Below, in pieces: positions 1-64,000 of a stretch of 64,000 nt of DNA. The translations under genes were made by a program, and so were the position numbers. The notes under the pieces were generated by a model. It made no database searches and was not told the DNA's origin. It saw nothing but the letters and a program-made list of their open reading frames with translations. The stretch's first letter is position 1; each line of letters opens with the position of its first letter. The DNA comes from Eledone cirrhosa (taxonomy: Eukaryota): assembly GCA_964016885.1 (NCBI GenBank), contig OZ024741.1, positions 270,692,001 through 270,756,000 on the forward strand, in the 5' to 3' direction.

Positions 1-1246
1 TTTCTTTCTTTTTCTTTCTTTCACCTCTCCTCTCTTCTCTCTTAGTAATTCTTTTACATTTTCTATCACTTCACTCATTATAAAGGGTGAGTGGGGAAAG
101 AATTTGAATGTGAGGAAATTATTGATACTCTGTATCGCCTAGACAAGCTTAAAAGGAAAGAAACCGATCGTTTGATTAGAGCAGAGAAACAACGTTTCGT
201 TGTTGTTGTTATTTTGTTAATCTTTGATAATATCTGCCGGTTACAACTCCCGACAAAAGAAACAACCTGAAATATGTTGTGATCAAGAACAGAGTGTCCT
301 GGAATCGAACTCACAACCTTACCATTGTGAATTGAACACCCGTAACTACTAGGCCACTTAAGGGAATCGTTAATAATCACACTCACACAAAATGAAAACA
401 ACGAGGTAAGTTCTGATGTTCCAGGCCCTTTTTTCTACTGCAAATCGGTAGAGCGTCTGACAAATACAACTCCTGACAGAAGGAGCAACGTAAAATAAAA
501 TGTTTTGATCCAGGAATCGAACTCATGATTCAAAAGAATGAGGTAAAATCTGATATTTAATTCCAGGTCCTTTCTACTGTAGCTTTCCTTTTCCTCTCAT
601 TTATGACATTTATAGTACTTTCTAATACTGCTTTCTTTTTCTGTATGTTTAACTAATTTATATTTGTATCAACAAGAAGTTTGCATAATTAAAAGTTTAT
701 AAAAGACATAAACGTATCTTTCGTCTGTCTTTCTTGTTCTACTTCAATTTTATTCATATTTCCATTAATTCTATGTCAAGCTTGTCTCAATTTTTAAAAT
801 TACATTTTCAACACATCTCCCCTAAATTTTCCCTGTCCTCTTTCTTTCTTTTTTCTTTCCCTATTTCTGTCTCTTTCATTCACACACTTTCTCTATTTCT
901 GCCTATTTCTTTCCAACGTTCTCTTTCGTGTATTGGCAAAGTCGGTAGAGCGTCAGACAAATGCAACTCCTGACAGAGGGAGCAACCTGAAATAAAATGT
1001 TTCGATCCAGGAATCGAACCCACGAACTTACAACTGTGAGTTAAACATCCGTAACCACAAGGCCACTTAAGGAGATTCGTTATAATCCCCCCCCCCCCCA
1101 CACCAAAAAAAAACAATGGGGTAAGTTCTGATATTTAGTTGCTGGCCCTACTGTAGCTTTCCTTACTCTTCCCACCCTTTTCCTCTCATTTATGGCATTT
1201 ATAGCACTTTCCAATACTGCTTTCTTTTTCTATATGTTTGACCAAT

Positions 1247-1625
1247 GTATGTATTGTATGGTATGTTCCCGTAACTCCTGATAGTCGTAGGGGCGCCGTA
1301 TTGACATACATACATACATGGTCCCCTAACCTCTAAGGTAGCCATTGGGGTGCCGTATTGACGTACGGCATTTCTTGGACATATCAAGTCTGGCAGAACA
1401 CATCCCTCTCCATGTCTGAATACAGCAGATTTCTTCCAGAGAAAGATAGAAAGGAAGTGAGAAAGAGATATAGAGGGAAAATCCATCTCAGTACTAGACT
1501 GGAACGTTTTTCATCGACCTGGAAAGGATGAAAGGGAAAGTTGAACTCCAGAGAGCAGAGAACCGGAACGAATAACAAACAAAGTATTCTATCCGACGTT
1601 CTAACGACTGCCAATTCACCACCTG
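1247..1625 (-). mobile_element. Diverged Meta-domain tRNA SINE with duplicated RTE-like tail
   Basis: Degenerate tcgacctggaaaggatgaaagggaaagtt (Meta core, reverse); candidate TSD TGACCAAT at 1239-1246 and 1626-1633; interrupts an array unit. Confidence 0.55.
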
Positions 1626-2649
1626 TGACCAATTTATAGTTATATCAACAATAGAAGTTTATAAAATTAACATCTAAATTTATCTTTCGTCTGTCTTTCT
1701 TGTTTTATACTTCCATTGTTTTGTTTTTGCGAATCTCCTTAAGTGACCTAGTGGTTACGGGTGTTTAACTCACAATTGTAAGTTCGCGAGTTCGACTCCT
1801 GGATCAAAACATTTTATTTCACCTTGCCCCTTCTGTTGGGAGTTGCATTTGTCTGTCGCTCTACCGACTTTGCCAATCCACGAAAGAGAACGTTGGAAAG
1901 AAAGAAAGAAAGAGACAGAAATAGAGAAAGACAGAATGAATGAAAGAAAGAGAAGATATTTAGATGACAGAGGGGGAAATAAGGGAGCTGTGTAGAAAAT
2001 GTAATAAAAATTGAGACAATCAGGACGTGAGAGAGTTGGTCATAAAATTAATTAAATTTATCTTTCGTCTTTCTTGTTCTACCTCAATTTTATAACCAAC
2101 TCTCTCACGTCCTCATTGTCTCAACATTTTCCACACATTTCCCCTCTGTCTTCTAAATGTTTTCCGCTGTCCGCTAAATTTGTTCTCTTTCTTTCTTTCT
2201 CCATTTCTGCTTCGTTCTCTCACACTATTTCCGTCCAACTTTTTCTTTCGTGGATTGGCGAAGTCGGTAGAGCATCGGAAAAATACAACTCCTGGCAGAA
2301 GGAGCAACGTGAAATAAAATGTTTTGATCCAGGAATCGAACTCACGACCTTACGATTGTTGCAGGCCCTACTGTAGCTTTCCTTACTCTTCCAACTCTTT
2401 TCCTCTTATTTATGACATTTATAGTACTTTCCAATACTGCTTTCTTTTTCTGTATGTTTAGCTAATTTATATTTAAATCAACAACAAATTTGTATAATTA
2501 AAAGTTTAAAACAATATTTACACTTATCTTTCGTCTGCCTTTCTTCTACCCCAGGTTTTATTTTATTTTCAACACATTTCTTTCTTTTTCGTGAATTTAC
2601 AAAGCCGGTTGAGCGTCCGAAAAATGCAACTTCTGACAGAAGGAACAAC

Positions 2650-2948
2650 TTCGCCCATTCATTTTTGAGAAGATCATGGGGGCAGAGTTCTCAAACATTC
2701 CCTCCAGCGGGTCCTCTCAGAAGCAATCGTCTCCAACTGATCCGGTTGGACCCCAAGTATGACCAACCAAGCTCATGGATATTATCCAACCATCTTGCTC
2801 GGGTTCTACCCCTGGGTCTCCTCTACCTGTTGGTTTTGGCCGTTAAATCTGTCCAGTGATTCTTTCCTGAGACATTTTAACCATATGTCCATAGTATCGG
2901 AGCTGTGATATTTCAATTCGGAGAAGTAGCAGCTCTAGCTGGAGTGAC
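2650..2948 (-). mobile_element. 3' fragment of an RTE-type LINE (GAA-tail family)
   Basis: Reverse strand reads ..SQLRYYGHMVKM..; homologous to the copies at 3576, 4298 and 5560. Confidence 0.6.
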
Positions 2949-3168
2949 AGAAGGAATAACGTGAAATAAAATGTTTTGATCCAAGAATCGAACTCAAGAA
3001 CTTACCATTTTGAGTTAAACACTCGTAACTACTAGACCACTTAAGGAAATTTGCAAAGAAAAAAACAACCCAAATCAATAAGAAAAATTATAAAAATAAT
3101 ACATTCAAACTTATCTTTCGTCTATCTTGTTCTACCTCAGTTTTATTCATACTTGTACAATATATATA

Positions 3169-3495
3169 CAGTGTACAACCGGCATTTGTGGTCCCGGTTA
3201 TTCGCGGAATTTTCCTTAGAACCTATCTAATAATTGTTCGTGGAAATCACCACATATTCTCGGAATCGTAGATATCTTCCACGATTTTTTCATGGCTGTT
3301 TTCGTGGCAATATATATTGTTTCACGCTTTTTGATGCTAAATTATTAATAACAATATATCGTACTTGCTGGCCTATATTTTACGTTATATTTTAACGTTT
3401 ATAAGCATTGTTATGGACCGCTTCAATATTCACGGTTTTTCACTCCTCGCGGGTACTCTAGGAACGTAACCCCCGCGAATACCGGGGGACAACTG
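3169..3495. mobile_element. pogo/Tigger-like MITE
   Basis: TA|CAGTGTACAACCGGCATT ... GAATACCGGGGGACAACTG|TA: imperfect TIRs, TA flanks. Confidence 0.6.
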
Positions 3496-3575
3496 TATTC
3501 CATAACACATACATTTTCTTATTCGTCCACTCTCACTTTTAATCTACTCCACAAACTCTCCCTCTCTCTCTCTCT

Positions 3576-3975
3576 CTTCTTCTTCGCCCACTTATTCCTG
3601 AGAGGGTCGTTGGGGCAGAGTCCCCAAACACTCCTTCCAGCGGGTCCTGCCAGAAGCAACCGTCTCCAACTGATCCGGTTGGATCCCTAAGCAAGACCAG
3701 CCAAGCTCATGGATGTTATTCAACCATCTTGCTCGGAGTCTACTTCTGGGTCTCCTGCCGGTTGGTTTTGCCCGTAAAATCTCTCCAGTGATTCTTCCCT
3801 ACGTCATTCTAACCACATGTCCACAGTATCGGAGCTGTGATCTCTCAATTCGGAGAAGTAGCGGCTCTACCTGGAGTGACTCTCTGAACTCCGAGGTACA
3901 CACTCTATCGAGTAACGTTACTCCTAAGATTCTTCGGAGGGACCCCATTTCGGCTACTTGAATTCAGATCGTTTT
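3576..3975 (-). mobile_element. 3' fragment of an RTE-type LINE with (GAA)n tail
   Basis: Reverse translation IERSQLRYCGHVVRM*..KPTGRRPRSR..RWLNNI; 3' motif GCCCCAACGACC followed by GAAGAAGAAG. Confidence 0.7.
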
Positions 3976-4297
3976 CTGACTCTAAATTTATTATTCTCTG
4001 CTTTTCTTTCTCTCATTCATTACTTTTTTTCCCATAACATACTAAACTGCCAACTTAAGATCCATGTATATTTATATTCTCTCATTGTCTCTGTGTTGTC
4101 CGTGACTGAGAGACAACTTAACTATTTAATAGGTTCAGTCTGTTATTAGGAGCATCTCTCCGTTATAAACAGTGAAGTGGGGTGCGTGGGCTTTAGTGTC
4201 TCGTTAGCTTTCAGTGCCCAGTTCTACTAAGGGTTTTTTCTTCTTCTCCCCCCCCCCCTTCTTTTTTATCTCTTCCTTCCCCTTCTCCTCCTCCCCC

Positions 4298-4512
4298 TCT
4301 TCTTCTTGGGAGGGTTGTTGGGGCAGAGTCCTCAAACACTCCTTTCCAGCGGGTCCTGTCAGAAGCAATCGTCTCCAATTGCTCCCGCTGGATCCCCCGT
4401 GACCTGACCAGACGAACCCAACCATCTTGCTCGTGGTTTACCCCTGGATCCTGGCTCTCATGTCCGTTTTCTGCTTTGCTTTTAAAATCTGTCCAGCTAT
4501 TCTTTCCTACCC
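4298..4512 (-). mobile_element. 3' fragment of the same RTE-type LINE
   Basis: gagggttgttggggcagagtcctcaaacactcc matches the 3576 copy. Confidence 0.6.
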
Positions 4513-4853
4513 TAACGCACAATATGAAAGTGCTCAAATGACACAGTAAGTACAAGAATCACCACCAATTTGTTTTTGCTGTTTTATTTATTCCTTCTTA
4601 TACAGGGGGCGGTGGAAGCATTTCTGATGAATTTATTTCTAGTGATTAGTTTAACTGTTATTTTCAAATATCAACCAAGATATTAAAAAAAACAACTTCG
4701 ATATGCGATAAACATAACGTACATAAATTGTAGCCCATATACAAATAGATGTTTTGGTAGTTTGAGGAGAAAAATATAGCCCCTCCCCCCTTCTACAGTT
4801 ATGTTCTAAACACCAATAAAGTTAGTGTGTATGTGTGTGTATGCATGTATGTA

Positions 4854-5328
4854 TTCTCAGGTCTCGAATAATCGCCCCCTCCCCGCCCCTCCCCGCTTAT
4901 TAATTTTTCAGATTTATTCCACCCCACCCCCCTCGCTTATTAAATTTTGCTAATCTTCGGCGAAATTTTTCTCTGTACATTAAAATACATGACAAAAAAA
5001 AGAAACATTACTAGAATCCCACACGTTAAAAAATAAATAGGATGGGTTGAAGTCTCAATAAGTAAACTAAACAACTAATTCGTTGTTTTTTTTTAAATCA
5101 AGAGACAACAGAAAAATTACTGATTTTCCACCGCCGTTCCCCCGTTTATTTCACCCAGGGCCGTCTTAACAGCATTATAGGCCCCCGGGCAAAGCAGAGC
5201 ACTGGGGCCCCTACCTACACAACCACTCACAGGAATAAAAATACAAATGGGGCCCCCGGGCAACTGCTCAGCGTGCCCGTGCGTTAAGACAGCCCTGATT
5301 TCACCCCCTATTATTGGGGACCCGAGAG
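4854..5328. mobile_element. TA-flanked MITE (Tc1/mariner-pogo type) inserted in (TATG)n
   Basis: TIRs TTCTCAGGTCTCGAATAAT and ATTATTGGGGACCCGAGAG (15/19 match); TA at 4852-53 and 5329-30. Confidence 0.6.
5156..5297. mobile_element. 142-bp hAT (Tip100-like) MITE
   Basis: TIR CAGGGCCGTCTTAAC / GTTAAGACAGCCCTG; perfect 8-bp TSD ATTTCACC at 5148-5155 and 5298-5305. Confidence 0.9.
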
Positions 5329-5559
5329 TATGTATGTATGTGTGTGTGTGTATTAATATATATGTATGTGACGTCCGAACTAGTATTCTCCACCTCCAGC
5401 TATCTTACTCTCCGTCTCTTTGTCCCGACCGAAAGGATGGCGAGGGAGACACGCCCGAACACTCATTCTACCTCGCCGAGTTCGCTCCTACGGCCTACAT
5501 CACTTTTGAACATTTTTTTACTCGGCTCCCACAACCTTTTTTATTTTTATTTTTTTAAT

Positions 5560-5965
5560 TTCTTCTTCATCCACTTATTCCTGAGAGGGTCGTTGTGGCA
5601 GTCTTCAAACACTCTTTCCAGTCTGTCAGAGGCAACCGTCTCCAATTGATTCAGCTGAATCCACAAGCGAGACCAGCCAAGATCATGGATGTTACCCAAT
5701 CATCTTGCTAGGGTTCTACCCTTGGGTCTCCTGCCGGTTGGTTTTGCCCGTAAAATCGGTCGAGTAGCGGCTCTACCTAGAGTAATTCTCTGATCTCTGA
5801 GCTACACACTCTATCAAATAATATTACTCCATAGACCCTTCGGAGGAATCCCATTTCAACTGCTTGTATGCGTGATCGTATTCTTTCGGTTATTATTCAA
5901 GATCCATGACCATAGGTAAAGATTGGCACGAATACCGAATTGAAGATGGCGAGTTTTGGCTTTCA
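5560..5965 (-). mobile_element. 3' fragment of the RTE-type LINE (GAA tail)
   Basis: cttcttcatccacttattcctgagagggtcgtt matches the 3576 copy; reverse strand encodes YGHGSW-like motif. Confidence 0.65.
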
Positions 5966-6016
5966 CGTCCACCTTCGCCTCAAGAACTTTTTTCGTATTC
6001 GTTTCATTCTGTCATA

Positions 6017-6160
6017 GGCAGCGAATTGGCAGTCATTTGAATGTCAGACGGAATGATTTGTAGTAATCTTGAGTTCAAATCACGCCGAGGGTTAACTTTG
6101 CCTTTCATCCTTTCACGATCGATAAAATATAAGAACAAGTCCAGTCCAGTTCAATACTAG
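6017..6160 (+). mobile_element. Meta-domain tRNA SINE fragment
   Basis: gagttcaaatc (box B) followed by actttgcctttcatcctttc..gataaaat (Meta core). Confidence 0.7.
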
Positions 6161-6321
6161 GTCGATTCTTCCTTTGTATCTCTTTCTCACTGACTCTCAT
6201 TCTCTAGAAAAAATAAGAGACTGTTCAAATATGGAGAGATGGGCTCTGCCAGGTTTTAAAACATTAGACAAGAACCGCCGTATGTCGCTATAGTGGCCTT
6301 ATAATACAATCAACTTACTGG

Positions 6322-7180
6322 TACATACATACATACATACATATAGACACACATACGTACATATATACACATATGTACATATAGACACACATACGTACAT
6401 ATATACACATACGTACATACATACATAGACACACACACATACATAGACACACATACGCACATATATAGACACATACGCACATATATACATACATAGACAC
6501 ATACACATACATAGACACACACATACATACATAGACACATACAGACAGACATACATACATATACACATACATAGACACACATACATATATACATACATAG
6601 ACACATACAAACGTAGACATACACACATACATAGACATACATACATACATAGACACTCACATATACATAGACATACATACATATATATATGCATAGACAC
6701 ATACATATATACATACATAGACATACATACATATATACATACATAGACATACATACATATATACATGCATAGACACACATAGATACATAGACATACATAC
6801 ATACATAGACATACATACATAGACATATACACATACATAGACATATATATATACATACATAGACACATACATACATAGACACACATACATATACACATAC
6901 ATAGACACACCACACACACATAGATAGACATACATATATAGACACATACATATACATATACATACATAGACACATATATACATACATAGACATGCATACA
7001 TATATACATACATAGACATAGACATACGTACATACACACACACATACATAGACACACACACATACATACATAGACACACATATATACATAGACATACGTA
7101 CATACACAGACACATACATAGACACACACACATATATCAATACATACATAGACATACATACATACAGAGACATACATACA
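6322..7180. repeat. Compound (ACAT/ATAGAC/AC)n microsatellite
   Basis: Directly visible; source of the spurious MYVC-rich ORFs. Confidence 0.95.
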
Positions 7181-7242
7181 ATCCTGTTAAGGGATCAACA
7201 AGATCCAAACAACTTTCCTTCACTTATTATCATCGACAATAT

Positions 7243-7460
7243 ACTGAGGAGAAGGGGGGGGGGGCTGAAAAGTTCATAGGCTGACTATGAAGGAGTGATG
7301 TTAGAGCTGTGAAACCTTGCATGCATTAATTTCAACTTTTATTTTTAATAACTGCATTGTTTCTTTCCAGGGACTATGTTGAAGAAAGAAAAAAAAAACC
7401 TCATTTAGTCATTCCATGAGAGTATCTCGGTCAGCCTTTGAACTTTTCAGCTGACCCTCG
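7243..7460. mobile_element. mariner-type MITE
   Basis: gctgaaaagttcataggctgac ... gtcagcctttgaacttttcagc-tgaccctcg|TA; related deleted copy at 16015-16141. Confidence 0.65.
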
Positions 7461-7595
7461 TATATAATATATATATATATATGTGTATGTGTATATCTAT
7501 ATATCTATATATTATATATTTTTTTTAATTTTTAAATTCTAATTAAATAGCTCTGTTCTATACATAGAGCACTCTTTTTTCCTTTGGAATTACGT

Positions 7596-7628
<33 letters not shown>

Positions 7629-7630
<2 letters not shown>

Positions 7631-7823
7631 CGAAGGAATTGTGGTAAGGAACCAGATGGACCATAACGCACCAGAGTACTCAATACTTAGGGTAGTAGAG
7701 TGGGTAATAGGAAAAAAGTATGACCCCGATGGCATTGCTCAAGCCATTTCGACGGCTATTTCTGGTCCAGAAATAGCCGTCGAAACGGCTTGAGCTCTGC
7801 CGTCGGGGTCATACTTTTTCCTA
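7629..7823 (-). mobile_element. Palindromic short element (family P) between (AT)n tracts
   Basis: Inverted repeat 7708-7823 centred at 7766, plus unique tail; related copies at 15240, 17741, 41810 and 58211. Confidence 0.8.
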
Positions 7824-8059
7824 TATATATATAAAAATATGCTGGAATGCGAAAATAAACAACAACTATACAGCTAATAACTCTGAGTATAGAAATAACA
7901 GCTATAATAATAATAGTCATAACAATAGCAGAAGAGTGAGAAATAGTAATAATATTAGTGGTAATAATATTAACGATAGACAGAATAACAACAACAACCA
8001 CAATAATAATAATGGAAACATTAACGACAGACATAACAACCACAACCACAGTAGTAATA

Positions 8060-8236
8060 ATTGTTTCTACTTTAGGCACAAGGCCAGCAATTACCCAGTG
8101 CATTACTGGTACTTTATTTTATCGACCCCGTAAGGATGAAAGGCAAAGTTAACCTCGGCAGGATTTGAACTCAGTCCGTAAAGGGACGTAACTATGCTGC
8201 AAAGCGTCCGACCCTCTACCGATACTGCCAATCCAC
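8060..8236 (-). mobile_element. Meta-domain tRNA SINE
   Basis: ggcacaaggcc..ttatcgaccccgtaaggatgaaaggcaaagtt..gatttgaactc within AAT/AAC-rich sequence. Confidence 0.85.
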
Positions 8237-8381
8237 AGTAGTAATAATGGAAATAATACGAGTAGCAACATTAATGGTAGAGACAACAACAACAACAACA
8301 AGAAACATAATAATAATGGTAACAACTACAATAACAATAGAGAAAACAACAGCAATACATCTAGCAATCATAACAATAATA

Positions 8382-8570
8382 ATTGTTTCTACTTTTGGCA
8401 CAAGGCCAGCAATTATCCCAGTGTATTACTGGTACTTTATTTTATCGACCCCCGTAAGGATGAAAGGCAAAGTTAACCTCGGCGGGATTTGAACTCAGAC
8501 CGTAAAGGGACGTAACTGTACTGCAAAGCATGGCGTCCGACCCTCTAACGATACTGCCAATCCACCGCCC
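8382..8570 (-). mobile_element. Meta-domain tRNA SINE (near full length)
   Basis: Same motifs as 8060; ends gccaatccaccgccc (SINE 5' end, reverse). Confidence 0.85.
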
Positions 8571-8619
8571 GTAATAATAATAGCAATACACACAACTATG
8601 ACGATAGACATAATGACAA

Positions 8620-10900
8620 CCCCTTAGAGAAACTATTCTTCAATCCAGCTGACAAATCATATCAGATGGGCAATATCTATCCTACGAGGTTACCCTTTAA
8701 TAAAAGTGTGTTTGTATACCACAACAAATAGATGACGAGACAGAGGCACAGTTCACTATAGCTAGAAATAAGATTAGACATATAGTAGACCGATATACTA
8801 AGAGACAAAGCAGAACAGAGGTCCAACAACTTGGAAGGAAACCTGTAGAAGGCTTAGTTAGCCTCAAGCAGCGTACAAGGGATGGTGAGGTAGTATGTCT
8901 ACCCACGGATAAGTCTGTCAATAGACAGCATACCGAACTACATCAAGGCTATGCAATCCCACATCACCAACACGAGCGAAATTACACAGCAAATACATGA
9001 GAGGAGAGAGAAGATCCTCAACGCTCACATGATGATGTGGACCGACATCCTAAAGCCAAGCAGACGCACTGCCAACAACTTCCAGGCATCTAACAATGAC
9101 ATACCACCCTTGTATGGGCTCCGCAAAGACCATAAGACAGTCGACGACCCGACAACAGGATGACCAACAAGACCTGTATGCGGAGCCAATATTGCTAGCA
9201 ACTACAGGATCTCCTACTTCCTCTCAATGGTTATACGCCCCATAATCAAGATGTCCCCAGATGTATGTGACTTCAGAGGACCTCCTCAACAAAAACAAAA
9301 CAAAAACAAAAACCTATCTAACTGCATAATAGGCAGTATGGACGTGGTATCACGACACCCATCCATTAACATTGATTTTGCTGTGGAAAAATGTGTGGAG
9401 ATGATCAGTGAGAGTGAGGTGGAGTTCTGCGACGTCGACACAGACGAACTGGGCCTCCTACTTTGACTTACCTACGACACTGACTACCTAGACAGCCATG
9501 ACCTTAGCCGTTTCTGCCCTAGTAGACCCATAAGAGGTAGAGCCCCCACCATAACCTCCATGGGAAGGTGGATTGGGTGGACCAAAGCCATACGGACCCC
9601 AAAAAACAACGATCAGGTAAGAAAAATGGTCGCACATGCAATAGGGTCTAGTATCAAAACTACCCTAAAGGGCCACATATTCAAATTCAATGAGAAGATC
9701 TACACCCAAAATGAAGGAGCAGCCATTGGCGTCAGCATAGCTGGTGACGTTGCCAACCTTTTTATGGTATGGTGGGAAAGGAGACTCAAAGATATAGTAA
9801 TAAGGACACCCCCACAAGAGAGTACTAACAAGTATGATTTAGAATGTAGCACAATGGAAGGCATATAGCAGATAGCTAATTCCATACACCAGAGTATAAC
9901 TAACTATCGACTACCCTAACAGTAGACTACTTGTATTAGACATGGAACTCTGGATTTACACTATAGACGAGAGGGCCCAAATTCTCCACTCACACTACGT
10001 TAAACCCATAGCCTCCAAATACCTGATACTCAAAAACTCAGCAATGTCCAGTAGTGCTAAGTTTAATATTCTGATCGCAGACTTGGTATGAGTGATGAAG
10101 AACATGTCCCGCATGTGCGACCCAACAAAAATGGAAAGACACATCCAACACTTCATCAACCTCATGCAGTTCTCTGGCTACAACCAAAGAGACAGAATCA
10201 GAGTATATGAAGGAGCCACGGAGAAGTATAAGACCCTCGTAGAACTGGACATGAAAGGAATTTGCCCATTATACAGGAGAAAATCATGGAATAGCTTAGA
10301 TAGGACTAAACATAAGATAGGGAAAGCCACCTCATGGTACGACAACCAGAGATACCAGAGTGTCATGTTCGTGGACGCTACCCCTGGAGGGAAATTAGCT
10401 AACCAGTGTAGAAAGACCGACTTAAAGATTAAGGTGATAGAAAAGTCAGGAACTACCATAAAATCCCTGATCAGCAAAACCTACCCTTTTAAGAAAACCC
10501 ACTGTACCAATAGGAAATGTATCGTATGTAAGGTAAACCCCCGGATAAACTGTAAAACTAGAAACGTAGTCTATAGCATAAGATGTACAGAGGGTTCTTG
10601 CAGAAACATGACAACAACATACATAGGTGAGACAGCTCGTAGCATAGGTGAAAGGATAGACCAACACTGGGGGGGAACTAAAAGGACGAAAAAACGGTTC
10701 AGTACTATACGAACATGCCAGACAACAACATGACAGTAAGATAGACAACATAGAAATTAAAATAATATCTAAACATAGAAATGACCCAGCCGATAGGAAA
10801 ATCAGAGAGGCAAGTGAAATAGAACTTAGAAGGCCAAAGCTAAACAGAAAAAATGAATGGAATAACAAGACCCAAACAAACAATACTGACCTAAGAGAAA
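8620..10900 (+). pseudogene. Decayed Penelope-like retroelement: RT plus C-terminal GIY-YIG endonuclease
   Basis: Fragments LYGLRKDHK, *PTRPVCGA, GSMDVVS..PSI, IFKFNEKIYTQNEGAAIG, and CxxC..CKTRNVVYSIRC..YIGETARSIGERIDQH; stops and frameshifts present. Confidence 0.9.
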
Positions 10901-10989
10901 TATAAATAAATAAATAAATATATACACAAGCACAATAACAACAAACACATATACACACACTAGTAAACTAAACTAAGATAGAATACAAT

Positions 10990-11362
10990 AACACACGACC
11001 GTGACTTCTGGCGTCACGCAGTAATACAGGGTACCCGACCTCCCATGGGTACATGCTGAAGCATATAAACAATATGCCCCCCCCCCCCCCACCGCAAGGT
11101 GGCCGTGGAGGTGCCACGGCAAAAAAGCACCCAGCCCACACTGTAAAGTGGACGTGTAGGCGCCACGAAAAAGCACCCAGCACTCACTGTAAATGAGGTT
11201 GGTGTTAGGAAGGGCATCCAGCTGTAGAAATCAAGCCAGATCAGTTCCTGTATGAGCAAGGCATGGTCAGCCGACCAGACACTGCCCACAACAGGACAAC
11301 CCGTCTAACCCATGCTAGCGTGGAAGAACGGACGTAAAACGGTGATGATGATGATGATGATG
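10990..11362 (+). mobile_element. RTE LINE 3' end with (GAT)n tail inserted in the PLE 3' region
   Basis: Near-identical to 20505-20870 and 53790-54162; ggttggtgttaggaagggcatccagctgtagaaa motif. Confidence 0.85.
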
Positions 11363-11501
11363 AAAACACAGTCACCCAAATGCGAACGCACACCAAACAC
11401 TATACACACACGCAAACGCATGCACAGAGAAGAAGACAAAAATAAATAAATAAACATTAAATATAAATGGCGTAGATATGCAATACAACAGGGGGAACAT
11501 A

Positions 11502-11550
11502 ATAGCACCACTGACGATGTTGCAGATGTGCAATGAAAGAACTGTGTTAG
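11502..11550 (+). ncRNA. Degenerate minimal hammerhead ribozyme in the PLE 3' region
   Basis: tagcacca-CTGACGA-t-gttgca/gatg/tgcaat-GAAA-gaact-gtgtta; cleavage triplet damaged; homologous position to the HHR at 33583. Confidence 0.45.
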
Positions 11551-11857
11551 ATTATATATATGTGTTTGTGTCTATATTATATCTGTATTATTTTACCTTT
11601 GGTCAAACATTGAGGACCAAATAAATTAACTGATATAAAAGATACAGAAGCGAAAACCAACCAAACAGTGAGTATGTTCTGTTATTAATTCTGGTAATAT
11701 TTGTTTCGACACACGATTTCATATAAAAAACCTCGCAAAATATGTGAATATCTATATCTATATGTATATCTATCTATCTATATATGTATATATAGATATA
11801 GATATACATATATATATATATAAAATTAGAATTGGTGCTCTGAAATAGCAATATATA

Positions 11858-12184
11858 TATATGAATGTGTATATAGTGTATTTTGCAATACACTGTATGC
11901 TTAATTAAAAGCATTTTGAAGACTTTACGCTATTGTTTTAAAGTAGTGACAATGCCACTTACTTCTATGTTCAGCAAACAAGGGGAGATAAGCTGACAGA
12001 GCTCTGTTTCGTACTTGTTGGTACTTATCAAAGCTCAGCACTCCTGTCTGCTGAAAATTATGAATGTTGGATTCTTATAGAATTCCAGTAATAATCAGGA
12101 ACTGATTATACAGAGCGGTTGCCAGTTCAGCAAAAATTGAAAATTAGAATTGGTGCTCTGAAATAGCGATATATATATGAATGT
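11858..12184 (-). mobile_element. HHR-bearing pLTR-like element (family B), copy 1
   Basis: ~190 bp near-identical to 14355-14550; adjoins (AT)n. Confidence 0.7.
11970..12055 (-). ncRNA. Type I hammerhead ribozyme with U3:A8 variant core
   Basis: Minus strand: tgagct-TTGATAA-gtac/caacaa/gtac-GAAA-cagagctctg-TC-agctta; stem I extends (ggag/ctcc, ttcagcagaca/tgtttgctgaa). Confidence 0.75.
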
Positions 12185-14340
12185 AAGCAGAAGGGATATT
12201 CAATTTGTTGGTAATTCAACAAATATAAATGTTTATAACTGATTCAGAGCACTCAAGAAGTTTTCTGGAGTATAATATTCAATGATATTAAATAAATGGA
12301 AACTATATTTATAAAACCATATTTATTCTATTACCAAAACTTTGGTACGCTTTCATCAGATAACATACGAAGTGTGTTTTATAAATTTTGACATAACCAA
12401 GGAAAATACCTTAACGGTTCAAGTTTTCCTTGGATAGTGAAGGGATAAAAGAAGAAAAGTCAGATATTTCAAATTATTAAGATGAGTATGCAAATGAGGT
12501 TTAGGTAAAGGGCTGAAAAAAACGTTATTTTAGCCGCTATGGAGAATTTAAATAATTATGATATGTGTTTGTATGCGTAGGAAAGAAGAAAAAGTGGAAT
12601 ATAACTCCAGAGTTTAAATTTAAATTTATTTATCTATATTATGAGTTATAATATTGTATATATAATCAATTAGATTATATGAAGAATTATGGTTGTAAGT
12701 ATTTTTATCTTATTACATTACAATAGGTTATATGTATATAAATATTTATATAGATTAATAATTCCGCATGTATTAGTATTATAGAAATAGAAATTATTTA
12801 CAATTATTAGTTGTTTATATTTCTAATATGAGTTAAGAAGGAAGTTGATTTTGTATTTTACTTTAAAAAATGGATGGTTCAAGTTGTGAGAGGAGAACAA
12901 TTTGTAGATTCGAATATTTTGTTCAACATTGAAAATGTTTTCAGAATATTGTTAATTTAGCGAAGTTATATAGATTATCAAACAATATGTTTATGTTTGC
13001 ACCATTAAGAAAGGAAAGATAACTCCAATTTTGTTTGTTAACCGTTAAATTTGATGAGTGATTTACTCAAAATTATATAGAGAAAATTATATATTATTTT
13101 GTGTGAGATTAATTATTTTAGTCGAAAGATGTGTGAATGTTTGAATATCTAAAAGAGAGGAAAAACGTAATGTATTTTCGAAGAACTATCGTGAAGAGGA
13201 TAAATTTTCAGAATGTAATTTAAAGATTATCAATCTACATCTAAAAAAATATATTTAGAGGGGTGTCATTAGAAAAATAATGTCAAAATTAAAATAATGT
13301 CGGAATTAAAAATGTTAAATATATATATTAAAAATTCTTAGAAATATTAGAGATATTAAAAAAATTAGAAATATTAAAAATATTAAAAAATTTACATTTA
13401 AATTTTTAAAGAAGATAGGATCATTTTAAAGGTGTATAGGAATATTATAAATTAAAAATAGTTCTGAACGTGGAATTTTAGCGATGTCTGCAAGAAGAAA
13501 ATAATTAATAGTTTTGCCAGTTAATTATATAAAAAATTTCTTCGATACACAATTTACAGAATCTTGATAAAGCCATATTTCGATATGCAGGTGCTTCTGA
13601 AATCGTTCTCCAATATATTGAATAGTCTATATTGTCTTTTAAGTTCAAAATTAGATATGAAAGTGAAGTAGAAGATTTTTTTTATCAGATCTCCTAAATG
13701 TGTGTTTATGGTTATTCCAGCGTTCTTTAAATTTTGTTGAAGTGGCACCAACATAGTTAAACATTTTGTCTCTAGTTTTAACTGCATTTATAAACTACGT
13801 TTTTGTCTAAACAATTATTTTGTAAAGGGCAGTTTGATTTGATTCTACAGTTACATTTACTGGAGTTATTGTTGCTCGGAACGGTACTATTATTCTGAAT
13901 ATTATTATTGCTATTTTGGTTAGGGTTTCAGTTTCTATTATTAATTCTATTTATATTTTGTGCTATGTTCATAGTAGTAGAGTAGGATAGTTTTATAGTG
14001 TGTCTGTTAAAAATAGAGTGGTATCTGTGGGCTTTAAGAAAACATTTATCTAGTGCTTTAAAGAATAGCTTTGCTAAAAGTGTTTTAACGCTTAATGAGA
14101 ATGGGGAAGAGTACCAAATAATATTTCTAGTTCTAGATTTTTTGTTTGGTTTGGTGTTTAAGTTAAATTGTTTATTATTATTATAATTAATACTAGGATG
14201 ATTTGTCATGTTATTGTTATCTATGTATTTAATTTTATTTGAGTTATTATTATAATTAATACTAGGATGATTTGTCATGTTATTGTTATCTATGTGTTTA
14301 ATTTTATTTGAGTATCCTGCTCTATGTAAAGCTTCATTAT
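12185..14340 (-). pseudogene. 5'-truncated Naiad-like Penelope element: GIY-YIG region, AT-rich 3' UTR and family A terminal repeat
   Basis: Reverse translation: RTRNIIWYSSPFS..IFNRHTIKLSYS, CNCRIKSNCPLQNNCLDKNVVYKC, YVGATSTKFKERWNNHKHTF, CKLCIEE, SCRH; frameshifted. Confidence 0.8.
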
Positions 14341-14354
14341 AATGTATATTATTA

Positions 14355-14590
14355 TATATGAATGTATATATAGTGTATTTTGCAATACACTGTATGCTTA
14401 ATTAAAAGCATTTTGAAGACCTTACGCTATTGTTTTAAAGTAGTGACAATGTCACTTACTTCTATTTTCAGCAAACAAGGGGAGATAAGCTGACAGAGAT
14501 CTGTTTCGTACTTGTTGGTACTTATCAAAGCTCAGCACTCCTCCTGTCTGTATAATCAGTTCCTGATTATTACTGGAATTCTATAAGAAT
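14355..14590 (-). mobile_element. Family B copy 2 with inverted stub; U3:A8 HHR at 14467-14550
   Basis: Same TTGATAA..GAAA core; 14551-14590 is the reverse complement of ~12070-12110. Confidence 0.7.
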
Positions 14591-14594
14591 TCTC

Positions 14595-14729
<135 letters not shown>

Positions 14730-14856
14730 GTGAGGTTTTTTTACAAAATGAAAAATAACCGAGGTGTCCTACACGAGTGAAAGTATAAAGAAAAAAAGAT
14801 GAAATCGAAAATGCAACTGGAGTCTTATTTAAAAAAAAATATATATATATATTTGG

Positions 14857-14898
14857 TTCCTTTACCGGTTTCGCAGTTCTTCTGCTTTTCAAAAGTAG
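14857..14898 (-). ncRNA. Minimal type I hammerhead with U3:A8 core (second family)
   Basis: Minus strand: ctt-TTGAAAA-gcag/aagaa/ctgc-GAAA-ccgg-TA-aag; palindromic stem III ACCGGT; stem I short. Confidence 0.6.
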
Positions 14899-14923
14899 AG
14901 TTGAGATGGAGGGTCTGTGGTTT

Positions 14924-14965
<42 letters not shown>

Positions 14966-15239
14966 TATATGTGTGTGTGTGTGTTACCTAATATATGTAT
15001 ATCTATCATATATATATGTTTATATCTATATATATATGTGTGTATATCTATCTATATATATATATATGTGTGTATATATCTCTCTCTCTATATATATGTG
15101 TGTATATCTCTCTCTCTATATATATATATGTGTGTGTCTATGTATAGAGCAGAGCTATTTAATTAGGAGTAATATTTTGTGTTGTTCACTTTCTAATTAA
15201 ATATATATATGTATATCTATATCTATATCTATATATATA

Positions 15240-15325
15240 TAGGAAATATTTAACCCCGACGGCAGAGCTCAAGCCGTTTCGACGGCTATTTCTGGACTGG
15301 TTCCTTACCACACCTCCTTCGTTAT
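15240..15325 (+). mobile_element. Family P copy, internally deleted
   Basis: Left arm ccccgacggcagagctcaagccgtttcgacggctatttctggac joined directly to tail tggttccttaccac. Confidence 0.75.
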
Positions 15326-15342
15326 ATATATATATATATATA

Positions 15343-15611
15343 AGTAGAAGGGGTATTTAATTTGTTGGAAGTCCGACAAATATAAATGTTTATAACAGTT
15401 TTAGAGCACTCAACCAATTAGTGGAGTAAATATTCAATGATTTGAATAAATGGAAACTATATTTATAAAAGCATATTTATTTTATTATTTATATTTCAAG
15501 GATACCAAGACACATTGGTACGCTTTCATCAGATAAAATACAAAGTTTGTTTTATAAATAGAGACGTACCCATGAAAATCATACGTTATCGGTTGGATAT
15601 TCTCTGGATAG
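15343..15611 (-). mobile_element. Family A short element (Naiad 3' end) with HHR at 15478-15540
   Basis: Minus: tattttat-CTGATGA-aagcgtacca/atgtgtct/tggtatcctt-GAAA-tataaa-TA-ataaaata. Confidence 0.75.
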
Positions 15612-15632
15612 TACGTAACATATATTTGATAT

Positions 15633-15693
<61 letters not shown>

Positions 15694-15695
15694 TG

Positions 15696-15728
<33 letters not shown>

Positions 15729-15952
15729 GTATATCTATCTATCTATCTATCTATCTATTATCTATCTATCTATATATATATATATGTATATCTATATATA
15801 TATATGTATATCTATCTATCTTTATATATATATATGTGTGTGTGTGTGTGTAAAAAGTAAACAGAAATAACATCACAATCGGTACAGTATATGGAAGGGA
15901 TATATTAGGTTAACGCTCACGGATATGTATATATCTGTTTATCTCTCTTTAT

Positions 15953-16003
<51 letters not shown>

Positions 16004-16014
16004 CTATCTACATA

Positions 16015-16141
16015 TGAGGGTTGGCCGAATATGAAAGAGTTGTGCTAGAGCTGTGAAATCTTGCCTGCATTAATTCCAACTCATTTCCATGGACTATTTA
16101 AAAGAAAAAATAATAAACTACATTTGGTCAGCCACCCCTCG
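16015..16141. mobile_element. Deleted mariner-type MITE
   Basis: TA|TGAGGGTTGGCCGA ... TCAGCCACCCCTCG|TA; interior matches the 7243 copy. Confidence 0.6.
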
Positions 16142-16524
16142 TATTTCTCATCCCTTTCACACTCTTTGCCACTTTATCTAAACGTTCTCTGATTTACTAA
16201 TATTTTTCTTTCTATCTCTCTTTCCTATTCTCTCACACCTGCTCTCTTTTTCTCTCCCTTAATTGAGTCATCCACATGCCTTCTCTCTCTCTCTCCTCCC
16301 CTTCACATTCTCTCTGTATCAATGTAGTCCTTTTCTTCCAACCTCCTCCGTATTTCTGATTCTCTCTCTCTCTCAATCTTTTAATATTTGCTCTCACAAT
16401 ACACTTCCTAACTTTCGAAGAATAGTTGAAATATACATACATACATATATATATATATATGGCTGGAGTATCGCTTTTAGCTTTCCTCGATTATGTATTT
16501 ATATATATCTATATATATATTCTT

Positions 16525-16577
<53 letters not shown>

Positions 16578-16674
16578 CGTATATCCTTAAATATATGTAT
16601 ATACACCTATATATTTTCTCTCTCAAATATATATATATATATAAACACATACACCCACGCACACATATATATAT

Positions 16675-16707
<33 letters not shown>

Positions 16708-16753
16708 GACACATATATATATATATATATATCTGTTTATCTCTCTTTATTAT

Positions 16754-16814
<61 letters not shown>

Positions 16815-17740
16815 ATATATATATTTATATTATATACGCTGTATATATGTTATTAACGTCTCTCGAAGTTTCTTCCAACTTTCCCTAGTTCAGCCTTTAT
16901 ATCTTCTCACAAACCAACAAACCTCTGTTTACAAAATATAATTCTACTCACTCTAACACTTTTTCCTTCCTTTCACATACATTCACTCCCACACTCGTTC
17001 ATAACTTTTCCTTCTTCTATTTTCGTTCCTCACACTTTCTTCCTTTCCCTCAAAAACTTTATTCCTTCTGTCTCTCTTCTTTCCTCATTCCCTCTCTCTT
17101 TCTTCCTTATCTGTCCCAGTTTTCCTTCTCTCACATTTTTTCTTCTCTATCTCTTTCTTCCCCCTCTCTTCTTTTACTTTGTTCTTACTCTCTTTCTCAT
17201 CCTCTCTCTTACTTTCTCGCCTCTTTCTTTCTTCCTCTCCTTTCATTCTTTCCCTCCCTCTTTCTTTCTCCTCTCACACTCTTCCTTCTTTCTGTTACAT
17301 TCTTCTCTCTCTCTCCCACTTTCTCTCTCTCTCACCCACCAATAAACATACCACTAACACATAAATATATATCCTCCTACACATGTCCTGCTTGCTGTCC
17401 ATCTGTCTATGCTAAATCGTGTCTCACCTTTCCCAATATCCTTTATATAAACGAGAGTATACCACTAAAACAATGTAAAATAACAATAGACAGTTTTCGG
17501 AGTTTGCTCCCACGACACCCGTTGCTCCATTACAGCTATAATTAACATTAAACAAGCCAGGTCTATTAAACTGTAGTTGACCACAGGCGCCAATCCTTCG
17601 TCGTGTTATCGTCTGTCCCACCACACCAGTTCTGACTTCGGAGGAACGAACTTACAGATAAATGTTCTGGCTCTTGTGTAACTGTTAGACTAGACGTCTA
17701 CACACACACACACACACATATATATGAATATATATATACA

Positions 17741-17885
17741 TGGCAGAGCTCAAGCCGTTTCGACGGCTATTTCTGAGCTCTGCCGTCGGGGTCCTGAACC
17801 TTTTCCTATTACCCACTCTACTACGGAAAGTATCGAATACTCTGGTGCGTTATGGTCCACCTGGTTCCTTACCACACTTCGTTTT
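17741..17885 (+). mobile_element. Family P copy with collapsed palindrome centre
   Basis: ggcagagctca...tgagctctgccgtcgggg plus tail; flanked by (AT)n. Confidence 0.75.
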
Positions 17886-17892
17886 ATATATT

Positions 17893-17969
<77 letters not shown>

Positions 17970-18022
17970 TATATAAAACCAATAATACACCTTACTATAT
18001 AACAACTATATATATATATATA

Positions 18023-19572
18023 TCATCATCATCATCATCATCATCATCATTTAACGTCCATAGCATGGGTTAGACGGGAGTTGTGCCACTTGAGGCACTG
18101 TTGGTCGGGTGACCGTGTCTCGCTCGTATAGGACTATCTGGCAAGCTTTCTACAGTTGGATGCCCTTCCTAACACCAACCACATTTACAGTGTGGAACTG
18201 GGAACTTTTTACCGTGTTACCTACATGGCCACATTACAGCGGAGACTGTGTTTTTTTCTTGTGACACCTACACGACCTCAATCTCATTGATCTCATTATC
18301 TCATTTATTTGGACTGGATGTTGTGATACCAACTTTACAGAGAGAGGATGGTGTTGGTGGGAGTGGGAGGATAGGGTAGGGGTAGTGGATTGGGGTGTAT
18401 ATTTGGATAGGAGGTGCCTACTTACTGTAGGTTTTGCTTTGTATTATTGCATAGCATCAAAGATCTCGGTCCAGTGACATTGTCTACCTACTCTGTAACT
18501 ACCATCAATTTTGATAGCCTGCACTTTTTTATGCAGCTGTCGTCTTTCATGCGCATCACGTGACCATACGAACGTAGTCTTCTCTCAAGTAAACAGCATC
18601 TGATCCCTCTTATTCCTAATTTCTCACTTAGTTCATTTATGCTTTGCCGTTCACATATATTACTATTACACATCCAACGGAGCATGCATGCTTCGTTCCT
18701 TTCCAGTCTGCGCAGGTCCTCAGCACGCAATGCCCATGTCTCACTGCCATGTAGCATTGCTGTTCGTATACAGGCATCATACAATCTGCTTTTCATTTTT
18801 AGAGAGAAACCTTTTGTGGCCAACATCTGTATAAGCTCTGAACTTTTTCCATCCCGTTCTGACTCTAGCTACCGTACTTTCAGAACACCCTCCACCACTG
18901 CTGATTTCGACACCCAGGTAATGGAAAGTGTCTACTATTTCTATAGAACCATCTGGGCAATGGAATGAGCTAGTATCCTGTGGACACTTGCTACTTATTG
19001 CACCTGAGTATTGGCCACATATAAAGTCTACATTCTTAGATAGTTTACCTGTGATCCCACTACATCTTTTATGTACCCATAGTTTGCATTTGGGACATAA
19101 AATTGAATTTCTGCCTACTCCTTTCCTACATACTGAGCAAGGCCATTTCCCTGAGGGCACCTGTGCCCTATTTTCCTTTCTACAAACTAGAACTTTAGTC
19201 TTAGACAAGTTAACTTTAAGGCTTTTTGATTCTAGGCCTTGTTTCCATATTTGGAATTTCTTCTCTAGTTCAGCCATTGATTCAGCTATGAGCGTTAGAT
19301 CATCTGCGTATACGAGTTCCCATGGGCAGCCGGTCGTGAACTCCTCTGTTATAGCCTGAAGGACAATAATAAATAGGAAGGGGCTAAGGACTGAGCCTTG
19401 ATGAACGCCAACTTTTACACTAAATTCTTCACAATATTCATTGTTAATTCTAACCTTACTGACTGTTTCATTATACATAGCTTGTATAGCTCTCACAAGC
19501 CATTCATCTACAGCTAGTTTTCTAAGAGCCCACTAAATAATGGAGCGGGGGACTCTGTCAAAGGCTTTCGCC
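18023..19572 (-). pseudogene. 5'-truncated RTE LINE (RT with PHD-like finger), (GAT)n tail
   Basis: GVHQGSVLSPFLF, YADD, WPCSVC..CPKC..WVHKRC, FHYLG, HGSETW; frameshift; 5' end abuts (AT)n. Confidence 0.92.
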
Positions 19573-19603
<31 letters not shown>

Positions 19604-19923
19604 TACATTTAGGTTCATTGGTCCACCATCTTCGTTTATGTTGAATCTTATTGGTGGTGCGAGAACGGAGTTAATTATTATTGAGTAAAATGACAGAAAG
19701 CTGGACTGGTGAAATTCGCTAAAGGTTTATTATATACACTATGCACATTTCAATGACCAGGTTCTGCAGGAACCCAGTGACATCATTGGGTATTACGAAA
19801 TTTATCTAATAAAGGAATATAATAATGGTAGACACAATCCAAGAGGCTGTAAAGTAGAGAGAAATATTTAAGACCTGAAGGCGGCCAGAACCAGCAGTTG
19901 CCAGCTTGGGTGACCACCTTACT

Positions 19924-19968
<45 letters not shown>

Positions 19969-20234
19969 AAAATAAAAAGTTATGGGTGAAAGAGGGTAAT
20001 ATCCATCATCAGTTGTCTGCTAGGAATCATAGATATTTCTTCATGTTAGAGACAATATACTTCAACCCAGTGTGAGCAAACTTATTTTAGTTATTGCTCT
20101 CACTCACCTGTAACTTTTTATTTTCATTATACTTAATTGCAATCACACATGCCGCCATTTTATTATATATATATATATAAATGAAAATAGAGAAATTAAT
20201 GTAAGTAAAAAGCCGACAATAATTCAGACATATA

Positions 20235-20870
20235 ATGCTCCGATGGATGTGTAATAGTAATATACACGAACGACGAAGCATAAATGAATTGAGAGAGAGA
20301 CTGAGCATAAGAGGAATCAAATGCTGTGTGCAGGAGAGGCGGTTGCGTTGGTATGGACATGTGATGCGTGTGAAGGATGACAGCTGCATAAAAAGGTGCA
20401 GAGAACTAGAAGTCGATGGAAACCGCGGAGTGGGGAGACCCAAGATGACCTGGGATGAGGTGATAAAAGCCGAACTTACCCAATTACACCTCTCAAAGGC
20501 GATGACACACGACCGTGACCTATGGCGTCACACAGTAATACAGAGTACCCGACCTCCCATGGGTACAAGCTGAAGCATATAGACAATATGCCCCCACACC
20601 CCCCACTGCAAGGTGGTCGTGGAGGTGCCACGGCAAAAAAGCACCCAGCCCACACTGTAAAGTGGACGTGTAGGCGCCACGAAAAAGCACCCAGCACTCA
20701 CTGTAAATGAGGTTGGTGTTAGGAAGGGCATCCAGCTGTAGAAATCAAGCCAAGTCAGTTCCTGTATGAGCAAGGCATGGTCAGCCGACCAGACACTGCT
20801 CACAACAGGACAACCCGTCTAACCCATGCTAGCGTGGAAGAACGGACGTAAAATGGTGATGATGATGATG
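20235..20870 (+). mobile_element. RTE LINE 3' fragment
   Basis: RRLRWYGHVMR..GRPKMTW; 3' UTR and GATGATGAT tail. Confidence 0.9.
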
Positions 20871-21075
20871 AATATATATATATATATGCATATGAATATA
20901 TATATATATGCATATGAATATATATATATACATATGAATATATATATATATACATATGAATATATATATATACATATGAATATATATATATATACATATG
21001 AATATATATATATACATATGAATATATATATATACATACATATGAATATATATATATATATGCATATGAATATAT
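20871..21075. repeat. (AT)n-CATATGA minisatellite, continuing at 22325-22430
   Basis: Unit GAATATATATATATAYATAT repeated; split by the LINE at 21088. Confidence 0.85.
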
Positions 21076-21087
21076 GTATACATACAT

Positions 21088-22326
21088 TCTTAACAGGATC
21101 CAGCCTGAGATGGAGAAGATGCTCAGGGACAACTAGAACGGTTTCAGAGAGGAAAGATCAACCACCAGTCACATCCTGATTTTGAGGATATTAGAGGGAG
21201 CTAGAGTGAAGTGCCTTCCTGCGGTCATGGTTTTCATTGACTTTAGGAAGGCCTTTGATTCTGTGGACCGTCACTGCCTGATGAAGATCTTACAGGCTTA
21301 TGGAATCCCCAAGAAGATAGTGGACCTGATATCACTGCTCTACACCAATACCAAAGCCCAAGTCATTACACCTGATGGGATGACAGAGTTCTTTGAGATA
21401 TTGGCTGGAGTGCTCCAGGGAGATACATTGGCTCCCTACCTTTTTATCATTGTAGTGGACTATTGTATGCGCCTTGCACTGGAGAAACACCAGGACTCTG
21501 GCTTTACTGTAGCACCGGCTCAGAGCAGGAGAGTTAAGGCGAAAAAGATATCAGATGCTGAACTTGCCGACGACATAGTTTTGGTGACGAATACAGTGAA
21601 GGAGGCAGAGGATTTGATGCGGGAGGTTGAGACTGTGTCAATGAGTGTGGGGCTGAGAATGAATGAGACTAAAACAAAATATCTGGTAGAGAATGTTGAG
21701 AAGCCAGAGGGGATCACTAATGTAGGCAGGAAGCCGCTAGAATTGGTTGAGGACTTCTTGTATTTGGGAGCAAAGATTGGGAATACAGAAGATGATGTGG
21801 TTGAGAGGAAGAGCAAAGCCTGGGTGGCGTGCCACAGCTTGAGATCGGTGTGGAAGTCGGATCTTCGTAAAGACCTGAAAATCCGCCTCTTCATTGCTGT
21901 AGTGGAGTCTGTGCGGCTGTATGGGTCTGAGACTTGGACACTGACCAAGAAACTCACTCAGATGGTGGATGGGTGCTACACGAGAATGCTGAGGATGGCT
22001 CTGAACATTAACCAGTATACACTGAGGATGAAAAACTCAGAGCTGTATGGGAGCCTCCCAAAAGTCAGCTCAAAAGTGACACAGAGGAGACTGAGGTTAG
22101 CTGGACATGCTCACCGACATCCAGAGTTGACATTGCACTCAGTGCTCCTGTGGGAGCCCCTACATGAACACACTGGAAGAGCAAGACCAAGGTTAACGTA
22201 TGTTGATGCCCTTAGGACAGACACAGGTCTGGAGACGCAGGACATGGCAGCGATAATAAGGGACAGAGACCGCTGGAGAGAACTCGTCCATGGATCTCAG
22301 GAATTTTACCCGCCCTAGAATAGAAT
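21088..22326 (+). pseudogene. 5'-truncated non-LTR retrotransposon RT (RTE-group, distinct family lacking the PHD insert)
   Basis: Open frame 21182-22318: FIDFRKAFDSV, GVLQGDTLAPYLFII, ADD, KTK, FLYLG, LYGSETW, RLRLAGH; TAGAATAGAA tail. Confidence 0.9.
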
Positions 22327-22509
22327 ATATACATATGAATATATATATATATGCATATGAATATATATATATGTATATGAATATGTATATACACATATGA
22401 ATATATATATATATACATGAATATATGTAAATATATATATATACTCCACATACTATCACATTGCTCCAGTTTACTCAGCTGTAGAAATTGGGCTGGGGTC
22501 CCTATCATT

Positions 22510-22663
22510 CCACTGCAAAGTGGTCGTGGAGGTGCCTCGGCAAAAAAGCACCCAGCCCACATTGTAAAGTGGACGTGTAGGCGCCATGGACAAAAAGCAC
22601 CCAGCACTCACTGTAAATGAGGTTGGTGTTAAGAAGGGCATCCAGCTGTAGAAATCAAGCCAG
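22510..22663 (+). mobile_element. RTE 3' UTR fragment
   Basis: Matches 20603-20755. Confidence 0.75.
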
Positions 22664-22849
22664 AATCAGTTAACGTGCTCTGATGTTGAGTTTGAATAGT
22701 TTTAGGATTCCTCAGTTCAGCAGCCAGTACGTTAAAGAAAATTGATAGTTACAACAATAAAGGCTGAACAGTGAACAAATTTTTTAACAAACAATAATTT
22801 GTACAACCATAATGGAAATTCCAAGTAACAGAAAATATTTAAATTACAT

Positions 22850-23420
22850 TGCTAGAGCCTCAGAGTATACAATATTCTTTGTTCGGCCCTCCGGAGCAAA
22901 GATGAAGAGATTGTTTGGAGAGCTCACCCTAGAGTATCCTACATACAATTGACCATGGGAGAAGCACTGATCTCGTAGCTCATCTCGCGGAGAAGCTCTG
23001 TAGACGTTGACCTCTGTAAACTCCTGTCAGGAGCAGGTAAGCTGTAGTAACTTAGAGGCCTACCACCAATCTCCAGGACACTGTTTTCAAGACAAATGGG
23101 TGCCTCATTGAAAATGACATCGTATGTTACGTTTGGATTGTGTCTGCGTGTGTGGTGGAGGATGTCCTCAGCTAGACTTTCGTGGTGGTTGTTCCACAGT
23201 GCGAGAGGGTCGGTGAGATCGCAGTTGTGCAGCATAATAGCAAAAGGTTTTCGCAGCTGAGAAGGGACTTTAGCAGTTGCTGCTTCTTGCAGGGTGAGGT
23301 ACCAATGGCTGTCATCATGTTACATACCATGCATCTAGTAAGCCAAACGGTATGTGGAACATTGATGGCCATTGATGGTTCTCAAATCTTGGAAAGACTG
23401 TGCTCCTATAACCTCAAACG
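22850..23420 (-). pseudogene. Internally deleted Helitron RepHel fragment
   Basis: Reverse: GAQSFQDLRTING, DPLALWNNHHESLAEDIL, ELLREMSY joined to helicase end CFSHGQLYVGYSRV..GRTKNIVYSEAL. Confidence 0.85.
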
Positions 23421-23942
23421 GTAACAATGACGATAAGCCGTTTGTGCTTTCGTTAAATAAATAGATTTTTGTTTTTGTGTATGCAAAAATATCTGTACAC
23501 GAATATATATATTAAAATAACAGATTAAAGTTTAAGCAAAGGCTTTCACCCTAACAGGATCTTCTGAAACTAAAAAAAATCAATCTGTGAACGCAGAAGT
23601 AAATATTTCGAAAAACGTTATCTAATGCAGACAGCCAGACATACAGAGACATATTATAAGGGTGCTACATTATAGCTATGTATCTATCTAAAAAGACAGA
23701 CTAAAAAAAAGAGGGGAATGTTGTGCGACGTCGTAAGAAAAAGTGAGGAATGTCGTATAACCGGAAGTGTTGACATTTGAAATTTTAAAGAAGTGAATAT
23801 TTAAATAATGTCTTTAATCTTTTAACAAAATTCAATAGACAAAAATACCCTCACTTTTTTACTTGGAAAAAGTTACATCTATGGTGCTGTTTGGTCCAGC
23901 CGTTTGGCGAAAAGTGTTTTACATACATACGGCCATCAGCTT

Positions 23943-24019
<77 letters not shown>

Positions 24020-26145
24020 GAAGATGTTGGAGATTCTGGTTGTTGCAGGATGGATAGCTGGAGTGATGAGACAGTGGTGTAAAATCCTGGTATGGTACTA
24101 AGGAAGTGGAGAGTTGTGGGGTGCAATAGGAAGAGGTCAGAGGGTCAAGGCAGGACGAAGGAGATGGCAGTAGGGAGATGACAGTGGTAGTAGTGTGGAG
24201 GCTGATAGGAATAGAGAGGTTGGTATGTGGTGGGGAATGTGTGTGCGGTGGAGAGGGGAGGGGATGGGTAAGTGTGAAAGGTGGGGGGGACGTTAGGCGG
24301 GAGTGTAGTGTACTGGTGTGTGTGTGCATGTTTGGATATGAGTGTGTGTGTGTGTGAGGTAGCATGGGTGTTGGTATTACTGGTGGTGGGAGGAGGGGTT
24401 GAATGCGGGTGTGTGAGTGGGGGTTAGTGGCGGTAGTGTGTGTGTGGTGTGGGTGGTGTATCAGTGTGTACGTAGGTGTGGGTGAGAGTATGTGTGATGG
24501 GTTTTTTTTTGGGGGGGGGGGTATAGTAACATTAGTGGTGGGGTGGATGTGTGGGTGGAGGTTAGTGGTGGTAGTAGGGTGTGTGAGTAGTGTGAGGGTG
24601 TGGGTGCTAGGGGAGGAAGTGTTAGTATTATTAGTTGTGGGGTAGGCCAGGGTGTGTGTAGGGGTGTTAGTGTTATTTTAGTTATGGGGTGGGCCAAGGG
24701 GGTGGGGGAGGGCTGGGAGTGAATCGACGGTGGAACTGGAGAGTGTGTGTGTGTTGGGGGGGGGGAGGGTCTGTAGGGTGAAGGTGGTGTGTTTTCTCGA
24801 CCGTGAGGCGGTTGGCGAGGTTCCCATGGCATTGGATCAGGCCGCAGACTGTGAAGTGGTGGGCGGAATGTCCAGGAGAACCAAAGTGGCGGGCGATGGG
24901 GGGACTCCCACCAAGACGAATATCTCGGAGGTGCCCTGTGAACTGATCCGCCAGGCGACATCCAGTCTGTCCGACGTAGGTTGTGCAGCGAAGTCCATAG
25001 ACGAGGTTGCAGAGGAAGACATGCCGGACAGAGAGAGAGGGGCCGTTGGGACCCTGGAAGGTGGTGGTGTTGGTGATGTGGGGGCAGGTGTAGCAGTGAG
25101 GTCTGGAGCAGGGAAGGGAACCAGAGGGGTAGGGAGCTGTGGGCGAGGAGGGAGCGGAGATTGCACGCGCGTTTGAAGGAGGGGTGGGGATAGGGGGGAT
25201 GGAGGGGTAGGATGGTGGGGTGAGGGCGGTGGAGCGGTGGACAGCACGGGCACGAGAGTGGGCGACATGGACGAGGGAGAGGGGTAACCTCTCCGGATGA
25301 AATGGCTGACTAGAGAAAGGGCCTGGGACTCGAAGTCAGTATCTCGGCTGCTGAGGCGGTGGAGATGTCCAAGAAGTGGACATGGATGGTGGAAGGAGCA
25401 GAAGAAGGAGAGAAAGGAGTTGAGCTGTTGTTGGGTGAGGGTCGTGGCTCCGATGCAGTCGTTTATGTAACGACTGTACAGTTCGGGTGTGGGGCCGGTG
25501 TACTGGGAAAAGATTTGGGCCTCAACATGGCCAACGAAAATGTTGGCATAGTTTGGGCCCATTCTTGTGCCTATGGCTACCCCAGTGACCTGTTGGTAAA
25601 ACTCACCCGAGAAGGAGAAGCAGTTAAGGGTGAGGACCAGCTCGGCGAGGCGAAGACAGGTGCAGGTAGAGGGGATGGGGGGAGGGGTGAAGGTCGAGGT
25701 AGTGCCGGAGGGCACGCAGGCCGTCGTTGTGGGGCATGACTGTGTAGATGGAGTCAAGAAAGGCGGAGATGAGTTCCGTGGGGCAGTTGCAAGCGGAGAC
25801 GATGGAGCGGCCTGGGTGGTTGGGTTTGTGGATCTTGGGGACGAAATAGATGGGCGGGGGGTGCGGACGTTGAGGTGTGAAGCGGTGGGAGGGGGATAAG
25901 ACGAGGTGTTGAATGGTGGAAGAAACTTGTTGGTAGAGGGGTGTGGGGTTGGAAGGTAGAGGGCGGTAGAAGAGGGGGTTACGGAGCTGCCTGAAGGCTT
26001 CGGTCGTATAGAGGTCAACACGCCACACCACCACGGCGATTCCCTCGTCCGCTGGTTTGATGACGATGTCATCACGGCTGCGGAGAGCGGGGAGTTGTCC
26101 CCGTGTGATGTTAAGCCATTTGGGGCGGCGACGGAAGTCGAAGCG
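24020..26145 (-). pseudogene. Decayed Penelope-like element (Neptune-like RT and GIY-YIG remnant)
   Basis: DIVIKPADEG, YFVPKIHKPNHPGR, LVLTLNCFSF..GVAIGTRMGPNYANIFVG..YSRYINDCIG. Confidence 0.88.
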
Positions 26146-26154
26146 ATACATATA

Positions 26155-27770
26155 TCTGTATATATATAAAATTAAGTATGTGTGTGTCTGTGTCTGTGTA
26201 TTACCTATAGGGGCCTACATCTTACGACCGATTTTTATGAAACTTTACAGGCTCAAAGATTAGTCATTGGGGAGTGTTTTCTATATATCAGCGTATCGTT
26301 TTTTTTATTCCGGGGTCATTAAATATTCAAAAATAAGTCAACCAAATACACAAAATCTTAGTTAAAACAAATTAAAGGGAAGTAAATCTTGATACCTAAG
26401 AAGCAGGACAGAAGAAATTATTTCCTGTTGATAGTTACTCTAATTGGTAAAAACAATTGCCACACAATGACAAATGACTTCTTGGTTGCTCTACGCAGGA
26501 CAGAAGAAATTATTTCCTGTTGATAGTTACTCTAATTGGTAAAAACAATTGCCACACAATGACAAATGACTTCTTGGTTGCTCTACCAGCTAAAAATACA
26601 TTGAACAAAATATTTAAGTAAAATTATCTTAAGAAACATCAACACCATTCTATCATGAGACACTACTAATGAAAAAGAACGAATGTAGGAGAAATCGTCA
26701 ATCCATATAAACTTTCACCATTAACTCAGCAGACGACATCACTTAATATCTACACTCCTACATCGATCTGTATGTTAATTCTCACTCTCTCTCTATTATA
26801 TATATATAATCTTTCTCTCTATTTTATATACATCTGTATATATATACAATTATATATGATTTCACTCAACATTTCACCATTTGCTACACCTTACGACCGA
26901 TTTTCAAGAAACTCGCCACCTCAAGAATTTCCAACCAGGTTTTATTCCTATTGGACTCCGTTCATCTCAGTTCACACTATTGACCTCTACTACAACCGGG
27001 TGTCAACGATAATTCTTTAACTTTTTAAGCCTGCGATAAATGGTTACTTTGTACAATCCGGCTATACTGTTCTCTGCATTAATCTCTTTCATTGATGCTA
27101 TTCCCGATGTGCTTAAACTACTCTTTAGATAATGCCTCTGAAGAAGAGTAACAAAATTGGTCGGAAAACGTCGTGAGGCAGAAGTATGACAAATAGACGA
27201 GCAAGTGAGCCACTACAAAATGCCGAAATAAGACTGACTAGAAACGCAATGTCCACGGCTGCTGCACGCGCTGCTGAAACAGAGGATCGGCGCGTCTGCA
27301 GACAGACAAGAGACGCTGTGTCGAAGGCCAGACTTAAGGCGTTTGAATATAGCCCAACCTTCAATTATGCCACCCATGCTGATGTGATCATTGGCCATAT
27401 GTCCACCATTTGCACCTACTGCAATGCCATGAAGTGGCCAGGTGAACCATCTGGGATGGGCTGCGCGAATGGAAAGGTCAGCTTACCTTTCCTCCTTGAT
27501 CCACCTGAGCCATTGAAGACGTATCTGGCAGATGAAACAGCGGAGTCTAAGCACTTCCTTGAAAATTTCCGGAAATACAACTGCGCCTTTCAGATGACAT
27601 CATTTGGAGCAAACATTGTTAAGGAAGACAGTTTCATGCCTACATTTAAAGTTCAGGGGCAACTGTGTGTGGCCATAGATGAGTCATCGAGAAGCAGTTG
27701 CTAAGATCAACACCTTTCCATCAAAGCAGATATTATAACCTACCCAGGCAACGCTGGGTACTGCTGCTAG
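26155..27770 (+). mobile_element. Non-autonomous Helitron with intact termini and N-terminal Rep/Zn fragment
   Basis: A|TC start; 3' hairpin TACCCAG-gcaacg-CTGGGTA then CTAG|T; ORF 27186-27704 CTYCNAMKWPGE..CANGKV..YNCAFQMTSFG..PTFKVQGQ. Confidence 0.9.
26403..26586. repeat. Exact 92-bp tandem duplication inside the Helitron
   Basis: gcaggacagaagaa...ggttgctctac at 26403-26494 and 26495-26586. Confidence 0.9.
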
Positions 27771-27801
27771 TATATATATATATATATATCTGTTTACCTT
27801 T

Positions 27802-27842
<41 letters not shown>

Positions 27843-27843
<1 letters not shown>

Positions 27844-28715
27844 TATTAGCAGATCCACTGATCAACCAGATTTGCATATCAGCAGACTGGCCAGCCAGTT
27901 TCATGTATACGAGCAATAAATGGCCGGCTTTGCCACATTCAAATAAAAAAAAATGTTTGCTCTACATGGCTGAATACAATAAATGAATTTTTCGAATATT
28001 AATAATAACATTGGATTCATTTGCAATTATGCAAACAGGCCTCATTTTTAAAGCCAGATCTGCATATAACTGATACCTAGAAACATTAGTGTCTGCAGTT
28101 CTGTTCGCATGCCAACACAAGAGCAAGAATGAAGTGTTCATTCTACTGACATGGCTATAAAATTGAGGCTTGTTTGCAAAATTGCAAACAAATCGAATGT
28201 TACTATTAATATTCGAAAAACTCAGATTACATTTATTGTATTCAGCCATGTAGAGCGAAATTTTCTTTTTTATTTGAATTTGGCAAAGCCGGCCATTTAT
28301 CGCTCGTATACAAGAAACTGACTGGCCAGTCTGCTGATATGCAAATCTGGCTGATCAGTGGATCTGCTAATATGCAGATCTGACTGATCAGCCAAATCAG
28401 GCCAATCAGTCACTATGTATTTTTGAAAATGGCATGTATTTTCACTAGCTCTGACAGTTTGGCAGGTGAACAGTGAACTGTACTGATGAAGGGTGATTCC
28501 CAGAAACAGTGTCTGCAGTTCTGTTTACATGCCAACATAAGAGCAAGAATGAAGTGTTCATTCTCCTGACATGGCTATAAAATTGAGGCTTGTTTGCAAA
28601 ATTGCAAACGAATCGAATGTTATTATTAATCAGTAATACACTGGGTAATTGCTGGCCTCATGCCAAAAGTAGAAACAATTATTAATATTCGAAAAACTCA
28701 GATTACATTTATTAT
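27843..28715 (+). mobile_element. Retrozyme-like non-coding element (family R): inverted stub plus ~1.5 tandem ~423-bp units
   Basis: agaaac..gtgtctgcagttc at ~28079 and ~28502; 27843-28055 is an inverted partial copy; (AT)n on the left flank. Confidence 0.8.
28466..28528 (+). ncRNA. Type I hammerhead ribozyme (family R)
   Basis: gtgaacag-t-gaactgta-CTGATGA-a-ggg/tgatt/ccc-a-GAAA-cagtg-TC-tgcagttc-tgtttac. Confidence 0.75.
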
Positions 28716-28718
28716 ATA

Positions 28719-29870
28719 CTAGCTGAGGTACCCAGCTTCGGCAAGATTAACAAATGATAAGAGAAGACCGGCAGAAGAGAAAACGTCTGTATTGAATGCA
28801 TTGTCTTGTTTTCCATGTGTGTGTGTGTATGTTTGTGTGTGTTTGTGTATATATATGTGTGTGAGTGTTCGTGTGTGTGTATATATATATAGATATAGCA
28901 GTCGGGTTGGTTAGCATACGTGGTATGTCTTTCTTCTTCTTTGGTGTTATAAAATTAGTATCAATAAACTTTCCTGGATATACTCTTATCCCAATCCTGT
29001 ACATACTTTCCGATTGTCACTTTCCATTTTTTTCGTGTGATACACGAAGGAACCAACCAACAAACATCTCTCTTTTATATCTCTTTTATTTGTTCATTCA
29101 AAATATTTTTCAGTTAATTCTGTCGTACAATATACATCAGCAATCGTTATCTAATGTTTAAAACATATGAATAGCTGCGATATATGCACCATATCAATCA
29201 AAAACGATATGAGAATTGAATACCATACTAAAGCGCCAGTAAGCTTGCTAAGAACCTGCAGATAGAAATGTTAATAAATACAACATTTGGCTTGGGTAAA
29301 CTTTAAGATGTTCTTTCATTGTAGGTTTCTTTTCTCAGCCAGTACATTAAAGAAAATTGATAGTTACAACAATAAAGGTTGAACAGAGAACAAATCTGAT
29401 CTTGCGACCAGGGTGGGACTTTTTGGGTGGCATCTTGGCAGTAACAATGACGATAAGCTCTCTGTGCTTTCGTGAAATAAATACGTTTATTTATATTTTG
29501 TTTTTGTGTATGCAAAAATATCTGTACACGAATATATAATTATATATATAAATTAAAATAACAGTTGAAAGTTTAAGCAAAGAATCGCTGCTTTCACCCT
29601 GAACGGGATCTGTGAAACTAAAAAAAATCAATCTGTGAACGCAGAAGTAAATATTTCGAAAAACGTTGCAACCGAAAGAAAACAGGAGGATGATACTTTG
29701 GTTCGTGAAGACGTTAGGAATGTCGTATAACCAGAAAGCTGCAGTTAATATCTTTAGACCGCAAGGAATATATAAATGCAAGTTTGAAGTCAATTGGAGT
29801 AGAAATATGAATTTGTATAGACTTTGCAAAAATGAGGACACACACACAGACAACTTCAGTTTTATATATA
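28719..29870 (-). mobile_element. Non-autonomous Helitron-like element
   Basis: Reverse 3' end ..gggtacctcagCTAG|T; reverse 5' end tatatataaaactgaagttgtctgtgtgtg resembles the other Helitron 5' ends; shares blocks with 22725-22790 and 23420-23770. Confidence 0.6.
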
Positions 29871-30034
29871 TATATATATATATCATCATCATCATTTTAC
29901 GTCCACTTTTCCCTGCTTGCAAGATTGGAGAACCATGTTAAGGGCTGCGCAAGGTAGTGGGGTGGCTGGTGCGGCCTTGTGCGAAAACCCCTTGATCGTC
30001 TTCAAGCAATATATACAAATATATATGTAAATAT

Positions 30035-30290
30035 GTGAAGGTGCATGGCTTAGTGGTTAGAGCATTGGGCTTGCAATCGAAATGTTGTGAGTTCAATTCT
30101 CGGACCGGGTGAGGTATTGTTTCCTTGAGCAAGACACTTTATTTCATGTTGCTCCAGTTTACTCAGCTGTAGAAATGAGTACTGGCTTGCGCGCCCAGCC
30201 AGTGGGATGGTGTTATCTTATGGCTAAAACAGCACGACGTGCTGTGACCAGCGGCGCCCGACAGACTGGTCAGTCAAGGTGATCAAGGTG
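30035..30290 (+). mobile_element. CORE-type tRNA SINE
   Basis: tggcttagtggtt (box A), gagttcaattc (box B), tccttgagcaagacactt..ttgctccagt. Confidence 0.8.
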
Positions 30291-30527
30291 ATATATAAAT
30301 ATATATATAAATATATATATAATATATATAAATATATATATATAATATATATATATAAATATATATATAATATATATAAATATATATATATAATATATAT
30401 AAATATATATATATATAATATATATAAATATATATATATAATATATATAAATATATATATATAATATTTATATATAAATATATATAAATATATATATATA
30501 AATATATATAAATATATATATATATAA

Positions 30528-30576
<49 letters not shown>

Positions 30577-30579
30577 TAC

Positions 30580-32872
30580 ACTTCCCAACATAGCCTAGTA
30601 GTTAGTGACCTCACAGTCAGGAATAGACGTACTCGACGACAGAGGAGGCCTACCTTGAGGAGAAGAATATGGCAGTTGAAGGACCCCATAGCCAGTGACA
30701 AATTTAAAAGCTTATTACTTGATGCCTTTGACAATAAGGAAGAGCAATTAGAGACGTGCGATATAGAGGAACAGTGGCAATTGACAGTGAACCTGCTGAA
30801 AGCAACGGATGAAATCTGTGGCTGAAGCAGACCTATTGGCAGGAGGAGAGTAACTTGGTGTTGGAACAGTAAGGTAGAAGAGACAATCAAGGCCAAAAAG
30901 CAGGCTTGGAAAGTATGGCAGGATGGGGGATGTAGAGAGCACTATCAAGTGGCCAGGAGAGAAGTGTACCTTGCAAAAAGGGAAGCAGAGGAAAGAAAGT
31001 TCAAGCATGTTCTACAATGTGAGAACCAAAAACACGATGTGTTCAGGATTGCTAGACAATGTGTCAAGGAAAACCGTGATATTGTCAGGGAGAAGTGTGT
31101 CCGTAATGATAACGGTGTACTTGCCCTCACTGATGCTGATAAGAAGATAGCCTGGAAGTGTCACGATGAGAGACTATTAAATGAGGAGAATAAGTGGGAA
31201 AAAGTTAGTCTGCCCCAAATCGATCCATTAGAGGGACCAGCGGTGCAAGTTAAAGGTAGTATAATAAGTGAGGCAATCAAAGATATGAAGACAGGCAAGG
31301 CAGCTGGGCCTTCGGAGATAGTTGCTGAGATGTTGAAGGCATCTGAAATGGTGGGACATACTATGGTCACCCAGATAGTTAACAGAATGGGGTCATACCA
31401 AAAGACTGGCGTAGCAGCATCATCATTAACTGCTACAAGGGTAAAGGAGATGCTCTAGATAGAGGAATCTATAGAGGCATTAAGTTAGTTGACCAGGTCA
31501 TGAAGGTCACAGAAAGAGTTATAGCGCAACTAATCAGAGAACGAATTAATCTAGATGAGATGCAGTTTGGGTTTGTGTCAGGTAAAAGTACTACAGACGC
31601 TCTTTTCCTTGTACGACAACTACAAGAGAAGTATCTAGCTAAAAGTAAACCCCTCAACTTAGCTTTCGTAGATCTGGAAAAAGCCTTTGACAGTGTCCCT
31701 CGCTCCATTATCTGGTGGGGTCTTAGAAAACTAGGTGTAGATGAATGGCTTGTGAGAGCTATACAAACTATGTATAATGAAACAGTCAGTAAGGTTAGAA
31801 TTAACAATGAATATTGTGAAGAATTTAGTGTAAAAGTTGGTGTTCACCAAGGCTGTGTCCTTAGCCCCCTCCTATTTATTAGTGCCCTTCAGGCTATAAC
31901 AGAGGAGTTCAAGAACGGCTGCCCATGGGAACTCCTATACGCAGATGATCTAACGCTCATAGCTGAATCAATGGCTGAACTAGAAAAGAAATTCCAAACA
32001 TAGAAGCATGGCCTAGAATCAAAAAGCCTTAAAGTTAATTTGTCTAAGACTAAAGTCCTAGTTTGTAGATACCCTCAGGGAAATGGCCCTGCTCAGTGTG
32101 TAGGAAAGGAGTAGGCAGAAATTCAATTTTATGTCCCAAATGCAAAGTATGGGTACATAAAAGATGTAGTGGGATCACAGGTAAACTATCTAAGAACGTA
32201 CACTTTATATGTGGCCAATGCTCAGGTGCAATAAGTAGCAAGTGTCCACAGGTTAGTAGCCCCTTCTATTGCCCAGATGGTTCTATAGAAATAGTAGACA
32301 CTTTCCGTTACCTGAGTGACGAAATCAGCAGTGGGGGAGGATGTTCTGAAAGTACAGTAGCCAGTCAGAACGGGATGGAAAAAGTTCAGAGAGCTTATAC
32401 CGTTGTTGACCACAAAAGGTTTCTCTCTAAAAATGAAAGGCAGATTGTATGATGCTTGTATACGAACAGCAATGCTACATGGCAGTGAGACATGGGCATT
32501 GTGTGCAGAGGACCTGTGCAGATTGGAAAGGAACGAAGCATGCATGTTCCGCTGGATGTGTAATAGTAATATACGTGAACGGCAAAGCATAAATGAAGTA
32601 AGTGAGAAATTAGGAACAAGAGGGATCAAATGCTGTTTACTTGAGAGAAGACTACGTTGGTATTGTTACATGATGCGCATTAAAGACGACAGCTGTATAA
32701 AAAAGAGCAGGGCGATCTAAATTGATGGTAGTTACGGAGTAGGTAAACCCAGAAAAACCTTGGACGATCTGATAAATTCCGACCTCACACACTTGCACCT
32801 CTCTAAGACAATGTCACTGGACCAAGATCTTTGGCGCTACGCAGTAATACAGAAGACCCACCTTGCCTATGT
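30580..32872 (+). pseudogene. Longest RTE LINE copy (linker, RT and PHD-like finger), multiple disruptions
   Basis: KTGKAAGP, MQFGF, FVDLEKAFD, GVHQG, LLYADD, RLRWYC. Confidence 0.92.
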
Positions 32873-32874
32873 AC

Positions 32875-33660
32875 TAGCCTACAAATTTAGAAGGGCCCTA
32901 AATAAACATAAACTCAATATTAAGATAGTAGAAAGACCAGGTACCTCCGTAAAAACACTTATTAGCAAGACATACCCGTTCCAAAGACCCTCATGTATAG
33001 ATAAGAAATGTATAACCTGTAAAATAAGCCCCCATATTAACTGTAAAACAAGAAATGTAGTGTATAGCATAAGATGTACTGAAGGACAATGTAGAAACAA
33101 AAATATAGTGTACATAGGTGAGACAGCTCGTAGTATAGAGGAACGGATAAATGAACACTGGCGAGACCTTCAAGATAATAAAGAATCATCTGTACTCTAC
33201 CAACATGCTAAGATAGAACACAAGGGTAAATTAGAGAACATAGAAATAAAAATAGAATCTACACACAGAAAAGATGCAATGTTTAGACAAATTACAGAGG
33301 CAGTAAACATAAAAGAATTACAACCAAAATTAAATAGAAAATATGAGTGGAACAGCAATATCACAACTTACAATTAAGGACAAAATGAAAATACACACAC
33401 ATATAGAACAAACAACCAACCAACAACATGTAAATAAATAAACAAACAGATAAATGAACACAACACACACACAGACACCCGGATGTGGCGCATGCGCAAA
33501 CTGAGCACACAACACACACACAGAAACAAAATGGCGTAGGACAGAAGAAAGGAAAGGCACAGAAACAAAGAAAGGAATCCCCAGTCACTGAAGAGGTCAC
33601 AGAGTGTGTGACGAAAGGACTATGACTATATATAAACAACTATCTGGTTGTGGAACCAAC
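32875..33660 (+). pseudogene. 3' fragment of a Penelope-like element (GIY-YIG), related to 8620-10900
   Basis: CITC..CKTRNVVYSIRC..YIGETARSIEERINEH..RQITEAVNI..LNRKYEW. Confidence 0.9.
33583..33627 (+). ncRNA. Canonical minimal type I hammerhead in the PLE 3' region
   Basis: agtca-CTGAAGA-g-gtcac/agagtgt/gtgac-GAAA-ggac-TA-tgact; perfect stem I. Confidence 0.85.
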
Positions 33661-33957
33661 CAACCAACCAGAAATTTATAAATTTGTAGATTTGTAAATT
33701 TATAAATTTATAAATATATAATAAATTGAAGTGAAAGCAACTGGTCCGTGTGTTTCTTATTGGCAACATGACCCTCCCAAAGTATAACAATATCGGTTTC
33801 AACACACGATTTCAGATAAAGAATCTTGCTAAACAAATTCAGAAACGAAATATATATATATAAATATATATATATATAAATATATATATATAAATATATA
33901 TATATATAAATATATATATATATAAATATATATATATAAATATATATATATATAAAT

Positions 33958-34014
<57 letters not shown>

Positions 34015-34035
34015 AATATATATATATATATATAT

Positions 34036-34382
34036 ACAATATATTAACAAATGGAAACTATATTTATAAAACCATATTTATTTTATTATACATATTTCAA
34101 GGGCCACCAAGGCAAATTATGGTGCGCTTTCATCAGATAAAATACAATACAGATTAGTTTTATAAATAAATATTGACATACCCTGAAAAAAGACAACCTT
34201 AACGGTTGGAGCTTCCTGGATAGTATAATGAAATATGTATAATAAAATAAATATGGTTTTATAAATATAGTTTCCATTTGTTAATTTATTGTATATTTAC
34301 TCCAATAATTTGTTGAGAGCTTTATATCAGTTATAAAAATATTTTTAAGCTTGTATCCCAACAAATTAAATATAACCTCTGC
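34036..34382. mobile_element. Family A element with inverted duplication; HHR at 34079-34144 (-)
   Basis: Minus: tattttat-CTGATGA-aagcgcacca..tggtggccctt-GAAA-tatgta-TA-ataaaata; 34229-34292 is the inverted copy of 34036-34099. Confidence 0.8.
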
Positions 34383-34401
34383 ATATATATATATATATTT
34401 T

Positions 34402-34432
<31 letters not shown>

Positions 34433-34439
34433 AAATATT

Positions 34440-34568
<129 letters not shown>

Positions 34569-34575
34569 ATATATT

Positions 34576-34633
<58 letters not shown>

Positions 34634-34636
<3 letters not shown>

Positions 34637-35498
34637 GGTGCGGACGATATCTGACGCAAGATTACTGTCTAGGAAAAAATAACACGGTAGTTTTATTTTT
34701 TAAGATTTATTTATCAAACGTGGGTCAGTTTGTCTTCAAGACTTGTTCTTTCGATCTCACTCGATAAACCCGCCATTGGCTTTGTTGACGGCCTCGGTAC
34801 CGGCTACAGGCCTTCGTCACTGTCCCCAGACTTAGGCCCCTAAAGGCACTTGTGATCTTGGCCTTCAGATCGTCTTTCGTATTGCAGCTAGATCTGTTGG
34901 TGTCTCATTCCACTGCACCCCACACAAAGAAGTCGAGGCGAGCTGGGAGGCCAGATGTCAGGTGAAGTGTGGTCGACGAAGTTCTCTGACAGCCAGGCTT
35001 GGGTCTTTCGGCTGGTATGGCAGGGCGCTGAGTCTTACTGCCACACATACGGCCTACCTGCAGCTACCTGGTCGATCCAGGGCTTTATTACTTCGCTCAG
35101 AACGCGGATGAAGCCATCGGTGTTCAGCTTGAGGCCTTCAGGGAAGAAGTGAGGTGGCATGACGTCACCTTGACTGCTGACGACACCTAAGACCAATGTT
35201 GTCGCTGGAAACTTTGTCTGCATGACTCTGGGTACGTCTTTGGAAGAGACAGCGAGCCACCTGTTGTTCTGGGAGTTGATCTTCTGGTCTTATTTGTCCT
35301 CCCGGCGCGGATTCCAAGAAGAACTCCGTTTCTCTTCCACAAATTTGGAGGTTCAAAATTATTCATAATCAATTATTCTGAAAATAAATAATGGAAATAT
35401 AGTCACTGTTTTTATGAAGACAAGAGTGACAACGGAAGTAAAAAAATTTGCATAAAATTAGCAGTTGAAAATTGCGAACAAATATCAACTGCACCCTG
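34634..35498 (-). mobile_element. Internally deleted Tc1/mariner DD37D (maT) transposon
   Basis: TA|CAGGGTGCGGACGATAT...ATATCAACTGCACCCTG|TA; reverse GVVSSQGDVMPPHFF..DSAPCHTS..LDFFVW. Confidence 0.9.
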
Positions 35499-35651
35499 TA
35501 TATATATTGAAATGTTCATAGTATAATAAACCTTTAAGGAATTACACCAGTCCAGCCTCCTGTTATTTTATAATATATATATATATATATATATAATTAT
35601 AAACACTATTTAGTTTCTTAATATACTTAGACGTGTCTAGGATACTAATTC

Positions 35652-35729
35652 ATCACCCACTGATGAGCAGGAATTGGTAATTCTATTCACAATTAATATT
35701 GCGAAACAACACCAAGTTATCTGGGTGAT
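35652..35729 (+). ncRNA. Type I hammerhead ribozyme with long stem II
   Basis: atcaccca-CTGATGA-gca..tgc-GAAA-c-aac/accaa/gtt-a-TC-tgggtgat; 8-bp perfect stem I; C.A mismatch in stem III. Confidence 0.7.
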
Positions 35730-35984
35730 TGGTAGTTACCACAATTCCGGTTTGTATTTACTTTCTTGATTTTTTCTTAAATTGAGACAAGCAAACCCTA
35801 TTGTCTATAGTTAGTATTCTTTTCACCTTAGCGAATCTGGTACCTTGCGATTTGAACACTTATATGTATATATCTGTGTTCGTTTTTCTTTTATATTCTA
35901 TTATAATATACGGTCCAGAAATATCTCTTTCTTAGAGTTATTTTGATGTAAGAGACTATTTTGAGTTCCTAACTCAATATATAC

Positions 35985-36034
<50 letters not shown>

Positions 36035-36059
36035 TGTATGTATATATATGTATTTAATA

Positions 36060-37372
36060 AAAGGGAAACAGAAATAACACAATCGGTACAGTATATGGAA
36101 GGGATATATTAGGTTAACGCTTGATATAGCAGGAAGAGGGTCCTAACATTTCGGATGCTAGTCCTTCATCAGAAGAAAGAATGAGAAATAAGATAGATTG
36201 AGGGGACAGGCAGGTTGGAATTGGAAAAAACGAGGTATTAGAGAAATTGGGGAGGTGAGTTGAGTTCAAGAGGGGAATAGGACCCAAGGCGGTGAATCAG
36301 ACTTTGTTCAGTCCTGGTGTGTTAAGCCTGTGATCCATGATGTAAAACGACACCCAGGACTGAAACATGTAGGGAAGAATGATCAGGAGAACAGAAATGA
36401 CGAGCGACGAGTATCCAAACTGAGTCATATGTCCCTCAAATGTTCGTCAAACCGGTCCGCCATATGGCGTCCCGTTTGTTCGATATATAAAGACTCGCAA
36501 AGGGTACACCGGAGGGCATAGACAACGTGGGTGGGTGTGCAGGTGAAAGAATGGCGGATACGGAAAGACCCGTTAGGGCCTGTAAGAGTGGTGAGGGTGG
36601 AAATAAAGGGACAAGTGTTGCAGTGGGAACGGGAACAAGGATGAGAGCCGGGTGGAGTCGTGGGAGAGGATGAGAAGGAAGTGCGAACCAGAAGGACGTG
36701 GAGGTTGCGGGTGCACTTAAAAGCAGTAATGGGTGGGTTTGGAACAAAGCGAGAAGTGATGGGGTCAGAAGAGAGGATACGGAAGGAACGGAGGATATGT
36801 CGCCGGGGTGGTAGAGTGATGGGGTGGTAGGTGAGAGGGAAAGGAACGCGGGGGTGAGGTGAGAGAGATGTGGTGCAGTCTGTTTCATGGGCGCGGGTGA
36901 GAGCAGCTTGGATCAGGGTGGGGGGATATCCACGCTGGATAAAGCAGGAAGCCATGCAAAGGGAATGGGTTTCAAAATCGTCCTGGCTACAGAGCCGACA
37001 AAGATGGAGGAATTGGGAATAGGGTATGGAGTGTTTGGTGTGGGTAGGATGGGAGGAGGTGAAGTCGAGGTAAGAGTGGGAGTCTGTTGGTTTAATGTAG
37101 ATGGAAGTAGAGAGGGTGTGGTGAGAGTGATTAATAGATAGAGAGATATCTAGAAAAGCGACAGAAGAATCGGAGGCGGTGAAATTGAGAGCAGGATGGA
37201 AAGATTGGACAAAAGAAAGAAAGCGGTCGAGCTGTTCTCGTAATAGACAGGTGGCGCCGATACCGTCGTCAAAATAACGACCGTATAGCTAAGGAGTCGA
37301 AGATCTGGGCTTCGATGTAGCCAACAAACAAGTTGGCATAGTTTGGACCCATTCTGGTTCCCATCGCTACCC
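36060..37372 (-). pseudogene. Neptune-like PLE 3' half (RT end and GIY-YIG) with weak minimal HHR at 36141-36176
   Basis: GVAMGTRMGPNYA, CSRSHCNTC, VVYALRCTLCESLYIEQTGRHMADRFDEHLR; minus CTGATGA-a-gga/ctagca/tcc-GAAA-tgt-TA with poor stem I. Confidence 0.85.
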
Positions 37373-38515
37373 CATCATCATTTTACATCCGCTTTTCCCT
37401 GCTTGCAAGGGTGGGCTGGGTCCTATTCAGCACAGCATCTCTCCACTTTTCACGGTCCTTCGTCATGTCCTCTGTGAGCTTCAGCGATCTAAGGTCTGCT
37501 CTCACCACCTCCGCCCATGTTTTTCGTGGTCTACCTCTACCACGTCTTCCTTCAACTGGCATTTCCTGTCACTTCTTCACCCATCGGTCATCCTCCATGT
37601 GCATCACATGTCCATACCATCGCAGTTTCCTTTCCCGCACACAACAATTTATCCCTATCAGACACAGTTTCTCTCTCAACATATCCATGCTCAGCCATTC
37701 ACGTACATTGACATTGCACATCCAATGGAGCAGGTTTGCCTCATTTCTCTCCAGCCGTTGTATATCCTCTGCAGTTGCTGCCCATGTCTCACTACCATGC
37801 AGCATCGCGGATCTCACACAGGCATCATATAACGGGCCTTTCGTATGCAGGGAGAAACCCTTCTTTGTCAACAGGAAGCAGCTCCCTAAACTTCTTCCAA
37901 CCCGTCCTTATTCTAGATACTATTGCCTCCCATGCTAATCTCATCACCTAGGTACCGTAAACTATCAACAACTTCTGTAGAACCTACCTGCATTTGAAAA
38001 ATGTGTCTATCACTGCGACTCCTACTGACAAATTTCCCTGTACATCTACTGCATACATAGTTTTCCCGATCTGTTAGTTTGCCTGTTATCTCACTACATC
38101 TCTTGTATACCCAAGATCTGCATTGTATACATTTTATAGAGTTTATGCCAGCTCCTTTTCTACATATCGAACATGGCCATTTCCCTGATGGAATCAGAGT
38201 ATTGTCCTCTCTTCTACTTATCAACACTTTTGTCTTAGCTAGGTTCACTCTCAGTCCTCTTGATTCCAACTGCTGTTTCAATTGCTAGAATTTATTCTCC
38301 AGCTCCTCTACTGATTCTGCTATAAGAACCAGATCGTCAGCATAGAGAAGTTCCCATGGACAGCCAGTCTTAAATTCCTCTGTTACGACCTGGAGGACTA
38401 TAATAACAAGAGTGGGCTGAGGATCGAATCCTGATGCACTCCTACTTGTATCTGGAATTCCTCACTAAACTCCATTCCTACCCTAACTTTACTGACAGTT
38501 CCTCTGTACATAGCT
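37373..38515 (-). pseudogene. RTE LINE fragment, short-3'UTR subfamily
   Basis: LLYADD, WPCSICRKG, HGSETWAAT; similar to 57268-58185. Confidence 0.9.
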
Positions 38516-38516
38516 T

Positions 38517-39180
38517 CATCATCATCATCATCATCGTTTAACGTCTATCTTCCACACTAGCATGGGTTTAGACAGGAATTGTCCCACGTGAGGCAAGATT
38601 GATTGTCTTGCTCGTATAGGACTGTCTGGCAGGTTTTCTACGGCTGGATGCCCTTCCTAACTCCAACCACGTTTACAGTGTGGAACTGGGAGGTTTTTAC
38701 CATGTTACCTACACGGCCACATTACAGCGTGGACTGTGTTTTTTGTCGTGACACCTACACGACCTCATTTATTTAGAACTGGATGTTATGGTACCAACAT
38801 AACTTTACAGAGAAAGGGGTGGTGTAGATGGGGGTGGGGGAAGGAGTAGTGGGATGGCGGTGTATTTTTGGTTAAGAGGTGCCTACTGACTGTAGGTTTC
38901 GCTTTGTACATAGGCAAGGCGGGTCTTCTGTATTACTGCATAGCGCCAAAGATCTCGGTCCAGTGACATTGTCTTAGAGAGGTGCAAGTGTGTAAGGTCG
39001 TAATTTATCAAATCATCCCAGGTTTTTCTGGGTCTGCCTACTCCGTAGCTTCCATCTATTTTTATCGCCCTGCACTTTTTTATACAGCTGTCGTCTTTCA
39101 TGCGCATCACGTGACCATACCAACGTAGTCTTCTCTCGAGTAAACAGCATCTGATCCCTCTTATTCCTAATTTCTCACTT
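38517..39180 (-). mobile_element. RTE LINE 3' fragment
   Basis: RLRWYGHVMR, 3' UTR and (GAT)n tail. Confidence 0.88.
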
Positions 39181-39226
39181 TTTATTTATACTTTGCTGTT
39201 CACTTATATTAATGCATATTTATATA

Positions 39227-40080
39227 TCTATATATATAAAGTTGTATTCCTGTCTGTTTGTTTATTTGTTTGTTCACGAACTACACCTATGGTTTTGGAG
39301 ATAGACTCCCATAACCGTATATATTCTGAAACTTCATTGCCCAGGGTACTTGGACAAGTATATTTCATTTTAATCAAACGGTTCCCTGGGGGCACAAAAC
39401 CCAGCTGAAAATGTTTTCCCTTCGATTTATATGAAATTTAAACCATAGGTAAATGACAAGATATGATGTCTATTCACAAAGTTTCAATAATATTAAGTTT
39501 ATAAGTTAACACCCTGATGGGGAGTAAAACCCCCTATTAGGGTTCCCCAGAGGCACAAACGCCTGGTGAAAATTTTTTCCCTTCGATTTATATGTAATTT
39601 AAACAAAAGGTTAATGACAAGATATGATGCCTATTCACAAAATTTCAATAATATTAAGACACCCTAATGGGAGTTAAACCCCCTATTAGGGTTCCCCAGG
39701 GGCACAAACATCCGCTGAACATTTTTTCCCTTCGATTTATATGAAATTTAAACCATAGGCAAATGACAAGATATGATGCCTATTCACAAAAGTTTTGAAT
39801 TGATATTTTGAAAAAAATTATTTTCAAGAAACAAAATAAGAATAAGATTTAATAATTGTTTCTACTTTTGGCACAAGGCCAGCAATTACCCCAGTGTATT
39901 ACTGGTACTTTATATTGCAAAAAATAATGTTTTCCAATTTTTCATGCATTACATTTTACATTTAGTAATATTGAAATGCAGAGTTTTTCTCCATAAATGA
40001 TATCACTGATTTCAAATCAGTCATCATTTTCTTACAAAAAAGATGTGTGAAACGCAGCAAGGCGCAGGTAATTCGGCTAG
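39227..40080 (+). mobile_element. Non-autonomous Helitron with three ~150-bp internal repeats and a SINE fragment
   Basis: A|TC start, CTAG|T end, subterminal GC-rich motif; second copy at 59091-59852. Confidence 0.8.
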
Positions 40081-40104
40081 TATTTATATATATATATATA
40101 TATA

Positions 40105-40787
40105 TCATCATCGTTTAACGTCCATCTTCCACGCTAGCATGGGTTTGGACGGTAATTTTCCCACTTGAGGCAAGATTGGTTGTCTCGCTCGTATAGGACT
40201 GTCTGGCAGGTTTTCTACGGCTGGATGCCCTTCCTAACACCAACCACGTTTACAGTGTGGAATGGGAGGTTTTTACCGTGTTACCTACACGGCCACATTA
40301 CAGCGTGGACTGTGTATTTTTTTGTCGTGACACCTACACGACCTCATTTATTTAGAACTGGATGTCGTGGTACCAACATAACTTTACATTGAAAGAGGGT
40401 GGTGTGGATGGGGTGGGGTAGTGGGGCGGGGTGTATTTTGGTAAGAGGTACCTACTGACTGTAGGTTTCGCTTTGCACTTAGGCAAGGCGGGTCTTCTGT
40501 AATACTTCGTAACGCCAAAGATCTCGGTCCAGTGACATTGTCTTGGAGAGGTGTAAGTGTGTGAGGTCGGAATTTATCAAGTCGTCCCAGGTTTTTCTGG
40601 GTCTGCCTACTCCGTGGCTACCGTCTATTTTGATTGGCCTGCACTTTTTTTTATACAGCTGTCGTCTTTCATGCGCATCACGTGACCATACCAACGTAGT
40701 CTTCTCTCGAGTAAACAGCATCTGATCGCTCTTATTCCTAATTTCTCACTTAGTTCATGTATGCTTTGCCGTTCAAGTATATTACTA

Positions 40788-40788
<1 letters not shown>
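40105..40788 (-). mobile_element. RTE LINE 3' fragment between (AT)n tracts
   Basis: Same motifs as 38517. Confidence 0.88.
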
Positions 40789-40842
<54 letters not shown>

Positions 40843-40944
40843 CTCTTTTACCTGCTCTAGGCATCCGGCTGAGGCCATGCTGGGGCACCACCCTTGTTGC
40901 TACACATTCTATCTCCAGCCTGTGTTGGCTGGTCATTGGTGTAA

Positions 40945-41245
40945 GTTTTTTGAATATTAATAATAATATTCGATTCGTTTGCAATTATGCAAACACCCTC
41001 TTTTTTAATATATTTTCACTAGCTCTAACAGTTGGCAGGTGAACAGTGAGCTGTACTGATGAAGGGTGATACCCAGAAACATTAGTGTCCGCAGTTCTCA
41101 TTATATGCCAACACAAGAGCAAGAATGAGGGGCTCATTAAAAAAAGAGGCTGTTTGCATAATTGAAAATGAATCGAATATTATTATAAATATTCAAAAAA
41201 CTCAGATTACATTTATTGTATTCAGCTATGTAGATCGATAACTTT
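40945..41245 (+). mobile_element. Family R fragment with inverted stub; HHR at ~41040-41098
   Basis: gagctgta-CTGATGA-agggtgataccca-GAAA-cattagtg-TC-cgcagttc; 40945-41007 is inverted relative to 41139-41200. Confidence 0.75.
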
Positions 41246-41359
41246 TTAAAAAATAGCTCTATATATCTATATATATGTATGTCCCACCCTTGCAAGCAGG
41301 GAAAAGCGGACATAAAATGATGATGATGATGTATATTTATATACATATTTCTCTCTCTC

Positions 41360-41391
<32 letters not shown>

Positions 41392-41679
41392 CATATATAT
41401 GTATATTTATAAATATATATATATGTATATATGTATCTATCTATCTCTCTCTCTCTATATATATATAGACATATATATATATATATGTATATATCTATAT
41501 TTATATATATATATATATAGTAATAATAATAATCTATCTCTCTCTATATATATAGACATATATATATATGTATATATCTATATTTATATATATATATAGT
41601 AATAATAAGAAATGTGAAGACTAAAATCGAAAGAGGGCTCGATAAGGATAAATATATATCAAATATATAAGAACCCTAG

Positions 41680-41756
41680 AGCAAAGAATCGCTGCTTTCA
41701 CCCTTAACGGGATCTTCTGAAGATCCCGTTAAGGGTGAAAGCAATGATTCTTTGCT
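41680..41756. repeat. Fold-back palindrome with 38-bp arms and a 1-nt spacer
   Basis: agcaaagaatcgctgctttcacccttaacgggatcttc-T-gaagatcccgttaagggtgaaagcaatgattctttgct; 2 mismatches. Confidence 0.85.
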
Positions 41757-41906
41757 TAAACTTTAATCTGTTATTTTAATAAATATGTATATATATATAT
41801 ATATATATATACCCACTCTACTACCCTAAGTATTGAGTACTTTGGTGCGTTATGGTCTATCTGGTTCCTTACCACATTTCCTTCGTTATATATATATATA
41901 TATATA

Positions 41907-41952
<46 letters not shown>

Positions 41953-42261
41953 TATATATATATATATATATATATATTCATATATATATATATATATATA
42001 TATGTATTCATATATGTATATTTATATATATACATATAGATGTATATCTATTTATATATACAGACAAATAGGCAAATATATATAAATGTGTGTATATGTG
42101 TATATATATATTATATATATCTATCTATGTATTTGTATATATATAAGTATATATGTGTGTAAGTATGTATATAAGTATATATGTGTGTATGTATGTATAT
42201 AAGTATATATGTGTGTATGTATGTATATACTTATATATATATATAAATGTATATATATATA

Positions 42262-42308
<47 letters not shown>

Positions 42309-42598
42309 ATATATATATATTTATATTTGTATATATATATAAGTATATATATATATGTATATAAGTATATATATATATAAGTATATATATATATATATAA
42401 AAGTCTATATATATATATGAATGTATATATATATATATAAAAGTATATATATATATATATATATATATATGAATGTATATATATATATATATATATATAC
42501 GTATGTATATACATATATATCTATATGGGTATATAAGTATATATATATGTATATAAATGAATGTATGTATATGTAAATGTATATATATCCATATGTAC

Positions 42599-42637
<39 letters not shown>

Positions 42638-43254
42638 CCATCATAATATGTATGTGCGTGTGTGTCCCCCCATATACATATATCATCATCATCATCATTA
42701 TCTAACGTCCATTTTTCACGCTAGCATGGGTCTGGATATATATATATATATATATATATAGACGTACATACAATTCTGTGCGTGTGTGTAGTTTTATAGC
42801 ATGTCCCATATGTAAGGAAATATCCAATCATATCTTCATTCAGAAGCCTGACATACTTATGGGACACGAGCGATAGGTGTCGTATATATAAATATACTTG
42901 TGTATACTCATGTCTGTATAGGGATTTATCTATCTACATATGTATATATCTATATATAAATATATATTTTATATATATATATAATATATACATTATATAT
43001 ATATATATGTAATGTATATATTTTATAAATATATATGCATTTGTAAGTGTGTATATATATATGCTATAAATAAATATATGTAGGTGTATATATATAATTA
43101 TATATATACATGTATATCTAAATGCATATATATATACATACATATGTGTATATATATATATCTATATGCATATATACATATATATATAATTATATATATA
43201 TATACATGTTTATTTATATACATATATCTACGTGTGTGTATGTATGTATATCCA

Positions 43255-43292
<38 letters not shown>

Positions 43293-43721
43293 GGTCATAT
43301 TTTGCCTCTCCTATATGTAAGTGGGCATGCGTAACAATGTGTTTGATACAAAACGCATTCGATGGTCGTAGATATACCAATACACACACACACACATATA
43401 TATACACACACACGCATATATATAGACATATATTTGTATGTATACACAGGCACATTATATATATACACATAAGCATGTACCCATAGATAGATATATACAT
43501 CACACATATACATTAATGTGTGTGTATATATATATATAAATGTATATATATATACACACACATGCAAATGTATACACACATAAATGTATATATATATGAT
43601 AAATATTTATGATATATATATATATAATGTTATATATATAATATGTTATATAAATATGTGCGTGTATATATATATATATATAAACACATGTGTATATATA
43701 TATATATATATATATAAACAC

Positions 43722-43752
<31 letters not shown>

Positions 43753-43953
43753 AACACATGTGTATTGAGTGCAATTAGACCAGCCACACACAGTAACGAT
43801 ACCATAACTTACCTAATCTCTCGCAGACACAGAGTGACATATTTATAGTTTACACACACATATATATAGTTACACACGCATATATATATAGTTACACACG
43901 CATATATATAGTTACACACGCATATATATATATATATATATATATACCTCTCA

Positions 43954-44024
<71 letters not shown>

Positions 44025-44191
44025 AAATTATTGTGTACAGTGCTCAGGTGCACTACAATAAATATATATATACATATACATATATATCGTTACACATACA
44101 TTTACACGAACACACGTACACACCGATGTACCAAAACAGAGGCGTGTACAACTATATCTACATATAGTATATATATATATAAACACACACA

Positions 44192-44227
<36 letters not shown>

Positions 44228-44698
44228 TATATACATATATATACACTTATATATAAGTGTATATATACTTATATATATATGTATACATATATATATATAT
44301 ATATATATACATACATATATATATATATAAACATATATATATGTATATATATACATACGTATATATATATATAAACATATATATATATAAACATATATAT
44401 ATATATATAAACATATATATATATATATAAACATATATATATATAAACATATATATATATATATATAAACATATATATATGTATATAAACATATATATAT
44501 GTATATAAACATATATATATGTATATATATACATACATATATATATAAACATATATATATGTATATATATACATACATATATATATAAACATATATATAT
44601 GTATATATATACATACATATATATATATATAAACATATATATATGTATATATATACATACATATATGTATATATATACATATATGTATATATATACAG

Positions 44699-44729
<31 letters not shown>

Positions 44730-44734
44730 CATAC

Positions 44735-44767
<33 letters not shown>

Positions 44768-44887
44768 AACACACACACACACAGATATATATACAGATAT
44801 ATACATATATACACTTATATATATATATATATATATATATACACTTATATATATATATACTTATATATATCTAAACATATATATATG

Positions 44888-44919
<32 letters not shown>

Positions 44920-44931
44920 CATATATATATG

Positions 44932-45028
<97 letters not shown>

Positions 45029-45062
45029 ACACACACACACAGATAGATATATATATATACAG

Positions 45063-45096
<34 letters not shown>

Positions 45097-45331
45097 ATAT
45101 ATATATAAACATATATATATGTATATATATATGTATATATATACATATATATACATATATATGTGGTGTGTGTATGCATAGAAATAAATATACCTATGTT
45201 AATACAGTGCCCCGTTCAGATTGGTGACACGTTTTCTCTCCTTATCTCTACTCATGACGAGCAATGCACACACACACGCTTGTGTGTATATATATGTGTA
45301 ATATGTATGTATATATATATGTGTGTGTATG

Positions 45332-45412
<81 letters not shown>

Positions 45413-45493
45413 ATATATATATATGTATGTGTGTGTATATGTATGTGTATATATATATATGTGTGTATATGTGTATATATATATATATGTATG

Positions 45494-45524
<31 letters not shown>

Positions 45525-45805
45525 GTATATTTATATATATATGTATATATATATGTATATTTATATATATATGTATATATATATATATATTTATATATAT
45601 ATGTATATATATATATATTTATATATATATATGTATGTATATATATATATATATATGTATGTATATATATATATATGTATATATATATATGTATATATAT
45701 ATTTATATATATATGTATATATATATGTATATATATATGTATATATATATGTATATATATATTTATATATATATATATATGTATATATATTTATATATAT
45801 ATATC

Positions 45806-45838
<33 letters not shown>

Positions 45839-45871
45839 TTATATATATATGTATATATATGTATATATATT

Positions 45872-45902
<31 letters not shown>

Positions 45903-46065
45903 GTGCATATATATATATGTCATATATGCGTGTGTATATTTATGTATACACATACACACTATATATATATATATATATACACGTATATATATACATACAT
46001 ATATGCGTATACGTTACAGATATATTCATTTTAAGTAATGCATACTTTACATATATATATATATG

Positions 46066-46142
<77 letters not shown>

Positions 46143-46466
46143 AAAATATGCCTGGTGGTCACTGATCTGTCCACTTCGTTTGTCTACCAGCATATCATGA
46201 AAAAAATTATACATTTCTATATATTTTGTCTGAGAACATGTTTTGCTTTATCTTATACATAAAACTTTACATTTTCGAAATATATATAATGAAATAAACA
46301 GAGATGAGATAAAAAGTATATATCTTTCGTTTATTACTATTATACACACACATATATATATATATTAGTATACACATTGCTGATACTACTTTCTCTCTAT
46401 CCATATCGATCAACACATATTTATATAAATATATGTACATACATACATATAAATCATATAAATGTT

Positions 46467-46533
<67 letters not shown>

Positions 46534-46814
46534 TTATTTTATACATATATATATTGGTGTGTATGTTCAGACACACACATGAATATGTATTAGTCGATAG
46601 ATTTTTCTACGCACGCCCGATCCATATTTACAAACACATGTATATACATACATAACCTTACAGCACAGATACATAAACACACACAAATAGTTTCGTTGAA
46701 TGCTTACAAGGTTACTTTTGCGTGTTCGTATATTCACACACACACACACACATATGTATACGTGTGTGTGTACATATATATATATGTGTATGTATATATC
46801 TATATATGTGTGTG

Positions 46815-46845
<31 letters not shown>

Positions 46846-46922
46846 ATGTATATATATGTGTGTGTGTATGTATATATATATGTGTATGTATATATATTAA
46901 TATATATATACATATATATGTA

Positions 46923-46998
46923 TAATGGTGTCCCAAAAAATGTATACTCTTCAGCAGCATTCTAATCAAAGTACGCTTACATTTTTTGTGACACCCTG
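46923..46998. mobile_element. 76-bp Tc1-type MITE remnant
   Basis: ggtgtcccaaaaaatgta / tacattttttgtgacacc inverted ends. Confidence 0.55.
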
Positions 46999-47450
46999 CA
47001 CATATGTATATATATATATAAATATAATATATATATAAATTATATGCACACCTCTATATAAACATGTATACAGATTTCTACGAAGTAATTTCCATTATGT
47101 ATATATGTGTACATATATATATATATATGCGTGTTTGTGTGCGTGTATATATATATATAGAGAGAGAGAGCGCGAGAGAATGTATGTATGATTGCACGTG
47201 TTTGTATGTGTATGAAAGTATGAACAAATACATCGATATGACTGTGTTGATTAGGTAGGTTCTTTTTGGTAGGATACACATATATACACACATGAGCTCT
47301 CTCGTTTTCTCTCTCCACCCTCTCTCTCTCTCTCTCTATTTGTATATATATAGAGAGAGAGACGTGTGTGTGGTTGTGCGCGTAGGCATGTATATATATA
47401 GATGGATATACATACATGTATATATATACATTTATATGTACATACATATT

Positions 47451-47533
<83 letters not shown>

Positions 47534-47547
47534 GCACATACACAGAC

Positions 47548-47612
<65 letters not shown>

Positions 47613-48286
47613 TATATAAACATAGATATACATATACATCCTTGTACATATACATACCTAGATATACATATATATATAATATATATATATATATACACAC
47701 TTATATACATATGTAAATATATAGATTATTAGTTTTGTCGGAGTGGACTAAGACATTTTTAGAGGAATTAAGGTTTAAAATCTCAGGAATATGTAAATAT
47801 ATATATATATATATATACATGAATGTGGGTGTGTGTGTGTGTGTATGCCTTACCAGATTAAAATGTTGACTGACCTATAGTCTCAGGCCTTCAATATACA
47901 AAAGTCCCAAATAATTTCATTATTTGAACTATTTAATTATACGAAAGGGCCCACGAAATTTTCAGCTAGTTACCCCATACAGGTATAATGTGCCCTTGAA
48001 TACATATATACATACAAACACACACATTGCTAGGCCAATGTATACACGATTCACACTAATACGAATATGTCTAGATACACACACACATTATATATATATA
48101 TATATATATATATAATGTATGTATATATATATAATGTATGTATATATATATATGTATGTATATATATATATGTATGTATATATATATATGTATGTATATA
48201 TATATATGTATATATATATATGTATGTATATATAATTGTAAATATATATACATATATATATATATATATGTGTATATATATGTAAG

Positions 48287-48320
<34 letters not shown>

Positions 48321-48381
48321 CATATATATATATATATGTGTAAGTATATATATATATATATATATACAAATATATATATAT

Positions 48382-48424
<43 letters not shown>

Positions 48425-48513
48425 TACATATATATACATATATATATATATATTCAAATATATATACAAATATATATACATATATATATATATACACATA
48501 TATATATATATAT

Positions 48514-48621
<108 letters not shown>

Positions 48622-48725
48622 TCAAATATATATACAAATATATATACATATATATATATATACACATATATATATATATATACAAATATATATATATATA
48701 TATATACACATATATATATATATAT

Positions 48726-48795
<70 letters not shown>

Positions 48796-48899
48796 ATATA
48801 TATACAAATATATATATATATACAAATATATATACAAATATATGTATACAAATATATATTCAAAAGATATATGTACATATATATATACGTGTGTGTGTG

Positions 48900-48936
<37 letters not shown>

Positions 48937-49310
48937 ACATCTATATATATACATATATATATATATTTATACACACATATATATACTTATATATATATAC
49001 ATATATATATATATACATACATATATACATACATATATATATATACATATATATACATACATACATATATATATATATATACTTACACACATATATATAT
49101 ATATACATACATATACATACATACTTATATATACATACATACATTCATGTATATATATATATATATATATTTATATACATAGCTGAGTGGTTCAGGTGAG
49201 CGCTCCAATACCAATGTGGTTTTGGGTTTCGGTCCCGTTACGAGGCAGCTAGAGCAAATGTCTACTACTATATATATAAACCTAATAATATAAGGACGTG
49301 TTTTCGTGCA

Positions 49311-49346
<36 letters not shown>

Positions 49347-49351
<5 letters not shown>

Positions 49352-49797
49352 ATATATTAATAAATGGAAACTATATTTATAAAACCATATTTATTTTATT
49401 ATACATATTCAAGGTTAACCAAGGCAAATTATGGTGCGCTTTCATCAGATAAAATACAGATTTGTTTTATAAATAAATATTGACATACCCGGAAAAAAAG
49501 ACAACCTTAACGGTTGGGGCTTCCTGGATAGCCCCAACCGTTAAGGTTGTCTTTTTTTCCGGGTATGTCAATATTTATTTATAAAACAAATCTGTATTTT
49601 ATCTGATGAAAGCGCACCATAATTTGCCTTGGTTGTCCTTGAATATGTATAATAAAATAAATATGGTTTTATAAATATAGTTTCCATTTATTAATATATT
49701 GTGTATTTACTCCACTAAATTGTTGAGTGCTTTATACCAGTTATATAAAAAAAAAATGTTTAAGCTTGTTGAATCCCAACAAATTAAATATAACCTC

Positions 49798-49801
<4 letters not shown>
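49347..49801. mobile_element. Family A element forming a 175-bp-arm palindrome
   Basis: Arms 49347-49521 and 49530-49704, spacer TCCTGGAT, about 2 mismatches seen; HHR-like core in each arm. Confidence 0.88.
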
Positions 49802-49851
<50 letters not shown>

Positions 49852-49970
49852 CTTACATATATATCACGATATATATACATGTACCACTCATACAAATAGT
49901 CATATGAATACACAAGTGTGTATGTAATATATATACTTACGCATGTATATATTCTTACATACATTCACTT

Positions 49971-50002
<32 letters not shown>

Positions 50003-50041
50003 TATAAGATATATATATATATGTATATATATATTTATATA

Positions 50042-50085
<44 letters not shown>

Positions 50086-50840
50086 TATATATATATACAT
50101 ATATATAAAGATATATATATATTCATAATCACATGGCATATATCCATATACATACCATATACGGACAGTATTACATATTCATAGAAATATATATATATAT
50201 ATAATATATATATATACATAAATAAATATGCATATATGTCTATTTATAAAAGGATGTATATATATAGTATACATTCGAGTGTATATATAAGGCTTACTAA
50301 TGTACTATCAATAAACTTACATAGTGAGATTGAGTCAGAAATCTACACACACATACACACTCACGTATACACACACTTACATATATACACGCAACGGATA
50401 ATAATTTTGCGTGTGCGTGTACCTATTTTAGTTTGTGTAGGTGTGCTTGCTTGTGTGTGTATGTGATGCATGAGTGTGTGAATCAGTATGAGCGCGTGTG
50501 TATGTCCGTGTGGTTGTTTGAGTTTATGTGCGTATGCGAGCCAGTATTATGTGTTTGTGTGTGTGTGAGACAGTATATATGTGTCTGTGTGGTTGTTTGA
50601 GTGTGTATATGGGATTGCATGTATGTGTGTGTGTGTATGTGAGACAGCATGTGTGTGTGTGTGTGTGCCCGTTAAGTTGTTTAAGTGTGTGTGACCGTGT
50701 GGTTGTTTGAGCGTATGTATGTGACTATGTGTCTGTTTCTGCGTGTATGTATATATATATATATATATAAGATAGTACATTTGTGTAGGTTTGTATGTTG
50801 TTGTTTTTGTTTGTGGCTGTGTGTATATATCAGACTGTAC

Positions 50841-50936
<96 letters not shown>

Positions 50937-51238
50937 CTACGTGTGTGTGAGTATATATATATACATATCAGACTACGTGTGTGTGTGTGTTTATATATAT
51001 GACTACGTGTGTGTGTATGGAAATAAAGACAGGATGTTAACACTAACACTCCGTGTGGATGGCCGTATTACACTCGTTCATATAACAAACCTCCAAACAA
51101 TAGTGTGTGTGTATGTATATATACATATATATGTCTCTCTGTATGTGTGTATAAAATGTGTATGTGTTGAGACGGACAGACAGACAAGAGAAATGGAATG
51201 AGTGGAGAGACATTGTATGGATAGTTAGAGGTATATAA

Positions 51239-51352
<114 letters not shown>

Positions 51353-51711
51353 TGTGTGACTATATGTTGGATATATATATATCCATACAATATATATACA
51401 GACGTATATATAATATATATATGTATGCATATATATATATATATGTATATGTGTATATATATGTATGTGTATATATATATACATACGTATGTATAATATA
51501 TATGTAATATATATACACATACGTATATATAAAATATATATATATATATATATACACACGTATCTATCTATATATAATATATATGTGTATATGTATATAC
51601 ATATATATATATATATATGGATATATGTATATATATATATGTGTATGTGTATATATATATATATGTATATATATACATACGTATATATAATCTGTATATG
51701 TGTATATATAT

Positions 51712-51743
<32 letters not shown>

Positions 51744-51961
51744 TTATATATGTACATGTATATATATTTATATTTATATATATACATGTATATATATTTA
51801 TATTTATATATATATTTATATATATACATATATATATATTTATATTTATATATATACATGTATATATATTTATATATATACATGTGAGTATGTGTGTGTA
51901 TGTATGTGTCTGCTGTATTCGAGAATGTATATCATTATTCACGCAAATACGATATATATAT

Positions 51962-52037
<76 letters not shown>

Positions 52038-52560
52038 GTAATATATTATATTATATATTAAATACATACACACGTTGGTATAGACAGATAAACATATATT
52101 TCCATACTCAACTTCACAAACGGAGACTGCTTTATATGTACATACACATACACACCTACAATGTAAACACAGTCATATATACACACATTGAAATGCGTGT
52201 ATATATGTCTCTGTGGTATTTGTGCTTTTATATGTGTGTTTATACATGATATATAACAATCGTCCATACATTGGTCATAATGCCTCTATCCGTGTCTTTC
52301 TCTCAAATATATACACGTATTTTATACACACATCCACGGAACTATATATTTATACATTCATACATTCACAGGCACACAGACTTGAAAATTACTCTGTGTA
52401 CGTGTGTGTAGGTATATATATATATAGAGAGAGAGATACATAGATACATACACACACACACACACACTCTCACACATATATATATACATATATATATATA
52501 TAGATATATATATGCATACATATGTATATATAAATATATATATCTATATATTTATAAATA

Positions 52561-52625
<65 letters not shown>

Positions 52626-52696
52626 CATATATATATATATACATATATATACATACACACACATATATATATACATATACATACATATATGTACAT

Positions 52697-52727
<31 letters not shown>

Positions 52728-52809
52728 TGATGGCTGCCCCCTCGTTATCAAGTATGGCCATTGCACGATATACCATTATTAATAATAATTAATTAATTCT
52801 ATCGAGCAA

Positions 52810-54162
52810 TGTTGGGGTCCACCAGGGCTCTGTTCTTAGCCCTCTCCAGGCAATAACGGAGGAGTTTAAGACCGGATGCCCATGGGAACTCCTGTATGCT
52901 GATGACCTCGCACTTATAGCTGAATCTATGGTAGAACTAGAAATCTATGGTAGAACTAGAAATTCCAAACTTGGAAGCAGGGACTAGAAAGAAAGGGTCT
53001 CAAAGTCAACATGACAAAGACTAAGGTCCTTGTAAGTAGACGAGAAAACAGAACCCAGATCCCCTCAGGGAAATGGCCTTGCTCAGTATGTAGGAAAGGT
53101 GTAGGTAGGAACTCCATTCTCTGCCCCAAATGCAAACAATGGGTACACAAGAGATGTAGCGGGATCTCAGGAAGCTTAATTAAGAATGTAGGCTTCACAT
53201 GCAGCAGCTGTACTGGGACAGCAAGCAGCAAACAGCCATAGGAAACAAGTACCACCAATCTCTGGGAGGGCTCTGTAGAGACAGTAGACAGCTTCTGCTA
53301 CCTAGGTGACCGAATTAGCAGCGGAGGTGAGTGTTCAGAAAGTACAATAACTAGGGTAAGAACGGGATGGAAGAAGTTCAGGGAACTACTACCACTGCCA
53401 GCTGCAAAAGGCTTCTCCCTCAAAATGATGCGTGTATCCGAACAGCAATGTTACATGGTAGTGAGACCTGGGCGCTGAAGGTGGAAGACTTACGTAGATT
53501 AGAGAGAAACGAAGCCTGCATGCTCCGATGGATGTGTAATAGTAATATACGCGAACGACGAAGCATAAATGAATTGAGAGAGAGACTGAACATAAGAGGA
53601 ATCAAATGCTGTGTGCAGGAGAGGCGGTTGCGTTGGTATGGACATGTGATGCGTGTGAAGGATGACAGCTGCATAAAAAGGTGCAGAGAACTAGAAGTCG
53701 ATGGAAACCGCGGAGTGGGGAGACCCAAGATGATCTGGGATGAGGTGATAAAAGCCGACCTTACCCAATTACACCTCTCAAAGGCGATGACACACGACCG
53801 TGACCTCTGGCGTCACGCAGTAATACAGAGTACCCGACCTCCCATGGGTACAAGCTGAAGCATATAGACAATATGCCCCCACACCCTCCCACTGCAAGGT
53901 GGTCGTGGAGGTGCCACGGCAAAAAAGCACCCAGCCCACACTGTAAAGTGGATGTGTAGGCGCCACGAAAAAGCACCCAGTACTCACTGTAAATGAGGTT
54001 GGTGTTAGGAAGGGCATCCAGCTGTAGAAATCAAGCCAAGTCAGTTCCTGTATGAGCAAGGCATGGTCAGCCGACCAGACACTGCCCACAACAGGACAAC
54101 CCGTCTAACCCATGCTAGCGTGGAAGAATGGACGTAAAACGGTGATGATGATGATGATGATG
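52810..54162 (+). pseudogene. 5'-truncated RTE LINE
   Basis: LLYADD, WPCSVC, HGSETW, RLRWYGH; 3' end near-identical to 20235-20870. Confidence 0.9.
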
Positions 54163-54593
54163 AATGCCTGTGCGTGAAGATATTTTTTTAAAGTGAGGAA
54201 AGACTGTGCACTGAGCCAATCCCACTCTCTGAGCGACAGTAGCTATAACCCGAAAAGAAGAAAAGATCAACATCATCGGTAACTACTGAGCCGCAGGTTT
54301 TATATCGGAGTTATCCCAGTTTCCTGAGTTGCCTTCTCCTAGAAGAATACCCTGACAAAGGCTAGGGGTCCTTCAGTCCCAGTGGTTTAACCGCGCAATT
54401 GGGTGTCCAGCCTGACTATTTCTATGTCCCCGCGCATATACATATACAGACATATGTACAGGGTGTCCAAAATCACCCTCCTCACCAAGTAAACTTGGTG
54501 AGGTTGCCGGTTTAGTCGTATACATACATGTACAGATATATGTACATACAAATATAGATATACATATATATATATATATACATACATATGTAG

Positions 54594-54633
<40 letters not shown>

Positions 54634-54677
54634 ATATACATATATACCTATACATATACACATATATATATATATGT

Positions 54678-56566
54678 TCCGAAGGACTGGCGTAGCAGCA
54701 TCATCATTAACTGCTACAGGGGTAAAGGAGATGCCCTAGATAGAGGTAACTATAGAGGCATTAAATTAATCGACCAAGTCATGAAGGTCACAGAAAAAGT
54801 AATAGCGTAACTAATCAGAGAGCGAATTGATCTAGATGAAATGCAGTTCGGGTTTGTGTCAGGTAAAAGTACCACAGACGCTCTTTTCATTGTACGACAA
54901 CTACAGGAGAAGTACCTAGCTAAAAGTAAACCCCTATACTTAGCTTTTATTGACTTGGAGAAAGCCTTTGACAGAGTCCCCCGCTCCGTTATCTGGTGGG
55001 CTCTTAGAAAACTAGGTGTTGATGAATGGCTTGTGAGAGCTATAAAAGCCATGTATAAAGAAACAGTCAGCAAGGTTAGAATTAACAACGAATATAGTGA
55101 AGAGTTTAGCGTAAAAGTTGGTGTTCATCAGGGCTCTGTTCTTAGCCCCCTACTATTTATTATTGCCCTTCAGGCTATAACAGTGGAGTTCAAGACCGGC
55201 TGCCCATGGGAACGCCTATACGCAGACGATCTAATTCTCATAGCTGAATCAATGGCCGAGCTAGAGAAGAAATTCCAAACATGGAAGCACGGCCTAGAAT
55301 CAAAAGGACTTAAAATTAACCTGGCTAAGACTAAAGTTCTAGTTTGTAGGAAAGAAAATAAGGCGCCGGTCTGTTCCGGGAAATTGCCATGCTCAGTGTG
55401 TAGGAAAGGCGTAGGTAGAAACTCCATTTTATGTCCCAAATGCAAAGTATGGGTGCATAAAAGATGTAGTGGGATCACAGGCAAGCTAACTAAGAACATA
55501 GATTTTACATGTGGCCGTTGCTCTGGTGCAATAAGTAGCAGCAAGTGCCCACACAATACTAGCTCTTTCAATTGCGCAGAGGGTTCTATAGAAATAGTGG
55601 ACAGCTTCCGTTACCTGGGTGACAAAATCAGCAGTGGGGGAGGGTGCTCTGAAAGTACAGTAGCTAGAGTCAGAACTGGATGGAAAAAGTTCAGAGAGCT
55701 TATACCACTATTAGCCGCTAAAGGGTTCTCTTTAAAAATGAAAGGCAGGTTGTATGATGCCTGCATACGAACAGCAAGGTTGCATGGCAGTGAGACCTGG
55801 GCATTGTGTGCAGAGGATATACGCAGACTAGAGGTGAACGAAACTTGCATGCTCCGCTGGATGTATAATAGTAATATACGTGAACGGCAAAGCATAAACG
55901 AACTAAGGAAAAAATTAGAAATAAGAGGGATCAGATGTTGTTTACTCGAGAGAAGGCTACGTTGGTACAGTCACGTGATGCGCATGAAAGACGACAGCTG
56001 TATAAAAAAGTGCAGGGCAATAAAGATAGACAGTAGCCACGGAGTAGGCAGACCCAGAAAAACCTGGGACGACCTGATAAATTCAGACCTCACACACTTA
56101 CACCTCTCCAAGACAATGTCACTGGACCGAGATCTTTGGCGGTACTCAGTAATAGAGAAGACCCGCCTTACCTAAACACAAAGTAAAACCTACTACAGTC
56201 AGTAGGCACCTCTAACAAAATACACCCCCGTCCCACCACCCCCACCCCATCCACACCGCCCCTTTCAATGTAAAGTTATGTTGGTACCATAACATCCAAG
56301 CCGAAACAAATGAGATTGTGTAGGTGTCACGACAAAAAAACACACAGTCCACGCTGTAATGTGGCCGTGTAGGCAGCACGGCAAAAACCTCCCAGTCCTA
56401 CACTGTAAACGTGGTTGGTGTTAGGAAGGGCATCCAGCTGTAGAAAACCCGCCAGACAGTCCTATGCGAGCAAGACAACCACTCTTGCCTCAAGTGGGAA
56501 AACTCCCGTCCAAACCCATGCAAGCGTGGAATACGGACGTTAAACAATGATGATGATGATGATGAT
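54678..56566 (+). mobile_element. 5'-truncated, little-decayed RTE LINE between (AT)n tracts
   Basis: 444-aa open frame 54841-56175 with complete RT motifs and C4HC3 finger; one stop upstream at ~54808; (GAT)n tail. Confidence 0.93.
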
Positions 56567-56589
56567 ATATATATATATATATATTAGTA

Positions 56590-57245
56590 TCGCTCTACAT
56601 GGCTGAATACAATAAATGTAATCTGAGTTTTTCAAATTTTTCACATGCCAACACAAGAGCAAGAATGAAGGATTCATTCTACTGACATGCCTCTAAAATT
56701 GAGGCTTGTTTGCATAATTGCAAACGAATTGAATGTTATTATTAATATTCGAAAAACTCAGATTACATTTATTGTATTCAGCCATGTAGAGCGAAAATTT
56801 TCTCTTTTATTTGAATTCGGCAAAGCCGGCCATTTATCACTTGCATACAGGAAACTGACTGGCCAGTCTGCTGTTTTGCAAGTCTGGCTGATCAGTGGAT
56901 CTGCTAATATGCAGATCTGACTGATCAGCCAGTCAGCCAATATGCAAATCAGGCCGATCAATCACTGTGTACTTTTGAAAATAGCATACATTTTCACTAG
57001 CTCTGACAGTTTGGCAGGTGAACAGTGAGCTGTACTGATGAAGGGTGATGCCCAGAAACATTAGTGTTTGCAGTTCTGTTCACATGCCAACACAAGAGCA
57101 TGAAGTGTTCATTCTACTGACATGGCTATAAAATTGAGGCTTGTTTGCATAATTGCAAACAAATTAAATGTTATTAATATTTGAAAAACTAAGATTACAT
57201 TTTTTGTATTCAGCCATGTAGAGCGAAAATTTTCTTTTTTATTTA
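56590..57245 (+). mobile_element. Family R element: inverted stub plus ~1.4 tandem ~439-bp units; HHR at 57018-57083
   Basis: tcacatgccaacacaagagc at 56641 and 57080; gtgaacag-t-gagctgta-CTGATGA-agggtgatgccca-GAAA-cattagtg-TT-tgcagttc-tgttcac. Confidence 0.8.
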
Positions 57246-57267
57246 TATATATATATATAAATTATAT

Positions 57268-58185
57268 CATCATCATCATCATCATCATCATTTTACGTCC
57301 GCTTTTCCCTGCTTGCAAGGGTGGGACGGGTCTTATTCAGCACAGCATCTCTCCACTCGTCACGGTCCCTCGTCATCTCCACCGTGAGCTTCAATGATCT
57401 GAGGTCTGTTCTCACCACCTCCGCCCATGTTTTTCGTGGTCTACCTCTACCACGTCTTCCCTCAACTGGCATTTCCTGGCACTTCTTCACCCATCGGTCA
57501 TCCTCCATGCGCATCACATGTCCATACCACCTCAGTCTCCTCTCCCGTACACTACATTCTATCCCTCTCAGACACAGTTTCTCTCTCAACACATTTATGC
57601 TGGGTCGTTCACGCACATTTACACTGCACATCCAATGGAGCATGCTTGCCTCATTTCTCTCCAGCCGTCGCATATCCTCTGCGGTTGCTGCCCATGTCTC
57701 ACTACCATGCAGCATCGCGCTCCTCACACAGGCATCATACAACCGGCCTTTCGTACGCAGGGAGAAACCCTTCTTCGTCAACAGAGGAAGCAGCTCCCTA
57801 AACTTCTTCCAACCCGTCCTTATTCTAGATACTATGGCCTCGGAACACCCTCCTCCCATGCTAATCTGATCTCCTAGGTACCGGAAGCTATCCACCACTT
57901 CTATAGCGCCCTCTCGCATTTGAAAAATGTGTCTATCAGTGCGACTTCTACTGTCTAATTTCCCTGTACATCTACTGCATACATATTTCTCCCTACCTGT
58001 TAGTTTGCCTGCTATCCCGCTACATTTCTTGTGTACCCAGGACCTGCATTGTGTGCATTTTATAGAATTTATGCCAGTTCCTTTTCTGCATATCGAACAT
58101 GGCCATTTCCCTGACGGAATCAGGGTTTTGTCCTCTTTTCTACTCATCAACACTTTTGTCTTAGCTAGATTTACTCTCAGTCCTC
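57268..58185 (-). mobile_element. RTE LINE 3' fragment (short-UTR subfamily) with open frame
   Basis: 286-aa ORF 57293-58153 with PHD-like finger, FRYLG and RLRWYGH; tail immediately after the stop. Confidence 0.9.
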
Positions 58186-58210
58186 TACAATATATATATA
58201 TATATATATA

Positions 58211-58410
58211 TAGGAACGAGTAAGACCCCGACGGCTGAGCTCAAGCCGTTTCGACAGCTAATTCTGGACTTAGTCCAAAATTAGCCGTCGAAACAGCTTG
58301 AGCTCAGCCGTCGGGGTCTTACTCGTTCCTATTACCCACTCTACTACCCTAAGTATTGAGTACTTTGGTGCGTTATGGTCCACCTGGTTCCTTACCAAAT
58401 TTCCTTCATT
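58211..58410 (+). mobile_element. Family P element with 60-bp-arm palindrome (58211-58331) plus tail
   Basis: taggaacgagtaagacccc..ggact-T-agtcc..ggggtcttactcgttccta. Confidence 0.85.
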
Positions 58411-58426
58411 ATATATATATATATCA

Positions 58427-58531
58427 TTTTATACAGAAATGATTTCTACAGGACTAGAACTGTTTCAGCTAGCTGGTGATATCATATGAATGAAACAGTT
58501 CTAGTTCCGTAGAAGTCATTTCTATATAAAA
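58427..58531 (+). ncRNA. Degenerate minimal HHR (58468-58505) preceded by an inverted copy of its 3' half
   Basis: gctag-CTGGTGA-tatcatatgaat-GAAA-cag-TT-ctagt; 41-bp arms at 58427-58467 and 58491-58531. Confidence 0.55.
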
Positions 58532-59090
58532 TTAAAAATGCCTGTACTCTGCCTATGTATTAAGTACCCTTTTTAACTGTGGTTACCTCCCAACACAACT
58601 TGGGAATCTACATATTATATATATATATGTATATTATTTGTTGTAGAAGATCCCGTAAAAGGATGAAAGCAGTGATTCTTTGCTTAAACTTTAATCTGTA
58701 CTAATATTAAATATTTGCTCTACGGGATTTTTATATATATATAATCTTTATCAAGCCCTCTTCAGATTTTAGTCTTCATAATTGCTATTACTATATATAT
58801 ATATATATATGCAAAAGGTAACCAGGAATAACAAAGGAAACGACACAGTACAGTGAAGAAATATGTTAGTTTTATGCTTGATATAGTAAGAAAAGAGTTT
58901 TAATGTTTTGGATGCTAGTCTTTATTCCAAAAATAGGAGAAATTAAAGAAGAAATTTAAAGCTAGGAGAGAGTGAGCAGTGGCAGTCTGAGATGAGAAAG
59001 AAATAGAATCGTGAGATGGAGTTGGTGAGAAGGGAGTAGTTAGAAGATAATTGTGGAGGAAAAGTGGTAGTGAGTCATGGGATATAGGTG

Positions 59091-59852
59091 TATATATATA
59101 TATAAAGTTGTAGTTCCTGTCTGTTTGTTTGTTTGTTCACGAACTCCTCCTATGGTTTTGGAGATAGACTCCCATAACCATATATATTCTGAAACTACAT
59201 TGACCAGGGTAGTTGGATAAGTATATTTCATTTTAATCAAAGGGTTCCTCGGAGGCACAAACCCCGATGAAAACCCCCACTGAAAATATTTTCTTTTCGA
59301 TTCATATGAAACTTAAACCATAGGTAAATGACAAGATATGATGCCTATTCATAAAATTTCAGCAAATATCAATAATATTAAGACACTCTAATGGGAGTAA
59401 CCCCCCCCCCCCCTATTAGGGATTCCTGGGGGCACAACACCCTGCTGAAAATGTTTTCCCTTCGATTTATATGAAATTTAAACCATAGGTAAATGACAAG
59501 ATATGATGCCCATTCACAAAATCTTTGAATTGATATTTAAAAAAAAATTATTTACAAGAAACAAAATAAGAATAAGATTTAATAATTGTTTCTACACTTG
59601 GCACAAGGCCAGCAATTACCCAGTGCATTATTGGTACTGTATTTTATCGACCCCGTAAGGCAAAGTTAACCTCAACGGGATTTAATAATGTAATTTTGAT
59701 TTGATATATTACAAAAAATAAAGTTTTCCAATTTTTCATGCATTACATTGCAGAGTTTTTCTCCATAAATTATATCACTGATTTAAAATCAATCATCATT
59801 TTCTTACAAAAAAAATGTGTGAAACGCAGCAAGGCGCGGGTAATTTGGCTAG
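59091..59852 (+). mobile_element. Non-autonomous Helitron, second copy
   Basis: Colinear with 39227-40080, two internal repeats, ends CTAG|T. Confidence 0.8.
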
Positions 59853-59858
59853 TATATA

Positions 59859-60742
59859 CAGGGTGCGGACGATATTTGTTCGCAATTTTCAACTGCTAAT
59901 TTTATGCAAATTTTTTTTACTTCCATTGTCACTCTTGTCTTCATAAAAACAGTGACTATATTTCCATTATTTATTTTCAGAATAATTGATTATGAATAAT
60001 TTTGAACCTCCAAATTTGTGGAAGAGACACGGAGTTCTTCTTGGAATCCACGCCGGAAGGACAAATACGACCAGAAGATCAACTCCCAGAACAACAGGTG
60101 GCTCGCTGTCTCATCCAAAGACGTGCCCAGAGTCATGCAGACAAAGTTTCCAGCAACAACATTGGTCTTAGGTGTCGTCAGCAGTCAAGGTGATGTCATG
60201 CCACCTCACTTCTTCCCTGAGGGCCTCAAGCTGAACATCGATGGCTACATCCGCGTTCTGAGCAAGGTAGTAAAGCCCTGGATCGACCAGGTAGCTGCAG
60301 GTAGGCCGTACGTGTAGCAGCAAGACCCAACGCCCTGCCATACCAGCCGAAAGACCCAAACCTGGCTGTCAGAGATCTTCGTCGACCACACTTCACCTGA
60401 CATCTGGCCTCCCAGCTCGCCTGACTGCAACGCCCTCAACTTCTTTGTGTGGGGCGCAGTGGAACGAGACACCAACAGATCTAGCTGTAATACGAAAGAC
60501 GATCTGAAGGCCAGGATCACATGTGCCTTTAGGGGCCTAAGTCTGGGGACAGGGACAAAGGCCTGTAGCCGGTTCCGAGGCCGCCTTGAGGCCGTCATCA
60601 AAGCCAATGGCGGATTTATCGAGTGAGATCGAAAGAACAAGTCATAAAGACAAACTGACCCAAGTTTGATAAATATATCTAAAACTATTGTGTTATTATT
60701 TCCTAGACAGTAATCTTGTGAACAAATATCGTCTGCACTCTG
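59859..60742 (+). mobile_element. Internally deleted DD37D (maT) transposon, second copy
   Basis: TA|CAGGGTGCGGACGATAT..ATATCGTCTGCACTCTG|TA; QQD-x37-(N/D)FFVWG with WPPSSPDCN. Confidence 0.9.
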
Positions 60743-60844
60743 TATATATATAGTGATAGTTTGCAGTCCTGGGACTGAGAAGACCACAAATCAAAGAAGT
60801 ACTTGATACATAGTAAGATGCAAAGGGGGTATATTAGTATATAC

Positions 60845-61963
60845 AGCCTAAGACTAAAGTTCTTGGAAATGGCCATGCCCCGTGTGTAAGAAGGGAGTAG
60901 GTAGAAATTCCATTCTAAGCCCCAAATGCATAAAAGATGTAGATTTTATATGTGGCCGATGCTCAGGTGTAGTAAGTAGCAAGGGCCCACTGGAGGGTAT
61001 CTCCTTCAACTGCCCAGATGGTTCTCTAGAAATAGTAGACACTTTCCGTTACCTGGCTGACAAAATAAGCAGTGGAAGAGGGTGCTCTGAAAGTATAGTA
61101 GGCAGAGTTAGAACGGGATGGAAAAAGTTCAGAGAGCTAATACCGCTGTTGGCCACAAGGGTTTTTTCTCTAAAAGTGAAAGGTAGATTGTATGATGCTT
61201 GTATACAAACGACAATATTACATGGTAGTGAAACCTGGGTGTTGCGTGCTGAAGACTTGCATAGATTAGAAACGAAGCTTGCATGCTCCGGTGCATGTGT
61301 AATAATAATGTATGTGAATGGCAAAGCATAAACGAATTGAGAGAAAAAATAAGCATAAGAGGTATCAAATGTTGTGTGCAGGAGAGGAGATTGCGTTGGT
61401 ATGGACATGTGATGTGTATGAAGGACAACAGCTGTATAAAAAAAGTACAGAGCAATGAAAATTGATGGAAGCTGCGGAGTGGATAGACCAAGAAAACCCT
61501 GGGACGAGGTGGAGATCTTTGGTACTATGCAGTTGTACAGAAGACCCACCTTCCCTTGCATACAAACCTACAGTCAGTAGGCACCTCACCACACACATCC
61601 TACCCCATCCTGCCATTTTCGTCCACTGTGTTGGGGACACAACAAAAAGCACCCAGTCCATGCTGTAAAGTGGTCATGTAGGAGACACGGGAAAAAGGCT
61701 CCCAGTCCACACTGTAAAGTGGTCATGTAAGAGACACGGGAAAAAGGCTCCCAGTCCACACTGTAAAGTGGTCATGTAGGAGACACGGGAAAAAGGCTCC
61801 CAGTCCACACTGTAAAGTGGTCATATAGGAGACACGGTAAAAAGGCTCCCAGTCCACGCTGTAAAGTGGTCATGTAGGAGACACGAGAAAAAGGCTCCCA
61901 GTCCACACTGTAAAGTGGTCATGTAGGAGACACGGTAAAAAGGCTCCCAGTCCACACTGTAAA
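60845..61963 (+). pseudogene. Decayed RTE LINE fragment ending in an expanded 3' UTR repeat
   Basis: FRYLAD, HGSETW, RLRWYGH. Confidence 0.85.
61652..61963. repeat. 49-bp minisatellite, ~6.4 copies
   Basis: CCCAGTCCACACTGTAAAGTGGTCATGTAGGAGACACGGKAAAAAGGCT starting at 61652, 61701, 61750, 61799, 61848, 61897 and 61946. Confidence 0.95.
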
Positions 61964-62180
61964 TGTGTTTCATCTCATGGTCCACTGATTGATGAAAGTG
62001 ACATCTTCACTATTGATGGGGGCTGAGATACAGCAGAAACAATACCTTGTGTTTCTATTGATCCTGATGTAGTTGATCTAGACAGTGTCTGTGAAGTAAA
62101 CCCCCAACACATCTTATCTTAGTTTTTCCCACTCTGGTTATCATAGCAGCAATAAATAAAATTAAACACCATTCAGCAGT

Positions 62181-62660
62181 AGGCATGTGGCCTAGTGGTA
62201 AGGGTGTTGGACTTACGATCATAATTGTTTCTACTTTTGGCACAAGGCCAGCAATTACCCAGTGTATTACTGGTATTTTATTTTATCAACCCCATAAGGA
62301 TGAAAGGCAAAGTTAACCTCAGCGGGATTTGAACTCAGAATGGCAAGGGCCGTAACTCTATGCTTCAAATCATGGCGTCCGACCCTCTACTGATACTGTC
62401 AATCCACTGCCACTTACGATCATAATGTTGTGGGTTCGATTCCTGGACTGGGTTGTGTTGTGTTCTTGAGCAAAACACTTCATTTCACATTGCTCCAGTA
62501 TACTCAGCTGAAATGAGTACCAGCAATAGCTGGGGGTTTAACCCTGTGATGGACAGATGTCCTGTCCAGTGGGGTGTCTTGTACTTTCAGTTGCTTCACG
62601 CCCTGAAACTGGGATAAGCACCGGCCTAACAAACCTCTGGCTTAAGGCAGACTTTAGATT
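62181..62660 (+). mobile_element. CORE-type tRNA SINE interrupted between box A and box B
   Basis: gtggcctagtggtaa..[insert]..gggttcgattcc, ttcttgagcaaaacactt, tail accctgtgatggac..gaaactgggataagc. Confidence 0.8.
62226..62411 (-). mobile_element. Meta-domain SINE with 15-bp TSD
   Basis: TSD ACTTACGATCATAAT at 62211-62225 and 62412-62426. Confidence 0.9.
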
Positions 62661-62809
62661 AGACTTTGGATTCAGCAGTGGGACCCCATCCCCACCACTG
62701 CCACCATCACAACCATGATAGGTTTCTTGCTAGTGTCCTGAAGTTGTGCTGACATCATCTTGCATCCCCTCTAGTTAATTTCTGAATTAAATCATTTGAG
62801 ACAGGCTAT

Positions 62810-62975
62810 CATCATCATCATCATCACCATCACGTTTAACATCCATTTTCCACGCTAGCATAGGTTAGACGAGCTGTCCTGTTGTGAGACAAGCCAGGTT
62901 AGAGGACTGTTTTGCTCACAGAGAACTGACTTTGGCTTGATTTCTATGACTGAATGCCCTTCCTAATGCCAACCC
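62810..62975 (-). mobile_element. RTE 3' tail fragment
   Basis: (CAT)n, ccacgctagcataggttagac, gcccttcctaatgccaacc. Confidence 0.7.
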
Positions 62976-63186
62976 ATATTGAATAATTTTCTATCCCAGT
63001 TTTTTACATGCCACTTTTGAAATAGAAATACGTCACATGCAGTGAAATACTGACCACTTTAACTGATCTCTCATATAATCAACTTATTTGAGAGGGTGCT
63101 GAGGTCATGAATAAATAATTTCCTTGAAAATAACAATCTCTTTAATCCCAACCAGTATGGTTCCTGCAATGGCAGGGACTGTTTAA

Positions 63187-63617
63187 CCCTTTTATGACCA
63201 TATTTCTAATGAAATACACACTATTTAAATTAATTAATTGTTTCTACTTTTGGCACAAGGCCAGCAATTACCCAGTGCATTACTGGTACTTTATTTTATC
63301 GACCCCGTAAGGATGAAGGGCAAAGTTAACCTCAACGGGATTTGAACTCAGACAGTAATGGGATGTAACTATACAAGAAAGCATGGCGCCTAACTCTCTA
63401 CTAATACTGTCAATTCACTGCCCTTAAATTAATTAATGAAACATTTTGAGGGATTTATTAAAATTATTAATTATTTCAATACTAAGATAGTAACTTAATA
63501 TTAGGCTCTTATCTAAAATTATGTTGGAAGATTATAATTTAAATTGAAAACCTTTAAAATGGGTGGTTTTATTTCATAGAACCAGAACCAGATTTGGCTG
63601 GGTTGGTTACTAAAGGG
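63187..63617. mobile_element. piggyBac-like MITE
   Basis: TTAA|CCCTTT ... AAAGGG|TTAA. Confidence 0.75.
63239..63423 (-). mobile_element. Meta-domain SINE with 14-bp TSD
   Basis: TSD TTAAATTAATTAAT at 63225-63238 and 63424-63437. Confidence 0.88.
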
Positions 63618-63651
63618 TTAATACAGTTTCTATACTACTTTGATGATATTG

Positions 63652-63866
63652 GTTTCTTATATAGGCACAAGGCCAGCAATTTTGGAGGAGGGGAAAGTTG
63701 ATTAAATCGACCCCAGTGCATGACTGGTACTTTATTTTATCGACTACATAAGGATGAAAGGCAAAGTTAACCTCAGCAGGATTTGAACTCAGATCATAAA
63801 GGGGCGTAACTCTATGCTGCAAAGCATGGCTTCCGACCCTCTACCGAAACTGCCAATCCACCGCCC
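63652..63866 (-). mobile_element. Meta-domain SINE (longer variant) with 11-bp TSD
   Basis: TSD TGATGATATTG at 63641-63651 and 63867-63877. Confidence 0.88.
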
Positions 63867-64000
63867 TGATGATATTGAAAAGGTATTCGGAGAGGGTTCC
63901 AACACAGTTCTTAAACACCTTGATTTCGGCTCAGCTTTGGACTCAATTGATCACAGCATCCTGTTGGAAAAAACAACAGCAAAAAAAAAACATCCAACGT

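What the first reader, a model, noticed from the sequence alone, without database searches (positions are those of the whole stretch)
27843..28715. Retrozyme-like family R: ~430-nt non-coding monomers delimited by hammerheads
Seen: three loci (27.8, 40.9, 56.6 kb). Two are 1.4-1.5 head-to-tail units with different start points, and all three begin with an inverted stub. No credible ORF. The HHR has a long stem I and a conserved extra A on each side of stem II. Established: retrozymes are tandem HHR repeats processed to circular RNAs. Inference: permuted, greater-than-unit-length inserts fit reverse transcription of a circular or multimeric RNA.
Basis: partly seen in the sequence, partly recalled or inferred. 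Interest (0 to 1): 0.75.

Follow-up and report, generated by a model that had tools for sequence, protein, structure and literature searches.

The report
Penelope-copied hammerhead repeat, two start sites
A 435-base non-coding repeat with a hammerhead (self-cutting RNA) motif sits at thousands of places in this animal genome, mostly as mirror-image arms ending at two fixed sites about 35 bases apart, so it was likely copied by a Penelope-type jumping-gene enzyme; it is a new member of a known class, and an RNA-circle step remains untested.

Summary
The repeat and its type I hammerhead are real: three window loci, 1,101 exact core matches genome-wide, a ~435-nt non-coding, strongly folded unit. 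5' ends are scattered, but 3' ends are fixed at two sites ~35 nt apart (74 of 85 insertions) and abut (TA)n. In head-to-head insertions one arm ends at each site (30 of 31; 35 of 38). That is the Penelope-like element (PLE) tail and inversion footprint. No copy examined is attached to a coding PLE, and I found no autonomous partner. About 70% of arms reaching the ribozyme run through its cleavage site, with a twofold excess stopping there. Arms exceed one unit but none seen passes ~2.2 units, so a circle is plausible, not shown. None of the three window loci has two complete hammerheads; 10 of 85 insertions do. Verdict: a non-autonomous PLE-type (non-LTR retrozyme) family. The class and its PLE link are in print, and this scan already noted the same architecture in 310-, 422- and 467-nt families of this genome.

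The parts
27771..27842 (.). (TA)n-rich microsatellite, left flank and likely insertion target
27843..28056 (-). Inverted arm, unit positions about +59 to +285 after the cleavage site; outer end at a minor AT-rich site running into (TA)n
28057..28070 (.). 14-nt filler at the head-to-head junction, resembling the reverse complement of a piece of the unit
   Evidence: read from sequence
28071..28717 (+). Direct arm, ~1.4 units, 5'-truncated inside the first hammerhead, ending at 3' site A (+143 to +148)
28071..28093 (+). 3' half of a hammerhead (loop 2 remnant, GAAA, stem III, GUC); catalytic CUGAUGA absent
28094..28513 (+). One monomer between predicted cleavage sites (420 nt here; 435 nt in reference dimer L016)
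28459..28535 (+). Complete type I hammerhead motif with ~20-bp interrupted stem I; core 28483-28489, extra A 28490 and 28502, 3-bp stem II, stem III loop shortened by 3 nt in this copy; predicted cleavage after 28513
28631..28677 (+). 5'-truncated 3' end of an abundant SINE-like repeat, flanked by ATTATTAAT duplication (28622-28630, 28678-28686); secondary insertion, not part of the unit
40944..41007 (-). Second locus: inverted stub (+65 to +129)
41008..41247 (+). Second locus: 0.55-unit direct arm with one hammerhead (core 41056), ending near site B; 80% identical, older
56590..56640 (-). Third locus: inverted stub (+115 to +165) abutting (TA)n
56640..57244 (+). Third locus: 1.4-unit direct arm, one hammerhead (core 57035, cleavage triplet mutated to GUU), ending at site B in (TA)n

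Best explanation
This is a non-coding 435-base hammerhead repeat (a non-LTR retrozyme) whose copies end at two fixed sites in TA microsatellites and were likely inserted by the reverse transcriptase-endonuclease of a Penelope-like element acting in trans. Inferred steps: the enzyme nicks both strands of a (TA)n target; one nick primes cDNA at internal site A (+135 to +149 after the ribozyme cleavage site) and the other at site B (+163 to +188); both cDNAs run towards the RNA 5' side, stop at variable points and are joined head to head, which gives one arm with the ~35-nt tail and one without. Shown: the template was continuous across the cleavage site in most long arms, and a minority of arms stop there. 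Inferred, about even odds: the continuous template was a ligated circle rather than an uncleaved tandem transcript. The three window copies are likely dead offspring; source copies are likely among the ~12% with two hammerheads.
For: 3' ends at A 48, B 26, other 11 of 85 hammerhead-anchored insertions; 5' ends uniform; 51 of 85 have a head-to-head partner. A+B pairing in 30 of 31 and 35 of 38 pairs with both ends at A or B, against at most 50% by chance (p 1.5e-8, 3.3e-8; the two samples share 12 insertions). 90 of 108 A/B ends abut (TA)3 versus 13% background. These match the PLE tail, inversion and partial tandem (PMC8557442 passages) and the two internal RT start sites and two-strand priming shown in vitro for an anole PLE (PMC11167929). 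61 of 86 arms reaching +20 pass the cleavage site; 22 stop within 15 nt of it versus 11.1 expected (p 0.002; 0.033 after scan correction). Units and arms of one insertion share lineage variants (12.8% and 12.0% discordant at 15 variable sites versus 31-32% for random pairs, 0 of 300 controls as low). RNA-level constraint: monomer z = -8.3; A40-U44 to G-C covariation 215:26; 12 of 19 common variants at paired sites keep the pair versus 26% of rare ones. Coding PLEs with GIY-YIG, hammerheads and TA-abutting ends are abundant in the same genome.
Against: No autonomous partner found: no R-type sequence directly behind PLE coding sequence in ~1.04 Mb of held loci or behind 30 GIY-YIG loci; the young coding PLE in the window has a 59-nt tail and no significant similarity to R (664 and 985 of 1000 shuffles score as well). 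In 18 of 51 and 12 of 50 head-to-head pairs one end is at neither site, and in 2 of 51 both are, including the focal locus. No A-to-G strand bias that would mark passage through RNA (220/18721 versus 218/17022). Against a processive circle: no arm beyond ~2.2 units, and 19 long arms extend only 48 nt on average past the query start where ~250 would be expected (only 40 of 3,920 candidates scored, 30 examined). The pile-up at the cleavage site could be an RT stall at stem I. In the anole PLE, ribozyme cleavage was dispensable and unprocessed RNA was the main substrate in vitro. Cleavage and expression untested.
Confidence: 0.8

Rival explanations
1. Same PLE enzyme, but the template is strictly a hammerhead-cleaved, ligated ~435-nt circle copied round more than once.
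For: Seamless arms longer than one unit (36 of 85); upstream and terminal units of one arm differ no more than the two arms do (119 versus 135 of 2,096 sites, 23 comparisons, p 0.27), as expected if one monomer is re-read; stem I closes the monomer ends; several source lineages persist, which needs a way to regenerate tandems; circles are shown for coral, mussel and axolotl retrozymes.
Against: Arms capped near two units; a few insertions are discordant at 4-5 of 8-10 variable sites; young homogeneous tandem sources or gene conversion give the same concordance; 8 of 9 Xenopus dimers did not cleave in vitro.
Confidence: 0.5
2. Same PLE enzyme, but the template is an uncleaved linear transcript of a partial-tandem source locus; the hammerhead is a weak or protein-gated relic of the PLE terminal repeat and cuts only a minority of RNAs.
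For: Arm length cap near two units; weak ribozyme build (3-bp stem II closed by A.A, short stem III); anole PLE uses unprocessed RNA; PLE hammerheads cleave poorly.
Against: Without circularisation or template jumps arms can only shrink with each generation; no long master array was found among the 30 best dimer-query loci.
Confidence: 0.4
3. The copies are merely 5'-truncated 3' ends (solo pseudo-LTRs) of a coding PLE not yet located.
For: All end features are those of PLEs; about half of 3'-anchored arms stop before the cleavage site.
Against: Arms continue upstream into the same 435-nt unit, never into an ORF, in 85 + 86 loci and 30 long copies; the 56-codon frame opens into no long frame.
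Confidence: 0.07
4. A DNA-level element (MITE, Helitron derivative or satellite) with a chance hammerhead-like motif.
For: Inverted structure; no A-to-G strand bias; no Rfam hammerhead hit.
Against: Variable 5' truncation with fixed 3' ends, A+B asymmetry, full core motif with stems I-III, and at least 11 other multi-copy hammerhead families in the held loci, most with a TA run downstream.
Confidence: 0.03

Closest known systems
Metazoan non-LTR retrozymes (Cervera and de la Pena 2020, PMC7229834: passages and sections 14, 17 read; Li, Clavereau and Pollet 2026, 10.64898/2026.07.22.740005: parts 1-3 of 5 read, supplements not seen)
   Same: Small non-coding, AT-rich, self-paired unit with a type I hammerhead; thousands of copies; coexists with PLEs; both papers propose PLE mobilisation; a mismatch at the base of stem II is described for an axolotl motif.
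   Different: Dispersed two-armed insertions of at most ~2.2 units, not long arrays; fixed A/B 3' ends documented here; circRNA and cleavage untested; no matching PLE pLTR found, unlike 24 of 57 Xenopus families.
EN+ Penelope-like elements (Craig et al. 2021, PMC8557442, passages; Arkhipova et al. 2013, PMC3846280, passages; Frangieh et al. 2024, PMC11167929, parts 1-3 of 4 read)
   Same: 5' truncation, partial tandem, head-to-head inverted copy, 30-40-nt tail at one end, AT-rich or (TA)n targets, hammerhead upstream of the internal start sites.
   Different: No RT or endonuclease frame; unit closes on itself after 435 nt.
PLE hammerhead variants (Cervera and de la Pena 2014, PMC4209133, passages)
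   Same: [quoted passage not shown]
   Different: Second extra A before GAAA (or an A.A pair closing stem II), 3-bp stem II instead of 6-8 bp, and a ~20-bp stem I.
Non-autonomous Chlamys elements such as MRC1 (PMC8557442, one passage)
   Same: Non-coding PLE dependants that form pLTRs and head-to-tail insertions.
   Different: Those resemble autonomous families at the 3' end and their clade lacks canonical hammerheads; here no such partner was found.

Membership tests
Metazoan non-LTR retrozyme | Type I hammerhead in the unit | tested here: met
   Core motif and stems I-III by pattern and fold; no Rfam hit
Metazoan non-LTR retrozyme | Small, low-GC, non-coding, highly self-paired unit | tested here: met
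   435 nt, about 38% GC (from base counts), z = -8.3, no long frame
Metazoan non-LTR retrozyme | [quoted passage not shown] | tested here: met
   Family level: 10 of 85 insertions. Not met at any of the three window loci; no array over ~2.2 units
Metazoan non-LTR retrozyme | Self-cleavage and accumulation as circular RNA | not testable with these tools
   No RNA holder listed; bench test needed
Non-autonomous Penelope-like element | 30-40-nt tail on one end only | tested here: met
   A and B ends ~35 nt apart; 30 of 31 and 35 of 38 pairs are A+B
Non-autonomous Penelope-like element | 5' truncation with head-to-head inverted copy and partial tandem | tested here: met
   51 of 85 with inverted partner; 36 of 85 longer than one unit
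Non-autonomous Penelope-like element | AT-rich or microsatellite target | tested here: met
   90 of 108 A/B ends abut (TA)3 versus 13% background
Non-autonomous Penelope-like element | Sequence homology to the pLTR of a coding PLE in the same genome | tested here: inconclusive
   None found, but only a few PLE families and 30 of 150 scored GIY-YIG loci were examined
Autonomous Penelope-like element | RT plus GIY-YIG reading frame | tested here: not met
   No frame attached in any examined copy
Plant LTR retrozyme | Type III hammerhead in LTRs, 4-bp target duplication | tested here: not met
   Type I topology, no LTR pair, TA-embedded asymmetric ends; definition

The most novel reading that the evidence does not exclude
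A PLE protein dimer bound to one small hammerhead RNA circle primes both strands of a (TA)n break, one subunit obligately at site A and the other at site B, and this family records both ligated circles (read-through arms) and still-cleaved RNAs (arms stopping at the cut); genomic copies would then be a direct readout of how PLE enzymes propagate viroid-like RNAs in animals.
Probability: 0.3. Interest if true: 0.7.

Novelty: new member of a known kind. Interest (0 to 1): 0.38.

Why it matters
Retrozyme mobilisation by PLEs has been argued from co-occurrence and pLTR similarity in the papers read. Here the insertion footprint itself points to a PLE enzyme, and the near-obligate one-A-one-B pairing ties genomic copies to the two internal start sites seen in vitro, giving a 435-nt minimal template for reconstitution. 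The class is known, the family is a few percent diverged and probably past its peak, and earlier notes of this scan describe the same architecture in younger families with longer arrays, which are better test objects for the circle question.

Tried and rejected
Rfam: no hammerhead hit for the locus; the whole-window scan was swamped by microsatellite-miRNA matches (150 of 296 rows shown). Repeat finder swamped by TA arrays. Sequencing runs: no RNA holder listed; two unlabelled contig runs of one study hold the repeat at high depth in a pattern like genomic copy number, not used as evidence on expression. An apparent TCAGAT-N28-CGAAAT match between the R tail and the window's coding PLE was rejected: not significant against shuffles and the tail lengths differ (35 versus 59 nt). 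A-to-G editing scars: none. One R-PLE chimeric junction (L057) is single-copy and could be a later deletion, so not used. Partner searches by tblastn, Pfam GIY-YIG and the 56-aa frame found none; the family of one divergent GIY-YIG fragment (L129) was not followed. A genome-wide count of tandem hammerhead pairs was not obtained, so the array-length limit rests on samples. The first 30 loci were chosen by best match to a 605-nt query and were left out of the end statistics; duplicates were dropped (5 of 90, 4). The insert's SINE identity rests on recalled A/B-box features and its duplicated target; Rfam gave no tRNA hit. Literature searches listed no paper on this family; an octopus repeat annotation (PMC13282606, passages) has no mention of hammerhead, ribozyme or retrozyme in its main text. 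No supplements were read; those of the 2026 preprint and of PMC7229834 may list related elements. The host was not identified here; earlier notes call it a cephalopod.

Full report
Observation. BLAST of 27843-28720 against the window finds two more copies, at 40944-41247 and 56590-57244. Each has an inverted segment joined to the 5' side of a direct arm; the arms at 27.8 and 56.6 kb are about 1.4 units. A type I hammerhead motif lies at 28483, 41056 and 57035, with predicted cleavage after 28513 in the focal copy and a long interrupted stem I. Rfam does not report it. Each window locus has only one complete hammerhead: the upstream one at 27.8 kb begins inside loop 2, and the 56.6 kb triplet is GUU. 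Positions 28631-28677 are a truncated copy of another repeat with a 9-nt duplication.

Family size. The genome (3.0 Gb) holds 1,101 exact matches to a 32-nt hammerhead core and 3,189 to a 31-nt motif near the 3' end, none to the reversed controls. Copies differ from the majority base at 4.4% of aligned sites, so several thousand insertions is my estimate. A natural dimer (L016) gives a 435-nt unit that folds far better than shuffles (z = -8.3), with stem I joining the monomer's ends. Common variants tend to keep pairs (12 of 19 versus 26% of rare variants) and positions 40 and 44 covary (215 A-U, 26 G-C); the structure was predicted from the consensus, which favours that result. The longest ATG frames are short and open into nothing long.

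Ends. I took 90 of the first 100 listed core matches on contig 1, leaving 85 insertions after duplicates. 3' ends fall at site A (+135 to +149 after cleavage; 48) or site B (+163 to +188; 26), 11 elsewhere, 3 or more of these split by the SINE-like insert. 5' ends are uniform round the unit (KS p = 0.21). 51 of 85 have a head-to-head partner arm; where both outer ends are at A or B, 30 of 31 are one of each. 90 of 108 A/B ends abut (TA)3 against 13% background. A second sample anchored on the 3' motif (86 loci, 12 shared with the first) gives 35 of 38 A+B pairs among 50 pairs. This is the PLE pattern: 5' truncation, partial tandem, inverted 5' copy and a 30-40-nt tail at one end (PMC8557442). 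For an anole PLE the tail is the distance between two internal RT start sites, both target strands are nicked and extended, and the protein is predicted to be a dimer (PMC11167929). The inserts are therefore not freely permuted; they start at fixed internal sites.

Template. Of 123 A/B-ended arms, 86 reach +20 and 61 pass the cleavage site: the template was mostly continuous there, either ligated or uncleaved. 5' ends are in excess near the site (22 within 15 nt versus 11.1 expected, p = 0.002; 0.033 when the window is scanned), which fits a cleaved minority or a stall at stem I. Units and arms within one insertion share lineage variants (12-13% discordant versus 31-32%), and upstream versus terminal units differ no more than opposite arms (119 versus 135 of 2,096 sites). 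That fits one monomer read twice, but also homogeneous tandem sources or conversion; a few insertions are clearly mixed. Against a processive circle, the longest arm seen is about 2.2 units and long arms end sooner than a constant stop rate predicts, though later collapse of tandems could cause this. No A-to-G strand bias was found. No RNA holder was listed. I put circle versus uncleaved tandem near even.

Driver. The window holds two broken coding PLEs (GIY-YIG frames at 10092-10733 and 32721-33377). The latter belongs to a young family (39,343 candidates, 150 scored at 96-100% identity) with frames over 1,000 aa, its own hammerhead, and two TA-abutting ends 59 nt apart. Its terminal region is not significantly similar to R. 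No R-type repeat follows PLE coding sequence directly in the held loci or in 30 GIY-YIG loci. The driver is unidentified; tail length is the best handle.

Hammerhead form. The extra base after CUGAUGA is a described PLE feature (PMC4209133); a mismatch at the base of stem II is described in axolotl (PMC7229834). Another family in these loci closes the same position with A-U, A.A or A.C, so the two extra A's are a variant rather than a new motif. Activity is untested.

Comparison and verdict. The family meets the testable features of metazoan non-LTR retrozymes at family level and of non-autonomous PLEs except a located partner. PLE mobilisation was proposed in 2020, circular templates for PLEs in 2014, and pLTR origin argued in 2026. 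Earlier notes of this scan report the same two-armed, fixed-end footprint for other families in this genome (unchecked AI notes, seen after I had reached this reading), none for this sequence. It is a new member of a known kind. What it adds is the near-obligate A+B pairing, a modest stop excess at the cut site, and short arms. Interest 0.38.

Noticed in passing
window 28631-28677; unit positions +103 to +126 in genomic copies: A SINE-like repeat has inserted at the same ATTATTAAT site of the R unit in 14 of 85 and 14 of 86 loci, with different 5' truncations, subtypes and duplication lengths, so mostly independent events; its 3' end matches the site. Twice in tandem in L062.
   Followed up: partly
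window 32877-33850 (+), hammerhead 33588: 3' part of a young, very abundant coding PLE (RT, Cys linker, GIY-YIG), interrupted upstream by a LINE-type RT; two 3' ends 59 nt apart, both in (TA)n.
   Followed up: partly
window 8728-11750 (+), hammerhead-like motif 11511: Older related PLE (43-62% identity to the young family), frame broken, with secondary insertions.
   Followed up: partly
window 15532(-), 34136(-), 36172(-), 27138(+), 35177(+), 60181(-), 63866(+): Further CUGANGA...GAAA motifs of other repeat families; the held loci contain at least 11 other multi-copy hammerhead families, including a five-unit 310-nt array in L104.
   Followed up: partly
L074, head-to-head junction near 2177-2208: Junction filler contains TTAGGG-like repeats, suggesting telomerase-type addition or capture during joining.
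   Followed up: no
L057 about 926 (-): R arm joined at +153 by a short microhomology to the 3' end of a coding-PLE family; single copy in the genome.
   Followed up: yes
window 28151-28318 (+): A 56-codon ATG frame spans both start sites, where PLE frames normally begin; possibly a relic, never extended into a long frame in 150 matches.
   Followed up: yes
L270-L299: 28 of 30 top Pfam GIY-YIG loci showed no hammerhead core within 1.1 kb downstream by my pattern; several PLE-like families here may lack a canonical hammerhead.
   Followed up: no
window 41887-49181: 7.3-kb degenerate TA-rich array with large inverted segments.
   Followed up: no
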